Of a stretch of DNA of 64,000 bases, positions 1 to 64,000 are shown piece by piece. This DNA is from an uncultured virus (IMG/VR IMGVR_UViG_3300037423_001642). Taxonomy: Duplodnaviria > Heunggongvirae > Uroviricota > Caudoviricetes. The DNA is taken from IMG/VR virus record IMGVR_UViG_3300037423_001642, positions 1 through 64,000 of that record. The stretch is one strand, 5' to 3'. A program made the translations under genes and the position numbers. Under the pieces are notes generated by a model, which worked only from the letters and a program-made list of their open reading frames with translations, ran no database searches and was not told the origin of the DNA. Every line of letters starts with the position of its first letter. Position 1 is the first letter of the stretch.

Positions 1-4
1 AATT

Positions 5-316
5 ATGACCATTGGGGACATTATGGTAGATACTTCAAATCCGTTTTTTGGAAAAAAACATACCGCCGCTTCCCGCAAAAAAATTAAAGAAAATCATGTC
101 GGCATGACCGGCAAAAAACATTCCCCAGAAACGAAAGAAAAAATGTCAACGGCACACACGGGCCGGAATTGGGTTTACAAAGGAATGGTCACCAAATCTA
201 TTCCGAGTGAAGAACTGGATTCCTATCTCGAAAGCGGTTGGTTGAGAGGCAGAGCTATCGATAAAAGAGGATCGAAGAGCTACATGCTGAAATTTTTGTT
301 CGAAAATTCCCCTTGA
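5..316 (+). CDS. NUMOD3-motif DNA-binding protein (homing-endonuclease-related; no nuclease domain visible)
   Basis: Two NUMOD3-like motifs (NPFFGKKHTAASRKKIK, GMTGKKHSPETKEKMS). Alternative start at ATG 23 after GGGG. May extend beyond the window edge. Confidence 0.7.
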   Translation: MTIGDIMVDTSNPFFGKKHTAASRKKIKENHVGMTGKKHSPETKEKMSTAHTGRNWVYKGMVTKSIPSEELDSYLESGWLRGRAIDKRGSKSYMLKFLFENSP

Positions 317-341
317 CATTCATTCATATAACCGATATATT
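313..341 (+). promoter_or_regulatory. sigma70-type early promoter
   Basis: TTGACA-N17-TATATT upstream of ORF 377. Confidence 0.7.
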
Positions 342-376
342 AACGTCATAGTCATTGGATTATGAAAGGATTGTGA

Positions 377-1519
377 ATGGCTGATAAAGGCAACCGGGTT
401 CAGATGGCGCAAATTGTTGCGTTCGCCAACTTTCCCGATTTGAAGCGCTTTCCCGATGAAAACCATATCGTGGTGCGCAAAGAGTTGAAGCGCAACTTCG
501 GGAACCTCAAGGACCAGTACGAAATGGCAATCGCCAAGCTGGCCACTGAACAGCGCCCTATTCCCATTTCTCTCCCGATGGCTTAAAACCCAAACGGGCC
601 TGTAGGTCCATCAAAGGAGTCGAACATGGCCGAAGATGAAAAGCCGGATAACATGGACTATTATGTTGTCCGTGGTGGAATGTCGTGGGGTAAGGATGAA
701 AGCCTTCAAACGGCTTTCTTCAATTGGTTCAAAAATGAACGACCGGCGAGGGATGTTAAGGTGGTCATCCACCAAGTTGCCCAAAGCGCCACAGTCGATG
801 ACTTCGGTCGTTTGAACTGGTTTACCAAAGATGGCGAGCCCGTCAAATTGGGTGAAGTCACCGTCACCAAGAAACTCATCGAACGATACAATGCCGTCAT
901 GACTGATATTGACGAGCTTCTGGTGCCCGTCGAAGATAATTTCGATTGGGATTTGGCGATGCGGGTTAAGGAGGAATCTCATGAAAAAGCTTGAACCAAA
1001 GGTTGGCGATGTGGTCGCTTTCAACATGTTGCCGGATGCCGCATGGTTCGACGTGCTGGCAATCAATGGCTTCATCATGACCGTCCGTGAACACGGCACG
1101 GATTATGCTGAACAGCGCATCGACAAGGGCGGCGTAAAGCAGATTCGTAAGCCATGAGAACCTATTATGTTTCGGCTTTGGATTTAACGACCGACGAAGT
1201 TCAGCTATATTCCTTCCCCACGCCTCAATATGGGGATAGCCCAGACAAGATCGATGGTGTAGGATTTTACCGCACCATCGTTTCCCTAAACGCTTTCTTC
1301 CATGGTGGCAGTTCTCATTATCGAAACTGGACCGACAAGCGTTTGTTCTCCCTCAAAACAGAACGGGAAGTTGAGTTTGAAAGGGAAAGAGGACGACTCG
1401 AAGGTGGTCCTACCATTCCTTTTTCGAGTCTTTTCGCTTTCTATCGACACATTGGTTACGACTACAAAGCCAAAAAATACACGACCGGCGAAAAGCTCCA
1501 TCCATATTCTAAATTTTGA
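377..1519 (+). other. run of four small hypothetical early CDS (377-586, 626-994, 981-1157, 1154-1519)
   Basis: Tightly packed ORFs, most with SD sequences (AAAGGA, AAGGAG, AAGGAGG); no recognisable family. Confidence 0.75.
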
Positions 1520-1580
1520 TTGACAAAAAGATTCCAATGTGGTACATATTGGATATCTGCAATCTTAATTAAGGAAATTT

Positions 1581-2108
1581 ATGGATTATTTGTTTTGGGG
1601 ATTAATGCTAATCCCATTTGCGTTTGCTGTTGCAGCTAGTGAATATGAGTCCATCGTCGCTGGCCTTGTCTCAATCGTTCTTGCTGCCGCTTTCTTTTAT
1701 ATCTTCACGGACTACAATCCGCTTCCTTGGATTGTCGCCAACCCCGGAACCGCTGCGATCTACACCGGTTTATATTTTGTGACCGGTGCGATATATTCCG
1801 TCGTGAAATGGCTGTATGTCGTGAACACATCGACGAACAGAATCAAAACGGATTTCGAGAGGTTCAAACTCAATAATCGTGATGATACCTCAATCGAAGC
1901 CTTCAAAAAATCCGAATACAATAGCCTGAAAGTCTTGAAGAACAAGGCTCGAATCATGGGCTGGCTTGTCTGGTGGGTTCCGTCTCTCTTCTGGACTGTT
2001 ACCCATGATCTTTTCCGCAAAATTTGGGATCACATTTACAATATGTTCTCCGGTTTGTACGAAAAGATCGTTTCTCGCAAGATCGATTCTACGCTGAAAG
2101 ATTTCTAA
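1581..2108 (+). CDS. hypothetical membrane protein
   Basis: Several hydrophobic segments; AAGGA SD; own TTGACA promoter near 1520. Confidence 0.75.
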   Translation: MDYLFWGLMLIPFAFAVAASEYESIVAGLVSIVLAAAFFYIFTDYNPLPWIVANPGTAAIYTGLYFVTGAIYSVVKWLYVVNTSTNRIKTDFERFKLNNRDDTSIEAFKKSEYNSLKVLKNKARIMGWLVWWVPSLFWTVTHDLFRKIWDHIYNMFSGLYEKIVSRKIDSTLKDF

Positions 2109-2117
2109 TTTTTCTGC

Positions 2118-2146
2118 TTGACTCTTAAAAGCGAATAGATTATACA
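2118..2146 (+). promoter_or_regulatory. promoter of the tmRNA gene
   Basis: TTGACT-N17-TATACA just upstream of the acceptor piece. Confidence 0.65.
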
Positions 2147-2150
2147 TATA

Positions 2151-2470
2151 CTCGTTGTGATGAAGACGACTGAAAGGTATTCAGGACTCGGGGGCGGAAC
2201 CCGACTAGTCCACCACAACCAGATAGAGGGACGAAAGCCCGGCCAATAACACGGCGTCGTATGATGGCTGGCGTTCTATCTGGTTATGATGGGCTAGAAA
2301 CAGGATCGACTGGTACGTAATAGGAAGTTGGAGCAACCGGCATTGTACCGCCGTTATCGGGCTAAACACAATAAGAGACAACGATAACTTCGTTCCTCTG
2401 GCAATCGCTGCCTAATCAGCAGTAGCCAATGAGTTTTGGCGGTTGAACTTGGAAACAGAATCAACCGCCG
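2151..2470 (+). ncRNA. ssrA: circularly permuted two-piece tmRNA (alphaproteobacterial type)
   Basis: Acceptor piece ends with T-arm TCGGG-GGCGGAA-CCCGA then CTAGTCC-A-CCA (2215). Intervening segment is 2216-2290. Coding piece starts GGGCTAGAAACAGGATCGAC (2291). The acceptor stem has G3-U70. Tag frame 2377-2415 = DNDNFVPLAIAA*. 3' hairpin GGCGGTTGA/TCAACCGCC at 2438-2469. Confidence 0.93.
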
Positions 2471-2491
2471 CTTCTATTTTCAGGAAAAAAT

Positions 2492-2806
2492 TTGAGTAGA
2501 ATATTAACCAACGGCGCACTTGTGCCGGAAGACAATTCCCATACAGAAATCAATCCGGTCACAGGTCAACAAAAGGCTTATGTGATTCTCTCGGAAGACG
2601 AACGGGCCAAGGGCTTCGTTCGCCCGCTTCGCAGAAGCTACAAACACACAGTGTGTGGAACCGAAACCACGATGGGTCAAGCCATCGCTGAAACCTACGC
2701 TCGTAATCCGAAATTTTATTCTGCCACCTTCTGTTGTCAGTGCAAAACACATAAGCCTCTAAACGAATTTCATTGGTCCGGTACAACGGAAATTGTTGGA
2801 TCATGA
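2492..2806 (+). CDS. hypothetical protein with probable Zn-binding motif
   Basis: HTVCG...FCCQCKTH; TTG start after AGGA. Confidence 0.65.
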   Translation: MSRILTNGALVPEDNSHTEINPVTGQQKAYVILSEDERAKGFVRPLRRSYKHTVCGTETTMGQAIAETYARNPKFYSATFCCQCKTHKPLNEFHWSGTTEIVGS

Positions 2807-3027
2807 AAAAAGATTTAGACCCAGATTTTTGGGATGACTTCGTTTTCTTGGCCCAATCCTTTGCTTCGATCATGCAAGGCGATGTTTATGACCATCGCAT
2901 AAATGGCGCATATGCCATCATGAAAAAATATGGATTGGACGAATACGGATGTCCACCGGAAGACGAAGAAGACGACACGCCAGTTCCTATGATTCCGGCT
3001 AAGAAGCCGAAACAGGCGTTGGATTGA
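2803..3027 (+). CDS. hypothetical acidic protein
   Basis: ATGA overlap with the preceding ORF. Confidence 0.6.
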   Translation: MKKDLDPDFWDDFVFLAQSFASIMQGDVYDHRINGAYAIMKKYGLDEYGCPPEDEEDDTPVPMIPAKKPKQALD

Positions 3028-3254
3028 GCGACTTCCTAAATGACTTCGAATCGTTATTCGGAGTCCCTGATAAGCCGAAGCGAGACTTCACCAAAGAAGT
3101 CCAGACAACCCAAGCAAATCCAGATGCCAAAAAGCTGATAACCATTCGGCTTGATCGGGATATTATAGCTTATTTTCAACAGCAAGGCGAAGGGTATCAA
3201 ACCCGTATCAATAATGCCTTGCGGGAATTTATGAATCAACGATTAAAGAAATAA
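3024..3254 (+). CDS. BrnA-family antitoxin-like protein (RHH)
   Basis: KKLITIRLDRDIIAYFQQQGEGYQTRINNALREF matches the BrnA antitoxin C-terminal signature. Confidence 0.8.
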   Translation: MSDFLNDFESLFGVPDKPKRDFTKEVQTTQANPDAKKLITIRLDRDIIAYFQQQGEGYQTRINNALREFMNQRLKK

Positions 3255-3643
3255 TGCGTGTAGTCAGTGAGGAAGAGTTCTCTCAAACGCTTAGGGAACA
3301 GCTTTCAGACGATTCTTTTGATGAATTTGGTGTGGTGACCGGGCCGGGACGTTCCGGCGCTGTAGCAGCCGTGTATGCCTCGCATTTCCTGCATATTCCA
3401 TTCATCCCATACGGTGCCAATGCTCCCGTCCATCTTGGCCGATTGCTGATTATCGATACCGCTGAACAGACCGGCAAAACAATCCGCAAAGCATCACGTC
3501 GATATGAAAATGTGCCTCATTCCGTGCACACGCTTTACAAAGAGCCGCCAAGAGTTTGCTTTTGGTATGAAGCTCCAAAGCCACAACATTATAAACACGA
3601 AAGATTAAATGAACAGCCTACCGAACATTCTGACCAAGGATAG
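3254..3643 (+). CDS. type I phosphoribosyltransferase-like protein
   Basis: VVTGPGRSGAVAA...HIPF and a PRPP-loop-like LLIIDTAEQTGKTI. Confidence 0.6.
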   Translation: MRVVSEEEFSQTLREQLSDDSFDEFGVVTGPGRSGAVAAVYASHFLHIPFIPYGANAPVHLGRLLIIDTAEQTGKTIRKASRRYENVPHSVHTLYKEPPRVCFWYEAPKPQHYKHERLNEQPTEHSDQG

Positions 3644-3845
3644 TTTTTCGAAGGAAGTTGAAAAATTTGTTCTGGAAACCGGTTCCGATTACATGGATGC
3701 CGTATTGCATATCTGTCAAGTGAGAGATATCGAGCCCGAGACAGCCGCCAAGCTTATAAACGCCAATGTCAAAGGTATGATCGAAAAGGAAGCCAGCGAT
3801 CTAAACCTTTTGGAAGAGAAACCACAATCACTGGAATTTGAATGA
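3609..3845 (+). CDS. 33: late transcription co-activator gp33
   Basis: FSKEVEKFV..YMDAVLHIC..IEPETAAKLI..IEKEASDLNLL; 33-59-32 synteny. Confidence 0.85.
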   Translation: MNSLPNILTKDSFSKEVEKFVLETGSDYMDAVLHICQVRDIEPETAAKLINANVKGMIEKEASDLNLLEEKPQSLEFE

Positions 3846-4447
3846 TTTCTCCCGAGCGAACGAAACAGATTTTTGTTGCTCTTCGTTTGCACTTCACCGG
3901 CTCATACGACTACATCAAATATCAAGGCAAGACTCGGACCGGACTAAAGCCAGCGGAAACATGGGCAGTCGAAAAGATCGCCTTCAAATTCCAGAACGAA
4001 GAAGCTATTAAAGATTTCTTTGTCGCCAATATGATCGACGGTTTTGTGAAGACCGGAAAAATAGGCTCATTCATCAATGCCTATGCCAACAAAGATGCGA
4101 CAGAAATTTATGAAAAATCGACAAATTGGTATAACGCCTCATACAATCTGACTTCGGATTTGAACAAGTTCGATGGTCTGAAAGATTTGACCGTCTGTGT
4201 CGATGGCAATCATCCAAAAATTTTCCAAGCGGTTTTGGAAAATGAAATTTCGATTTTCACCATGGCTTGTGTGATGCTATTTTTAGGTGATCGAATTGTC
4301 GATTACTGGACTAAAAATTGTGATGATACAGTATTGTTTGGGGACTATATTCGATTTTTGAAGAAATATGTCCCGCTCATACCAAAAGATAATGAAAAGA
4401 TAAAAGAAGCAATCAGTAGTTACAACTATAAACATAGGAATATATGA
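3842..4447 (+). CDS. 59: helicase loader gp59
   Basis: ALRLHFTGSYDYIKYQGK N-terminal signature; synteny. Confidence 0.85.
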   Translation: MISPERTKQIFVALRLHFTGSYDYIKYQGKTRTGLKPAETWAVEKIAFKFQNEEAIKDFFVANMIDGFVKTGKIGSFINAYANKDATEIYEKSTNWYNASYNLTSDLNKFDGLKDLTVCVDGNHPKIFQAVLENEISIFTMACVMLFLGDRIVDYWTKNCDDTVLFGDYIRFLKKYVPLIPKDNEKIKEAISSYNYKHRNI

Positions 4448-4713
4448 GAAAATCAAGAATTGAACGCCGTAACGAATGGCGTCTCGAAAATCGTAAGACC
4501 AATGGTGAATCGAACAAACCATGGATTTCGACTGTAGACCCACGCTATGAGCCGGTCGTTGTCAAGAGCAAGACATATGAAGCCAATGGCAAGCGTGAAG
4601 TTGCCCGCCGTCTAAAAGCACCAAAGGTCGTGCTGGATTACGAGATTGTCGGTGTATCTCCAATGAAGGCACCAAGTGGAGAAATTTCTGCTTTGCGGGA
4701 AAAATTCTCATGA
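4444..4713 (+). CDS. hypothetical basic protein
   Basis: ATGA overlaps on both sides. Confidence 0.6.
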   Translation: MRKSRIERRNEWRLENRKTNGESNKPWISTVDPRYEPVVVKSKTYEANGKREVARRLKAPKVVLDYEIVGVSPMKAPSGEISALREKFS

Positions 4714-5048
4714 ACCTGAACGAATACGCTGAAATGTGTCATAAGGCGAATGCCAAGTGGTGGCCAGAAGACGTTCGAACCCGCAACAAGGGTGAAGCGA
4801 TTGCGCTCATGCATTCCGAGCTTTCAGAAGCCTTGGAAGGTGAACGCAAGAACCTCATGGATGACAAGCTCCCGCACCGTAAATGTGCCGAAGTCGAGTT
4901 TGCCGACACACTCATTCGAATTTTCGATTATTGCCACGCCTTCGGCTATGATTTGGAAGGTGCTTTTCAAGAGAAGATGGCATACAACGCCATTCGGGAA
5001 GATCACAAACTAGAACAGAGAATGAAAGAAAACGGAAAGAAATTTTAA
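4710..5048 (+). CDS. MazG-like NTP pyrophosphohydrolase
   Basis: ALMHSELSEALE...EVEFADTLIRIFD (EXXE...EXXD motif). Confidence 0.8.
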   Translation: MNLNEYAEMCHKANAKWWPEDVRTRNKGEAIALMHSELSEALEGERKNLMDDKLPHRKCAEVEFADTLIRIFDYCHAFGYDLEGAFQEKMAYNAIREDHKLEQRMKENGKKF

Positions 5049-5054
5049 AATTTC

Positions 5055-5085
5055 TTGACTTTTCACTGTTCTTCTGGTATAAATA
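5055..5085 (+). promoter_or_regulatory. composite early/late promoter of gene 32
   Basis: TTGACT-N17-TATAAA, whose -10 is also the T4 late consensus TATAAATA (5078-5085). Confidence 0.7.
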
Positions 5086-5186
5086 AAAGATATTATGTCT
5101 AGTGTGGTTAAGAAAAAGATATCAACAATACGTCAAAATTATTATGGATAACGTGGATATGACAAAATATAGGATAATAAGAAAAT

Positions 5187-6062
5187 ATGTCACTATCCCT
5201 TTCGGACTTGAAAAAGTCCTCGAAATCCCGTCTCGATAACCTAATCACAAAATCCCAAGCAAATTCCGAACAAGGCGCTAAAGACGCTCGCTTTTGGCAA
5301 CCAACCGTTGACAAAGCTGGCAATGGCAACGCTCTTATTCGCTTCCTCCCTGCATCAAAGGAAGATGGTATTGACGCTCTCCCATGGGTGAAGTACTTTG
5401 AACACGGCTTCAAAGGCCCATCGGGCAAGTGGTATATCGAAAAATCCCTTACTTCGCTAGGTCAGAAAGACCCCGTTTCCGAGTATAATTCTATGCTTTG
5501 GAACAAGGGGACCGATGAAGCCAAGGAAATCGCACGTGCACAGAAGCGCAAGCTTGTGTTTGTGTCGAACATTCTGGTAATTACCGATCCGGGTAATCCA
5601 GAAAACAACGGCAAAGTATTCCTGTTCAAGTATGGTCAAAAGATTTTTGAGAAGATCAAGAATATCATGACTCCGGATGAAGCACTTGGTGAAGAACCAA
5701 ATGATCCGTTCGATTTCTGGACAGGCCAGAACTTCAAGCTTAAGATCAAGAAAGTTGGCGATTTCCGCAACTACGATGACTCTAGCTTCGCAACTCCATC
5801 TGTTCTGTTCAAGAAAGATGAAGAAATCGAAGCCGTCTGGAATTCGCAGTACTCGCTATCGGAATTCCTTGATCCGAAGAACTACGAAAATTATGACGAT
5901 CTTCAAAAGAAGCTTCATGAAGTCCTACAGATTCAGACCGAATCTGTTTCAACGACCGCTGAACGCCTTTCTATGAAGGTTGATGCCGAAGTAGCAAGCG
6001 CTGATGCAGAAGTCGAAAGCGGTGAAGACGCCGATTTGGACGAAATTCTGAAAAACTTGTAA
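5187..6062 (+). CDS. 32: single-stranded DNA-binding protein gp32
   Basis: DARFWQPTVDKAGNGNALIRFLP, HGFKGPSGKWYIE, NYDDSSF, acidic tail. Confidence 0.96.
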   Translation: MSLSLSDLKKSSKSRLDNLITKSQANSEQGAKDARFWQPTVDKAGNGNALIRFLPASKEDGIDALPWVKYFEHGFKGPSGKWYIEKSLTSLGQKDPVSEYNSMLWNKGTDEAKEIARAQKRKLVFVSNILVITDPGNPENNGKVFLFKYGQKIFEKIKNIMTPDEALGEEPNDPFDFWTGQNFKLKIKKVGDFRNYDDSSFATPSVLFKKDEEIEAVWNSQYSLSEFLDPKNYENYDDLQKKLHEVLQIQTESVSTTAERLSMKVDAEVASADAEVESGEDADLDEILKNL

Positions 6063-6126
6063 TCTCGAAACCTGATTTACTTCGTTGAAGTAGTCAAGGT
6101 AGCCACCGAGGGCAAAAGAGGAAGAC

Positions 6127-6624
6127 TTAATTGTCTTCCTCTTTTTTATTGTTCAATGCGTCTAGAGTTTGTTCTAGAGTTCCGGTGAAAACGGCCTTGT
6201 CGATGTAGACCTTTGCGTTTCCATTCGTATCCGGCATATAAATTTTTCTTTTTTTCTCGATATACGCCATCTTCGAAGAAAAAATATTTACTCGCTTTTC
6301 GTTGCCATCGATGATGGTTTTGAGCAAGCCGTTGAGCGCTTGGAAGTCTTTGTCATCTTCCGTGTCAGAGGCTATCTGTGCGGCCTTTTCAGCCGCCTCT
6401 ACAGCGATTTCCAAGGCATCTGCTATGTTGCGTCTCGCTTCCTCGAAATCTGCCTGTAGCTGTTGCTCTTCGGCATCCATCGGTTCCGTGACCGCACCGC
6501 CGACACTCACGGGAGCCGGAAGATTTTGTGCTTCCGTTAGGGTTTCCGGTTGAGTGTCCGTTAGGTTTTCGTGTTCCGGTTCTGGATCGATATCCAAAAT
6601 TTCATGAATTAATTTTTTTGTCAT
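6127..6624 (-). CDS. 16: terminase small subunit gp16
   Basis: DFEEARRNI...FQALNGLLKTI...AVFTGTLEQ; follows gp15. Confidence 0.8.
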   Translation of the reverse strand: MTKKLIHEILDIDPEPEHENLTDTQPETLTEAQNLPAPVSVGGAVTEPMDAEEQQLQADFEEARRNIADALEIAVEAAEKAAQIASDTEDDKDFQALNGLLKTIIDGNEKRVNIFSSKMAYIEKKRKIYMPDTNGNAKVYIDKAVFTGTLEQTLDALNNKKEEDN

Positions 6625-7493
6625 TTGTCGGTTCCTGTCACAGGATCATATTTCTTTCCGTCCTGAAACTCTTGAATGGCAGTAATGAAGCCATAATCGT
6701 CTTCTTTATTTATGTCCTGATATGGGATTGTAAGATTTGGGTCTGATGTGGGTTGGCCATCGCTTGTCAGACCGGGAGTCACCATGATACGAGCAACACG
6801 CCCATGGGCCTGCATTTCGTCTTCTGTGATTTTTCCAAGGCCGGGTATCGAGTGGAAATCCACCTGAACACGTTTGATCACTCCTGATTTCTGAATCGGG
6901 CCAAAAATCCATCCATCGATTTCGAAGTTGAAGGTAGCAGTCAGCACACGGCGTTCCTTGAAATCGCCATCGTAAATGTCGTCCATCGTCGGTGCATCCA
7001 ACATGTTGACACGAGCATCATATTTGTAGGCAGAGCCCGGAATCAAATCGAGCGTCGTGTTGAAATCACCATTGAAGAATGGGACAATCTGTTCCACAAT
7101 CTGGTATACATCATCCGTGTTAACCGACATTGCATAGAGTTGAAATTTAAATTTCACGGCAACCGGCATGAATTGTGTAAGAACTTTGTTTCCATCATCG
7201 ACAATAGACACCAATTTATGTATGGCATTGTTCTTACGGCTTTCATCGATTGTGAAACCATCGCAAATGAACCCCATGCGAGGCAATTGTATCTTGACAA
7301 CTGGATTGTTGGCAGGGTGATCCTTCATCAATGCGTACCATTTTTGCTTTGGAGCATAGGTGATAGGAACCTTTATTTGTTGAAGTTCCGTTTTGTCAGC
7401 CGCCAGACGGGTAATGTAGATTTCATTGAAAATGTTTCCGAACATAATCACGTATTTTCTGGTAGTCGAGTGATAAAAGCTGTGGCCTAAAAT
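6621..7493 (-). CDS. 15: tail sheath stabiliser/terminator gp15 (probable ATT start)
   Basis: IKVPITYAPKQK, LPRMGF, QIVEQIVPFF. N-terminus extends to ATT-TTA-GGC-CAC (xLGHSFYHSTTRKY) 5 nt after AGGAGG. Confidence 0.9.
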   Translation of the reverse strand: MLGHSFYHSTTRKYVIMFGNIFNEIYITRLAADKTELQQIKVPITYAPKQKWYALMKDHPANNPVVKIQLPRMGFICDGFTIDESRKNNAIHKLVSIVDDGNKVLTQFMPVAVKFKFQLYAMSVNTDDVYQIVEQIVPFFNGDFNTTLDLIPGSAYKYDARVNMLDAPTMDDIYDGDFKERRVLTATFNFEIDGWIFGPIQKSGVIKRVQVDFHSIPGLGKITEDEMQAHGRVARIMVTPGLTSDGQPTSDPNLTIPYQDINKEDDYGFITAIQEFQDGKKYDPVTGTDK

Positions 7494-7523
7494 TTTAACC
7501 TCCTACTAATTTAAATGGGATAC

Positions 7524-8381
7524 TTACCATTTGAAATCGGTGTTTCTTTTGACGAATGGAGAAATTTCAGAGAAATCTACAACGCCATCAGCTTCATCAG
7601 TGAGAAGCTTGTTGTCCGCTTGTTTGTCCGTATCTTCAACCTGAACGTCTTCATCAATAATCGTGGCTTGGTCTGTATCGTCTTCCAATTTGATGGAATC
7701 GTCATCTTCCGTGGTCATTGGAGAACGCATAAGATCGCCAGAGAACAAATCTTCGATTGAATCGATTTCCGTGTCACCGGTATCAAGTTTTTCGTGACTG
7801 TATTCGAACAATTCACAGAACAATTCGTATGTCTGCAATGAACCACCTTGATAAAAAATGGCGTCGTGCTGTACGAATTTGATTTCGAAAAGACGCTGGA
7901 ATGTGGATACCCAGATTAGATCGCCTTCACGGGGACGGTCATAAGGGATATAGTATCCTTCGATATTGCCTTCTTCCATCAAAATGCCATTCAATTGGCC
8001 GGGCATGTAGCGATTGGTAACCTCTTGCTCCATCGTGTCATCATTTTCCGACATCAGATGTTCCAATCGAACTTCCTCAAAACGCTTGCGAGATATAGAG
8101 AGATGCAATTCATCTTTGATTTGCACATCGAATTTCGACATGAATCGAGCGCCGTCGAATCCTTCCGTATTGTTCGGATAAGCTTCGATCATCACGGCAT
8201 CATTGAAGGAATTGACGGTCGATTCCCCGAAAAGATCGTCCAAATTCACGGAAGTACGTGGCAAATAATTTACCCAGAAACCCATATTTTTGATAGCACC
8301 TATGGTGAGGTCTTCAAACAACTTTTGGGTTGGACCAAAGATGTAGTTGTTAATATATCTATTGGGTGAAAGTGAAGCCAT
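7524..8381 (-). CDS. 14: neck protein gp14
   Basis: YLPRTSVNLDDLFGE, RPREGDLIW, LFEIKFV, YELFCELFEYS. Confidence 0.92.
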   Translation of the reverse strand: MASLSPNRYINNYIFGPTQKLFEDLTIGAIKNMGFWVNYLPRTSVNLDDLFGESTVNSFNDAVMIEAYPNNTEGFDGARFMSKFDVQIKDELHLSISRKRFEEVRLEHLMSENDDTMEQEVTNRYMPGQLNGILMEEGNIEGYYIPYDRPREGDLIWVSTFQRLFEIKFVQHDAIFYQGGSLQTYELFCELFEYSHEKLDTGDTEIDSIEDLFSGDLMRSPMTTEDDDSIKLEDDTDQATIIDEDVQVEDTDKQADNKLLTDEADGVVDFSEISPFVKRNTDFKW

Positions 8382-8384
8382 CTA

Positions 8385-11300
8385 TCATCTCTTTATGAAT
8401 TTATTCAAGTATTTATCATATGAAAAATTATTGTCATCGTTCGTGGTATTTCCTATAACACCAAGTGTTGTATTAGAATTTTTCGTATATCCGGGCACTT
8501 TGATACCTTTTGTAAATGTTCGCAAGTAATCATCGTAACTAAGTCTGTTACTCTGGACATATCTCGCAATAGCGATCACTGTATCATTTTGTTCGATGCA
8601 AACTAGAACGCCTTCAAGTTCGGCATGTAGTCCGAATGCATCTACAAGATCGTTCTCTTCTGCTATATTTGCAAAAGCTTGAATTCTTAGCGAGGCTGTA
8701 TCTTCATCGTTATCATCATCTTCAACGATAGAAGCCGAACCACTAATGCTTAGTGTAGAAGTTCCGTCGATATTGTCATTATCTTCTACAAGATCGCCAA
8801 AAGCCCGAATAGAAATTGCGGTTGATGAAGATACGTTATCATCATTTTCAATTGCTGAAAGCGCCGCTTGAATTATCAGACGAGTAGCGGATACGAGTCC
8901 GTCATCCGCTTCGCCAATAGAAGCACTACCATGTACAGCGATGGCCGATGCAGACGATTCCGTGTCTGAACCTTCGGTGATCGAGGCCGAAGCCTTAATT
9001 GCGATAGCGCCAGTCGCAGAAACAGTATCATTGGCTTCTGCAATCGAGGCAGAAGTTTTAATCGAAATAACACTACTTGCCGATACTGTGTCACCAGATT
9101 CTTGAAGGTTGCTGGTGCCTTTGATAAGCAGTGTTGCGGGTGACGATACGGCATCATCAGCTTCTACAATACCCGCTACATCTTTGATAAGCAGTGTTGC
9201 GGTTGACGATACGGTATCGTCACCTTCCGTGACATTCAATATGCCTAGTACTATACCAGCCGCCGCAGCCAATGTGTCATCGGCTTCTGTAATCGATGCC
9301 GTGGCTTTAAGCGGCAATGTAGCAACAGAAGTGAACGTGTCATTGGCTTCTGTAATATTCGCAGTTGCTACCTGTGGCGGCACAAAGCCTACAGCCGAAA
9401 CCGTGTCATTGGCTTCTGTAATCGAGGCAGAAGCTTTCAGAGTGATTGTCGAAGCAGAAGAAACCGTATCGTTTGCTTCTGTAATATTTACAGTTGCAAC
9501 CTGTGGCGGAACAAAACCTACAGCGGAAACCGTGTCATCCGCTTCGCTCAATGCAGCTACGGCATGAATTGGTGATGCGCCTGTAGAAGAAACAGAATCG
9601 TTTGCTTCTGTGGATGCTACAGCACCAGCAATCGCAACTTTAGTTGCAGAACCTAGACTATCGTCCGCTTCTGTTACGGATGAAGTAGCTTTGATAGGCA
9701 AAGCTGCTGTAGAAGAAACCGTATCGTTTGCTTCTGTTATAGCAGCATCCGCCGAACGACCACTAGTCAATACAGATGTTGCACTTAGCGTATCACTATC
9801 TTCTGTGATAGAAGCATTGGCTTTGATTGCAATTGTAGCAGTAGATGAAGAAGTGTCGTTTGCTTCTGTTATGACAGGTGTAGAACTGTCATAAGCAACA
9901 ATGTTGTAGTCATTGTAGTCAAGAGCGGTAACAAACTTGCCGTCCGCAGAACAACTAACTTCCCAATACTGTCCGTTGTATGTATTTGGTGGCGTTAGAG
10001 CAGTGAATGTTGTAAAGTGGTCTGTAGACTGATATACTGCTGCAAACGTACCATCACCACCTGACAAATACTGGATACTGCCATCATCTGACAACGATAG
10101 GTAATGAAGTTCAGATGGGCTGGTTAACGTCTTTGACGTCCATGTCGTACCACCATTTGTCGAATAAAGGTAGGTATCGGCTACTGGTGTTGTTGCTGAA
10201 CGTGCTGTAACTGCAATTGTTTGACCATCGACAGAGCAATCGATGTCTTTGTACGCTGAATTTCCGTTAGGACCGGGTGAAGGAATCGTTGTTACTTGAG
10301 TCCAACTGACACCAGAATTCGTGCTTTTCCATAGTCCTGTCAAAGTTAGGCCATAGATTACCGAGCCATCGCTTGAAAGTGCAAAATCAACCCATGTTCT
10401 AACACCAGCCGCAGTTAGTGACGCCCATGTTGAGCCCTGATTGTATGAGATTACAGGATGTGAACCAGTCGTTCCATTACGTTCACCAGCAATGATGACA
10501 GAGCCATCATTCGACATTCCTACAGCTTGCCAGTTGCCTGTCAATTCTGCGAAAGTCGATGCGCCTGTGGCAGACCACGTTACGCCTCTATTGGTTGATT
10601 TATAAATGTCCCCGAAAGACAGCGGTGCAATTAGAATGCTACCATCGTAGTTGCTACCGAATAGGTAGGACTGTCCTGATAGATTAGTCTGTTGAGTCCA
10701 TGAAACACCCTTATCAGAAGATGTCCAAGGGAAATCAAACGCACCAGCGATGATCAGTGAACCGTCTGGCACAACATAAGCGCTGCCAGTCCAATTGAAA
10801 CTGTTATCGCCGGAATTGGTTACAAAGAAGCCTTTTGGCTTGTTAGCAACGATAGAGATTGTAGCAGTAGAGCTTAGCGTATCGTTTGCCTCAGATACGC
10901 TTTCATTTGCCTTAATTGAAATCGTTGCAGTTGATGACAGTGTATCGTCTGCATCTGATGTGACACCATTTGCTTTAATCGGAATCGTTGCTGTAGATGA
11001 AACAGTGTCATTGGCTTCTGTGATAGACGCCGCTGCCTTTATGGCCAGTGTCGATGGAGAGACAACAGTGTCACCGGCTTCTGTGATCGATGCAGAAGCT
11101 TTTAGAGCAATTGTGGATGTCGAAGCAACGGTATCATTGGCTTCCGTAATCGAGGCTGTACCTTTGATCGAAATTGTGGAAGTCGAAGCAACAGTGTCAC
11201 CGGCTTCTGATATCGCACCAGAAGCCGTAATAGAAATTGTGGAAGCCGACGATACAGTATCGTTCGCTTCGGTGATAGAGGCAGTTCCGGCAATCGGCGT

Positions 11301-13637
11301 TACTTGGATAACTGCCGTCACAGTGTCATTTGCTTCTGTTATAGAAGCATTAGCCTTGATCGCAATCGTAGCAGTAGATGAAGTGGCGTCGTCGGCTTCT
11401 ACAATGAATTGACCGGAATTTCCAACCGAGAAATACAGATCACTTGGAGTTCCAGTATAAGAAGTACCGCCAGTATAGATGCTCGCTGAACCATTAGGAT
11501 AAGTGCCATTAAATTGACCGGAAGCGAAATAATAGTTTACTGTGTCAGTTGCACCACTTCTGCTAACCAACAGCATATACGTTGTACCTGCGTTGGCGGT
11601 AATCGGAGAAGGAAAGGTAAACGTGGTGTTGGTAGCAGTAATTGTTAATGTGGAGCCAGCAACAGTCGATGACGTCGCTAATACGGTCGCACCAGTAGCA
11701 TCACGCAACTCAACGTAGAGGTTGTCTGTAGGACTACCTTGCTTGGCCAATCTAACAACACAGCTATCAACAACTAATTGTTTAGATGGTGTGAAAGTCT
11801 GCGCTGCACCAATATTGCTAGCATTATAACCAACAAGCAATGTAGTATCGATCGTTGTTGGAAAATTGTATTCGCCGCTTGAAGACGATGCTGTATTCGG
11901 GTTGCTATTGTGGCTTGCTGATGATAGTGTGTCATCAGCTTCCGTAGGAGTTGAAGTAGCTTTAATCGCAATTGTTGTTGCTGATGCAACTGTATCACTG
12001 TCTTCTGTAATAGAAGAAGTGCCAGAAATACCAAGTGTTCGAATCGTATATTCATTGTATTTCAATGTTCCATTGTCATTCATAATGTATGGAAATACGA
12101 TTGAATTGCCAGATTGATAAACGGCTCTTGCGTCGTGAGAGATAATCGAAACACTGGTTGTTCCGGTGTAGTCGAGTGTACCAGAACCCCAAGTTGCGCC
12201 GTTATCTGTAGAAGTCTTTACAGAAAGTGTTGTCGATCCAAGACCATAGTATGCATACACATTTCCGCTATCGTTGAATAGTCTGATAGAACCGCTGTTA
12301 GTACCGCCAGTTGATGTTCCGGTAACTGTTGGCGTCAGTGCAGAGTCAAAACGCATACCTTGTGGGGTAATTACCGTCTGGTTTACCGATGTACCATGAG
12401 CAAATACTATTCTCTGGTTTGTACTTAGGTATGATGTCGATGTACAGACAGGCCCCGGAGTAGAATATAGGAAAGTAGTTGCCGTTGATTGTGTTTGTAG
12501 GACGTTTGCACTAGACAACGCTCTTTGTGCTGCCGTTCCCGACGCCGCAGAGAAAATAAAATGAATAATGTCACTGGTGCCCAGAATAGCATCAAATACA
12601 ATACCATCGAATGCGCCACCAGCATCAACCGCCGTGTTGGTCGTCCAAACGCCACCCGTCGAACGACGTGAGTACACGGTTCTTGAGTAAGAGTTGCTCA
12701 TGCTGACAACACGAGCGCCTTGGTGCAAGACTACGACTGAACCATCGGAACGAACGATGATCGAATTGGTGTATGCGTTGATTAGTGCGTTAGTTTGTGT
12801 ATTCAGCGCAGACGTAATTGTTTCGACAGTACCGAATGTATCTGACGATATATCGAAAGTAAGATATTTGAAGTTTACAGATGTTGTCGCACCATCTGTT
12901 ATACACAAGTGGATGATGTTACCTACTTGGAATCCAGAAATCCACTGAATTCCGGTAGTGAAGCCAGTTTTTGTAGTGACACTTGACCAAGAGGAAGTTG
13001 GTGCTGTTGATTTATATGCCTGCAATGTTGTTGCAGTCGTACCATCGACTGCAAAGAAATAGAATGCAGAAGAACCGGCAGTACTTATCTTGAATAGCGC
13101 ATCCGTGGACGTTCCCTGACTGTTCCCCACACCACTGGCGGTGCTGTAAGTGTGGAGTTCACCCCCTGTGTAAACATTATCTGTACTCCAATCAAGGAGA
13201 TAATAATTGCTTGCATCCGCCGCTCCTGAACGGGTGATCACGATGTAATAGATCGTTGAAGCCGATAATGCATATGGAGTACTGAATGTGAAATTCACCC
13301 ATGCATAAGAGGTTGTTAGTGATGAACCGGCAACCGTTGCAGATGTAGCCAGTACTGTGGTTCCATCAGATGCAACAATGAGTGCAGTAAGATTATCGGT
13401 AGGGCTTCCGAATTTTTTTAGAGAGAAAGAGGCAGTTGCGATAGTAACAGCGCTGCCTGTAGTGATTTTTTGGGCCATGCCTATACGGCTAGTGGCATCA
13501 CCCCAAAGGTTGTTAGCATCGCTCAAACCCGCTGAATTAAGGGATTGGGCATATGCAGTACCCGGTGGCGTTCCTAGAAACGGACCTACAGGATTTACAG
13601 TTGAGCTTATACCAGTAATTGTTACAGGTAGAGTCAT
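8385..13637 (-). CDS. giant virion fibre/adhesin with about 32 copies of a ~21-aa repeat
   Basis: Repeat unit ITEANDTVSSxxTIxIKAxAS in blocks of 2, 9 and 21. Duplicated beta-sandwich-like domain (GSPTDNL...TVLATS.TVAGS.LT). Two BNR/Asp-box propeller-like regions (STDNGATW, SSDKGVSW, STNGGTTW). Confidence 0.8.
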   Translation of the reverse strand: MTLPVTITGISSTVNPVGPFLGTPPGTAYAQSLNSAGLSDANNLWGDATSRIGMAQKITTGSAVTIATASFSLKKFGSPTDNLTALIVASDGTTVLATSATVAGSSLTTSYAWVNFTFSTPYALSASTIYYIVITRSGAADASNYYLLDWSTDNVYTGGELHTYSTASGVGNSQGTSTDALFKISTAGSSAFYFFAVDGTTATTLQAYKSTAPTSSWSSVTTKTGFTTGIQWISGFQVGNIIHLCITDGATTSVNFKYLTFDISSDTFGTVETITSALNTQTNALINAYTNSIIVRSDGSVVVLHQGARVVSMSNSYSRTVYSRRSTGGVWTTNTAVDAGGAFDGIVFDAILGTSDIIHFIFSAASGTAAQRALSSANVLQTQSTATTFLYSTPGPVCTSTSYLSTNQRIVFAHGTSVNQTVITPQGMRFDSALTPTVTGTSTGGTNSGSIRLFNDSGNVYAYYGLGSTTLSVKTSTDNGATWGSGTLDYTGTTSVSIISHDARAVYQSGNSIVFPYIMNDNGTLKYNEYTIRTLGISGTSSITEDSDTVASATTIAIKATSTPTEADDTLSSASHNSNPNTASSSSGEYNFPTTIDTTLLVGYNASNIGAAQTFTPSKQLVVDSCVVRLAKQGSPTDNLYVELRDATGATVLATSSTVAGSTLTITATNTTFTFPSPITANAGTTYMLLVSRSGATDTVNYYFASGQFNGTYPNGSASIYTGGTSYTGTPSDLYFSVGNSGQFIVEADDATSSTATIAIKANASITEANDTVTAVIQVTPIAGTASITEANDTVSSASTISITASGAISEAGDTVASTSTISIKGTASITEANDTVASTSTIALKASASITEAGDTVVSPSTLAIKAAASITEANDTVSSTATIPIKANGVTSDADDTLSSTATISIKANESVSEANDTLSSTATISIVANKPKGFFVTNSGDNSFNWTGSAYVVPDGSLIIAGAFDFPWTSSDKGVSWTQQTNLSGQSYLFGSNYDGSILIAPLSFGDIYKSTNRGVTWSATGASTFAELTGNWQAVGMSNDGSVIIAGERNGTTGSHPVISYNQGSTWASLTAAGVRTWVDFALSSDGSVIYGLTLTGLWKSTNSGVSWTQVTTIPSPGPNGNSAYKDIDCSVDGQTIAVTARSATTPVADTYLYSTNGGTTWTSKTLTSPSELHYLSLSDDGSIQYLSGGDGTFAAVYQSTDHFTTFTALTPPNTYNGQYWEVSCSADGKFVTALDYNDYNIVAYDSSTPVITEANDTSSSTATIAIKANASITEDSDTLSATSVLTSGRSADAAITEANDTVSSTAALPIKATSSVTEADDSLGSATKVAIAGAVASTEANDSVSSTGASPIHAVAALSEADDTVSAVGFVPPQVATVNITEANDTVSSASTITLKASASITEANDTVSAVGFVPPQVATANITEANDTFTSVATLPLKATASITEADDTLAAAAGIVLGILNVTEGDDTVSSTATLLIKDVAGIVEADDAVSSPATLLIKGTSNLQESGDTVSASSVISIKTSASIAEANDTVSATGAIAIKASASITEGSDTESSASAIAVHGSASIGEADDGLVSATRLIIQAALSAIENDDNVSSSTAISIRAFGDLVEDNDNIDGTSTLSISGSASIVEDDDNDEDTASLRIQAFANIAEENDLVDAFGLHAELEGVLVCIEQNDTVIAIARYVQSNRLSYDDYLRTFTKGIKVPGYTKNSNTTLGVIGNTTNDDNNFSYDKYLNKFIKR

Positions 13638-14215
13638 TAGATCACCACATCAGAACCACGTCTGATCACCAAATCCGGTGAAAGAAGCGCTTTCCAATCC
13701 TCTATTGACTTCATGTTTAATGGTGAACCTTCTGAACTAGGTGTAATACATGACACCCAATGAACAACTTTTGGTGCCAGAAATCTTAAATTTTTTGCGA
13801 GTTCCAAGCATTCGTCATCCGACAAATTTGGCATCACGTCTTCCGTGATCGCTATATCGATCTTACCTCCCGCAAAATTCTCGATATTTTCACGACTTTT
13901 CTCGGATAGAGAATCTTCATTCAGAATTTGAATTTTTGCATGGATATGTTTGTTTTCATGAATCCATGTTGAAATATCTGTGGCGGTCACATTCAAACCT
14001 TGGGCAATCCAGTCTTCCGCAGACCAGCCAAAACCAGCCCCAATCAAAGCTATTCTTTGAGTAGGTTGCAAATCCAATGCATTTTTCAATATTAAATGAT
14101 CATTTCCGTAATATTGTGTTTTTGCCGAACGAACGTACCCAACGACAACACCGTCAACAAGACAACTATACAGTGAAGACCAAGTAGTTTCTAGGTTGCT
14201 ATCTACCAAAGGCAC
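13637..14215 (-). CDS. SAM-dependent methyltransferase-like protein
   Basis: IALIGAGFG motif I, ATDIS, DIAITEDVMPNL. Confidence 0.6.
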   Translation of the reverse strand: MPLVDSNLETTWSSLYSCLVDGVVVGYVRSAKTQYYGNDHLILKNALDLQPTQRIALIGAGFGWSAEDWIAQGLNVTATDISTWIHENKHIHAKIQILNEDSLSEKSRENIENFAGGKIDIAITEDVMPNLSDDECLELAKNLRFLAPKVVHWVSCITPSSEGSPLNMKSIEDWKALLSPDLVIRRGSDVVI

Positions 14216-14271
14216 CGATACAAATTCCCCAAATATAACAATACTATTTAGGCTATACTGTCTTCTAAAAA

Positions 14272-14306
14272 CAAAAAGCCCCCACCGTGAGGTAAGGGGC
14301 TTTTTG
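14272..14306. terminator. intrinsic terminator (bidirectional shape)
   Basis: CAAAAAGCCCC/GGGGCTTTTTG inverted repeat downstream of 14329-14733. Confidence 0.8.
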
Positions 14307-14328
14307 CTTTATGAAAGGATTATGCAGT

Positions 14329-14733
14329 TTAAGCGTTACCGGCTGTCAATGTGAACGAAGTAACCGAGAATGCCTGTCCCGATGCGAACGAAGTGTTGTC
14401 AACGGTCATGTCGCCACCGCCGCCCGTAGCAGTAACGGTTCCCTGTGCATGACAAGTACCGCCAGACGAGAAGATACGGAAGTGACCGGCTGTACCGGTC
14501 GCATCGGCAGATGTATCCTGCCATGTGCCAGACAATGCCTTTGTTCCGCCAGATGCAGCGGCCATCCAGTCAGAAGGCAAAGTACATGTTGCAAGAACAG
14601 TACCGGAGTTAGCAGCGGCGCATGAAGCAGGAGCAGCACCAGATTTAATCAAAAGAGTTGGTGCAGTTCCAATAGTCGATTCGACAACATCTAGACGTGC
14701 GTTACGAACTGCCACACTATATTGAAGGGTCAT
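14329..14733 (-). CDS. small Gly/Ala/Thr-rich beta-sheet virion protein
   Basis: RNARLD...GTAGHFRI...QGTVT..GGGGDMTVDNTSF; own late promoter and terminator. Confidence 0.7.
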   Translation of the reverse strand: MTLQYSVAVRNARLDVVESTIGTAPTLLIKSGAAPASCAAANSGTVLATCTLPSDWMAAASGGTKALSGTWQDTSADATGTAGHFRIFSSGGTCHAQGTVTATGGGGDMTVDNTSFASGQAFSVTSFTLTAGNA

Positions 14734-14768
14734 AAGTTATATTTCCTCTGAAAGTTAGATTTATATGT

Positions 14769-14776
14769 TATTTATA
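14769..14776 (-). promoter_or_regulatory. T4-type late promoter
   Basis: TATAAATA upstream of 14733. Confidence 0.8.
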
Positions 14777-14780
14777 ATAT

Positions 14781-15533
14781 TTACAAACCCGGTCCAAACA
14801 TATCTGTCAAAGGAATTGAGAACGAACGAATCATTTCTTCTTCTAATTCTTGGATTTCCTTTTCAGCTTCATCAAAAATTTCTTGACCGGACAATTCTGC
14901 ACCAGACAAAATTTTAATGGACTTGTATAGTTTTAGGTTTGCACCCCATTGCCTTTTGACAAGCGCCGTGGCATAACGGAGAAGCCACTTATCAGACCAC
15001 ACTTCCGGATATTCATTCGGATCAAGAACCTGATAGGCGTCAAAAATAATATATGTTCCGACCGCATATTTCGTCCAATCCGTGTCGATGAAAATCTTAT
15101 TCATCTTACGATTGAAGCGAATGCCGGGGGTGGAATTAAAGAAATCGTTGAACATATTGATGTGTCTGATCGCCAAATAGTATGGAACGATAGATGTGCT
15201 GGTTAGATTGTAGAAATCATTCAGCATCACTTGGTATGTTGTCGAGAACAGAGCCGAGGCAGAACCAATCAAACCAGAACCGTCCACTACCTTTGTGATA
15301 CCGGTAATGGAACTATCAATTTGAATATATTGGTTTGCAATATCGTCGGCGGTGATTTGATGTTTGTAGAAAATTTGGGTCATACCATCGAAATGGTATT
15401 CCTGATAATACGAAAGAGCATCATCGATACGATCTTCGACTTGTTCGGCATCCACGGCGATTTCAATAACCGGAAAGCCGAGACGGCGCATGATGTATTC
15501 CTTAAACGCCTTTCTTGTAGTTGGTAACGCCAT
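14781..15533 (-). CDS. 13: neck protein gp13
   Basis: YIMRRLGFPVIEIAVDAEQVEDRIDDAL, WLLRYATALVKRQWGANL. Confidence 0.95.
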   Translation of the reverse strand: MALPTTRKAFKEYIMRRLGFPVIEIAVDAEQVEDRIDDALSYYQEYHFDGMTQIFYKHQITADDIANQYIQIDSSITGITKVVDGSGLIGSASALFSTTYQVMLNDFYNLTSTSIVPYYLAIRHINMFNDFFNSTPGIRFNRKMNKIFIDTDWTKYAVGTYIIFDAYQVLDPNEYPEVWSDKWLLRYATALVKRQWGANLKLYKSIKILSGAELSGQEIFDEAEKEIQELEEEMIRSFSIPLTDMFGPGL

Positions 15534-15918
15534 AAATTTTCTTTTCCTTAAAAGCTCTTCCGCCGTTCAAGCGCACTACAATCCATACGGCCCAAGCAAG
15601 CCATCGTGAGGCACCAAGAGCAATCATCGCATCAAACAATTGGTTATCAGCAAAAAGTCTATTCTTATCAAGAACATCGTATAGTTTGTCGTGCAATGCA
15701 CCAGCGGCAGCATATTTCCCTGATGTATTTATAAATCCCTCAAAGATTCTGGGGATTGACATAAGATCGGTAAGGTAACCTTTCTGGACATAAATGTAAT
15801 TTTCTGAACCAAGTTCACCAACTTCCCAAATAAGGTCACGGGTTAGGCGATATACTCGTCTATCCCCATTAAAATATTCTGTAGAAACAAATTGAATAGG
15901 GTCAGTGAAATTAGACAT
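15502..15918 (-). CDS. DUF1353-like protein
   Basis: VQKGYLTDLMSIPR, AGALHDKLY, ADNQLFDAM. Confidence 0.8.
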   Translation of the reverse strand: MSNFTDPIQFVSTEYFNGDRRVYRLTRDLIWEVGELGSENYIYVQKGYLTDLMSIPRIFEGFINTSGKYAAAGALHDKLYDVLDKNRLFADNQLFDAMIALGASRWLAWAVWIVVRLNGGRAFKEKKIYGVTNYKKGV

Positions 15919-15920
15919 TT

Positions 15921-16529
15921 TTATCCAGATACGGGCCAGAAAGAGCTATCTTTGTAATTGACCGGCACTGGTGAAGTTTCCTTGATTGCTCGTGCCGCAA
16001 AGATACATTTTGTTTCCCATGATGCCGCCGCCTGCCCAAAGGCAAAACATGTTTGAGCATCCATGGTTGTTAGAGTGTTGTCATCGGCAATCCAAACAAA
16101 GTCAGATGAGCCGCCATGCCAACGATAGTTACCAACGGGGGAACCGGATGCTACGGCAAAACCGGCCAATGTAGCCGCTCCGATGATCCGAGCCTTAGAT
16201 TCATTATCCATGGCGTAAGATTTGCCATTAAATACAAACCCATTAGCGATACGATTGTCTCTTTCTTCGTTCACTTCGTCAGACGACACAACCTTTGAAA
16301 TGGTCGCCCACACGTACTTAGGAACACCGGATGTGACAACGATGGAAACAGTAGTTCCAATTTTTCCGTCCGGAATAGGATCGGCAGGGAGAATTTCTTT
16401 TAGAGTGTACGTGCCATTGTCCCATCCGGCACCGGCACCTTGGATGACATCGTTGCCAATGGTGAAAGAACTACCAGCTAACACTTCTTTAACCACGCTG
16501 GAATTAGATTTCTTTATCAATGCGAGCAT
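15921..16529 (-). CDS. DUF4376-like tail fibre-associated protein
   Basis: VNEERDNRIANGFVFNG, WIADDN. Confidence 0.7.
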   Translation of the reverse strand: MLALIKKSNSSVVKEVLAGSSFTIGNDVIQGAGAGWDNGTYTLKEILPADPIPDGKIGTTVSIVVTSGVPKYVWATISKVVSSDEVNEERDNRIANGFVFNGKSYAMDNESKARIIGAATLAGFAVASGSPVGNYRWHGGSSDFVWIADDNTLTTMDAQTCFAFGQAAASWETKCIFAARAIKETSPVPVNYKDSSFWPVSG

Positions 16530-17170
16530 TTTAGTCCTTCGTAAATTTCAATATCTTTTTCGTAGTATTTATTCACAGCTTTAAGTGCTGCATCATCGTA
16601 AAACCAAGATAAGTAATCTTTCGTAAGACGATTTTTTGGTAGGGATTTATTCTTCCACATCAGCGGAACTTTAATTTGAATGTTATGTGTTTCACTGAAT
16701 TCATCGATGTGTTTTTGTATATCGTCAAATAACCACCATTCGCCTATATTCTGGCCCTTATAGGTAAGAAATGAAGATTGAAGCTGGTTTTGCCATTTTC
16801 TATCTGGAAAATACCCATGCTTCGTCACTATTTTTTTGAAATCCTCCGCAGTTAAAGATTTGTTAAACCCCTGCTTTTGTCGATAGAGAAAAAGTGAAAC
16901 CACTCGTTCTAAAGGATTTCTGATGATGCCGATGAATCTATCTGTTTCATGGGCGAGTCGGTGTTTTATGACATACTCGACATCCATGTGAGAATGATCG
17001 GCATGTTTCGGTGACATGTTTTGTGAATGTGGAATATTAAGTTCATCATAGTAATTCGAGAACGAATCTTCCGGCTGAACTACGTTATCGATGAAGAAAC
17101 GTCTTACAGACGTTGAAGCATTCTTTGGAATGTTGATAAAATTGAAGCCGAAACGCTTAATACTAATCAT
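16517..17170 (-). CDS. sulfotransferase-family protein
   Basis: PAPS-binding motifs FINIPKNASTSV and IIRNPLERVVSLF. Confidence 0.8.
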   Translation of the reverse strand: MISIKRFGFNFINIPKNASTSVRRFFIDNVVQPEDSFSNYYDELNIPHSQNMSPKHADHSHMDVEYVIKHRLAHETDRFIGIIRNPLERVVSLFLYRQKQGFNKSLTAEDFKKIVTKHGYFPDRKWQNQLQSSFLTYKGQNIGEWWLFDDIQKHIDEFSETHNIQIKVPLMWKNKSLPKNRLTKDYLSWFYDDAALKAVNKYYEKDIEIYEGLKCSH

Positions 17171-17729
17171 TTAAAAGAAAGGAATTTAGAGAAAGACGAA
17201 TGCCACCTGTCGATTTGTAGGAGTGCCATGTTAGGCCAGTTTTGCCAGCGAACACCATCATGCGGTTTGGCTTCCATTCGATTTGCTTGACGAAATTTTT
17301 TTCTTGGTCATAGATCAAGGTTCCCTGTCCTTCCTGTGGATAGAGATAGGTAACAGCGGAAATGACTTTATTTTCAGCTTCGTCATGAATGGGGTGTTCT
17401 GATGCATCTAGACACAGGATAGCCTCACCATAGAGAGTAAGGTTTGAATAGTTTCGTTTATCCGCAAAATATTCGAGGAAATTTTTTGTGTCTCTGCTTT
17501 CTAACAAATTTTTGGTATTCGGAAATTTTGAATTTTTGTATAGATTGCTTTTCGTAATGAAAATTTTGTCCGCTGTTTTGGTGATGAATTCGCTTCGATC
17601 ATTTCGAAGCACGGCGAAAATTTCCATAACGGCCAAAGCCATCTGCCCTTCGGTATAATAATCATCAATAACAATATGCGGCCATGGCTTATCGAAACGA
17701 TACAATTCGTTGCTCAATTTTTTCTTCAA
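17163..17729 (-). CDS. 2OG-Fe(II) oxygenase
   Basis: PWPHIVIDD, HPIHDE, WKPNRMMVF, TWHSY...RLSLN. Confidence 0.8.
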   Translation of the reverse strand: MKKKLSNELYRFDKPWPHIVIDDYYTEGQMALAVMEIFAVLRNDRSEFITKTADKIFITKSNLYKNSKFPNTKNLLESRDTKNFLEYFADKRNYSNLTLYGEAILCLDASEHPIHDEAENKVISAVTYLYPQEGQGTLIYDQEKNFVKQIEWKPNRMMVFAGKTGLTWHSYKSTGGIRLSLNSFLLND

Positions 17730-18519
17730 ATCCTTCCTTGGAAACGTCGATGCAGAGTTTATGTGTGAACCATGATAGGAATCGACTTAAATCATCCTGA
17801 TTGACCGGTTCGATATCCTCTAGCTGATATGCACTGTCAATTTTCGGGACAATTTCCGAAAATGCCATCGTGTCGTAGGTAGCACATGGTTTGCCTTTCA
17901 GCATGGCATTGAGGCTCACGCTGGACCATGAACTAAACACTTTGTCGGCATTGTCCAACAAATGATCAAGGTTACAATTTGCATCAGCAAAAATTATGTA
18001 GTCAGAATTATGTATACAAATTTCGGTCAATGGATGCTGCTTGAAAACAGTATATACTTTTTGTTCTTCCGCATATTTCATCGCATCAAGCATATGATCA
18101 TATTCAGGTCCAATATTGTCTTGCAATAAAAAGAGATTATATTTGTCTGGTAAATCTATAATGCGAGAGCCTTGACTATATTTTGTTCCAAAAATTTTTG
18201 TGACATCGTGGTCTATGTCGCATTCCTTCCATTGATGGAGGAATGGATTAACTTTATCGAGATACATTTTATTTGGTGTGAATACATAAAGGTCTGTCTT
18301 TGGCGAACCAAAACGCCATGTCAGCGTTTGCTCAAAATTCATGTTATTGTAAAGTTCTGCAAAAATGCAGTTTCTTAAGTCATGCTTTTCGAGGATTGCG
18401 TCAACCAAATTTGCCACTTTTAGCATGTTCGGAAACATGTAATGGGTTTGTGGTAATCCCTTTACACCATTCATCCATTGCAAGCAGAGGTTACGGTTTG
18501 ATCGAAAACATGAATTCAT
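17689..18519 (-). CDS. capsule-synthesis (KpsS/KpsC-like) glycosyltransferase-type protein
   Basis: FLLQ, VFKQHP, LLDNADKVFSSWSSVSLNAMLKGKP. Confidence 0.6.
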   Translation of the reverse strand: MNSCFRSNRNLCLQWMNGVKGLPQTHYMFPNMLKVANLVDAILEKHDLRNCIFAELYNNMNFEQTLTWRFGSPKTDLYVFTPNKMYLDKVNPFLHQWKECDIDHDVTKIFGTKYSQGSRIIDLPDKYNLFLLQDNIGPEYDHMLDAMKYAEEQKVYTVFKQHPLTEICIHNSDYIIFADANCNLDHLLDNADKVFSSWSSVSLNAMLKGKPCATYDTMAFSEIVPKIDSAYQLEDIEPVNQDDLSRFLSWFTHKLCIDVSKEGFEEKIEQRIVSFR

Positions 18520-19195
18520 CGTCCTCGCCTACATGTTTGGCTATTAATTTAGCATCTAAAGAAACTATGTTTTTCTTTCGAACATAAATTACAGGACATT
18601 CGTTGGATAGAGCATTCTTTATTGTTTCTACAAACCAGTCTTCACGATCCGGTCTGCAAACCAGACACACCATGGAACTGTCGAATGCAAATTTTGTTGC
18701 ATCTTTAATCTCTACTGGAAATTCATAACTTTGATATGGCATAATATCGAGACAAGTTACGTCGAACCCGGCATCTGAAAGGGCCTTTCCTGTGGAGCCG
18801 TTACCAGCGCCGCAATCGATGACATGTTTGCCACCATGAAGTTTTTTCATTTTGTTTATGAATGTCTTATTCGGTCGAAAAAATTGTTCGGAAGGGAGTA
18901 ATTCCGGAACTGCTTTTAAAATTTCAGCGAATTGTTCATCGGTTAAAGTTCTCTCACTATAAGAAGCTACAATGTCACTTTCTCTGCTTTTCTTGTATGC
19001 GGCAATTACTTTCTCTGTCCATACAGTGTTATAAGCCTCTATAATTGCTTGTTTGACTTCTTCAATCACATAGTCATTTGGATTAGTGAGAACCCATTCA
19101 TTGTTGTAAACATGGGCTGGCGGAATCTCGAATGTCAATCCGGGCAATTCAAGATGGAGAATCTTGAAGGTTCCTACGTATCTTACGTTTCTCAC
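18491..19195 (-). CDS. methyltransferase domain fused to a small N-terminal domain
   Basis: VIDCGAGNG, VTCLDI, IKDA in the C-terminal half. Confidence 0.7.
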   Translation of the reverse strand: MRNVRYVGTFKILHLELPGLTFEIPPAHVYNNEWVLTNPNDYVIEEVKQAIIEAYNTVWTEKVIAAYKKSRESDIVASYSERTLTDEQFAEILKAVPELLPSEQFFRPNKTFINKMKKLHGGKHVIDCGAGNGSTGKALSDAGFDVTCLDIMPYQSYEFPVEIKDATKFAFDSSMVCLVCRPDREDWFVETIKNALSNECPVIYVRKKNIVSLDAKLIAKHVGEDDEFMFSIKP

Positions 19196-20061
19196 GGTTC
19201 TACAAATCTCATACTCTGTACAAAATTGCTGTAGAAATAAAAGGTAGTCGTGGTGCCTCCACCACCGTGACCACCGCCACCACCCGTTGTTATAGATGTA
19301 TAAGAAGTGTCAGTAGTAAAAGTTCCAGCAGCATCCATTGTATTCAATGCAATTTGTCTAGAATTGCCACCATATGTATTGTTTGTTTCTAGAATCCTAG
19401 TATTTGTTGGTCCTCCATGTGAAATTGAAGGAATACCAGAATCAGCTATACTCAATCCGCCTTTGATGAATACTAAATCATTTTGTGCTACTGATAGACT
19501 TGTTGTACTATGAGATGACGAAGTGCTTTGTCCACCAGCATAGAATGCATTAGATACACCACTCCATCTACCGGGAAGAACATAGACCATTTGTGAGTTC
19601 GTATCAGATGTGCTACTTGCTTTATTGAAGGTTGCAGCGACGGACGTTAAGTTTCCAAAGCCAATTGGCACTTGAAATTGAAGTAACTTGAAAGCAGTAC
19701 CAACACCGGTCGTTTTGCTGTACAATAATGTTTCATCTGTTGCTGAATAAGCCCCACTATTAACGTTCACAACAGTAGTTCCGGGTGTGCTACCTTCATT
19801 CAAGACCAACAATGTGGTCCATCGACTCTGTAAACTGATTGCGGCTTGGGGATATGTTAAAGTGCCGGAAACAGACGTTGCGGTTGCAAAGGTAGAATCA
19901 AAAGCTTCATTAAACGGACCAACAGTTGTATTGGTTTCAAACCCCTGATTAACAGAAGTTTTAGAAATCATCGCATTTCTCGATGAAATAGTTTTCAGTG
20001 CTGAAATTACATCAGATACACCAACTAGAACTACTGATGGAATAGACGCTGGAAAAAACAC
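19192..20061 (-). CDS. putative fibre tip/receptor-binding protein
   Basis: Ser/Thr/Gly-rich; C-terminal GGGGGHGGGG loop; follows the fibre gene. Confidence 0.5.
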   Translation of the reverse strand: MFFPASIPSVVLVGVSDVISALKTISSRNAMISKTSVNQGFETNTTVGPFNEAFDSTFATATSVSGTLTYPQAAISLQSRWTTLLVLNEGSTPGTTVVNVNSGAYSATDETLLYSKTTGVGTAFKLLQFQVPIGFGNLTSVAATFNKASSTSDTNSQMVYVLPGRWSGVSNAFYAGGQSTSSSHSTTSLSVAQNDLVFIKGGLSIADSGIPSISHGGPTNTRILETNNTYGGNSRQIALNTMDAAGTFTTDTSYTSITTGGGGGHGGGGTTTTFYFYSNFVQSMRFVEP

Positions 20062-21389
20062 TATCCTAGAACTTTCTGAATGTGGCAGTGTTTAACACCA
20101 CCAATAGACGTGATGAATAAGAAGAAAGCATTTCCCACTACTGTGTTAAGAGTATCGCCAGTAACTTTATTCCAACCGGAGAAAGTAATCGCTCCCGGTG
20201 CAGAGTTGTAAAAATACACAACCATGCTACCGTCATTTGATGGTGGAGCTATGGTAAATGTCCCACCATTTCTCATGAGAACATAGTTGCCAGAAGCCAT
20301 GTTTGGCGTCCAAGTGCCAGACGAAGTAGTGCCCAAATCTGGCGTTGTAGCCGTATACCCAACCGTGAAATTCTTTGTGACGTTGGATTTAACAGTAGCA
20401 GCATCATATCCTTGCACTGTAACGCCGATAGACCCTGCCAAACCCGCTGGTGTTACCGCTCTTACGGCATCTGTACCCGCCTGTGTTTCGGCAGTTGTCG
20501 CCAATTCAACGATACCGGATGCCGCAGTTGATGATGCCGCCACGGAAATTGTGGGAACACCCGAAACGCCGTCACCATTCGAAACCGAAACCGGAGAAGT
20601 TCCTGTAATAGCTCTCTGAGTCCATGTGTCAGTACCTATACGAACCGGAAAGCCAGTGCCGCCAAGACCTTCCAAAGCAGCCAAGTCATTGGCCAATGTG
20701 ATCGTTGGGTTTCCGGCAACACCGTCACCATTCGATACAGAAACACCAGCGCCGGAAACCGTCACGCTTCTTTGAGCCCACGTGTCGGCGGCTGTACGCA
20801 CAGCGATACCGGTAGAAGTCAATGACTCAAGGGCATTCAAATCATTTGCGAGAGCTATTGTCGGATTGCCGGAAACACCGTTACCATTACTGATAGACAA
20901 ACCAGTAGAAGGGCCAGTGAGCGTTCTTTGAGCCCATGTGTCGGCGGCTGTACGAACGGCAATACCGGTAGAGGCCAGAGCTTCCAAAGCAGCCAAGTCA
21001 TTGGCCAAGGCTATTGTCGGATTGCCAGAAACACCATCACCGTTACCGATGGTCAAACCAGCGGCGGGAGCCGTGAGTGTACGTGACGAGAAAGTTCCGT
21101 TACCGGTTCTGGCCACCAATCCGGTTCCGGAAAGTCCTGTGATACCCGTAATATTATTTGACGCCAGAGTGTTATTGATTGTAACAATCTGTGTCTTAAT
21201 GGTGTTAACATTGGAAGTTAGGGAAGCGACATTTGCAGTCAACGTTATGACGTTTGCAGTAACAGCAATTACATCAGAATTGATCGATGTAATGTCGGTA
21301 ACAATTCTATTAACATTGTTACCAAATTGTGTGAGCGTCACCGAAGATGTTGGGCGAACGTCCATAATAGTTGCTGTTATTACTGTCAT
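20061..21389 (-). CDS. tail fibre protein
   Basis: N-terminal coiled coil; about four ~51-aa repeats (NGDGVSGNPTIALANDLAALE..TGIAVRT..DTWAQR); GIVELATTAETQAGTDAVRAVTP fibre motif. Confidence 0.8.
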   Translation of the reverse strand: MTVITATIMDVRPTSSVTLTQFGNNVNRIVTDITSINSDVIAVTANVITLTANVASLTSNVNTIKTQIVTINNTLASNNITGITGLSGTGLVARTGNGTFSSRTLTAPAAGLTIGNGDGVSGNPTIALANDLAALEALASTGIAVRTAADTWAQRTLTGPSTGLSISNGNGVSGNPTIALANDLNALESLTSTGIAVRTAADTWAQRSVTVSGAGVSVSNGDGVAGNPTITLANDLAALEGLGGTGFPVRIGTDTWTQRAITGTSPVSVSNGDGVSGVPTISVAASSTAASGIVELATTAETQAGTDAVRAVTPAGLAGSIGVTVQGYDAATVKSNVTKNFTVGYTATTPDLGTTSSGTWTPNMASGNYVLMRNGGTFTIAPPSNDGSMVVYFYNSAPGAITFSGWNKVTGDTLNTVVGNAFFLFITSIGGVKHCHIQKVLG

Positions 21390-21589
21390 TTATTTTCCAA
21401 AGCTCTTAATCTAGTTTCAAGGTCACTCACCATTTTTTCGAGTATGGCAATCCGCTTTTCCATGACAAGGAGATTTTTTGCCGTCTGTCTTCTTTTGCGG
21501 TAAGCTTCCAAAGATTTATTGTCTTTATTTATTAGAGCCCCGGTATCCTCATTTCTGAAAATACCGGGAACTTCGGTTCGTGCATCCAT
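21386..21589 (-). CDS. small conserved virion-region protein
   Basis: FRNEDTGALINKD..AYRKRR plus a coiled coil; follows the VrlC-like gene. Confidence 0.7.
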   Translation of the reverse strand: MDARTEVPGIFRNEDTGALINKDNKSLEAYRKRRQTAKNLLVMEKRIAILEKMVSDLETRLRALENK

Positions 21590-21593
21590 ATTT

Positions 21594-24500
21594 TTACATC
21601 TGTAGAGCTATCAAACGAAGGTCTGCCACTCTTGGAACCATGGCCGAATCCGTTGATGTTAGAACAATTTTTATCGAGAATTGTTTGAAACCAGAGAATG
21701 CAACGCCGTTCGAATTTGTATACTGAACAGCACCGAATAGACCGGTCATAATTGTATCAGAGAAACCAAATTCGTATTCAATCCAATCGTTCTGATTAGA
21801 GATAGAAGAGAATACAGTGTCAGATGTTTCCAATTGAATCCATGGATGACTTTCAAAGGTATCCGAGTCTTCGTTATTCGCAATTTTTGCATAGACCAAA
21901 ACGTCTGTATTTGGTGGACGGTAAGCAGTCAGATATACTTTCAAATCTTCTGCATCTTGACCTTCGGCCAAAGTGATAGTTTTGCAAATATATTTGTTCT
22001 GTGCTGCACCACCGGATGCCGCAGTTTCATTAGCCGTATTGGCATTTACAACGTTATGAACAAAGACGCCATGTGTTCTGTTCAAATCGATCACTGGCGA
22101 CACATAAGGAGTGCTTGAAACAATCGAGGCTACAGCCTGATTAGAACGGGCGCTCGAAATCAAATCAACTTCCTTCGAACGACCAAGCAAATTCTTTTCA
22201 GAAGTAAAGAAATTATTGTCGTCTGGAATTACGGCAATTGAAGTCGAATCCAACGAATTGGTATTCGATGTTCCTTTCATGGTCCAGCCAAGAGACGTGT
22301 TCTGGAAAGTCAAATAGTTTGGTTCGAAGTCCACAACAGAGTACTTGATTGGAATTTTTGAACCAATTGTGCCACGATCACCAGAGGCAGAACCAATGAT
22401 GATTTCGCCGTCTTCCCAATAACCAGTAGTGTCACGCAATTCGAGATGTGTCAAAGTTGCATTCACGGCACGATAGCTGTACAATGAGCCGCTTGGGTAT
22501 GTTACGGTTGCGAGAGTGGCTGTTCCTCTTGTGGTTCCTGTGTTTGATTTGATTGTCAGTGTTTCGCCGGATGTATAGTTCATAATGGAGTTAGCTGACA
22601 AACGATAGGTTCCGCCAGAGATAGCAACAACTTGGCTGTTTGCGTGAGAAGTAGCGCCAACAAGACGGTTTCCAACTGCGATAGCGGCAGTGTTACCCGA
22701 GATTGTGATTCTGTTCTGACCTCTAACGATTTCACCGAACTTGTCGAAATCCGAAGTAACGGAAGACATGATGAATTTTTCGAATGGCTTGTTACCAAAG
22801 TTGGCTGTACCAGTCGAGTTTGTGGTGAAGTCGGCACGATAGAAGGTGATCTTCAAATCGGCATTTGGAACTGGAGTCCAATCCATATTGTTGTTTGTGT
22901 CGAACAACGTTCCTGTATATTTTCTGCTTACAACATTTTGACCAGTTGTAACGTCAGCTTCACCAAGCTTCGTAATCCAGACATAAGTATCTGGATTTGT
23001 AGCAGTTGGGTGAATAACCAAAGCGTATTCGACGTTGTTGTACAAGAAAATTGGGCATTGGAAATAAATTCTTGTCGCCACTGTAGCGTCATCAGAAATT
23101 TGAATCTGACTTGGTTCTAGAGCAACAACAGAATATGGAACTGTATTTCTAGTAATGTTACCAGAATTATCCACTTCACGAACTTCAAACCATGCACCAA
23201 AGCTTGCATTTTTAGCTTCAAAATACAAATCGAAGCTTGTGAGGAATATACCTTCTTCTGTTGTAGGAGCATTGATAAAGAATGTATATGCCATACAGTC
23301 ACTACGACTTCCACCATTGCCACCACGGCCTGTCGTGGTTGTTGACGTTGTGGGGTTTCTGATTGGGTTAATGATTGTAACATTACCCTGTACGCCACCA
23401 GTCTGTGACACATCATCCTGTGAGGTTACAACCACATTGGTTGAAAGGATTGTGTCTTGCTTTTGTTGAATCAAGCCCGAGGCAGTGAAATATGCCAATG
23501 CATATGTCGTTGAATCATCTTCATTTGTTGGGCTATCCGACACACGAATTTTCTTCGTTCCGGTACGGAATCGCTTGCCAGAATCAGGGAAACGAAGCAA
23601 TGCGTAAGCTTTGCCGTCCGTGCCTGAAATCCAGTTTGCACCTTCGACACCAGTTGTAGAATAAGAACTGTTCGCTGGCGTCGTATAGTCCGACATCAAT
23701 TCATCATCGACATAAACCCATAGACGAGTGTTTGGCTTAATGTCACGTGCCGACAAGAGAACTGTCTGTGGACGAATGTATGGAATGATCGAAACGTCAA
23801 CAACCTTGTTTCCAAGATTCTCTGTTGTCGAAACAACGCTTGACGTTGTGGTCGTTCCCGAGCGTGTCTGCGAACCAAACTGTTCAATCTTTGTTGATTG
23901 ACCGGTTCTGTTGCTTGTTGTCTGTGCAGCCGATAAAGCAGCGGCTTCCGTGGTATACGTACCAATCAGAGCGCCAGTGCTGTTGTTGTAAACTTTATAG
24001 CCTGTGATCGTTGTCTGCCAAGAATCCCATGTTGTTTGCAACGGAGGAACGCTTGTCGGTGTAGAATCACCAACCATCGTGTCGGGCAACTGAACAGTAT
24101 CAACCCAAACGTCGGAGTCTGGAGTCAATGTCAACAAACCAATGAAGTTGTAGACGGCGTTTGTCGAGTTTCTTGTAGTTGTGGCGTATGGTTGTTCGAT
24201 GAACGAAACTTCCGTGTATGGAAGAGTGATCAAGTTGTTCGATTGCTGAACACCAGAACCCGAAACATATTGATATCCAACCGAGTCCATATCGAATTGT
24301 GGACGGATACTCTGTTCCTTCGGATCGACAACGATTGAGTAATCAGGATTTGTGATCGCACCCTGTGAGTGATCACGGAATGTATCAACGAAAATACCGT
24401 TTTTGAAGCGATCAAGGCCATTTTCGTCAAGGATAGACAAATCCGAAGCTTGCTTTTCAAGCAAATTCAACTGATTATAGTATTCCAGATTTGAAATACG

Positions 24501-27434
24501 TTCATCCAAAACGCCAATATCACGTTTTGTGTAGTTTCTGTATGCCGTTTTCTTGACTGTGCAAGCCAAATCTTGGCGATTTGACTCGATGGCATAGGCA
24601 GGCGACAATGACGGGTATGGAGCGATTGTCAATGTGGCCAAAGCCATGGCATTTGGAGGCGTTGTTGGCGTGATCGGAACCGTGGCTGGCTGACCTTCCA
24701 CAATAGAAATATTTCCAGCGGAATCCATAATCACCAAGTCCTTACGAGACATGTAATACGAATAATCGTATGTTACCTGTCCGCTTGGCGAAGGAAGATG
24801 TAGACCACCAGATGGTGCCGTGAAGCTTGTTGTCTTGGCCGGGTTGGCTGTAGCGCCCGCAACAGTCGTTGAACTGGTAGCAGTAGCCGCCTTCACAGGA
24901 CGGAAATCAAGACTGTTGCGAAGATCATAACGGATACCGGTCGTTGGCGACACATAGACCGGAATCTGTTGTGTCAAGATCGACGTATCCGAAATTGTAG
25001 CGTCGTTGATTGGGTATGAATCTACAGAGAAATAACCCAAGCCTTGTGTAAATGACGGTTCGAAGTGGTCGAGGCAAACCAATAGGTAATCACCCGAGGC
25101 GATAGGCGTAATCGGTGTGATCGTTGCATGATCATAAAGATTATCACGCTGGCCATTGTCGAAGATGAAATTGCTTGTTACGTCTGTACCGTCTGTAGAG
25201 GCAGTGAAAGCTGAACTTTTTGTTCGAACCGAACGAATTTGATACACGTCGGCAATACCCAAATTGAATGGGCCGGTTGTGCCGGAAGTAGCTCCATCGA
25301 TCTTCACATAACGAGATGGACGAAGAAGCTTCGCCGTTTCACGTGCCGTTGTCTTTGTCAAGCGCAATGTCGCCGTAGCAGCGGTTGTGGCCGACAAGGT
25401 TTCTTTCATGTCGAATGATGCGCTTGTTGACGAATTGATCGTGATCGTTCTATCTGTTCCGGCGTCCGCACCCTTCCCTGTGAAATCAACAATATCACCG
25501 ATTTTGTATTGTTTAGTGAAAGTTTGTCCGGTAACTGTCGAAGGAATTGCCACAGTGGTTTTTAGAACTGTGTCAGAGACGATTTGATCGATAAAAAATG
25601 TGCCAGTAACAGTCGAAATCGAAATTTTATCACCAACATTCAAACGGGTGAAGAATGTCGATGTTCCATTGATGGTTGTATTTGAGTGAGTGGCAACTGT
25701 ACCGCCCATGGTTTTGGTAGCAGCGGCGTCAAGAGAGATGATAATCTCTTCCTTATCGTCATCTACAAGGCCACCAACACCATATGGGAAAATTTCATCC
25801 ACGGCACCAGTGTTGATGGTGAATGTACCGCCAGAGGCGATAGAAATTGGGAATGATTTAGTGAAAGAGTAAGAGGTATCAACATTACCTCCCGAATCTC
25901 TTATGGCCTTAACCGCACCAGCGCCAATATCATAGATTGAGGCGTCAAGGGATGTTTCCAACAAAGTGGCTGTATTCGAGATAGGATCAAGAACAACGTC
26001 CGCTCCAAGGTCCGCTGTTGAAGCGTTATTCAAATACAGGCTTCGAACAGAAGAGAAGGCACCATTCGACATCTTAACGTCGAACAAATACACATTGTAC
26101 TGTGCAGAAGGAGTTCCGGCTACACCGGAATGGAGTTCAATACCACGAACTTTCGCATTACCGATAGCCGCACCAGTCTGTGCCGCTGTAGAGAAACCAA
26201 GGTTCGTCAAACGTGCCTGTGCAGTGTTGTAAAGCCAGACAACCGAAGCACTGTTCATGTCCCATGAACCACAAAGTTCCTTCACACGCAAATAATTGCC
26301 CATGCGAGTGCGTGAAACTTGGTTGTTGATGTTCTGTGCATCGATGGCCTTACGAACGTCTGTGTACTTTGTCACCAAAGTTTCGACATCGTAACCCTTG
26401 ACATATGCCAAGCCGGGCTCAACACCAGCAACCAACAACGAAGTATTACCAGTTGTTGTGTATAGACCCTGATTTGTGCCATTATCTTTGTGTTCACGAA
26501 TACGAACGTTCAAACCAGTAGCATAGAAGTCACCACAATCAGCGTCGGTTCTTCTAGCTAATTCATCACGAATAGCTGAATATTGTGTTCTTTCATATGT
26601 GACTTCCAAAATGCCGTCACGAATACGGAAAAGTTCAACAAAATTTGGTGGACCAGAAACATCGTCAAGGTCGGTCTTGGCCAACACAGCTTCAAGTTTG
26701 AATCGATCAGCACCCGGAGCGGCATAGTTATATGCGCCTAGAGCCGGATCATTTAGAGTTGGGTCGTCTTGTGCGGTGACAATCGATTCTAGAACATTGA
26801 AACCGATACGTGCAGATGGAGTTTGTGTGTATCGATCAAGAATGATCGTCTGTTTCACAAATGTAATGAAGTGATCTTTTGAGAATACAATACCGTCATC
26901 AATGGTAAAAGTTGCGCCTTTACCTGTGGCAGAGGTTGCAAAAACAACTGCATTACCGGCACTAGACGTTAGAATTTCACCATCGGCAAAAACCTTGGTC
27001 ACATTATCTGTGCCCGATGAAGTATAACGGACAAAAAGAGTTTTCTTGTCGGTTGCCGCCTGTGATCCATCCGCAACAGAGACAACAAAAGCCTTGACAC
27101 CAGTCGTCGCACCAGTCATGGTTGCGCCAACAAGGTTATTGACCACCACGGCACCGCCACCAGATGTGGTATCGTTGATTTTTACGTAATCAATATCGGT
27201 ATCGATGTGGAATTGACCACCAGCTACCAAAGAACCTTCTTTGAAAATATGCTCTGCAAATCTATCGATCTGCTTTTGAAGCATAGTTTGAAGCTGAGTC
27301 AATTCACGGGCTTGAACAGCAACCGATGGCTTGAAAACAATACGATAAAAACCCTTGGTCTGATCGTAGTCATCGTACCAAGGGTTTACATTGAAGTCAG
27401 TATTATAGGAAAAACTGATAGTATTAGATGCCAT
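21594..27434 (-). CDS. VrlC/DUF4815-like large structural protein
   Basis: FNVNPWYDDY...FKPSVAVQARELTQLQTMLQKQI, APGADRF, DRFKNGIFVDTF, PRVADLRLIAL. Confidence 0.9.
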   Translation of the reverse strand: MASNTISFSYNTDFNVNPWYDDYDQTKGFYRIVFKPSVAVQARELTQLQTMLQKQIDRFAEHIFKEGSLVAGGQFHIDTDIDYVKINDTTSGGGAVVVNNLVGATMTGATTGVKAFVVSVADGSQAATDKKTLFVRYTSSGTDNVTKVFADGEILTSSAGNAVVFATSATGKGATFTIDDGIVFSKDHFITFVKQTIILDRYTQTPSARIGFNVLESIVTAQDDPTLNDPALGAYNYAAPGADRFKLEAVLAKTDLDDVSGPPNFVELFRIRDGILEVTYERTQYSAIRDELARRTDADCGDFYATGLNVRIREHKDNGTNQGLYTTTGNTSLLVAGVEPGLAYVKGYDVETLVTKYTDVRKAIDAQNINNQVSRTRMGNYLRVKELCGSWDMNSASVVWLYNTAQARLTNLGFSTAAQTGAAIGNAKVRGIELHSGVAGTPSAQYNVYLFDVKMSNGAFSSVRSLYLNNASTADLGADVVLDPISNTATLLETSLDASIYDIGAGAVKAIRDSGGNVDTSYSFTKSFPISIASGGTFTINTGAVDEIFPYGVGGLVDDDKEEIIISLDAAATKTMGGTVATHSNTTINGTSTFFTRLNVGDKISISTVTGTFFIDQIVSDTVLKTTVAIPSTVTGQTFTKQYKIGDIVDFTGKGADAGTDRTITINSSTSASFDMKETLSATTAATATLRLTKTTARETAKLLRPSRYVKIDGATSGTTGPFNLGIADVYQIRSVRTKSSAFTASTDGTDVTSNFIFDNGQRDNLYDHATITPITPIASGDYLLVCLDHFEPSFTQGLGYFSVDSYPINDATISDTSILTQQIPVYVSPTTGIRYDLRNSLDFRPVKAATATSSTTVAGATANPAKTTSFTAPSGGLHLPSPSGQVTYDYSYYMSRKDLVIMDSAGNISIVEGQPATVPITPTTPPNAMALATLTIAPYPSLSPAYAIESNRQDLACTVKKTAYRNYTKRDIGVLDERISNLEYYNQLNLLEKQASDLSILDENGLDRFKNGIFVDTFRDHSQGAITNPDYSIVVDPKEQSIRPQFDMDSVGYQYVSGSGVQQSNNLITLPYTEVSFIEQPYATTTRNSTNAVYNFIGLLTLTPDSDVWVDTVQLPDTMVGDSTPTSVPPLQTTWDSWQTTITGYKVYNNSTGALIGTYTTEAAALSAAQTTSNRTGQSTKIEQFGSQTRSGTTTTSSVVSTTENLGNKVVDVSIIPYIRPQTVLLSARDIKPNTRLWVYVDDELMSDYTTPANSSYSTTGVEGANWISGTDGKAYALLRFPDSGKRFRTGTKKIRVSDSPTNEDDSTTYALAYFTASGLIQQKQDTILSTNVVVTSQDDVSQTGGVQGNVTIINPIRNPTTSTTTTGRGGNGGSRSDCMAYTFFINAPTTEEGIFLTSFDLYFEAKNASFGAWFEVREVDNSGNITRNTVPYSVVALEPSQIQISDDATVATRIYFQCPIFLYNNVEYALVIHPTATNPDTYVWITKLGEADVTTGQNVVSRKYTGTLFDTNNNMDWTPVPNADLKITFYRADFTTNSTGTANFGNKPFEKFIMSSVTSDFDKFGEIVRGQNRITISGNTAAIAVGNRLVGATSHANSQVVAISGGTYRLSANSIMNYTSGETLTIKSNTGTTRGTATLATVTYPSGSLYSYRAVNATLTHLELRDTTGYWEDGEIIIGSASGDRGTIGSKIPIKYSVVDFEPNYLTFQNTSLGWTMKGTSNTNSLDSTSIAVIPDDNNFFTSEKNLLGRSKEVDLISSARSNQAVASIVSSTPYVSPVIDLNRTHGVFVHNVVNANTANETAASGGAAQNKYICKTITLAEGQDAEDLKVYLTAYRPPNTDVLVYAKIANNEDSDTFESHPWIQLETSDTVFSSISNQNDWIEYEFGFSDTIMTGLFGAVQYTNSNGVAFSGFKQFSIKIVLTSTDSAMVPRVADLRLIALQM

Positions 27435-27464
27435 CTTTGTCTTTAATTATGAGGGAATATCAAT

Positions 27465-27472
27465 TATTTATA
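27465..27472 (-). promoter_or_regulatory. T4-type late promoter
   Basis: TATAAATA upstream of 27434. Confidence 0.8.
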
Positions 27473-27479
27473 AGAGATA

Positions 27480-28988
27480 TTACAGATTGATTACGAGACG
27501 GAAGTTTTCTTCCTGATTAACAGAACGAACAATCGGTGATCTATTTTCGACATATAGAAGCGAACCGGAGTACTTCTTTAGCGGTGAAGCTACGATTGAA
27601 GATACTGTTGCGGTTGCTGCCGATGTTCCACCTGTGATCGTTTCCGAAGTCGTGAATGAACCAACCACACTTGTTACAATAATTGAAGTTGTGTTGGCTT
27701 TTTCAACGAACACGCCGGTTGCGCCAGATGTTCCACCTGTGATGGTTTCATCTGGTAGGAAGGAACCCGATTGAGAAGTGAGAGTGAGCTTTGGAGCAAC
27801 AAGATATGATGTGTCCGTGGCAATCGAATTGTTCGCCAGCAATGGATTTGCAAGTACCCCGATGACACGGAAATCGTTATTCGAGAAGAATTTTCCAGCT
27901 TCGTCACCCGAAAATTGCACGAACATCATGACATTGTAGCCGTTCAATTCATAGACAGCATTCGATCCGTGACCGCCGTTAGGCGACAATTGGGCAACGA
28001 CGCTTGCACCAGAGCCCGTGTTGGCCGTTACAGCCAAGGTTGCTCTTCTGTAACCAGACCCTTCATTGATCACTTCGACTGTCGAAATAGTACCGTTCGA
28101 AACGGTTGAGTAAGCCGAGAATCCGGTTCCATCGCCAGATGTTACGGAGATAGTTGGGGAAACCAAATAGGCTGAACCACCGTTCGGCGCAATCGAGAAT
28201 GCAGGCGATACCGTGGCAATCTTGGAAGCACCGGAATAATTGGTGATCACACGCTTCTGACCAGCACCCGTGCCGGACGTAATGTAGATCGATGAACCAA
28301 CATAGATGCCACCAGTTGAGTTGGCAGACGATGCGAGAGTGACTTTTGTCGTATTGGAGGTTGTGACTGTGCCCGAATTGGTCTTGTAGTTGGAACCAAC
28401 CGCAGCGACACGAACGGTTGAAATTGAACCATCAACGGCAGCGGATTGAACATCCCATTGGAAAGAGCCGTCATCCGCTGTAAGTTTTTTCAATGGCACG
28501 AATGTTGTTGTCACGTACTTAACGGCGTCCGGAGCGGACACTTCACCCATAAATTTCCACTTATAACCGTCACCGGTAGAGAAAACGGAAGTCAAACGAC
28601 CGGAAGGCTTAACTGTTGACGCCGCACCCTTATTATTGTACATGCATTTATACAGGTTATATTCATCCGTCAGGACGAAGAACTGACTATCTTGAAACTG
28701 TGTATCTGTATTATATTCTGTGTAGACTTGGCCACTTGTCCAATTGTATCTTGGGCCTGCAAACGTAACATCTCCCGCCGCAACTTTCTTTGCAGAGATG
28801 ATGTTGTCCCAAATCTGATATTCAGAGGCATTTACCGAGTCTACTGGTGTGGGAGGATTGTTATCGTCGGTCCAAGGCTTTGGACGCCCGATAAACACAT
28901 AGAGATTTTCAAAAGCGGCTTCATCGAAAAGCTCTTTGAATTGTTCCGCTGCAAAAAGACGAAATCTCTTGGTAATAGTTCCTGTCAT
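27480..28988 (-). CDS. 8: baseplate wedge gp8
   Basis: LYVFIGRPKPW, YNLYKCMYNN, GDGYKWKFM, YSGSLLYVENRSPIVRS..QEE. Confidence 0.92.
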   Translation of the reverse strand: MTGTITKRFRLFAAEQFKELFDEAAFENLYVFIGRPKPWTDDNNPPTPVDSVNASEYQIWDNIISAKKVAAGDVTFAGPRYNWTSGQVYTEYNTDTQFQDSQFFVLTDEYNLYKCMYNNKGAASTVKPSGRLTSVFSTGDGYKWKFMGEVSAPDAVKYVTTTFVPLKKLTADDGSFQWDVQSAAVDGSISTVRVAAVGSNYKTNSGTVTTSNTTKVTLASSANSTGGIYVGSSIYITSGTGAGQKRVITNYSGASKIATVSPAFSIAPNGGSAYLVSPTISVTSGDGTGFSAYSTVSNGTISTVEVINEGSGYRRATLAVTANTGSGASVVAQLSPNGGHGSNAVYELNGYNVMMFVQFSGDEAGKFFSNNDFRVIGVLANPLLANNSIATDTSYLVAPKLTLTSQSGSFLPDETITGGTSGATGVFVEKANTTSIIVTSVVGSFTTSETITGGTSAATATVSSIVASPLKKYSGSLLYVENRSPIVRSVNQEENFRLVINL

Positions 28989-29013
28989 GGTTTATCCTGT
29001 AATGATTTAAATA

Positions 29014-29021
29014 TATTTATA
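29014..29021 (-). promoter_or_regulatory. T4-type late promoter
   Basis: TATAAATA upstream of gp8. Confidence 0.8.
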
Positions 29022-29030
29022 ATCAAATTC

Positions 29031-31121
29031 TTAGGTTCTCGGGAAGGCAGCGGTTGGTACTGTGATAGAGCCGTCTGTGTCATAGCGACATATACCTTTG
29101 GTGATACGAATTTCATCAAGCCAACCATTGTAGATAGCAGAGCTAAGTGAACGACCGATTTCGAGAGGGCCTGTTGAGTTGAATATGGCACTATTCGCAG
29201 GCGTCGCACTTGCAACTAATGTGCCATCACGCCATAGTCTAATCTTGCCGCTGGAATTTTTACTGATGGCGATAAAGTGCCAGTTATCAACGCTGATGGA
29301 AGGGGCCGCTCCGGAACCAAGAGATTGGAAATTACTTCCGTCCGATGACCAAGCAAATGACGGCCTTTGAAGGTTGTAATCAATATACCAAGCCCATCCG
29401 CCAGTGGTCTGGCCCATTACATATGGAATGGAACTACCAGTGTCATGTGGCATCATCCAAAATTCGATAGTGTATTGATCGGAGTTTGATGTAGACAATT
29501 GCCAATCTGCACTATCTGGAATCGAAATATAGTCACCAGACCCATCAAAAGCAGCGGATGAAACACCGAATTTAAATTGTGTTGTGTCCAGTTTTGCATT
29601 GCCATTAAATGTTAATGGTGTATGGCCAGCCAAACTTTCATCTGTGGTGCTTGTCGCACCATTAGTTCCGTTAAATCCTGCAAGGAATACCACATTAGAG
29701 AAATATGGGTCTGATCCGCTGAGAGCGGCAGATGCTACAGTATCAACAGATTCTGTTATAGATGAAGTACCTTTCAGTGCCAACTTAGCGGCTGATAAAA
29801 TAGTGTCATTAGCTTCTGTAACAAATGTTGATGAATGGTGTTGAGAAGTTGACAATTGATAATGCAAGCCAGCGGTGTTGCCATACTGATATTCTGCCGA
29901 AAGAATTAAAACGGTATTGTTCACCACGTATTGCGGGAAATAATACGTGTTTGCAGAATGTGTTGTGTCCAATATCTTTATTGGAGTCCAACTCGACATA
30001 GTGAAAGAAGGAACGTTTGATCTAAACACAATAGTTTTAGACAAATCGGCAAGAGAAAAATTACCAAATTGTTGGAATACTGGAATAGTATTCCAAAACC
30101 CAATTGTATTCTGCATTTCGGCTTGTTGCGTACCAGCTTGTGTTACCCAAGTGATGGCCGCACAATTACTTGTTGCATTAATCGCCGTTTCGTTTAGAAT
30201 GAGTTCATAGGAAATGGTGATCTTTGAAATATCACCTACATTTTCTAGATTTGACAGCAACGAAAGATTGATTTCAGAAAAATCGGCAGATGCAAGCATA
30301 TCCACCGCACCGAACAATTTCGTTCCGGCAGGGTGCACTAATTGATTCGCAATGGATTCATATTCTGATATGGCGTGTGAGGAACGAATTTGGTATGAGT
30401 ATTCCTGATAGAAAAAATTGTCTTCAAGATATTTGTTTGACGACAAAAATCCGTCTGTTCCGATCCATCCGCCCGGATATGTGACTAAATCAGTAACAAA
30501 GCCGAGTTGTTCTCCGGTATTATCGTCTAGAATACCTTCATTGATTTCAAATGTGCCAAATATGTTGTTGATATAAAATTCATTTGTTTGAACTTCGTTA
30601 ACAACATATGAAATGAACTTGTCTTTTCTTGCGGTGGCATTGGATGATGCACCACGAATAACAACAACATCTTCAATCTTGCTCAAAGGAACATTGAGAT
30701 TCAATTTCAATGAACGCTCGATAACCCACTTACCGTCAGAAGCTCTTAGAATGTCTTTGCCGGGATAATAATATGAAACGTTTTCGTCGCCGTATAGGAT
30801 ACGAAACAGCATATTGTATGCTTTTTCCGTACCACGGGCACGATAGAAATCAACGATATTCTTCAATAGAAGACGATCATCAACCAATGTAACTGGAATA
30901 GACTTCATGAATTCATTTCGCATGAATTGGAAGTACTTATCCGGTATTAGATCGGCATCTTTATAGTCAGCAAGTTTCCGAGAAACCTGTATTGGATTTT
31001 CGAATTGTTGAAGCCATTCATAGTATACTTTAATGAAATTGACCAATTCTTCGCCATCCCGATTCCAGAAATCGGGCACCTGTGACTTGACAAAAATGGA
31101 GATAGAATTGGACTGTGCCAT
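29031..31121 (-). CDS. 7: baseplate wedge initiator gp7-like with C-terminal LamG/concanavalin domain
   Basis: FYRARGTEKAY, LRASDGKW, FYQEYSYQI, VHPAGTKLFG; LamG-like C-terminus FDGSGDY..YTIEFW..WHFIAI..GWLDEIRITKG. Confidence 0.85.
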   Translation of the reverse strand: MAQSNSISIFVKSQVPDFWNRDGEELVNFIKVYYEWLQQFENPIQVSRKLADYKDADLIPDKYFQFMRNEFMKSIPVTLVDDRLLLKNIVDFYRARGTEKAYNMLFRILYGDENVSYYYPGKDILRASDGKWVIERSLKLNLNVPLSKIEDVVVIRGASSNATARKDKFISYVVNEVQTNEFYINNIFGTFEINEGILDDNTGEQLGFVTDLVTYPGGWIGTDGFLSSNKYLEDNFFYQEYSYQIRSSHAISEYESIANQLVHPAGTKLFGAVDMLASADFSEINLSLLSNLENVGDISKITISYELILNETAINATSNCAAITWVTQAGTQQAEMQNTIGFWNTIPVFQQFGNFSLADLSKTIVFRSNVPSFTMSSWTPIKILDTTHSANTYYFPQYVVNNTVLILSAEYQYGNTAGLHYQLSTSQHHSSTFVTEANDTILSAAKLALKGTSSITESVDTVASAALSGSDPYFSNVVFLAGFNGTNGATSTTDESLAGHTPLTFNGNAKLDTTQFKFGVSSAAFDGSGDYISIPDSADWQLSTSNSDQYTIEFWMMPHDTGSSIPYVMGQTTGGWAWYIDYNLQRPSFAWSSDGSNFQSLGSGAAPSISVDNWHFIAISKNSSGKIRLWRDGTLVASATPANSAIFNSTGPLEIGRSLSSAIYNGWLDEIRITKGICRYDTDGSITVPTAAFPRT

Positions 31122-32995
31122 TAAAGAGTTACCGTATTAGAGATACCGTCCACATCGATTAATGTTTCATTACCAATCACTTGCACGATATCAGTAAAGA
31201 TCAATTTACTCTTTGACGTATCGAACATATTGAATGTAGGATTCGACAAAAGAATGATTTGATTATTTTGTGAGTATATATCTGTGGCATTCGGTTGTGC
31301 AGAAATAACAACTTCGTCATCATAATCTGTGAAAATGAACGACTTCATACTCAAAGTGCCATTCAGGTAATCAACCGTTCCAACGTCGTTATCGTAATAG
31401 TTCTTTGTAGACCCCACCAGATAGTAGAGGCGCAAGGTGCCGTTCCCGTCGTCATCGAGATACATTGTTTGGTCAGAACCGGCTATTTCAAAACCATTCG
31501 AAGAGATACACCCTTGATATTCAGTGAAAGGGCAGTATAGTTGATTTTGGAAATCCACGTTGTAGTTAAACTTAGAGTTTAGGACCGGCGCAAAACGTTT
31601 CTCAATCGTGATGGAGACTTGGTTTGATTCAATTGCATTATCAGAATTATCGACCATGGTTGAGAATTTAGATTGGCGGAATCTATTGCCAAATACACCA
31701 AGCTCCGTCGTTTCGAAATTTTGAACGTTTGTGGCGATCTTTGAAAAAAGTTCGTCAACTGAAAGAAGCGACTGACTTGAATTGTAATTTACTTGAACCA
31801 CTGGCTTGACAAACAAGAATACAGGATCGATAATCGCCGGATCAATTGACATAGGATTGAACTTCTTAATGTCGTTGATGATTTCCGATTTGCGGTTCTC
31901 TGTAATAACAAAGCCAGTGACCGGCTTAACTGCAATGATCGATTTACCATAGAGTGGAGGATTATGGGTTTCGCCGCCCCATACGTTCACTGCTTCAATA
32001 TCCGAGTAATTTGAGAGAATGAAGTTTTTGTAGTCAGCCGCCGTGATCAAACGATTTTGAATCTCGAAATTGCGAGGCGCATTGAACTTGATTGAATCGA
32101 TAGTTTCTTCATCCTGTCCCTCACGGGCACGAAGTGTGACACTCACGATATTGCAGATGTACTTTACCGTTGGGCTATCTTTATTATAGCCTGTGTAACC
32201 GATTTTCGAGAAAGAATATGCATTATTTGGCGCTTCACCGTTGCAAGCACGGAATGTGATTGTCACGATGTTGTTTAAGTCGAGTGCCTTACCAAGAATG
32301 CCATCACCAAAATAGATTTCATAGAAGCCATTGGAATTTTTCTGTAGATAGTACACAGTAGAAGTCGCTGAAACCTCTGTAGCGTCCTTTACGAGCGTGT
32401 ATGTGGTCTTTGTCGTGGAGGTAGACGATGCTTGTACTTCGACGGTCATTGTTGAAGTATCGACACCAGCCACCGGAATTTCATAGAGTTTGCGAGTAGC
32501 GTTCACTGTATATTTGTTAGAAAGCACGACGCCTTCATAGATATCAATATTTTTTTGATATACACCACCGGCTGACTGAACAACATAGTCGGCAAGTGTT
32601 GAAAAGTAATAAACTACGCCATCAATAGTTGTCGAAAATTTGGTGTACGCTGGAATAACAATTTCCGATGGAGAATCATTCGGTGTGAACGAAATGGACA
32701 ACTGCGCCCGAGCCGAACGAGCCGAACGTGGCGTATAATTTAGCATTTTTGAAATAGAATAAACGCTTTCCTTCATGATTGCCGAATCGAGGAAAGTTTC
32801 GTTTGCCACCATATTCAGATAGAACGAATTATAATATGTGTTGTATGCAAGCACGTCCAACAATGTAGACATGGTTGAACCTTCGAAGTCAAAATCGGTA
32901 AATTCTGGCTTTGCTCTCAAAAAGTTTTTGAGATTATTTTTGATTTCGAAGAAACCAAGTTCTGAAACTTGCAAATTTGTGTTAGCTAATGCCAT
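31121..32995 (-). CDS. 6: baseplate wedge gp6
   Basis: FTDFDFEGSTMSTLLDVLAYNTYY, YEIYFGDG, IKFNAPR..QNRLITAADY. Confidence 0.95.
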   Translation of the reverse strand: MALANTNLQVSELGFFEIKNNLKNFLRAKPEFTDFDFEGSTMSTLLDVLAYNTYYNSFYLNMVANETFLDSAIMKESVYSISKMLNYTPRSARSARAQLSISFTPNDSPSEIVIPAYTKFSTTIDGVVYYFSTLADYVVQSAGGVYQKNIDIYEGVVLSNKYTVNATRKLYEIPVAGVDTSTMTVEVQASSTSTTKTTYTLVKDATEVSATSTVYYLQKNSNGFYEIYFGDGILGKALDLNNIVTITFRACNGEAPNNAYSFSKIGYTGYNKDSPTVKYICNIVSVTLRAREGQDEETIDSIKFNAPRNFEIQNRLITAADYKNFILSNYSDIEAVNVWGGETHNPPLYGKSIIAVKPVTGFVITENRKSEIINDIKKFNPMSIDPAIIDPVFLFVKPVVQVNYNSSQSLLSVDELFSKIATNVQNFETTELGVFGNRFRQSKFSTMVDNSDNAIESNQVSITIEKRFAPVLNSKFNYNVDFQNQLYCPFTEYQGCISSNGFEIAGSDQTMYLDDDGNGTLRLYYLVGSTKNYYDNDVGTVDYLNGTLSMKSFIFTDYDDEVVISAQPNATDIYSQNNQIILLSNPTFNMFDTSKSKLIFTDIVQVIGNETLIDVDGISNTVTL

Positions 32996-33000
32996 TTAGA

Positions 33001-33402
33001 TTAACGTGTTCTCTCTAGAAATAGTGAAATTTCGACCGGATGTTGAAAACTCAATGGTTTGATGACTACGGTTATTTCGAATGAATTGGCGTCAAGATTG
33101 TCTGTCAATGTGATAGAAAGCAATTCAGCACGTTCCGCATAATTTGCGATAACATCAGAAATCGCCGTCTTGACTGTTTGTACCGTCACGGGGTCGAAAC
33201 TTTCGAAAAGGGACTCGTTCAAACCACCGAATACCTTTGGACGGAACAAGGTTTCGTAGTGATTGGTGAAAATAAGATTTTTGACTTGCTGCTTGACCGC
33301 ATTTTCATTCTTGACAATATTCACCGCTCCGGTTTCCGGATGGGGAATAAATTTCAAAGATAAATCACGATAGATATCTTTTTTCGTAAGTTTCGTAACC
33401 AT
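33001..33402 (-). CDS. 25: baseplate wedge gp25
   Basis: YRDLSLKF, NENAVKQQVKNLIFTN; ATG at 33402 overlaps the PAAR stop. Confidence 0.88.
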   Translation of the reverse strand: MVTKLTKKDIYRDLSLKFIPHPETGAVNIVKNENAVKQQVKNLIFTNHYETLFRPKVFGGLNESLFESFDPVTVQTVKTAISDVIANYAERAELLSITLTDNLDANSFEITVVIKPLSFQHPVEISLFLERTR

Positions 33403-33683
33403 TATGCCCCTATAGTAATTTGTGTTTGCGATGAAACCACCGTCGATGCACCGCAATATCGAGAGTCGCCATGTCTATGAATTGCTTTCCCGGCAACTGT
33501 CCATTTTCCGGAGCCTGTAGAAGAATTGGTAGCACCGGATGGATGAGGGGCTAAATCGCCTCCCGCCACGGTATCAACCGTTGTCACCAGCTTACCGCCG
33601 ACTGTCCATGTTGTCTGTGGAGGAGTCTGCAATGCGCCCGCACCATGCGAATTTAGATCGCCAACCAAAGCTAAAAGTGGTAT
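33402..33683 (-). CDS. PAAR-like spike tip protein (gp5.4-like; probable ATA start)
   Basis: xPLLALVGDLNSHG...GS.KWTVAGKAIHRHGDSRYCGA. Confidence 0.75.
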   Translation of the reverse strand: MPLLALVGDLNSHGAGALQTPPQTTWTVGGKLVTTVDTVAGGDLAPHPSGATNSSTGSGKWTVAGKAIHRHGDSRYCGASTVVSSQTQITIGA

Positions 33684-33708
33684 TTTCTCTCTCCATTCTT
33701 GATATTGA

Positions 33709-33716
33709 TATTTATA
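33709..33716 (-). promoter_or_regulatory. T4-type late promoter
   Basis: TATAAATA; another copy at 34344-34351. Confidence 0.75.
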
Positions 33717-33722
33717 AGGAGT

Positions 33723-34319
33723 TTAAAGAAACCCTCGTATAGCCGATAGACCTTGTGTGGTGATGCCACTTACAAGGTCTGACGTGAATACTTGTGGATT
33801 CGGCAACATTGAAGGCGCAATCCCGAGCTTGTTCGGGTTGATATCGACGTGCAGCCATGAATTTTGCGCTCCATTCACCAGATTGAGCGAGTCTGCCACT
33901 CGGGTAAATGGCTGGATTTCCTTGACAATATTGTACATGTTGTCTTCGAAATTGCGAATCTGGATATCGAAGCCAAGGCCGATCAAGTGAGAGATTTCAT
34001 TTGGTAGGCCGTTTTGTGGAATGTTGTTCATGAACGCTGCTTTGATGATCAAATCCGGGCCAAAATTTCCTAGCAGACCTTCCAACATTCCTCTTGCGCC
34101 GGACTGTAGATTTGATACTATCTTCCATAGAGGCATATTGTTTCCGCCCGTGAGGTTGAGCGGCAAACGAGAATCCGGAATAAGTGTGGCAGAGAATTTA
34201 GGCATCCAAGTTGCTGTAACTGGATTGTATGCACCAGAAGTAAGGTGAGATAGGTTGAAATTTCTGGATAATTGAATTCCAACGTCTATGATTGTATTTT
34301 CGGTTATATCAAACGGCAT
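33723..34319 (-). CDS. peptidase M15-like protein, possibly degenerate
   Basis: QLSRNFNLSHLT, SHLIGLGFDI, WLHVD. Confidence 0.6.
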   Translation of the reverse strand: MPFDITENTIIDVGIQLSRNFNLSHLTSGAYNPVTATWMPKFSATLIPDSRLPLNLTGGNNMPLWKIVSNLQSGARGMLEGLLGNFGPDLIIKAAFMNNIPQNGLPNEISHLIGLGFDIQIRNFEDNMYNIVKEIQPFTRVADSLNLVNGAQNSWLHVDINPNKLGIAPSMLPNPQVFTSDLVSGITTQGLSAIRGFL

Positions 34320-34360
34320 GGGTTAATTCCTGTGGGCTGAAAATATTTATATTGTCCCTC

Positions 34361-34389
34361 TTGACTTTCGCTCAAATAATGTGTATATG
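34361..34389 (+). promoter_or_regulatory. early promoter inside the late module
   Basis: TTGACT-N17-TATATG. Confidence 0.7.
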
Positions 34390-34429
34390 AGCGGTGAGAT
34401 TGGTACTAACCAACAGAGGGTGAACTAAA

Positions 34430-34816
34430 GTGAAGAAGTTTCTTGTAGCCGCTGCGATGCTGCTTTCGAGTGCAGTCGCCGCCAATGCCGTAACGCCGGT
34501 CGAAGATTTCTATGTAAAAGACTACATCCACGCCGTGGCGGCTGAAAATCTGAACGATTTTTGCTATTTCGAACAGCGTCCGTTGCGTTTGGCAAAGGAT
34601 GCTATCGAGCTTGGCGAACAGATTCTTGTCAAATATCCGAATATGAAGGCGAGAATTCAGAAAAAGATCGATCAGCGCATTCAGGACATGATGTCGGCTG
34701 TTCACGTTGACAAAAGAGGGGACTACTGTGCCGCTCACAAGAAAGAATTCTACAAACATCTCAATGAATTAAAGTCGTCTTCGGATGAAGACGTTGGCGA
34801 GGCTGTGGACAACTAA
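34430..34816 (+). CDS. secreted/periplasmic hypothetical protein
   Basis: Sec signal MKKFLVAAAMLLSSAVAANA; two Cys. Confidence 0.75.
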   Translation: MKKFLVAAAMLLSSAVAANAVTPVEDFYVKDYIHAVAAENLNDFCYFEQRPLRLAKDAIELGEQILVKYPNMKARIQKKIDQRIQDMMSAVHVDKRGDYCAAHKKEFYKHLNELKSSSDEDVGEAVDN

Positions 34817-35472
34817 GAACTATACTTGTCCTTGCCCAAATCCTGTAGAAACTGCATCTTACCGGCGAAGCCACAACGCTTGTAGAAGTAGTCATATACT
34901 TCACGGTTGGTTCTCTTTTGGGTCTTTGTTCCTCTTTTTTTATTGAGGACTAAATCATCCTTTTGGGTTCCAACCGATTGAGCTTCATCCTCTGGTGAAT
35001 TGATACTTTTGTCAAGGATTTCTTTCACCTTCGAAGCTCCATTCAAAGTGTAGGCCATAAACATTTCGGCTTTCATCGGATCACGGCCAAGCGATTGGCG
35101 AAGTTGTGGAACATATCCAAGCATTTGGTTGGCGATGCCTTGTGCATCCGAGGCGTCAGAACGGGAAGTCATATCCTGTTTCCAATCACATGCGAACATA
35201 AGAATGTCGTAAGGAACCTTGGTTTTTTTCGCTGCATCCGAGATATCCTCGAAAACTTTTAATGGAATTTCTCCGGAAAGCAAAGTTTCCTTGGTATTCG
35301 ACAAGTCCCGAGCGGTATTGATGCACTGAATCATACCATTGGATGTGAAGTATGGATGTTCGTGCCCGACGACGTTCGTTTTCAACGAAGCGTCCACCGT
35401 TTCATCATGAGCTTCTTCCCCGTCACCAAGTTTGAATTGTGGGTAATTTGGGTCGTTATAATCTAGACTCAT
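34813..35472 (-). CDS. hypothetical baseplate-region protein
   Basis: ATGA overlap with gp5; weak transglycosylase-like remnant (LGRDPMKAEMFMAY). Confidence 0.6.
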   Translation of the reverse strand: MSLDYNDPNYPQFKLGDGEEAHDETVDASLKTNVVGHEHPYFTSNGMIQCINTARDLSNTKETLLSGEIPLKVFEDISDAAKKTKVPYDILMFACDWKQDMTSRSDASDAQGIANQMLGYVPQLRQSLGRDPMKAEMFMAYTLNGASKVKEILDKSINSPEDEAQSVGTQKDDLVLNKKRGTKTQKRTNREVYDYFYKRCGFAGKMQFLQDLGKDKYSS

Positions 35473-37877
35473 ACAGATGTTCTCTTTGTAGGATCATTCG
35501 GTCCATAATTTGTCATAGCGTCATCGGCAGTTGCCACAATATCAGGATTTTTTCTCTGATAAGGCGATTTAAGAACAGTAGATCGCTTCTGTGGAGCGCC
35601 AAGATCGGTTGATTTGCCGGTCATTTCCGGAACTTCCTTGGCTTCACCTTCAAGCCACTTCATGGAACCGGCATCGGCATGGAAACCGCCGCTTGAAAAT
35701 ACAGTCGTATCTCCACCAGTTGATGTGTTCATGTTGCCACCAGCCCGCAACTTGATATCTCCACCAGCTTCCATTGTGATGTTTGAGTGAGCGACAAAAT
35801 CGATGTTATCGGCTTCAATAATCAAACGGGTGCATTTGATTTGTAGCGTTTCACCAACCAAAACGTCTTTCTTACCCGACGTGTGTTCGACGGCATCGTT
35901 GCGCACCAACATGGTAACGGTTCCATCAGCGTGCATAGTGATGTCAGAAGTCGAACGCATGTCGATATCATCTTTTACCGATACTTTGTAAGCACCCATG
36001 GCGAGATGGTAAGCATCACCGGACGTGACGTTGTACATATTGCCTTGGCTTTTCAGAAGGGTTGTTCCTTCCGCTCCCATGGCCAGACGAGAACCTGAAC
36101 GATGCTGTAGATTGACACGTTCCACACCGGGAGTGTCATCCATTTCCCACATATGTCCAGTCAAAGAGGCATAGACGAAGTTGTAAGGATACTGTGGAGC
36201 TTCCGACATTTGCGGTTCACCAACTGTTCCTTTGTCGCCCGCTGTAGGGAATGTTGTCAGACGAGCATCATTATTCTTCATGATTTCTGGTTGAAACATA
36301 TTTCCGTTGAAACCAACGGCTGTATGATGAGTCGACGGCTTGCCTTGATATCCACCATACGGCAAAGAGCCAGAGGGATCACGGAAACCAGACTGAACAG
36401 CACCGTCACCAGCGCTTGCGCCACCAAGATATTGTGATCCGAGCGCACCACGTCTAGCGGTTTCGGCATCGGAATAATATCCACCGGGACCGGGATTAAC
36501 ATATCGTTCATAACTGGCCATGGCTTGGTTGGCCGAATCGAGCGATGTAGCATTTCTAAGTCTGTTACCGGCACCGCTTTCCGAACCATTCAATTCAGAA
36601 AGGAAGAAATCAATTTGGCCCGATGCAGAACCGCCAGCGCCAGAAGCCAGCATGGCGGCTTTACGATTGTCGGTCCATTGGAACAAACCGGTAGCACCGA
36701 TAGAGTTGGTAACGGTCGGACTGAATGCCGACTCGGATTGCATATGGGCCGTCGCTGCCGCAATGGCGTATTCATTATAGCCTTGTGCCCGCATCTTTTG
36801 TGCGAGCAAATTTTGCACTTCGCCTTTGGTACTTGGTTCGTTTGTTGTCGAACCCGTCGTTGTTGGGTCGGTATTCGAAGTCGAGTTGTTGGCGGTCGTT
36901 GCATTGGTTGTGCGAACGTCTTTTAGGCCCGGCTTGCCCGGATACCAACCCGCTTGTTTGATTGCGTCAATGAACCATGCCTGTGAAGCGCCGCCCCATG
37001 TGCGGCCCGAGCCTGTGTCAATGTGGATGAAGGTAGGGTACAGACCAAATCCGACGAAACCACACTGTACGGCGGTCTGTGCGAACTTGGCGAGGTTTCC
37101 ATGCGAATTGCCACCTATCGATGAATAGGGAATGTCAAAGGCACGGCCATGAAGATGCTGCGAATGCTTTGCGGCACCAGCCAAAGTGGCATTGTAAGCG
37201 GGTGTTCTATAAGCAGAATTGATTTTTGGAGGCGTTCCCCAACGTCTCGCCAATTCTTCAAGGGCCAAAGCCGATGCATAATGAATGAAGAGTGACGAAT
37301 CGGCATCTTTACATGCCAAGCCATAGTCACCACGGGCCGGTGTTGGTTTGTAAATTTTCAATGGCCACTGTGGAATATTCTGTTTTGTCAAGTGAGAACC
37401 GTCATCCGAAATGACCGAACCACCAGATGGATTTATTTGTGGGGTTGGGTAGAATTCTCCCGTTACCGAATTCGGATTGGCAGGCGTAGCAGCGCCAGAA
37501 TAGAGCGAATCATCTGTGTGATAACCGGAACCGGAGTTGCCGATATAGGAACCCGGCGAGGATGCTTCATGCACACGTGGAATCGAGCCTAAAACCATTG
37601 GGAATTGAGCCGTGTCGCCATCCAAGAACATGACGAATACCCAAGAATCGGGTTTCAGATAGTTTGGTGAGAATCCAACACCGGAAGTCGAAGCCGAAGG
37701 TTGCAGCACCGTTGCCCATGGAAGATCGATGGTCGGAACCTTGTTGCGATCTACAGGATGGAAGCCGAAGCAACGGACTTTCACTCGCCCGAGCGCCAAA
37801 GGGTCTGTAATATCTTCTACCACGCCGATAGCGAAGTCGAATTTTCCCTTACCTAGAAACTGTTCAATCTCTTTCAA
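35469..37877 (-). CDS. 5: baseplate hub/spike gp5 with peptidase M15 and phage-tail-lysozyme domains
   Basis: OB fold GVVEDITDPLALGRVKVRCFG; INSAYRT..SQHLHGRAFDI..FIHIDTG; MQSES..GLFQW..QIDF..EL; YPYN..GH..EMDDTPG.ER; beta-helix. Confidence 0.92.
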   Translation of the reverse strand: MKEIEQFLGKGKFDFAIGVVEDITDPLALGRVKVRCFGFHPVDRNKVPTIDLPWATVLQPSASTSGVGFSPNYLKPDSWVFVMFLDGDTAQFPMVLGSIPRVHEASSPGSYIGNSGSGYHTDDSLYSGAATPANPNSVTGEFYPTPQINPSGGSVISDDGSHLTKQNIPQWPLKIYKPTPARGDYGLACKDADSSLFIHYASALALEELARRWGTPPKINSAYRTPAYNATLAGAAKHSQHLHGRAFDIPYSSIGGNSHGNLAKFAQTAVQCGFVGFGLYPTFIHIDTGSGRTWGGASQAWFIDAIKQAGWYPGKPGLKDVRTTNATTANNSTSNTDPTTTGSTTNEPSTKGEVQNLLAQKMRAQGYNEYAIAAATAHMQSESAFSPTVTNSIGATGLFQWTDNRKAAMLASGAGGSASGQIDFFLSELNGSESGAGNRLRNATSLDSANQAMASYERYVNPGPGGYYSDAETARRGALGSQYLGGASAGDGAVQSGFRDPSGSLPYGGYQGKPSTHHTAVGFNGNMFQPEIMKNNDARLTTFPTAGDKGTVGEPQMSEAPQYPYNFVYASLTGHMWEMDDTPGVERVNLQHRSGSRLAMGAEGTTLLKSQGNMYNVTSGDAYHLAMGAYKVSVKDDIDMRSTSDITMHADGTVTMLVRNDAVEHTSGKKDVLVGETLQIKCTRLIIEADNIDFVAHSNITMEAGGDIKLRAGGNMNTSTGGDTTVFSSGGFHADAGSMKWLEGEAKEVPEMTGKSTDLGAPQKRSTVLKSPYQRKNPDIVATADDAMTNYGPNDPTKRTSV

Positions 37878-39332
37878 TTATACTTTCTCCCCGCCCGAGT
37901 TCGGCCATACCGGACTTAGCGGTGTTGTTGTGCTTGTAGGAATGGATGGTCTGTCAGGGAAAGTAGCGATATTTTCCGTAACAACACCTTCATCCGCATT
38001 TTCTGTAGGATTCGATGGAAGAACATCTTGTTCGTAAGTGTTCTTTGCACATTGCATAACACAAGCGTAACCATCTGCATTGTATATATGACGGATGCCA
38101 AGTACCAAATACCAACCGGAAACAAACCGATTGATCTTTCCTTCAATATCGTCTGTGGCACCGAATTCCGGAAACTGTAGATCGATGATATCGCCACAAC
38201 GTCTGTCAGTATCACCCGGAATAGTCACTTCAACTAGAACATTATCCAATAATCCAAGAGAACCGGCCTTGATATGGAAGAAACTTGGTTTCTGGTCTGT
38301 ATCCACATTGGAGCCAGATTTGTTCGTCATGAAGTAATTTTCCATTGACGTTTTAGCAGAAATCAGTGTATTATCTTGGGAAATGAATTTTCCACCACCT
38401 TTGCCAGATGTATGACGAAGGTCTGAATAGTTCGAAAAATAATCATAGGAATATGACGTGAATTCCGAGTATATCGGATCAATGTAATATGCCGTGTTCT
38501 CCCAACCGCCCAAGGCACCAGTACGGTCGGCATTGAACAACTGTATGAACTGAAAATCAGTCATTTTAAGCATTTCATATGGCTTTGTAGACTGTCTAGC
38601 ACCGCCGCCAGCGCCAGTTCCGGCATCGTCACGTGGTGAACGATTTGGGTCTTCCCAATCCTTCACGACAGCCCAATATTTTTCCTTAGTCTTATTCGAA
38701 GAAATTAATTCATCGACTGTCTTGAAATTAAATTCGCTATCGCAGTCTTCATAGAAAACGTAATTAGACGGTTTGTACGTGGCGCTCATAGCTTCCTGTG
38801 AAAGCCATTCGATAGCCCGAGTAGGCTTCATGGAAGGGATAACAATGGTTCTCTGTCCCTCCGTATCGGATGCGTTCAGTGTCTTCTTAGACACCAAATA
38901 GGACGTATGAATATCCTTGATCATATCGGAAATCGTCTTTTGTCGATATGATTGCTCTATTCGTGTCATAAAATTTTGGAAATATTCTTCCGATGCGAGA
39001 TGAACAATATAGTTGGTCATGCGAGGCTTTGAGCGCACGACATTTTCGATAGAAACAATGCGAAATTCTACATCGATAGATTTCAATACGGCATCGTGAG
39101 GAGTTTTGAATTTGATATGAACGGTTTCCTGTCCCACAATCGGCACGACTGTTGTCAAGGAAAGGGCGTCGGAAAGCACCATGTCTGCCGTCAAAAACGG
39201 TTCGGTTATTGCTTCATAGATGCTGAATTCTTGAACAAGATTCTTGATTTCCCAAGGATCGCCGCCCAAATCACTTTTTATAGTGATTGTATCGATAACT
39301 ATACTACCGGCAGGAAGTTTCTGGTCAGCCAT
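37878..39332 (-). CDS. baseplate hub protein (gp27-like position)
   Basis: FSIYEAI..PIVGQE, IPGD..RRCGDII, SGWYLVLGIRH; lies between gp53 and gp5. Confidence 0.75.
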   Translation of the reverse strand: MADQKLPAGSIVIDTITIKSDLGGDPWEIKNLVQEFSIYEAITEPFLTADMVLSDALSLTTVVPIVGQETVHIKFKTPHDAVLKSIDVEFRIVSIENVVRSKPRMTNYIVHLASEEYFQNFMTRIEQSYRQKTISDMIKDIHTSYLVSKKTLNASDTEGQRTIVIPSMKPTRAIEWLSQEAMSATYKPSNYVFYEDCDSEFNFKTVDELISSNKTKEKYWAVVKDWEDPNRSPRDDAGTGAGGGARQSTKPYEMLKMTDFQFIQLFNADRTGALGGWENTAYYIDPIYSEFTSYSYDYFSNYSDLRHTSGKGGGKFISQDNTLISAKTSMENYFMTNKSGSNVDTDQKPSFFHIKAGSLGLLDNVLVEVTIPGDTDRRCGDIIDLQFPEFGATDDIEGKINRFVSGWYLVLGIRHIYNADGYACVMQCAKNTYEQDVLPSNPTENADEGVVTENIATFPDRPSIPTSTTTPLSPVWPNSGGEKV

Positions 39333-39898
39333 TACTTAAATATATTCTTCAATTCTTCTTCGATTTGTGGAATGTAGGATGGTTTAATGAGAGAAATTTC
39401 ACGCTTACTTTCGTTAAGATCATGTTCATAGTCATAAGCGTAAACTAATTTGCGTTCATCATCCACCAAACCAAGATATGTTGATTGATCTACTCTAAGG
39501 GAACGCTCTTCAACAATTGTTCCATCATAGTATTGAGTGCGAGGCTGGATAATTTGATAATAAGCATAGATAGTTTGTGTAGCGATTGGAACACTACCGT
39601 ATTTAGTTTCAATGTAATCATCGAATTCCGTTGAAGACAAAGGCCAATCGAAGTAAGGATCGATGATAGAATTCGTGATCAAAATCAATTCGGATAGTTC
39701 TGGACGACCATAATAGCGGTCTGCCACCACGAAAGGCTTTTCTCCATCACGCACAACGTAGTTGAAGAGAGATTCGGTATACTTCAATACAACATCCCGA
39801 ATTTTGTAACGAACCATAATGTTCGTTGACATAACAGGAACACCACTCTTGTTGATATCATATTGTATCTGTGGAAATACGTCAAAAAAAGCCGACAT
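39332..39898 (-). CDS. 53: baseplate wedge gp53
   Basis: FFDVFPQIQY, YVVRDGEKP..VADRYYG, DWPLS, YDYEHDLNESKREI. Confidence 0.92.
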   Translation of the reverse strand: MSAFFDVFPQIQYDINKSGVPVMSTNIMVRYKIRDVVLKYTESLFNYVVRDGEKPFVVADRYYGRPELSELILITNSIIDPYFDWPLSSTEFDDYIETKYGSVPIATQTIYAYYQIIQPRTQYYDGTIVEERSLRVDQSTYLGLVDDERKLVYAYDYEHDLNESKREISLIKPSYIPQIEEELKNIFK

Positions 39899-40801
39899 TT
39901 AGTACCCCGCCTCAATGTCTTCTTTGGTAAGGATGGAAATTTCTTGGAAATTCAACGACATTGTAAGCGACATTGGGATAGATTCGTCGGCCCGGAAGTA
40001 TGACTTTGTTCCTTCTGCATGAAAATCGAAATTTGCTCCTACAAGGGCACACGTCACAAATTTGAATAGATATTCATTCGATGGAATTTCGATTCTCCAT
40101 ACGTCCGGATATTTGAAAATATTGTCTGAATACCCTTGTGCAAAAGACGGATGCATACCGAGCTTGAATTCTTTTGAAATATCTCGCAAAATATTTGCTT
40201 CCTGCAAATTCGAAGGAATAAGTTTATAAGAAAAATCAAAAGTTCTTAAATTTGGCGATGAATACAGAACAGCTTTATATGGATTTACTGCTAATCCAGC
40301 CCCACGGGCGATTGCTTGTCCATATTTGGTATCTCCCGCAAAGTCTAGTGCAAAGGCTTGTGCGAAAGCAGAGGCTTTATCACCAAGATTTGTAGCGGAA
40401 TATTTTTGTAATCCTTCTGCCAAGCTCGATATCAGACTACCTTTTTTTGAGGCTCTCATGGTTGCAGAAATTTCACCGCTGGCAGTGATAAGTTGATTAC
40501 CTACCAACCCTAGATCGACATTCTGCCAATCCGCCGAATAATTAGCTTGCAAACCAACCGGAACAGGAAGTGTAATCAAACTTCCTACACGACCTTCCTT
40601 TGGGTCGGATTTGGCATCTGCACGGGAATATTCATAGCGCTGAAAATGAATAATATGCTTCCATTCGGACATCAACGTCTTTGGGAACGTCAATGGAGCC
40701 GTCGTAGCCGATGTTGAAGCGGCATTCATCTTGTCTTCTGCCGCTTGCGAGGCAGACTTTTTGGTAATTGTAACAGATGTTTGTGGAGTCTTGGTTGCCA
40801 T
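39899..40801 (-). CDS. 48: baseplate tail tube cap gp48-like
   Basis: ITLPVP, AVNPY..LY..PNLRTFDFSY, LSLNFQEISILT; ATG at 40801 is downstream of a late promoter. Confidence 0.8.
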   Translation of the reverse strand: MATKTPQTSVTITKKSASQAAEDKMNAASTSATTAPLTFPKTLMSEWKHIIHFQRYEYSRADAKSDPKEGRVGSLITLPVPVGLQANYSADWQNVDLGLVGNQLITASGEISATMRASKKGSLISSLAEGLQKYSATNLGDKASAFAQAFALDFAGDTKYGQAIARGAGLAVNPYKAVLYSSPNLRTFDFSYKLIPSNLQEANILRDISKEFKLGMHPSFAQGYSDNIFKYPDVWRIEIPSNEYLFKFVTCALVGANFDFHAEGTKSYFRADESIPMSLTMSLNFQEISILTKEDIEAGY

Positions 40802-40811
40802 CAAATGTCCC

Positions 40812-40845
40812 GTAAATAGTATGAAACTATTTATACCTAAATACG
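40812..40845. promoter_or_regulatory. overlapping divergent late promoters
   Basis: TATAAATA on - at 40828-40835; TAAATA variants on + (40813, 40838); inverted repeat TAAATAGT/ACTATTTA. Confidence 0.6.
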
Positions 40846-40848
40846 GGC

Positions 40849-41346
40849 ATGACGAAGTTTCTATTACCAGAAGAGAACGTACAGAAACGCCGAAAGGCAA
40901 AGAAGAAGTCTAAACTTCCACAACCAAAGTACTTTGTGGCTGAAAATCCTCACAAGTACGTTGGTGATCCAAACTGTATTATCGCAAGATCGAATCTGGA
41001 AAGAAAATTTTACAAAATATTTGACACCAACCCGGCAGTACTGAAATGGGGTTGTGAAGAGATGTACATCAGGTACAAGTCATCTATTGACGGTACGGTA
41101 CATCGTTATTTTCCGGATGCTGTTATAGAAATTAAGTCTCGATCAGGCAAAAAAATGCTCTATATGATCGAAATTAAGCCAAAAAAACAGTGTTTTCCCC
41201 CAAAAAATAGCAAATCCAAGCGGTTTTTGACGGAACAAGTCACTTATCAGACGAATCAAGACAAATGGAAAGCAGCCACGGAATTCTGTAAATCCCATGG
41301 CATGATCTTTCACGTGCTAACAGAAGAGCATGTAGGCGGCTTCTAA
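40849..41346 (+). CDS. 4: head completion nuclease gp4 (TnsA-like)
   Basis: NPHKYVGD, RSNLERKF, HRYFPD, IEIKPKKQ, NQDKWKAA. Confidence 0.92.
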   Translation: MTKFLLPEENVQKRRKAKKKSKLPQPKYFVAENPHKYVGDPNCIIARSNLERKFYKIFDTNPAVLKWGCEEMYIRYKSSIDGTVHRYFPDAVIEIKSRSGKKMLYMIEIKPKKQCFPPKNSKSKRFLTEQVTYQTNQDKWKAATEFCKSHGMIFHVLTEEHVGGF

Positions 41347-41829
41347 GCGTAATATCCGAGATACACTACCGGGATGAACCTCACTTCGAAGTCATCGCTT
41401 CCGTACAGTTTCTCCAAAATATTCTTCGCCATATCTTCGTTGTGATGACATACCGGCAGACAGCTTGAAAACCTTGGGGGAATTTTGCCCCACTCTTCCC
41501 GGCGCTTCTGAAAGCAAACTCCCCGTTCCTTATGGACAACCCAATAGGAGTTGACGATGCATTCTCCGTTTTTGGGATTCTCCAATTTTTCCAACGGCAT
41601 GAAGAAGAGACGTTCAATGTCCATTGAGAAACACCTTCTTTTTGATGAATTCTTCCATGTCGCCCTGAAATTTCAGGTACACGGAAATTGGGTATAGGTT
41701 TTCGAACCCATGAGCCCGCAGTCGAATGGTTTCTTTGTCATAGTCGATGATCGCCTTGACCTTGTGTCCATCGATTTTGTAGAGTCGTTCGACATTATTT
41801 TTCTCTTCCGAGATAACAACGAACGACAT
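41343..41829 (-). other. two small hypothetical CDS (41343-41624, 41614-41829)
   Basis: Contiguous overlapping ORFs. Confidence 0.6.
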
Positions 41830-42299
41830 CAGATTCGAGTTCCATCCGGTCGGACCTTCACTCCATCCTTGTCTGTCGGATCACACGGGTGATGGCCCCA
41901 GACCGCAAAATATTTGTCTCGCATCAGCTTCTTTCCATTAATCCAAAAAGCCCAACGTCGGGAAGGCTTTCCAGTTATAAGAAATGTCCAAGTTCCCGGC
42001 AAGACATTTTGCACGGAATGACGAAATTCGGCGGGCCGATACCTGAACATGCCTGCCCGTAGCGTTTCTTTGAAGGAAAATCCCTCTTTTGGCGTGATCG
42101 ACACGTCATCATAGCCACCTTTCAGAATAAAGGTGAGAAACCAGTACGGATGATCATGATAGGCCCGATGATCGTCATCACCAAGCCAATGATGGAGCCG
42201 AAGGGAAATGAAGCCGAAATCGAGAACATACCGATAAAAGTACGGACATTCTTTCAGACCGCCCGGCTGTTTCCATGTGAGTTTGGGAAGAAATCTCAT
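41829..42299 (-). CDS. cupin-fold protein
   Basis: LRLHHWLGDDDHRAYHDHPYWF.TFILKGGY...RPAEFRHSV. Confidence 0.7.
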   Translation of the reverse strand: MRFLPKLTWKQPGGLKECPYFYRYVLDFGFISLRLHHWLGDDDHRAYHDHPYWFLTFILKGGYDDVSITPKEGFSFKETLRAGMFRYRPAEFRHSVQNVLPGTWTFLITGKPSRRWAFWINGKKLMRDKYFAVWGHHPCDPTDKDGVKVRPDGTRI

Positions 42300-42586
42300 T
42301 GATCGCTCTTCGCAAATTCCTTGGCGGCATTGACCCAATAATGACCGGCCATGCCAAGAGTACAAGCGAGAATATTGGCGAGAGCGTCAAGCTTGCCTTC
42401 AATGACAGCCAACTCACGTTTTGTCACTTTGTGCGTGGCAGCGAGTTTGTCCGATGAACGGCACAGATTGACCATTCGAACCCAGATAAGAGCCTGTGTC
42501 TTATCAAACTTCCAACCCGCTGGCGCTGACCACTGTTGCGGTCCACTAAGTGAGTCGATTGTTACTTTCTGGATTTTCATAAACAA
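42296..42586 (-). CDS. hypothetical protein
   Basis: Overlaps both neighbours. Confidence 0.55.
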   Translation of the reverse strand: MFMKIQKVTIDSLSGPQQWSAPAGWKFDKTQALIWVRMVNLCRSSDKLAATHKVTKRELAVIEGKLDALANILACTLGMAGHYWVNAAKEFAKSDQ

Positions 42587-43016
42587 TTAGCCCCGATTCC
42601 ACATTCTTTCCGTCTATCTGGAACATATCATAAGGAAGCGGATGGTAATTGTCAATATATTTCTCAATATTTTGAGAATCTTTACGGACCAGTGCGACAA
42701 GTTTGCCGCCCGGTCGTAAAAAGGTAATAGCGTGATCGACGTGGGGGATTGAATTTTTTGGCGGGCACATAAGCACCGCATCGAATCGGCCAAGGAAATC
42801 CAGTGAACTATATGACATGGAAAGAAAGTCACGGTTGAACACAATGAAGCTATTCCGAAGCTTCATTGCCAGTTCCTTGTTCAGTTCAACACATGTGACT
42901 CGGGCACCAACGGCAACAGCGGCCATCGCAAGATTGCCGCCGCCAGCCGAGGGTTCCAACACTCTGTCATATTTCTGGATACCGGCAATCTTGACCATTT
43001 CATGGGCCAAGAACAT
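42546..43016 (-). CDS. amino-methyltransferase-like SAM-dependent MTase (start uncertain)
   Basis: VLEPSAGGGNLA, VELN, RDFL, FDAVLMCPP (NPP-like motif IV), LRPGGKLVAL; frame stays open upstream to 43136. Confidence 0.75.
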   Translation of the reverse strand: MFLAHEMVKIAGIQKYDRVLEPSAGGGNLAMAAVAVGARVTCVELNKELAMKLRNSFIVFNRDFLSMSYSSLDFLGRFDAVLMCPPKNSIPHVDHAITFLRPGGKLVALVRKDSQNIEKYIDNYHPLPYDMFQIDGKNVESGLIVYENPESNNRLT

Positions 43017-43039
43017 CGGTGTTTCCGTTGCGGGAAGAT

Positions 43040-43287
43040 TGGTCCGGTGGGAAGGGTTCGAACCCCCGACACCAAGGCTTTCATCCGTGTATTCTGCATC
43101 ATTAAACATTGGAGCTACCATTGTCCTTTGATGCATACATTAAGGAATTACGGACGTTACTAAGTATCATATCGTCATGCAAAGTGTTGCAACACCTTAC
43201 ATTATTGTTTGACACCGTTGGCATCTTTAGGTTTCCCTTCGGTTCCTTCTTACGGTCCTTGTGCTCTACCAACTGAGCTACCACCGG
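43040..43287 (-). tRNA. tRNA(Phe, GAA)-like gene interrupted by a 172-nt insertion in the anticodon loop
   Basis: CCGGTGG-TA-GCTC-AGTTGGTA-GAGC-A-CAAGG-A[172 nt]TGAAAG-CCTTG-GTGTC-GGGGG-TTCGAAC-CCTTC-CCACCGG-A-CCA; all four stems pair. Confidence 0.85.
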
Positions 43288-43296
43288 ATTACGCTT

Positions 43297-43324
43297 GATA
43301 TAAGCGAGGATTATTGAATGTCAA
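43297..43324 (-). promoter_or_regulatory. promoter of the interrupted tRNA
   Basis: TTGACA-N16-TATATC, 10 nt upstream of the tRNA 5' end. Confidence 0.7.
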
Positions 43325-43598
43325 CACCTATTTTGATCTTTTTTGCCGTGATGGTCCTTTCATATCTCTCCATGAGAAGTCTGAGGATATCGGCAATTTC
43401 GGAATCATTACAGGCGACCGTAAGGGTTTTGAGTCCACCCTTGTATGATGGAATATAAACTTCATATAGCATATGTGTCCCTTAACCGGTTATGCCCCCG
43501 GTTTCCCATAACGAAAGTTCTATACGGTTTCAGGACGTGGTACAACCCCAAAAAAGGTCAGACATTCCATCTTGACACCGTTTTTGATTGATTCGGCC

Positions 43599-43630
43599 TT
43601 GACGATTTCAATATTTTGATTATATTGAAA
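43599..43630 (+). promoter_or_regulatory. early promoter overlapped by an inverted repeat
   Basis: TTGACG-N16-TATATT; TTTCAATAT (43606-43614)/ATATTGAAA (43622-43630). Confidence 0.6.
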
Positions 43631-43647
43631 TAAAAAGAGGAATTGAC

Positions 43648-43869
43648 ATGGCACGATTTAAAGATAAGAAGCTCCAAAAGGTGTTCGACCTTTACAGCAA
43701 GATCCCGCCAACGAAGCGTGGTGATGCTCTCTTGGCCAAATACTATTTCAACGGATTGGAATATCCAAATAAAGAAAACTTAAAGCCAGAACGAGGCACG
43801 TTTGCCTATGCGGCTTGGGCAGCGGGCCACGCACTGGCCAAACAAAGAGAAAAGACACAGAATGAATGA
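43648..43869 (+). CDS. hypothetical protein
   Basis: GAGG SD; first gene after the promoter. Confidence 0.7.
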   Translation: MARFKDKKLQKVFDLYSKIPPTKRGDALLAKYYFNGLEYPNKENLKPERGTFAYAAWAAGHALAKQREKTQNE

Positions 43870-44686
43870 CTTTCCAGCGATCATTGATTTGAGCGGCTAT
43901 ACGGAGAAGATGCGGAAATCTTTTCTGGAAAAGACTTTCTTCCTCACTAAAATTCCAGCAACCGTCTACATGGATTTCGGATGTGCCGATGGCAGCATGA
44001 TCGAATTCATGTTCAAGATGTTTCCGGAATATCGATATTTCGGGTATGACAACGATCCGAAAATGATCGAAATGGCAAAGAAGCTGAACATTCCGAACGC
44101 CTTCTTTTCCACGGACTATGACGCAATTGTCAAGGCCATGAACGACTACGATTCACAAAGAAAGACCGAAGGGAAACCACCGGCCATTCGAGCGGTCATA
44201 TGTTCATCGCTCATTCATGAAATTTGTTCATATGCGCAACCGGGAAGCATGACGGTGACGCAATTTTGGAATCGAATTCGTTCGAATTACCATTACGTCT
44301 GCATCCGTGACATGGCGATGACGGAGGAAGCCGAAAAATATGATGTCAGCACTCACGACGTTTGGCAGATTGCCAAATTCTTCCTGAAAAATGAGGATGA
44401 TGTCTATATCCTTGGAGATTTTCAGAAGAAATATGGGGAAATCACCAAACTAAAGCAGATGGTTCACTTTCTTCTGAAATATCGGTATAAGAACAATTGG
44501 GAGCGGGAGCTAAACGAGAACTACTTGCCGCTCACGGTCGAAAAAATTCTAGAAGAATTTAGTCACAAGGAAATTGTTTATCAGAACCATTACCTTCTAC
44601 CATTTTTGAAAGATCGTGTAAAAACCGATTTCAACATCGATCTTAAAGAAGCGACTCACTTGCAATTGATCGTGAAGTTGCGCTAA
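43862..44686 (+). CDS. class I SAM-dependent methyltransferase
   Basis: MDFGCADG, FGYDND..MIEMA, SSLIHEI, IRDM. Confidence 0.8.
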   Translation: MNDFPAIIDLSGYTEKMRKSFLEKTFFLTKIPATVYMDFGCADGSMIEFMFKMFPEYRYFGYDNDPKMIEMAKKLNIPNAFFSTDYDAIVKAMNDYDSQRKTEGKPPAIRAVICSSLIHEICSYAQPGSMTVTQFWNRIRSNYHYVCIRDMAMTEEAEKYDVSTHDVWQIAKFFLKNEDDVYILGDFQKKYGEITKLKQMVHFLLKYRYKNNWERELNENYLPLTVEKILEEFSHKEIVYQNHYLLPFLKDRVKTDFNIDLKEATHLQLIVKLR

Positions 44687-45384
44687 TCTCAATCGTGGTT
44701 GTTCTAGTGAGAAGCTGAACATCACCGACGATATGATATTTGGTTTGGCCATGCTTGATTTGAGCAATGGCCTTATCCACAGCCTTTGCATCATCGAACC
44801 ATAGCTGGTCGATTGGGTCTTCAACCCATCGAACTTCATTAGCCCATGGGCCGTATTCAACAACGCCAAGCGGCAAATAGATATTGCCGTCATTGTCTCG
44901 GGCTAACACCCGAGCCGAATGTTGCGTTTTGATCGTTCGGGAAACTAGCATCTGGCGAGGAAATCTCCCGGCTTTTGCACAGCTTTGTGAATTTCATTCA
45001 GCTTCGATTGCTGGCCTTCCGGATAAGTTTTGTCGATATCGTGAACAAACACCATGTCCAGATGCGCCTTGATACACGCCGTCTGTTCAGCATTCAAATC
45101 ATTAGGTTTGCTCAATTCGAACATCCCCTGCAACCAATAACAAAATTCTACTGCTTTCATTGTACCTTTTCCAACTTTGAGAAATAAGATCGTTTGGCCA
45201 AAATGTCGGTCGAATCTCGATTGATACGTAATACCAATCGAGTGCCAATAGCAGGCAGCGAACGATCAAGTTTACTTAGAAGAACATGATCATAGAGAAG
45301 ATCAATCTTTTCATCCACTGTAAGATCATCTAATTTGAAAATAAATTGATCTAACTTAGGTTTATTTTTTGTAAAAGGCCACAC
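44643..45384 (-). other. three small hypothetical CDS (44643-44951, 44945-45160, 45157-45384)
   Basis: Contiguous overlapping ORFs. Confidence 0.6.
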
Positions 45385-45929
45385 TATTCATATCTCCAAA
45401 AGTATTCTTCAATCATTGCTTTATGCGTTGGGAAAGCGATTTCCGACTCCCAAGGTGTATCTTTGACCACTACCAGTTCGGTTACTTCTGTGTCGTGCGG
45501 TAGATTTAGATCAATTTCTATGGGCTGAACCTTGCAAAAAATCAAGTTCACGCCATCGACGGTCACGATGTCCATCAATTCAGGTCGTGAGACATCGTGA
45601 CCAGTCTCTTCCCTAACTTCACGAATAATCGCTTCCTGCCACGTCTCGCCAAGGTTCTGAAAGCCGCCCGGTAGAGCGAGCAAACCCGAATCAGCCCGAC
45701 GAACCATCAGCAAGCCCCCGCTTTCATTGGGCACCAAAGCGACAACCACGGGCGCTGGATTGCGGAATTTCGGGAAGCGCTCTTCAAGTTCATTGACTGC
45801 TTCCATCAGCCAATTTTGGAAGGCAAATACCTTGCGAATGTCTTGGAAAATATGGGTTGTGGAACAAAGTTTCAGTTCCTTTCTATACCCTTCGTTGATT
45901 TCTTCCATGGCTTTTTCATAATTTTTCAT
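45384..45929 (-). CDS. Nudix hydrolase
   Basis: ALPGGFQNLGETWQEAIIREVREETG Nudix box. Confidence 0.9.
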   Translation of the reverse strand: MKNYEKAMEEINEGYRKELKLCSTTHIFQDIRKVFAFQNWLMEAVNELEERFPKFRNPAPVVVALVPNESGGLLMVRRADSGLLALPGGFQNLGETWQEAIIREVREETGHDVSRPELMDIVTVDGVNLIFCKVQPIEIDLNLPHDTEVTELVVVKDTPWESEIAFPTHKAMIEEYFWRYE

Positions 45930-46192
45930 TGCAATTCTCTACAATTTTATTATATTGATTCGTGAAAGGAATTTTGGATGTTTCTTCCCAAAGGAATAGT
46001 TCTGGACAGGCGAGGCGGTATCGTCATCTCCCGGCACATGAAGTGTCTGTATGTGCAAGGGTATTATCGGAACCACTTCATTAGCAGAATGTTTACCAAT
46101 AAGAAGCAGGCATTCAAGTTCTTCAATCAGTACCCGAAATAATTCGTGTACCAATTTGACACAGGTCAAATCACGTCTTATATCAGTCTGTA

Positions 46193-49100
46193 ATGCGAGG
46201 ACTCATGGTAATGCATAAATCTAAGCCGTCATTGAAAAAGGACTTCGGAACCAAGCCAGCGGCGGCGAAAGCCATTGCGAAGGCTGGACTTCAACAATTG
46301 CCACATACAATCCAGATGAACAGAACCGGTTCTGTCTATCGATTCGAGCCAGTATTCTTGATCGATGACAAGCACATTTGTTACGGAAAAGTTAAGTCTT
46401 ACGGGTTTACCGTTCGGCCTAAACTGTAATCGATTCGTGGGCCACCATCGGGGAACCGCTCCATTTTTTTATCTGTGTTCCCCGTCCTTTCCATCCAAGC
46501 TTCGCACTCCCATTTGACGGTAAAACATGCTAGGATGGTCGTGCCGTCGAGAACGACATAAATGTATGTGCTTCTAGCCACGTCGATTCAACAACTTCCA
46601 TAAACCGTAGGCGACCGCCGCCACGGCAATCCAAAACCAAAACATCTAAGACTCCTTGATTTTGGCGAATATGCCACAAATAAAGTTTAAAGTCAATTGA
46701 AAATGTCATTGACTTCTTATACAGAACGATTATATTAAAAAAGGAAACAGGAGTTCAACATGCGTTCCTTGAAAGAAATTTTGACCGACAAAGGTAATTG
46801 GGCGATGTGATTGCCGGTGCGCTGGTCGGTCTGTTTCTCAAATGGTATTTTGGGATTTGATCGATGGAATGGTCCGAAAAACAGATTATGGCCGCAAGAG
46901 CCATTACGTTGATTCGCCGGAAGCTAGAGCCCAAATGTGAGGGTTGTGGTGTTGGTGCAGATCGTCCGAATTGTGCCAACGATCTTGGCGGCTACTGTCA
47001 GCGCCACGACCAAGCGAATGTGATCGCCTACCGTGAAGTGATCGAGTCCATTTCGCAGGCGGCGGAATTCCCGTTGGAATTCAATCGGCGTTGGGATTTG
47101 TACATGCCGTTATATCTCTATAACGATTTTTCGGAAACGGAAATTGCGTTGTTGCGAGATTTAGCGGACACTCCCGACCAGAAACTTTCGTCTCGCAAGA
47201 TCGATGAACGCTTTGCCTCATTGCGGGAAAAGCAGGCCGCTTCGTTGTCCTATCAGTATGATATGTGGACAACGAAACTGGACAGGCGTGGCCGGGAAGT
47301 TCTGGCATGGGCAGACGAGCAAGAGGAAAAAGCTTTGGCGGAAATGTCCGACGAAGCGAAGAAATTAAATTTAGAATGATATTGAAATCATGTGGAGGCC
47401 ATGCCACATGATCGGAAGCGAGAGGGAACAGTGAATGATTCCCCTCAAATCAGGCCACACCATCAGTTCAGTCGAATGGCCGATGGATTTCCTCTCGCTT
47501 CCCTTCTATTCGTCGCCGTAGTCGTCGCCGTCGAATATCAATTCATATGGTTCGCTAGTTGTATATGGGTCTTCTATTTCAACCATTCCGTCGAAATAGA
47601 CTACCTTGTCAACTTTGCCATTCCAGACGTATTTTGTGCCGTCCGATTCCGTGGCTATTCCACGTCGGATGAAAGGGATGAAGATCGTTGTTCCTCCAAA
47701 AGGATAGGCTCTTCGTCAGCCACCTTTTCTGGTATGCTACGTTTCATAAGAACGACTGTGTGTGGCTTGGAAGCCTTTTCACCATATTCCATGGTGATGA
47801 CTTCCCAACCTTCCGAACCAAATTTGTTCAGTGCGTTCTCGAAAGCTGATGGATTGGTTGTAATAGTTTTGTCGATTGTCTCGACACGAAATTCCCACTT
47901 CAAAAAAATTTTTCCTTCTGTTACGTGACTCTATGTAGTCATTCCGTAACCGATGGCATAGGAAATCACGATACCCACAATGGCGAGTATGCCTAGACCA
48001 ATCATAGGAAACAGGGAAATCATATCCGGCACACTGGCGAAAATGATCAGGATGGCGAAGGTGATAAACATCATCCCGCCACCAATGAGAATACGTTTCA
48101 AATGAACCATGAAAAAACCTTAACGAATGGGGTAGGGAATGCCAGCATGAATATGGTGATCGCAAAAAGGCCGGTAGGGATGGCTAATTCGTACCATCCT
48201 CGTTTAAAAGCAAACCATGTTCGTTCACACCAATATAGGCAGAACAAAACGATACAAACTGTCTGAAACCACATCATATTTTCGATGTATCACATGTTTC
48301 TTTGATTGTCAAGATTGACATTTTCGAATCGTGGTTTATGTTTAGGCCATAACGGAGAGAGAAATGAAACCTGAATATGAAATAGAAGATTGGTGCATCG
48401 TCAATCGATCCTATCGCTATGTCGATTTTGTGAGCCCTGCAAACGCCTATCTCATGGGGCATATAAAGGATCACCCAAACTGCACACCCGGCAAGCTGCA
48501 CATCACATCACGCATCGTGACGGTGCATTCGGATGACGTGATCGAAACCCGCAATTCGATCTACCGGCTTGGAAAAATTCGGGAGCATTACAAAAAATTT
48601 CGAGGGACGTTGAATGGCTGAAAAGATCACCACCAAGGCGGCATTGCTCCGTCTGCGCATGGCTGGCTATCTGGTGGAGGATATGCGTCCAACGCCAAAG
48701 AAAGCGCCTGTAATTCGGTTCTATGACGATCTAAGCAGGCCGGACATTCTCATTGTCAACGGCGAAGTCGATTCGGCCATGATCGACAATCTTTGCAAAA
48801 AAAGCTGGCTGAACACCATGCTTTCATCCATGGGTATGGAATAGAAAAAGGAGTCAGCAGGGGGGATTCGCTGACTCCTTTCATTCTCAGAAGACGCTTG
48901 TTAACGTGGCCCGCAAACAAGCGAACCCTATGTAACAAGCCTTGGCGCTTTCGTCAACAGCGTTTCATACGACTGGCGTAGCGTATCCAGTTCCGTGGCC
49001 TTCTTGACAATCTGTTGCAGAATTTTATTTTTCTGTGATTCGAACACGGCAAGGGAAATGAAATTCAAAGCGGGCGTCGGCACGAAATCATCCATGTTGC

Positions 49101-50132
49101 TGACAAAGAGGCTTCCCTGTCCATAACTTTCGACGTTCCCTCTCTTGCCATAGCCATTTGCCTTACAATCAAAGTGTTCGCCGTTGTATTCGACATCAAA
49201 TTGAAGGTCTTTGTCCTGTTTCCGGTAAGGCCAGATGATCACAGAAAAATCCATCCAAACCCGAGCGCCCGGCTTAATCTTGGCTGAAAACTTAATGTTA
49301 GGCTCTGCCTTCATTCCTTTGACCCATTCTTTTTAATCGGTGGATTTTCATAACGAACATCCAATTTAGAGTGACCACCGATATGACGTTCCGGCTTAGC
49401 GAGAATGTCATAGAAGAGTTGCATGGTCGATTCATAGACCTGTGGACGGAAAGCGCTTATCGAGAATGAAGGCTCAATCATAGCCCGGCTTCCATCTAGA
49501 AAATTACACCAGCGCTGATGATTTACGATTTCTACCAAAAGAATACCCAAGCCACTGCCATCAGAAAATTTGCTCGTTTCGATGACATCTCTTACGGTGT
49601 AAGTTTGTCTGTATTCTGGAATAACCAAACTAAATGTCTTGGGATCGAAATAGTTTCTGAAATTTTGAATGCAGACGACCTTATCGCCTGCTTTAAACTC
49701 ATGCATCGTAGTGTTTTTCCCATTGCCTTCTATTAAAGGATTGTGCCCGACGATAGAGAGACATAGCTTCGTCCAAACTCTTCGAAAGATCGGCATTTGA
49801 CAGCTTCTCCAAATTTGCCCGTGCCCGGTCCCTCAAATTGTGTGGAATGCATAGGGACAATATAATCTCTCGAATGGCGCTTTGTCTATCGATCATTGGG
49901 CTTTTCTGTGTGCGTCCAGCCATTCCAGCAAGGGAATGCGGGGTGCCCAATAGGCTTGTGTGGCTGGATTGCGAGTGCCGGGAACCGTGAAATATTCCCG
50001 GCTCTGCCGATTGTAATCTTCTTGCACGTATTTGTCATAGGCAAGGCGCTCACCCGGCGTCATGGAGCGGTAAATGGCTTGCTGGCCATCCCGGTTGATG
50101 TGGACCCAAATCTGTGAATCGGGAATGTTCAT
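46193..50132. other. small hypothetical CDS in divergent early units (+ 46193-46429, 46864-47379, 48364-48621, 48614-48844; - 46399-46581, 47655-47903 DUF4177-like, 48928-49314, 49311-49706, 49893-50132)
   Basis: Back-to-back TTGAC promoters near 46690-46715 and 48305-48320; WEFRV...LNKFGSEGWEVI in 47655-47903. Confidence 0.55.
48847..48881. terminator. terminator between convergent genes
   Basis: AAAGGAGTCAGC/GCTGACTCCTTT 12-bp inverted repeat. Confidence 0.7.
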
Positions 50133-50413
50133 GCCAACTTAGTCTCCAAAAAATTTGCAATCTCTTCGAAAGATTGTCCAGTATCATTCATGAGCATCAT
50201 AGCCGACGTTATAGCGAGACTTATGCCATACCATTGCTCACAGTTTTCGTAGGTATGCTTTTCCTTAAGCTTTAACGCCAGCCCAAGGGCGCAATAGGAC
50301 TCTGTCTTGGTTTGTGGAATGAATTCGGCCATCTTGCCGACACATTGACTATAGGCACCAGAACGAAGAGCGCCAATGAGCTTTTCTGTTCTTTGTCTCT
50401 GTATTGGAGTCAT
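50129..50413 (-). CDS. CxLG...ND family hypothetical protein
   Basis: ALRSGAYSQ..G, YCALG, MNDTGQSFEEIANFLE. Confidence 0.7.
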   Translation of the reverse strand: MTPIQRQRTEKLIGALRSGAYSQCVGKMAEFIPQTKTESYCALGLALKLKEKHTYENCEQWYGISLAITSAMMLMNDTGQSFEEIANFLETKLA

Positions 50414-50544
50414 AGATTAATCCATCTGACAAATACAATTATGATGTTCAAAGGAACATACGATAGAATCGACAGAAAAGTCAAGAGGAAAAAGGCTTGA
50501 CGCCTTAAAGGATTATGTTATATTAATGCAACGGGAGGGATGAA

Positions 50545-50763
50545 ATGCCATATCACCTGACATCCGGAATGCTTCTGTCCATCGATGACATGGCAGATAT
50601 CAATGAATGCATAGAGCTTCTGACCAAGGTGGAAGCGAGATTGCACAGCATTGGGGACCGGAAGCAACATCCTCGCATCATGGCTTTTGCCACCAACTTG
50701 ACGGCGCTCAAAAGAGATATCGAGGATTTTCACGATAAAAATACCCCGGTTGATCAAGCGTGA
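50545..50763 (+). CDS. hypothetical protein
   Basis: GGAGG SD; TTGACG promoter near 50497. Confidence 0.65.
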   Translation: MPYHLTSGMLLSIDDMADINECIELLTKVEARLHSIGDRKQHPRIMAFATNLTALKRDIEDFHDKNTPVDQA

Positions 50764-50822
50764 ATCAATCGGCGTTAGAAACCGTTTGATCAACCGGGGA
50801 GAGTGGCCTTTCAGCCGAAACT

Positions 50823-50916
50823 AAAAAAGACCGGTGGTTGGAGGGCGCTAACCGTCTTTCCCACCGGTCTTTATCTTAGCGCTCGGGGAGGGGGACCAAT
50901 CCGAGTATCGCTAGGA
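50823..50916 (-). ncRNA. candidate trans-acting small RNA with anti-SD loops
   Basis: CTTGACG promoter (50946-50952); hairpin TAGCG..CTCGG/CCGAG-CGCTA with loop ATTGGTCCCCCTCC; 12-bp terminator stem with CCCTCC in its loop and a U tail. Confidence 0.65.
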
Positions 50917-51639
50917 CAATGCGGTTTACGACGAATCGCTGCAACCGTCAAGTCATAGATGCAGCGCCAATGAAATTTGCAGGATCATCAGAATGACCAG
51001 AAATGGCATCGTAACAAAGTAGCCGAGCTTCGAACCAAAGGCGAAGGAACCGATCATGAAAACGCACAGAACAAGCTCACAAAAGGCTATAAGCACCAAG
51101 CCCGGCCCGAAAAGATTGATGGAAATGTCGCTCACTCTTCCACTTCTTTCTTGAACCAACCGATTCGGTTCATCATCTTCTCTAGGTCTTCCGGGGAAGA
51201 TGGTGGACCATCAAAATTTTCTTCGCCCAACAAGAGCGCCAGAAAAATTTTTTTCTTGTCATAGTGTTTGAATTCAACCCACGATCTTCCTTCGCCATAG
51301 TGGCGCAGATTGCGAAGGCGAACCACGTCACCGGGACCGATAGAAATCATGCTTCAAGTGCCTCCACCAGTTCAGCAAAGGTTTTTACGCCTTTCTGAAA
51401 CACAGGTTCAGTCATCAGAAACTCCAATAATGAGTCGGGTTGCCGTTGTCGGGGAAACCAAACCAATTGACGGGCTCACCTTTCTTTGGGTCTGGAATGA
51501 CTGCCTTCCTTGGAAAGTCGCTCTTATCAGACTTCATGATCAATGTAAAGCCATGGAGTGAAAAGTTTTCATCAATGGCAATCCAATGTGGACCACTGGC
51601 CCGAAAAGTTTTTGATCCTACTTTCCATTCAGACATGGG

Positions 51640-51984
51640 TCAAAGTTTCCCCAAATCGGCAGACGCCTTTTCGATAAAGGAATCGAGAAATTTCAGCACA
51701 TCGTCATGGCTTCGGTAGGACCAGTCATTGAAACCGGCAAGGCTGGAATAGCCATAATTGGTCGCAAGATGTTGTTTAAGCGCATCCCAAATTTCACAAT
51801 CAAAAGTTCGATGTTCGATGGCTTTGTGGATTGCCCCTTCAAGACACCAGCACACGGCAGTCTTGTCATAGGCAGAGACTTTCTCGCCCTTGGAATCACG
51901 GGCGAACGTACCGATTGTCCAATTCTTTTCATCGGTCAAAATCTTGCGAGCCTGAATAGCGGTTTGGAGTGTTTCAGGATGCAT
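51640..51984 (-). CDS. paralogue family A (DUF6197-like), copy 6
   Basis: WTIG..A..G..AVCWCLEGA...FND...HDDV. Confidence 0.8.
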   Translation of the reverse strand: MHPETLQTAIQARKILTDEKNWTIGTFARDSKGEKVSAYDKTAVCWCLEGAIHKAIEHRTFDCEIWDALKQHLATNYGYSSLAGFNDWSYRSHDDVLKFLDSFIEKASADLGKL

Positions 51985-52309
51985 CGTTCTCTCCAATCAA
52001 TTCGTCCAGCTTGGCCAGTACGGCGGCATGTGTGGTTTTCTTGTCATCATTGAAACCCATCATGTAGCCGCCCGGAAACAACGGATCGATTTCGTCATAG
52101 AGCGCAACGAATTCGGATGAATGATGCGGGATCACCGCCTTGTTGAAGGCACCTTCAAGGCACCAGCACACGGCTTTGGGCGAAAGGGAACGAACGTCCC
52201 TTCCCTTGTCGTCAACCGCATAATGTCCCTGAACCCAAGCCTCTTTTTCGGCAAGCAGAGCCCGCATGTCTTTGAGTATGGCCTTGGCCTTGTCGGACAG
52301 TTTTTTCAC
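51974..52309 (-). CDS. paralogue family A, copy 5
   Basis: WVQG..AVCWCLEGA...FNDD..THAAV. Confidence 0.8.
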   Translation of the reverse strand: MKKLSDKAKAILKDMRALLAEKEAWVQGHYAVDDKGRDVRSLSPKAVCWCLEGAFNKAVIPHHSSEFVALYDEIDPLFPGGYMMGFNDDKKTTHAAVLAKLDELIGENDAS

Positions 52310-52677
52310 GTCTCGATTTCCCTTGAATGATTTTCGATAGCCCGGTCGATCACGGCAATGACATCTTCATATTTCGTGGTGTATGCATCATTCCATGAAG
52401 GAATAGAGACATAGCGTGTCAACGTCGGATCGATGGCTATTGCAAGAACCGCCATGGTTCTGGAAAATTCCGACTCTCCCGTCTCACAAAGAGGCATTTT
52501 TCGAGCTACCAAGGCCACGGCACCAGTCAGACACCAGCAAACCGCTTCGCCCGATTCATAGGAGACAACCCCACCATCGTCCTGTCGGGCCGATGCCCCT
52601 TGAGTCCAGCGTTCGGGAGAATTCAAAACTTCTTCCTTCACACTTTTCAGAATTTCGAGTGTCTTCGTGTCTTTCAT
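52306..52677 (-). CDS. paralogue family A, copy 4
   Basis: WTQG..AVCWCLTGA...WND..YEDV..IDRAI. Confidence 0.8.
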   Translation of the reverse strand: MKDTKTLEILKSVKEEVLNSPERWTQGASARQDDGGVVSYESGEAVCWCLTGAVALVARKMPLCETGESEFSRTMAVLAIAIDPTLTRYVSIPSWNDAYTTKYEDVIAVIDRAIENHSREIET

Positions 52678-52898
52678 CCGATTTCTTCCATCAAATACTT
52701 TGCCGCCACATAGGGACAATCATCGGAATGTTCCACGGTATGTGAAGAATTGATTGAATATTCGTTACAATATTCGCACCGATAATGAATATTCCGGCCC
52801 CGGTCATCTTCCTGAACGGCCCGTTCGATGATCGTCTCACAGACCAGTTTCAGCTTGGCCGTTTCAATCTTGTTCAACAAAAGACTTGCCATGATCAC
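52674..52898 (-). CDS. small Cys/His-rich hypothetical protein
   Basis: YRCEYC...HSDDCP; ATGA overlap with the downstream gene. Confidence 0.6.
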   Translation of the reverse strand: MIMASLLLNKIETAKLKLVCETIIERAVQEDDRGRNIHYRCEYCNEYSINSSHTVEHSDDCPYVAAKYLMEEIG

Positions 52899-53245
52899 AC
52901 CCTTTCAGATTCCTTTGCCCGCTCAATCGCTTGGTCGAGCATGGCTATGACTTCGGAATGTTCCCGGTCGATTTGATCATTCCAGAGGGTCAGGGGATAG
53001 TCGATAATTCTCCGGATCACCGCCCGAGCCGACTCATAGGTATCATCCCACACAGGCATCGAAAGGTTGTGATCGCTCAAAATCTTTTGGACACCGCCAG
53101 CCAAGCACCAGCGACACGCTGCCGGATCATTGACGCCAACCCCTTCACCATCGATGGTGATGGCCATATTGTACTGTGTCCAACGGCTTGGGTCGGACAG
53201 AAGCTCACGGGTTTCCGTGAGAATTTGTGATGTTGGAATGGTCAT
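52895..53245 (-). CDS. paralogue family A, copy 3
   Basis: WTQ..ACRWCLAGG...WND..HSEV..LDQAI. Confidence 0.8.
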   Translation of the reverse strand: MTIPTSQILTETRELLSDPSRWTQYNMAITIDGEGVGVNDPAACRWCLAGGVQKILSDHNLSMPVWDDTYESARAVIRRIIDYPLTLWNDQIDREHSEVIAMLDQAIERAKESERV

Positions 53246-53601
53246 TTTATTTTGTTCGCCTTTGCTTTTTCGGAAAGCTTTTCTTTCGCTATGGCCTTGT
53301 CGAGAATATTGATCACATCGTCATAGGTGCGACCGATATTGTCGTTCCAAATGGCGATGGAAACGCCAGCGGCATCAGCGGGCCGAATGGCATTGGACAG
53401 AGCCCATAGGCCCTTGGACCAGCGCTCATTGATGCCACCACAAACATGAGCCAAGGCCCCGGAAAGACACCAGCACACGGCGTCGGGATGACCCCAACCA
53501 ACCGAATTGCGATTGGCATCATGCGCCATTGCACCCTTGGTCCACTTGTCCGGCGAGGAAAGCAGCGCCTTGGTCTTTTCCAGACTTTCCAACTTGTTCA
53601 T
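53242..53601 (-). CDS. paralogue family A, copy 2
   Basis: WTKG..AVCWCLSGA...WND..YDDV..LDKAI. Confidence 0.8.
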   Translation of the reverse strand: MNKLESLEKTKALLSSPDKWTKGAMAHDANRNSVGWGHPDAVCWCLSGALAHVCGGINERWSKGLWALSNAIRPADAAGVSIAIWNDNIGRTYDDVINILDKAIAKEKLSEKAKANKIK

Positions 53602-53957
53602 CAGTTTGCCGCCCGATTGTCCATCATCGTTTGTGCCGTTCGTGCCAGCGCAATTGCCTTGTCGAAGATTTCCATGACATCGGCGTGAGTCGTTTCCGGC
53701 TTGTCGTTGAAGCGATGCATTTGGTCATTGCCCGGAATGACTTCATAGAGAGTCCGGCGAGCATCGTCATAATCTTTTGTGGGAGAGGCAAAGCCGGTGA
53801 CTCGAAGCAGCGCCCCATTCATGCAGAAGCGGCAGGCATAAGGGTCTAGGATGGCCGTTGAGACACCATCGGAATCGGTTGCATTCGAGCCCTTGACCCA
53901 GAATTCAGGCTTGGAAATCAGTTCCTTGGCCTTTTCGAGAACCGTAACAGTTTGCAC
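53601..53957 (-). CDS. paralogue family A, copy 1
   Basis: WVKG..ACRFCMNGA...FND..THADV..FDKAI; GTG start after AAGGGGA (alternative ATG at 53984). Confidence 0.8.
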   Translation of the reverse strand: MQTVTVLEKAKELISKPEFWVKGSNATDSDGVSTAILDPYACRFCMNGALLRVTGFASPTKDYDDARRTLYEVIPGNDQMHRFNDKPETTHADVMEIFDKAIALARTAQTMMDNRAAN

Positions 53958-53983
53958 GTCTAATCCCCTTTCGAAAAATTTCA

Positions 53984-54148
53984 TGGTGTGGGGAGGAGTC
54001 GAACCTTGCCACTAATGACGTATTCGGTCCACGGGTTCTAAGTCCGCAACTAAACGTCACTGCACAGACCTCTTGGCTACTAACTGATTTCCAGACAGGT
54101 AATGCGCACTTCCTGCTTTCTATCGAGCTTTGACCTCACTGTCACACC
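53984..54148 (-). ncRNA. 165-nt tRNA-like structured RNA
   Basis: 5' GGTGTG pairs with 3' CACACC-A; T-loop AGG-TTCGACT-CCT; D-arm-like TAGCCAAGAGGTC; long stem AGTGACGT/ACGTCATT; promoter TTGACA-N17-TAAATG at 54156-54184. Confidence 0.7.
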
Positions 54149-54427
54149 TGATGCTCATTTAAGGATTATATGAGGGAATGTCAATAAAGAAAAAAGCAAT
54201 AGAATCATTCAGACGAAGGGGGAAACGTGATAGATCGTTTAATGTTGTTTTCGCCAACGAAGACTCATGAGTTTTCATCCTTTTCCGTCCAGATGCATTC
54301 CGGATCATGTAGGATCGAACCATCACGATTGCGAGGTGCACCACAACAGTTGCAATAGCTTTCTGGCAAGCCAAGCTTTTCCCGGTGTTCCCGGTCACGC
54401 TTTGCCGATAGTTGGGCCAAGATTTCG

Positions 54428-56357
54428 CTAATGGATTTTGTCATACCGAGTCCGGAAAGGTCGATTGAAGGAAGCTCCGCTTCCCCTGCCCATCAATAGA
54501 TCATTTCGTGTCGGTCGCCAGCCTTCCGAGAATGTGCCATCAGCCCGATAGATTTGCAGTGGGATATATGGATGATAAACCTCAAAGCCGCTCTTGTATC
54601 GGATGAATGTTCCAATCAATCTGTCGTCCTTATCGAAATCCTGTCGTGAAGTCTCCACTTCAAAGATTTCGGCCATCGCCTCTAACAGTTCATCAACCCT
54701 ATCAGTCATCATTCCCGCCAATCTTTGGAATAATAGAAATAATTAACGAAAAAGCCCAGATCGAAACGGACTGTCGATTTCCAGTTGTGCCATCGTTCAT
54801 GTACCTGAACACGCTCTAGCCATGCATAACGCTGCTTGTCTTCCAAGAACACGGGACGCCACGCAAACCAATAGCGCCCTTTTTCGGTCCAGTCGAGTTT
54901 CCGGTACAGCCATGATTCGGTTAGCCAGTCGGAAAAGCTTGGGATACGGAATTGCATTATTTTCGTCCGATATAATGGCTATTGATTCGCTTGCGAGGCT
55001 TGGGCTTGTTCAAGCCATTCACATAATCAAAATGGCCATACCACGGGCGAGGATCACACAGTGAGACAGTGCGCCCGTTGCCGATTCCAAAATAATTCAT
55101 TCCCCAATGCCAGCGAGGAATTTTAGCTTTTTTCGCAGCCCATCGATGATGGCCAAACACGGCATAATTGTTCATCATCGTATCCCCGAAAAAATCATGC
55201 AAGCCACGATGGCGAGGGGAAACCAGATATACCAGTAATCGAAGGATGCAAGGATCATGCGTAATTCCACCTTAGAATGCAAAAATATCCAGTCTAACTA
55301 TAGGTCGAACGATTAATAATTGCAAGCATATCTTGTTTCTCACACAAACGGCATTGTGTCGTCTTGTCATACTCATTCGGGTTGCCGAGACGATGAAACA
55401 ATGAACAATCGGTATCGCAGCGAAGCCGTTTGTTGTCAAAGATTTGGTTGTCGGGAAAGACCGAATTACGGTTCATTGGCGGTTTGTGTCGCCCTTGGCA
55501 TATGATCCGGAAGGTTCGAATTGGATGCAATAGGCATTGTACAATCGCTTTGGATTGTCAGCCAATACTTGGAGAGCCGCAGCGTTACATGTTTCGGGAT
55601 CATAGTAATAGTTTGGCATGATCGCTTCACCATGGGCAAACATAACGATGAGATAGAATACAGTGTTCATCTCAATAGTTCAATATACTTTGTGATTTGC
55701 TTTTGCACATGACCAATATCTTTCTCTGCTTTGATAGAGAAATCATAACCCAAATCGTTCCGGTCATGGTCCGATATGCGGAGGACGAAATGCCTTCCAC
55801 CAATTGGGAAATAGAAATAGTTTGAATTGGAAGTCTTGGCTTTTTCTTGGCGAAACTTAATGTTCTTGGATGCCAGAAACTTGGCCATGATAACGGAGAA
55901 AACTGCGATCATAATTTAAATCCATGGCCATTCATGGTGTGGAAATCATTGGGGATAAGCCTTCAACACCACGGCCATTCAAGCCGGAAGAAGGTCCAAG
56001 CCGAAGTGGCCAAATAGGTTTTGCCGTTCGACTCGTCACGATAGATTCCAACGGGTTCACCCGTCACCTTGTCCACAAACATGCAGCGATCAAGACAAGT
56101 CATGGGACGGCCAAAGATCGTCATGGGTTTGCCGAAAATTTTCATACCCAGAACGGACTCGTTAGAAAGGCAATGAGCGCATAGAGAGTGCAGAGCCCAA
56201 CAAATGCCCAAACTCCCTTGGATGTCGAACGATATTTGTGTTCCACATAGGCAGGAAGCCAGAGCGTGAAACCAGCCACCGCTACGAGTAACAAAGGCCA
56301 TGAATGGACAAGGGCACTAAGTAAGTTCGCCCAAAGTGTCGAGAAATACCAAATCAT
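54428..56357 (-). other. run of small hypothetical CDS (54428-54721, 54709-54957, 54957-55202, 55473-55670, 55667-55912, 56142-56357 and others)
   Basis: Contiguous minus-strand ORFs with overlapping start/stop codons; several hydrophobic. Confidence 0.55.
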
Positions 56358-56872
56358 GCAGTGACAACCGGAATGGTCAAGCCATGGCCATGAGCAAATG
56401 ACTCAAAGTTCCGCTTGATAGTTGCACCAAGGGTTTCCGGTGAATTCGGAGTGTGAGCATGTTTGTTATTGATCGCCGGATCATCGTGACAATACTGCAA
56501 ATCTTTTATGTTCTCCATGTTCAACTTTGAAAATAAAAGTTTCAATGCGTTAAACGAATCAATCTTTTTTTGGCTATCCAACCAAACGATTTCTCCCCGA
56601 AAAGACATCTCCCCGTCAAAGTGCCATTTCTTGGCTTCGGAACCCTCTATCAGCTTCGGTTTCCTAAGAACAGTGTCGATAGTTCCGATGTTCGGCATAT
56701 GGTCGAGGATTTCTTGCGGGATAGCATGGCCAATGGCACAACGTTTTCCATCAGATGGACTCAGATAGACGCAATTGCCATTTTCCCAAGCCGGTTGCCA
56801 GTCCTGCTTTGCCATGCCGAGATAAGCAGCATTGAACACTTCCTGTAGGGATTCATAGGGTTTGATAGTCAT
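56354..56872 (-). CDS. paralogue family B
   Basis: PYESLQEVFNAAYLG, CVY, RCAIGHAIP, LQYCHD, GLTIP. Confidence 0.8.
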   Translation of the reverse strand: MTIKPYESLQEVFNAAYLGMAKQDWQPAWENGNCVYLSPSDGKRCAIGHAIPQEILDHMPNIGTIDTVLRKPKLIEGSEAKKWHFDGEMSFRGEIVWLDSQKKIDSFNALKLLFSKLNMENIKDLQYCHDDPAINNKHAHTPNSPETLGATIKRNFESFAHGHGLTIPVVTA

Positions 56873-56891
56873 TCAGTCGCACCCGGAATGG

Positions 56892-57275
56892 TCAGAGGAC
56901 TATCGGAATAGTCAGCCCAAATTTTTCGGCAAAGTGTTCCAATCGTTCCTTCATTGATTCCGGAGTAAAGCCATTGTCATGAACGCCTTGCAGTAGCTTC
57001 AAAACATCCACTGAAACGTTTGCAAACAGAGCTTGCCAGTCGGAGTCAGCAACGATAGCAGCGCCTACAGAGGCGAAGCGAACTTGATTCGTCACCAGTT
57101 CATCGGGAACACAATGGCCAATAGCGCATTTCATATCGCCGTTGCTACGATATGAACACGTCGTCCGGTCCCGGTTCGGATTGAATTGCATAGCCCGGTG
57201 AAAGCCTTGTGCAGCCAAACCACGATAGGCAACGTCGAAAACTTCCTGTAGGGATTCATATGGTCTAATGTTCAT
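56892..57275 (-). CDS. paralogue family B
   Basis: PYESLQEVFDVAYRG, CSYR, KCAIGHCVP, LQGVHD, GLTIP. Confidence 0.8.
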   Translation of the reverse strand: MNIRPYESLQEVFDVAYRGLAAQGFHRAMQFNPNRDRTTCSYRSNGDMKCAIGHCVPDELVTNQVRFASVGAAIVADSDWQALFANVSVDVLKLLQGVHDNGFTPESMKERLEHFAEKFGLTIPIVL

Positions 57276-57721
57276 GGAGTCGACTCCAGTTCAGGAGTGG
57301 TCAGAGAACCATTCTCTTCCGGAATGGTCAGACCACGTTCAGCGGCGAAATTTCGCATGGCAGCTTCCACATCGAAAGTTTCTTTTTCATGGCCATAATA
57401 CTTGTCATGGCAGTTCTGCAAATCTCGCAACTGATTCAAATCGACGTTAGCGAACAGTTCCCGCCATCGTGGTTCCTCAAAGAACACACTTATAATCGCA
57501 CCAACAACAAATCCCCCATTATCACCATGGATAATCAGTTCATCGGGGACACAGTGACCGATGGCACATTTCTTGCCATCCTTGTTCAGATACTCACAAC
57601 CCAACCCATCTTGCGATGTGGCCCGTTCCCAATTCTGGCTTTTCATACCAAGCCAAGCCTTGTCGAAAACTTCCTGCAAATTTTTGTAAGGAACAATTTC
57701 AGTTTCGGTGTTCATTTTCAT
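57272..57721 (-). CDS. paralogue family B
   Basis: PYKNLQEVFDKAWLG, CEY, KCAIGHCVP, LQNCHD, GLTIP. Confidence 0.8.
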   Translation of the reverse strand: MKMNTETEIVPYKNLQEVFDKAWLGMKSQNWERATSQDGLGCEYLNKDGKKCAIGHCVPDELIIHGDNGGFVVGAIISVFFEEPRWRELFANVDLNQLRDLQNCHDKYYGHEKETFDVEAAMRNFAAERGLTIPEENGSLTTPELESTP

Positions 57722-57944
57722 TTCCCTTCGGAATTTCCCATGTAGTTTCTGAATTCCCTTTCGGGAAACAATCGAGCAACACCCAAGCGTTGTAATGTCC
57801 GTCTAGGGAAGCCCTTTGAGTCAGTCGGATTGCATCCATAGCTTTGGTGCAAGATGATAGATCATTGAATTCGGCAGTTAGAGCCGGTGAACCAGCACCG
57901 CCATCAGCATGAGAGAACAACAGAAAGATGAGAACAAATTTCAT
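57699..57944 (-). CDS. small hydrophobic-N-terminus two-Cys protein
   Basis: MKFVLIFLLF...EFNDLSSC...CFPK. Confidence 0.65.
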   Translation of the reverse strand: MKFVLIFLLFSHADGGAGSPALTAEFNDLSSCTKAMDAIRLTQRASLDGHYNAWVLLDCFPKGNSETTWEIPKGNENEHRN

Positions 57945-58402
57945 TCTTTATCGATCTTCGAATCGATCTTCGAATCGATCTTATAGAATGGTGTTCCCGG
58001 CCCGCCTTCGATCATCGCTTCAAGCAGAGTGCCGATTTCATGGGGTTTGATTGTCGAATCATCATTCAGAGCAGCGAGTGAAGAATAGTTTTCACCATTC
58101 CACAAAATCGAACCATTATAGTTGGTTCCATCATTTTCGAACATGCCGAGAGAGTCAGCGACATCCATTGGCAGGACCAGCCTTTCCTCCCCATAGTACC
58201 AATTGCCGTGTCTGTTTGTGGCTTCCACACCCAGAGCATCACACATATGCCCAAGGCAACAGCGACCGCCAACGGCATTTCTAAGCTTACCCTTGGCTTT
58301 TCTAAGCTCCGGATTTTTCAGATAGTCGATGACTTTCCGGCGATTCGCCATGATTTCATCATCAGAATGAGCCTTGCCAACCTCAAATTCATCAGTTGCC
58401 AT
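57941..58402 (-). CDS. CxLG...ND family hypothetical protein
   Basis: GKLR..RCCLGHMC...SLAALNDD..EIGTLLE. Confidence 0.7.
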   Translation of the reverse strand: MATDEFEVGKAHSDDEIMANRRKVIDYLKNPELRKAKGKLRNAVGGRCCLGHMCDALGVEATNRHGNWYYGEERLVLPMDVADSLGMFENDGTNYNGSILWNGENYSSLAALNDDSTIKPHEIGTLLEAMIEGGPGTPFYKIDSKIDSKIDKE

Positions 58403-58619
58403 TTTCAAAATGCCTTTTGCAAACTTATTGCGTGAAACTATGATTCCATGCAAAGATTCGTCATTGGACTAGGCGTCGAATGATGGATTCTTGCATGATA
58501 GGTGTGAAAGTTGAAGTTTCTGTGCGAACTTTCGAATTTCCGAACTTTCTATAGGATGACAATGAGAATGTCAAGAGGGAAACCACCATAGAATCGAATC
58601 TATCGAGGATTCCCGTTGG

Positions 58620-61543
58620 TCACTCGCTTGATATGATTCCCTCAGAATACTTTGCATCCGGATAGAATGTATATGAATAACATCCTTCGGCATTGAAGGT
58701 CATAAACAGTGTTTTGCCAGTATATGGAACCTTATCTGTGCCAGTATATTTGTACAAATCAATGGCCGAGAAAGTATAATCGTGCCCATCGCTTAGATAA
58801 CGACCTTGTAGAAGCATCAGTTCCGGTTTGGTCAAGCTTCTAATATAATGAAAATCGGGGTTATTGGCGATCTTTATGCGCAGTTCATCCGATTTGGTAC
58901 AGGCAGCATCTTGGGCAACAGTGGTTTGACTCATTGCTCGGGCAGATAGTGTCATGAAAAGAAGGACGAGGAATGCGAGAAAAAGTGTAATGATTACAAT
59001 GGCTTTGCCAGATCGAGACATGAGAAACCTTGGTTGGTTAATGTGATTATGATGATTGTCCAGAGCGCCATCAGCACAATGAATGCGATTTTGCGGCGAA
59101 TAGACCATGGTCGAGAATACGACATATTATTGTGATTCATTGAGTTTATTCGTGGATTATTGCAAGGAAATCTTTGTTAATGCAAAAATGTTCCATTGAA
59201 CAGACTCCTTGTTTTCGGGCATTTCGGAAAAATACCACGTAAATATAACCATCCGGTTATTATATAACTACCCGGTTATTATATAACTCTATAGTTATGG
59301 ATCGACGGTATAGGCAGCACACCGCAGTTCTGTTTGTATATCTTCCACGATATACCGTTCCATCATCGGTTTCATGTGACCCAATTCCGTCAAGCATTCT
59401 TTTTCCGTATCGAAATACATTCTTTCCGAGATAACGGACGTGCCCACAGAAGTGCCCATGGAAGTACCCGGAGTCCCTGTATAGATTGTAGCTATCAGAA
59501 TAAAAATTGTAGATGGAACCATCATTTTGCCTATAGTTTTCCGTATTCGATTGGAGGCAGTTTTTCTATTTCTTCGTCGCTGAATTCGGATAGACCGGTG
59601 GACATATTTGTCCCGGTGGACATATCTTTCTCAATTTCTCCGAAAATTCTTCGAATTTCTTTAATGGAAAAGTACTTCCCTATCTGGTGTTCCTTTATTC
59701 CAAAACCTTTATAGTATTCGATTTCATCGGGAGTTAATTCTGGAAAAGGTTCACAGTAATTTTCCGGATCGAATTCCTTGCACCATTCACCATGAGCCTT
59801 AAATTCTTCGACTGTCGGTGGATGGCTTAGATAAGGTTCAACTGGTTTCAGGAGGTTAAAGTAACTCAAATCAAGGCATCCATCGGAACCGATTATCCAA
59901 GCACTTTGGACTCCATCAGACCATGTTCGAATTTCAATGATTTGGCGTGAGCCATCATTTTTTGTTTCAGCCCACCAGTAACCATTCTTTATTGTATTAT
60001 TTTGCATTCAATTCCCTTTCTAATTGTTCACCAGTCATACACCGCATATTTCGAGGATCATCGAGGCATGAAGGAACGCCAGACGGGACGCCATACGTTG
60101 TACATGAAGATAACATAATCATCACGACTACCCATAAAGTTGGGGATGCGAAGCATCCTTTTCCCATTCCCATTACTTTTCCCATTACTTTGTGTCCGAA
60201 CTACTATCTTTGACATGAAGAAATGGCGGTATGTTTCTTCTATTGGTTTTCAGGTGTTCCAAGAGTTTTTCTTTTTTCTCCAATTCATCCTTAACCCATT
60301 GTTCGGCCAATTCTTCGGACTCAAAAAACATTGGTCTATATGATGAGTTTGATTCCATCACGATTGACCAATAATAGCTAATCCGCTCATATCCCCGCAT
60401 TGAATACCGTTCGAGTCCCCATCCCAATTCAGCACCGCCATTCTGTGCCGTTGGATAGATTCGATAGGTTCCAAGTGGAAACTCTGCTTTCGGACGATTT
60501 TCGGGGTTTTGTTGTTGTTCAGGAACCGGGATTGGTTCCCTTTGTGGTTTATATGGAGTGCCAAATAAAAATTCTAATATCGACATCTATTTTCTCGTTG
60601 ATTTTTGTATTTCTGATTTGATCATTTCGAATATGAAGTAAAAGAAAATTACTGGCCATATCAGAGACAATAGGATTGCATTTCTTTTCTCTGATGCCGA
60701 CCGGTGAGGCGAGAATATACTTCCAAGAGAAAGCAGGAAATACACGGGTACGGCACCCATCGCCCAAAGGATTATGATTATGAAAATACTCATTCGAAGT
60801 TTATTCCTATTCTTTCAGGCTACGTTGGATATCTCTAAGGACGCCCAAGAGTTCGAACCACATGGCCCACATTCCCGTGTAGATAGCCGTTTCCATATTG
60901 CCGTGATAGGCCGATATCAGGGACGACACCGCCAAGAGGGCAACAAAAATTGCCGTGATCAGTTTAAAGATTTTGACAGTATTACTCATTTCACCTACTG
61001 TATTCTTCCAATGATTTGTTGATCATATTTCTCATTCGGATTAATTCGACGCACACATTTTGTGGACCATTCAATGCGCCAGTTCCGCAACCATCTGCCA
61101 TATACTTTGTGATGGCTTCAATGGACTTTAGATGCATACGAATCAAATAATCGCAATGCGTTGGCGGTATTGCTTTTCTCTCAGTCATCGTCACCATCGT
61201 TTTCCGAATCGTCTATTGTTTCTAATGTATATGTGTATCGATGGCACACATAGTTCATCGCTTTGTAACGGGCGATGTGATCACCGATTCCCGCCTGTGG
61301 ACTCCAGTCGGTTTCAGGGATCACCACGGGACCAGATGTTGGAATGCCGTTCGGTGCAAGGCAAAGCCACACATAGGAATATGCTGGCAGCTTGTTCCGA
61401 TTGGCCTTGCGGTATCTCTTGTTTTTGTTTTCGATATTCCGAGCCTTGTTGATATAGAAATCAGGATCATCGAACTTACAAGGTTCACCATTCTCTGTAT
61501 CGCAAGAACAATTCGGCCATATGCAGTTTCCGAGATTACCCAT
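58620..61543 (-). other. run of small hypothetical CDS, several secreted or membrane (58620-59021, 59295-59525, 59531-60007, 59997-60185, 60185-60586, 60587-60793, 60807-60989, 60991-61197, 61181-61543)
   Basis: Contiguous ORFs with hydrophobic N-termini; a lipobox-like MLSSC in 59997-60185. Confidence 0.6.
59243..59298. repeat. AT-rich direct and inverted repeat cluster
   Basis: CCGGTTATTATATAACT at 59253-59269 and 59272-59288; alternating ATAAC/GTTAT half-sites. Confidence 0.75.
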
Positions 61544-61843
61544 TAATATATTCTTCCGATCTTGAAAGCATACAGACTTTTCCGACCGCCCGAAAAATAA
61601 ACGGTCTTGTCGCCATTATCCTTAGTGTTGATGGCCCTTTGAATAAATGGAATAAATGGTTGCACTTTAATGTATTCAGTCGTTAGTTTGCCAGTATATC
61701 GAATTTGCACTTAACTGTCTGCCGATCTTAGCATCATATAGTTTGAAAAGACGAGGCGTGAGAACGTGTTTTTCGCCATTCTTCAAAGTATAGATCGATT
61801 TTTCAATGAATGGAATATATCTTGGGTCTTTAATCTTGGACAT
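61543..61843 (-). other. two tandem 55-aa paralogous CDS (61676-61843, 61543-61710)
   Basis: Hand translation: YIPFIEKSIYTLKNGEK..LYDAKIGR versus FIPFIQRAINTKDNGDK..LYAFKIGR. Confidence 0.6.
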
Positions 61844-62086
61844 TGGTTCAGATATGACATGTTACGGGCGATAATGCGTCAGATATGATGAGTTTCACCC
61901 GAGTTTCACCATGTGTCGTCATACTCCGTTCCCGGCTTCACCAAGAACGTTCCGCAGACCATGCATTTCGCCACCATTTCGGACCCATAGGTTCCCTTCT
62001 GCCAATCGGCTTCTTCGATTTCGAGCTTGGATTCGCAACGGGAACATGTCATCAGAATTGGCTTGGCAAGAGACTTTGTGCCACGT

Positions 62087-62584
62087 TCAAGCAGTTTCAT
62101 TTTTCACGTCTGGAATAGTTAGATTGAACCACTTGGCGAATAACTCCAAATTTTCACGCATTTTTTCCGGTGAATCTTCTCTAAGAAAAACCGCCGTGTC
62201 ATGACAATGCTGCAATTGTCGCAATGCTGAACGTGAAATATTTTCGAATAATTTCGTCCATCGAGGATCGCCAGTAAACCGAGCAACATCAGTGTCCAAC
62301 ATCACGAGCAATGTCTTACTGTTGTTTGCATCATTCACAAATTCGTCCGGTACACAGTGGCCAATGGCACATTTGCGATTGTTTACCTTGTCACGATACA
62401 GGCAGGAATTGGATGTAGTTGCCGAGCTACCATAGGAGCGAAGAAAACCTTGGCTGGCGAGCCCGATATAGGCTTTGTTGAAAACTTCCTGTAGATTTTC
62501 ATATGGGACAATGTAGTCCAATTCCTTGAGGTATTTCGGACCAATATTGTGCAGTACAAATTCAATTTCAGTTTCACTTACCAT
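62087..62584 (-). CDS. paralogue family B
   Basis: PYENLQEVFNKAYIG, CLYR, KCAIGHCVP, LQHCHD, NLTIP. Confidence 0.8.
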   Translation of the reverse strand: MVSETEIEFVLHNIGPKYLKELDYIVPYENLQEVFNKAYIGLASQGFLRSYGSSATTSNSCLYRDKVNNRKCAIGHCVPDEFVNDANNSKTLLVMLDTDVARFTGDPRWTKLFENISRSALRQLQHCHDTAVFLREDSPEKMRENLELFAKWFNLTIPDVKNETA

Positions 62585-63989
62585 CTTGCTTTTGCCTTTG
62601 CGTCTAATTCTTTTAATTGTTCTTGTTCTGAAACATCTATCAATTTGTCGCCAAGCACAAAGGAGACAAAGAAAAGACCCAGAACAATCGGGATCAGCCC
62701 GAGAATGATTGGATGTTCGATCAAATATGGATAGCCGGTATCCAGTAAAAACATGATACTATGCCAAGACAATAGGCTGACAAATGCCAAAGAAAGCACC
62801 ATCAAAGCCAGAGCGAAGATCGTCAATGCAATGAAGATGAGCCCGAGAGAGATGCGATTGACTACAGCGTCAAAGGATAGGTTCTTGTTTTTATATTGCA
62901 TTTCTTGCTTTCAATGGGTTTCGGGTTCATCGCCATCATCGTAATGGATTTTGCCATAATCAGCCGGAATCGAACGCTTGACGGCTTCATTGATAATCCT
63001 ATCAATATCGAAATGCATTTCTGAAAAGTCTGAATTTCGAGCTTCTTTCCGCTCTTCTTCCAAGCGTTCATCCGTCAATGGAACATAATACAATTCACCC
63101 GGATAGAACCATGGCCGTTTGAATTCTTGTTCTGGTGAGTCAAAAGACGTTAGTCGCTGGATGTATGGGGACAATCCATTGTCCGAAGGCCGTTCAATAG
63201 CCTCTCTTTGCCACACAGAAGGCCGCAGGAGACGTTTCCGAGTTGGTAGGACAGCACCAGCACCCAGAGCCCTAAAATGCCTCCAATTACCGCTATTCCT
63301 ATCGTTGGAATAAGCAGGAGCAATGCCGTCACAACAGCACCCGCCGCAATGATGAGCAATCCAAGTCCGAGCCGAATGAAGAAAGCCAGATTGATTTCTG
63401 GTAAGTTCATTGTCGCAATTTCACCCGTTTTTCGTCTCTTCGTTGCGCTTCCATTTCCTTATGAAAACGACGCTTTTCCAGATAAGCCAGCCCTACGATG
63501 ATAGCGCCCGTTATGCCCACGAACCAAGCCATCAGTGTTTCGTTTCGTGTATGTGTGCCGGATAATCGAGCGGCGCATTGCGCTCAATCAATCTCTGTTC
63601 GATTTCCTTCGCCATTGCCGCACAGCGTTCGACATAGGCGTTTGTTCGCATGACATAGATTGCATGATCAATTTCGGCCCGTTTCTTGCCGAAATAGGAA
63701 CCCGCCGCAAAGCCGATTGAACAACCTACACAAAGAAAGAGAAAGCTCATTTCGACTCCTTTTTGGGTTTACTGGAATAATCGATTTTCAATTCGCTTGC
63801 GCCCATGGCGTCAAGTGTTGCATTGATATCGAGGATTCGTTCCTTGGTGATGTACAATTTTCCGGTCTTTTCAGCATGTTCCCGCCGATAGTACTCAATC
63901 AGACAAATTTCCTTCGATGGCCAAGGCCCATTGAACAAACCAATGCCGTTGTCGAAATACCAATCGCCCGACTCCGTTCCCCGGATCAT
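62578..63989 (-). other. small hypothetical and membrane CDS (62578-62901, 62911-63216, 63150-63410, 63532-63750, 63747-63989)
   Basis: Contiguous minus-strand ORFs; transmembrane segments in several. Confidence 0.55.
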
Positions 63990-64000
63990 GAGGATTTCGG

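Follow-up and report, generated by a model that had tools for sequence, protein, structure and literature searches.

The window analyzed here is a stretch of 64,000 nucleotides from an uncultured virus (IMG/VR IMGVR_UViG_3300037423_001642) and is part of a 256-kb T4-like phage. Its minus strand carries a 248-nt gene shaped like a tRNA and split by a structured insert, which is followed by genes for a small methyltransferase and a cupin-like protein. RNA positions (p) were calculated as 43288 minus the coordinate, placing the 5′ end at 43287 and the 3′ end at 43040. The features of the locus are as follows:

43295..43324, minus strand: promoter-like TTGACA - 18 nt - TATCAA, identified by reading, 7 nt upstream of C1
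43040..43287, minus strand: whole tRNA-shaped RNA gene, 248 nt (ARAGORN with introns allowed, fold z −5.42, family comparison)
43257..43287, minus strand: 5′ part, with the acceptor 5′ strand (C1), U8 A9, D arm, A26, and anticodon-stem 5′ strand CAAGG
43085..43256, minus strand: 172-nt structured insert (the "slot" domain), closed by CCGU/ACGG (ARAGORN, fold)
43078..43084, minus strand: AUGAAAG, corresponding to A32 U33 G34 A35 A36 A37 G38 (ARAGORN, family comparison)
43040..43077, minus strand: 3′ part, with the anticodon-stem 3′ strand, variable loop GUGUC, T arm, acceptor 3′ strand, A73, and CCA
42546..43136, minus strand: small class I SAM methyltransferase, with motif IV CPP (NPP in relatives)
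42296..42586, minus strand: 96-aa ORF between the methyltransferase and cupin genes, also present in L164, with no family match
41829..42299, minus strand: 156-aa cupin-like protein, the last gene of the module, with invariant H36, H48, H50, H94, H136, H137, and C139

At default settings ARAGORN called no tRNA in the window; with introns allowed, it reported a 76-nt tRNA-Phe(GAA) carrying a 172-nt insert between positions 31 and 32. Direct reading of the minus strand gave a perfect cloverleaf of the tRNA-Phe type, with the acceptor stem CCGGUGG/CCACCGG (C1-G72), D arm GCUC-AGUUGGUA-GAGC, anticodon stem CAAGG/CCUUG, variable loop GUGUC, and T arm GGGGG-UUCGAAC-CCUUC followed by an encoded ACCA. 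A preliminary description of this DNA had reported an intact cloverleaf with an encoded CCA, interrupted in its anticodon loop by a 172-nt insert with a CCGU/ACGG closing stem, and both elements were recovered, the closing stem in the minimum-energy fold. The loop it expected upon removal of the insert, AUGAAAG with GAA between A32 and G38, was likewise read by ARAGORN; all seven residues lie 3′ of the insert, where they bulge out as long as the RNA is unspliced. That description gave neither the strand nor the viral origin. The canonical phage tRNA-Phe found in G002 has neither C1-G72 nor A32. The claim that the gene has its own promoter stands only in part: TTGACA (43324-43319) and TATCAA (43300-43295), 18 nt apart, are visible by eye on the minus strand, but a consensus promoter scan did not call this site upstream of C1. 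The complete RNA folds at −87 kcal/mol, compared to −63.05 ± 4.42 for shuffled sequences (z −5.42; 0 of 200 shuffles as good), and identical copies of the 248-nt gene occur in two other IMG/VR contigs.

All helices named earlier for the insert are present in its minimum-energy fold (CCGU/ACGG, AAGGAA/UUCCUU, AGG-GAAA-CCU, GAUGCC/GGUGUC, an 11-bp hairpin, GACG/CGUC, and UGCAUCA/UGAUGCA). The flanks of the gene in the window phage and its relative L164 are 75-86% identical (86% for the 5′ part of the RNA), but the two inserts are unalignable and gave no blastn match. Across the family, the inserts are folded, range from 18 to 200 nt, and are unalignable even between related phages. A search for shared 6-mers among four insert types found none in at least three of the four, and global alignments of the insert types did not score above shuffles (z 0.4-1.8). 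The Col2 and PW2 inserts show compensatory double changes at 8 of 72 predicted pairs, which argues that the insert is a functional RNA and not a scar.

The insert had been described as belonging to no recognized intron class, and the comparisons agreed: no Rfam model matched it, a BHB motif is absent, and the 5′ junction is not preceded by U. Rfam group I, group II, and ribozyme models gave no match at E ≤ 10 in window positions 42800-43500, nor did RF00028 at E ≤ 10 in L002 (1150-1900), and an Rfam intron/ribozyme search of 12 related loci at E ≤ 1 found no match to the family inserts. A group I intron was rejected on the absence of an RF00028 match, given that the same Rfam search scored a positive control, the group I intron in the tRNA-Asn of L192, at 70.1 bits. 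The insert ends in G. For a 7-nt loop to remain, the residue preceding the 5′ site has to be G31 (or A32), and, by reading, no choice of junctions provides both U(−1) and a terminal G. Group II introns have six domains, including domain V, and usually exceed 400 nt; this assignment was set aside for an insert of only 172 nt that no group II model in Rfam matched. As read, the junctions face each other without a 4-bp spacer helix, at odds with an archaeal or eukaryal BHB intron, and the splicing endonuclease (PF01974) was found in none of five phage genomes (control matches were obtained in four archaea). An ordinary decoding elongator tRNA-Phe was also rejected; the cloverleaf is complete but the continuous 7-nt loop is interrupted. 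Among other structured RNAs, the YrlA/Y RNA model RF02553 had no match in the window. The tandem RNAs of Caulobacter phage CcrColossus could be read as YrlA only at 25.3 bits, against a gathering score of 69 bits, in an alignment that spans two genes and leaves the acceptor strands unpaired; this phage has a separate TROVE gene and two YrlA-like RNAs of its own ~130 kb away. ARAGORN reported no tmRNA at the locus, and the only Rfam tmRNA match is the window's own alpha-type tmRNA at 2114-2469.

Equivalent RNAs were found in Caulobacter phages CcrColossus and CcrPW, Brevundimonas phage Bajun, Rhizobium phage RHph_Y1_11, and ~20 uncultured phage contigs, a distribution that spans T4-like myoviruses and CbK-like siphoviruses. 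CcrColossus, CcrPW, and Bajun each have two tandem copies upstream of the enzyme genes, and RHph_Y1_11 also has its RNA in this position. Unspliced, the two copies would measure 276 and 249 nt in CcrColossus and 274 and 260 nt in Bajun. The RNA is unannotated in the first three phages and is annotated within a protein in RHph_Y1_11. The preliminary description had proposed that homologs be collected and covariation examined; in the 29 RNAs assembled here, covariation was seen in the acceptor, D, and T arms. In 24 RNAs, 400 of 408 stem cells are paired, compared to 257.9 ± 9.5 (maximum 300) in 500 partner shuffles, and each cloverleaf stem position is occupied by many pair types. Pairing so far above that of shuffled partners indicates a selected tRNA shape. 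The tRNA-like gene with its insert is thus well beyond chance: the architecture recurs in at least 25 of 28 related loci and its stems covary.

The family retains the parts of a tRNA that are read by tRNA-handling enzymes: the acceptor stem is 7 bp long, A73 is present and in many cases followed by CCA, and the D and T arms remain, as does the 3′ side of the anticodon loop. Of the 29 RNAs, 26 have A35 (GAA in 13, NAC in 10, and GAU in 2). On the 5′ side of this loop, which makes the U-turn needed on the ribosome, members carry either mutations or a split between positions 31 and 32, and the two strands of the anticodon stem are separated by 7 to 207 nt. None of the five RNAs with a 7-nt loop has U33, so the RNAs lacking an insert are unable to decode; four others have loops of 8-9 nt. 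Removal of the insert from the GAA-type RNAs leaves a formally usable loop (U33, GAA, purine 37) in 10 of 13, and L193 without its insert gives the canonical loop CUUACAU. As judged from these alignments, the apparent design rule is that the body and nucleotides 34-38 are kept and positions 32-33 are disabled. We propose the name "cupin-linked phage tRNA mimics" for RNAs with a tRNA body with non-G1 (C1-G72 or A1-U72), A73, a conserved A35, and aberrant or split positions 32-33, encoded on the same strand just upstream of cupin or methyltransferase-cupin genes; the window RNA has all of these properties. A metagenome pattern scan gave no new member among the at least 120 matches listed, which fell in DnaK and dehydrogenase genes, ordinary tRNAs, and tRNA-Phe 3′ fragments adjoining mobile-element genes. 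Two tRNAs with junction-like loops (L146 and L015), picked out by patterns designed for this analysis, were rejected, with no module downstream. Five of five GAAG-type RNAs (Col1, Col2, L012, Baj1, and Baj2) have a complement of at least 5 nt to the anticodon bulge in a predicted open hairpin loop. Such "codon" loop pairing is absent from all three RNAs of the window lineage (WIN, L164, and L165), so it is not a general feature and does not apply to the window.

The genes that directly follow the RNAs encode a small amino-type SAM methyltransferase, a conserved 3-His cupin protein, or both. A search with the cupin as bait yielded 34 IMG/VR loci, of which 28 were distinct and had a full upstream window. 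ARAGORN, with introns allowed, identified a same-strand tRNA-like gene within 1.3 kb upstream of the cupin module in 20 of these 28 loci, versus 4 of 28 downstream; a further five upstream RNAs were recognized by pattern or by eye (L172, L177, L178, L185, and L194), and none was seen upstream of the cupin in L174, L187, or L190. The order is tRNA mimic, methyltransferase (in one branch), and 3-His cupin protein, with the RNA always on the same strand as the next ORF and 0-40 nt from it or overlapping it. The window methyltransferase aligns with those of CcrColossus, CcrPW, and G002 at 36-42%, and its PHROG relatives are labeled DNA methyltransferase. The window cupin aligns at 53-58% with those of CcrColossus, CcrPW, G002, and Bajun. 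It matched no Pfam family; Foldseek returned generic metal cupins (TM about 0.55), and the nearest folds are small-molecule enzymes. A scan of GTDB genomes for the cupin profile turned up no relative (one peptide pattern, five stretches, none confirmed), and weak evidence hints that the family may be restricted to phages.

In the window, the RNA and methyltransferase genes overlap. The longest methyltransferase frame begins inside the insert, with in-frame ATGs at 43136, 43121, and 43109, and the first ATG past the RNA (43017) is downstream of the conserved ATETP. The AUG of AUGAA was rejected as a start because it is out of frame (68 nt to the frame's ATG). In the window, the RNA ends in CGG ACC A, and these bases double as coding sequence for R-T of RTNLxATxTP, a motif at the methyltransferase N terminus. 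L164, L170, L172, and RHph, like the window, encode the motif with the acceptor 3′ strand and ACCA, but in Bajun and L169 it comes after an ATG belonging to the enzyme itself. For the window, L164, and RHph_Y1_11, the methyltransferase frame extends upstream without a stop into the RNA gene. In L173, L180, and L182, the sole in-frame ATG before the conserved cupin N terminus is in the anticodon loop. The arrangement in L165 is different, with a terminator hairpin after the RNA and a methyltransferase with its own promoter-like site and ATG.

Transcript data came from one RNA run, available as contigs only, with a depth of 2-3.5 and DNA as a possible source, and such data cannot show absence, ends, or splicing. 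One contig (43103-43270 overall) covers the insert and 14 nt of the 5′ part, unspliced, and other contigs cover the methyltransferase side (42744-43033); the rest of 42000-44800, including 43034-43102, had no RNA contig in this single low-depth run. Two variants were seen, both in one low-depth contig: 43202 T>C falls in the 11-bp hairpin at a G·U pair, and 43155 C>T would disrupt the pair C114-G133.

Two alternatives had been put forward for the insert: a new type of intron or ribozyme, or a natural tRNA-scaffolded noncoding RNA. The family comparison favors the latter, because the relatives without an insert cannot decode and the RNA is tied to a conserved gene module, and it gave the former no positive support. 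Our leading interpretation, which we hold tentatively and at a little under an even chance, is that the 248-nt RNA is an unspliced, non-decoding tRNA mimic derived from tRNA-Phe that works with the downstream enzymes. Phage tRNA mimics heading a methyltransferase/cupin module apparently form an undescribed family. The same RNA fronts the same enzyme genes in many unrelated phages, and a helper RNA is for this reason likelier than a tRNA awaiting splicing. Transcription of the RNA would start at its own promoter and take in the enzyme genes as well; the RNA would fold to an L shape with an extra arm, and it may be a dedicated partner of both enzymes, either as their substrate or as the carrier of something on which they act. 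Charging of the unspliced RNA by PheRS might still be possible, since G34-A35-A36, A73, and U20 are kept. Because the methyltransferase frame runs back through the RNA 3′ end, one transcript in the window lineage might be either processed into the RNA or translated, coupling the two outputs. Further observations count for a mimic: G002 has a second, canonical tRNA-Phe (G1-C72, loop CUGAAAA) in addition to its family RNA; L165 has a stand-alone RNA gene with a terminator and a separate promoter-like site for the methyltransferase; and the RNA-library contig is unspliced, albeit at a depth of 2-3.5 and possibly from DNA. Counting against it, the link to the enzyme genes could be purely regulatory, three cupin loci have no tRNA-like gene, and action of the methyltransferase and cupin on RNA is putative, with the nearest cupin folds being small-molecule enzymes and the PHROG label of the methyltransferase relatives pointing to DNA.

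The gene could instead encode a genuine tRNA-Phe(GAA) with a new, possibly protein-dependent intron, which we consider unlikely. An endonuclease, or the insert itself, would cut after G31 and after the last G of the insert, where the closing helix would set the junctions side by side atop the anticodon stem, and a phage RNA ligase (RtcB, or Pnkp plus Rnl1 in T4-like phage) would join the halves. Exact removal yields a 76-nt cloverleaf with U33, GAA, and purine 37; RUGAAR- is obtained in 10 of 13 GAA-type RNAs, and the insert and the 5′ part both end in G in those compared at the junctions. All five phages have RNA ligases (RtcB in four and T4-type Rnl1 in the fifth), and unclassified introns have been published for Lak phage tRNAs (Devoto et al. 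2019, PMC6784885). No other tRNA-Phe is present in three of the four phage genomes examined, as expected of a real spliced tRNA-Phe; these are G001 (the complete 256-kb contig of the window's phage), CcrColossus, and Bajun, with 23-27 other tRNAs. The fourth, G002, has the canonical gene noted above, and further objections to splicing come from the absence of an intron or ribozyme match with a working positive control, of any 6-mer shared by at least three of four insert types, and of a splicing endonuclease gene in all five genomes. In addition, A32 and C1-G72 are atypical, the insert-less relatives cannot decode, and some members have C33 (RHph and L170), an 8-nt loop (Baj1), or a lost loop (L172). 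In the window, L164, and RHph, maturation of the 3′ end would sever the start of the methyltransferase message from the rest, and the one RNA run has no spliced junction, which contigs could miss. Slightly less likely still is a purely cis-acting leader, in which a tRNA-mimic operator or processing signal controls the translation or stability of the methyltransferase and cupin mRNA, for example by binding the genes' products or by RNase P cleavage, with no role for a free RNA. The invariant strand and 0-40-nt or overlapping arrangement, the methyltransferase frame and N-terminal motif that extend into the RNA 3′ end (window, L164, and RHph_Y1_11), and the sole in-frame cupin ATG in the anticodon loop of L173, L180, and L182 are what such a leader would predict, but these start codons are assigned from ORFs only. 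The L165 terminator separates the RNA from the methyltransferase, the Dolichocephalovirinae phages have two tandem copies and then an ordinary SD-ATG, and a full tRNA body with A73-CCA and D/T-loop tertiary residues exceeds the needs of an operator.

A decoy role in anti-defense is doubtful. Here, an uncleavable tRNA look-alike would titrate a host tRNA-targeting nuclease or sensor, retaining the body and anticodon bases recognized by the defense and missing the normal 32-33 region, and the neighboring enzymes would be unrelated or separately anti-defense. Conservation of nucleotides 34-38 with destruction of 32-33 fits this idea, as does the very fast insert turnover between related phages that an arms race predicts, and RNA repair genes are prominent in these phages (compare Iyer et al. 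2021, PMC7824862). Still, a decoy leaves unexplained both the strict linkage to the cupin/methyltransferase module and the 145-200-nt structured domain, and the analysis turned up no known anticodon nuclease that targets tRNA-Phe, -Val, or -Ile. A dead tRNA gene, broken by a scar or MITE-like element and without function, is barely credible. The short GGA junction repeat and terminal inverted repeat CCGU/ACGG are its attractions, and the preliminary description had named an unconserved, decayed integration scar as a possible outcome; conservation contradicts this, with the same 31/32 site filled in more than 15 divergent RNAs, compensatory changes in the insert helices, and covarying cloverleaf stems. 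The insert is also present in a single copy in the IMG/VR record, and the junction repeat is not conserved. Within the preferred interpretation of a non-decoding mimic, a more specific version, itself improbable, would make the RNAs private, ribosome-proof amino-acid carriers. With the identity nucleotides for PheRS (ValRS/IleRS in other branches) kept and the U-turn wrecked, they would be charged by the host and barred from translation; the amino-type methyltransferase and the thiol-dioxygenase-like cupin would then modify the amino acid or the RNA. If true, this would represent a phage-encoded, tRNA-dependent, non-ribosomal pathway, and the DNA for the RNA 3′ end in the window lineage would additionally encode an enzyme N terminus.

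Phage genomes are full of "odd tRNAs" skipped by annotation pipelines. The cupin-linked RNAs are an oddity with rules, namely a conserved design, a variable insertion slot, and a fixed methyltransferase/cupin partnership, and they make of a loosely defined class a system that can be tested in cultured phages and their hosts (Caulobacter, Brevundimonas, and Rhizobium), where splicing by a new route, charging, modification, and use as an operator are the fates to be told apart. They also show clearly how the 3′ end of a structured RNA gene can serve as protein-coding sequence at the same time, and they give warning that intron-aware tRNA finders will mislabel such mimics as intron-bearing tRNAs.

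Several known RNAs share parts of this design. T4 RNA C and D ("species 1 and 2") are stable tRNA-like RNAs of T4-type phages, and a staphylococcal non-proteinogenic tRNA-Gly carries an amino acid for a non-ribosomal enzyme; by description, both resemble the proposed mimics in being processed like tRNAs and not serving ordinary decoding, and we know of no methyltransferase/cupin link or variable 31/32 insert in either. The tRNA group I introns (RF00028) are likewise ~200-nt structured inserts in the anticodon loop with a terminal G, but the family insert lacks a model match and U(−1), no 6-mer is common to at least three of four insert types, and it occupies site 31/32 rather than a position within or after the anticodon. 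In tmRNA, a tRNA-shaped acceptor/T-arm module is joined to a large extra domain in place of the anticodon arm, and phage-encoded copies exist; tmRNA lacks the D and anticodon stems and has a tag reading frame, whereas the window RNA is a complete cloverleaf. YrlA-type Y RNAs (RF02553) are non-decoding, with a tRNA body, normal D and T arms, and an "anticodon stem" running into another domain, and they occur in phages with RNA-repair genes. Their acceptor is closed and they end in a Ro-binding stem, in contrast to the open acceptor with ACCA and closed anticodon side of the window RNA. The introns of Lak megaphage tRNAs also interrupt phage tRNA-type genes in the anticodon region, with conserved inserts left unclassified by Rfam, one of them with a possible tRNA-like fold of its own (Devoto et al. 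2019, PMC6784885). By description rather than by sequence, the consulted portion of that study sets them apart as introns of decoding tRNAs in the tRNA clusters of Prevotella phages, reported there with no methyltransferase/cupin link (PMC6784885).

The tRNA-like gene has the anatomy of an interrupted tRNA. The window covers 64 kb from the start of an IMG/VR virus record of 76.9 kb, the same phage is available as a complete contig of 256,052 bp (G001), and Pfam matches (gp32, gp15, neck protein, gp8, gp6, gp25, gp5, gp53) identify a T4-like myovirus. ARAGORN at default settings called no tRNA in the window; with introns allowed, it reported a tRNA-Phe(GAA) of 76 nt with a 172-nt insert at 31/32, the 5′ edge of the anticodon loop.

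43287 to 43040, minus strand: tRNA-like gene, called by ARAGORN with introns allowed
7 nt upstream of the RNA: promoter-like TTGACA-18-TATCAA, found by reading

ARAGORN and direct reading bear out the cloverleaf with encoded CCA proposed in the preliminary description: each of the four arms has a regular form, the gene itself encodes A73-CCA, and the acceptor stem opens with C1-G72. AUGAAAG, the seven "loop" residues, falls entirely 3′ of the insert. The RNA folds much better than its shuffles (z −5.42; 0/200 equally good), and the insert helices listed previously are present in the minimum-energy fold. As for the promoter also claimed there, the element is readable and the consensus scan gave no call.

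The window insert carries no known intron signature, in agreement with its earlier placement outside recognised intron classes. The Rfam search that had been suggested gave the alpha-type tmRNA at 2114–2469 (plus strand; permuted, two-piece, RF01849, 126.3 bits) as the sole match in the window at gathering scores. At E ≤ 10, the tRNA-like locus returned a partial tRNA match on its 3′ part (15.1 bits), a chance match to a CRISPR repeat, and nothing else. Family RNAs were unmatched at E ≤ 1 in 12 related loci (59,689 bases), where all 13 matches fell elsewhere. One of these, the positive control, was the genuine group I intron that interrupts a tRNA-Asn gene in locus L192 (70.1 bits); the model can therefore pick up phage tRNA introns of roughly 200 nt. 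No choice of junctions in the window insert combines a terminal G with a U preceding the 5′ site, a bulge-helix-bulge motif is absent from the junctions, and a search of five phage genomes turned up no splicing-endonuclease gene. The insert occurs once in the record.

The gene belongs to a family of tRNA-like RNAs. A match to its 3′ part led to a 675-bp gap in the annotation of Caulobacter phages CcrColossus and CcrPW, where a tandem pair of genes is built in the same way, with inserts of 200 nt and of 172/173 nt. Further members were gathered by pattern searches and protein-bait searches.

G002 (278,859-bp contig; locus L012): 168-nt insert
Brevundimonas phage Bajun: two copies
L164 and L165, loci closer to the window phage: inserts of 146 nt and 145 nt
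Rhizobium phage RHph_Y1_11: an annotated 240-aa "DNA methyltransferase" CDS runs through the RNA gene

Many additional contigs carry a family RNA. Isolated tRNA-Phe 3′ fragments, running from the anticodon loop on, in five metagenome contigs (L105, L112, L118, L121, L131) were rejected as relatives; they lie beside small mobile-element-type genes and look like attachment-site remnants.

Twenty-nine RNAs were parsed, and pairing was counted in 24 after three mis-registered by the parser and two near-duplicates were dropped. The stems of the tRNA body covary: 400/408 acceptor, anticodon-stem, and T-stem cells were paired, against 257.9 ± 9.5 (maximum 300; 500 trials) when 3′ strands were dealt to other sequences, with acceptor and T arms parsed at fixed offsets and a slight bias toward the D and anticodon stems from choosing D-loop and variable-loop lengths by best pairing. 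Stem positions show up to five pair types each. Nearly all family RNAs have C (or A) in place of G at position 1, and A73 is present in 26/29. A35, numbered from the 3′ side, is found in 26 of the 29, and the triplets include GAA (13), NAC (10), and GAU (2). U33 is present in only 14/29, and all five RNAs whose loop is a plain 7 nt lack it; four others have 8–9-nt loops. The anticodon-stem strands are separated by 7 to 207 nt, and every insert is placed 5′ of seven loop residues. Given the retained A35 and triplets, the frequent loss of U33, and the position of the inserts, the family rule seems to be that the tRNA body and nucleotides 34–38 are kept and the 32–33 side is disabled by substitution or domain insertion.

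The inserts are real structured RNA and turn over fast. Between CcrColossus and CcrPW copy 2, compensatory double changes occur in 8/72 predicted pairs. No 6-mer is common to at least three of the four insert types, and global alignments of the types are no better than shuffles. Comparison of the window phage with L164 gave 75–86% identity in the flanks and in both tRNA parts and no blastn match for the insert; at the 3′ junction of L164, the sequence "AUGAAAR plus stem strand" is duplicated (12 nt). Five independent GAAG-type RNAs have a hairpin loop complementary to the anticodon bulge (CUUCA and variants), which is absent in the window's lineage.

The RNA is linked to a conserved gene module. 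Downstream of every GAA-type RNA lies the gene for a small class I SAM methyltransferase (36–42% identity across lineages; motif IV NPP/CPP) whose nearest solved relatives are RsmD-, KsgA/Erm-, and TaqI-type amino-methyltransferases. Next comes a far better conserved protein (145–180 aa; 53–88%) with invariant His, Cys, and Glu residues. Its AlphaFold model (pLDDT 93.3) predicts a cupin fold, with ergothioneine dioxygenase, oxalate decarboxylase, and quercetinase as best PDB matches (TM about 0.55). PHROGs labels the cupin "cysteine dioxygenase," no Pfam family was found for it, and its homologues number 614 at E ≤ 0.001, the nearest ESM Atlas clusters being mostly viral by taxon label. The cupin bait gave 34 loci, reduced to 28 by removing duplicates (L162, L183, L189, L195) and two loci truncated upstream (L173, L193), both of which do carry the RNA. 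ARAGORN made a same-strand tRNA-like call within the 1.3 kb upstream of the cupin gene in 20/28 and downstream in 4/28; the RNA was recognised by pattern or eye in five further loci, and none was seen by any of these means in three (L174, L187, L190). More distant loci have no methyltransferase, and the tRNA-like gene directly abuts the cupin gene.

Other genes of note were also recorded. The ORF that immediately precedes the RNA in G002 (L021, 529–867) has a weak peptidyl-tRNA hydrolase 2 (PTH2) match (E 0.0011, under the Pfam cut-off). Divergent from the window RNA gene is a second, unrelated SAM methyltransferase of 294 aa (43802–44686, plus strand; Methyltransf_31/12/25, weak PHROG "tRNA methyltransferase"). 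An ORF with a TnsA-like endonuclease N-terminal domain (40849–41346, plus, opposite to the module) has baseplate genes on one side and the module on the other; it and a NUMOD3-motif ORF at the window start (5–316, plus) are likely homing-endonuclease-type genes. Six tandem DUF6197 paralogues (PF19698; E 1e-14 to 1e-17 each) occupy 51640–53984 (minus). The cupin genes of L179 (2460–2530), L185, and L194 (2480–2530) contain an in-frame TAG that follows a normal SD-ATG and precedes the conserved LGLPECPY motif by four to five codons; L179 has two tRNA(CUA) genes, and TAG is probably decoded as an amino acid in these phages.

The METHYLTRANSFERASE gene (the methyltransferase) appears to overlap the RNA gene in some family members and has a conserved N-terminal motif, RTNLxATxTP. 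In Bajun and L169 the RNA is followed by an ordinary SD-ATG, and the motif is encoded after it; in the window, L164, L170, L172, and RHph, the R-T codons coincide with the acceptor 3′ strand and ACCA (CGG ACC A). In the window, L164, and RHph, no start codon in frame separates the RNA from the motif; the frame stays open as far back as ATGs within the insert (43136, 43121, and 43109 in the window) or, for RHph, as far as an SD-ATG that precedes the RNA by 13 nt. The reading frames suggest that the RNA 3′ end may double as coding sequence for the methyltransferase N-terminus, in which case a single transcript would be either 3′-processed to RNA or translated, not both. In L165 the RNA is followed by a terminator hairpin, and the enzyme has a promoter-like site and an ATG to itself, so the RNA can stand as its own gene.

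In one metatranscriptome run, available as contigs only, a 168-nt contig (43103–43270) spans the insert and 14 nt of the 5′ part, unspliced; two contigs cover the methyltransferase (42744–43033), and there were none elsewhere in 42000–44800. No spliced joint was seen among these contigs, which cannot show splicing or its absence. They are compatible with transcription of the locus, with ends and strand not resolvable and DNA carry-over possible.

We tentatively favour, at somewhat under even odds, an unspliced, non-decoding tRNA mimic that would work with the downstream methyltransferase and cupin as substrate, carrier, or scaffold. We infer that the RNA is not spliced and that it partners these enzymes; it may also be charged. 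A new protein-dependent intron is unlikely. Some evidence does point to a spliced tRNA-Phe: no tRNA-Phe is found among the 23 ordinary tRNAs of the complete window phage, and CcrColossus and Bajun (27 tRNAs) also have no uninterrupted copy. RNA ligases are encoded in all five phages, RtcB in four, and the window phage has a T4-type Rnl1 and an Rnl2-like enzyme. With tRNA-Phe otherwise missing in three phages and ligases in five, a spliced tRNA-Phe is therefore a live rival for the GAA branch. Among the 43 tRNAs of G002 is one canonical tRNA-Phe (G1-C72, loop CUGAAAA), sequence-unrelated to its interrupted gene. Jumbo phages are described as often carrying RNA ligase genes (Iyer et al. 2021, PMC7824862). 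A purely cis-acting operator is slightly less probable again, an anti-defence decoy improbable, and a dead gene scarcely credible; none of these displaces the non-decoding mimic as our preferred reading.

Several other unusual RNAs were encountered. A tmRNA was also found by ARAGORN in Bajun. In CcrColossus (locus L224, JX100810.1 106500–111500), two tandem YrlA-like RNAs (record 108720–109456, minus) with a T arm, closed acceptor hairpin, and D arm immediately precede gp139, which encodes a protein of TROVE/Ro type; the annotation covers just a 68-nt piece, as "tRNA-Gln." The pair and gp139 make up a phage Ro-Y RNA system distinct from the cupin-linked tRNA mimic. The intron-bearing tRNA-Asn(GUU) of L192 (1190–1460; E 9e-16) sits in a tRNA cluster upstream of that locus's own mimic. 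In an unrelated AT-rich phage (L146, 675–935), several odd tRNA genes follow one another: the loop is 8 nt (ACCGAACG) in one and 6 nt in another, and a third has a 16-nt insert. In searches of published full text, no description was found of the present RNA or its link to the cupin or methyltransferase; its nearest likeness among the sources consulted is the Lak phage tRNAs with "enigmatic introns" (PMC6784885).
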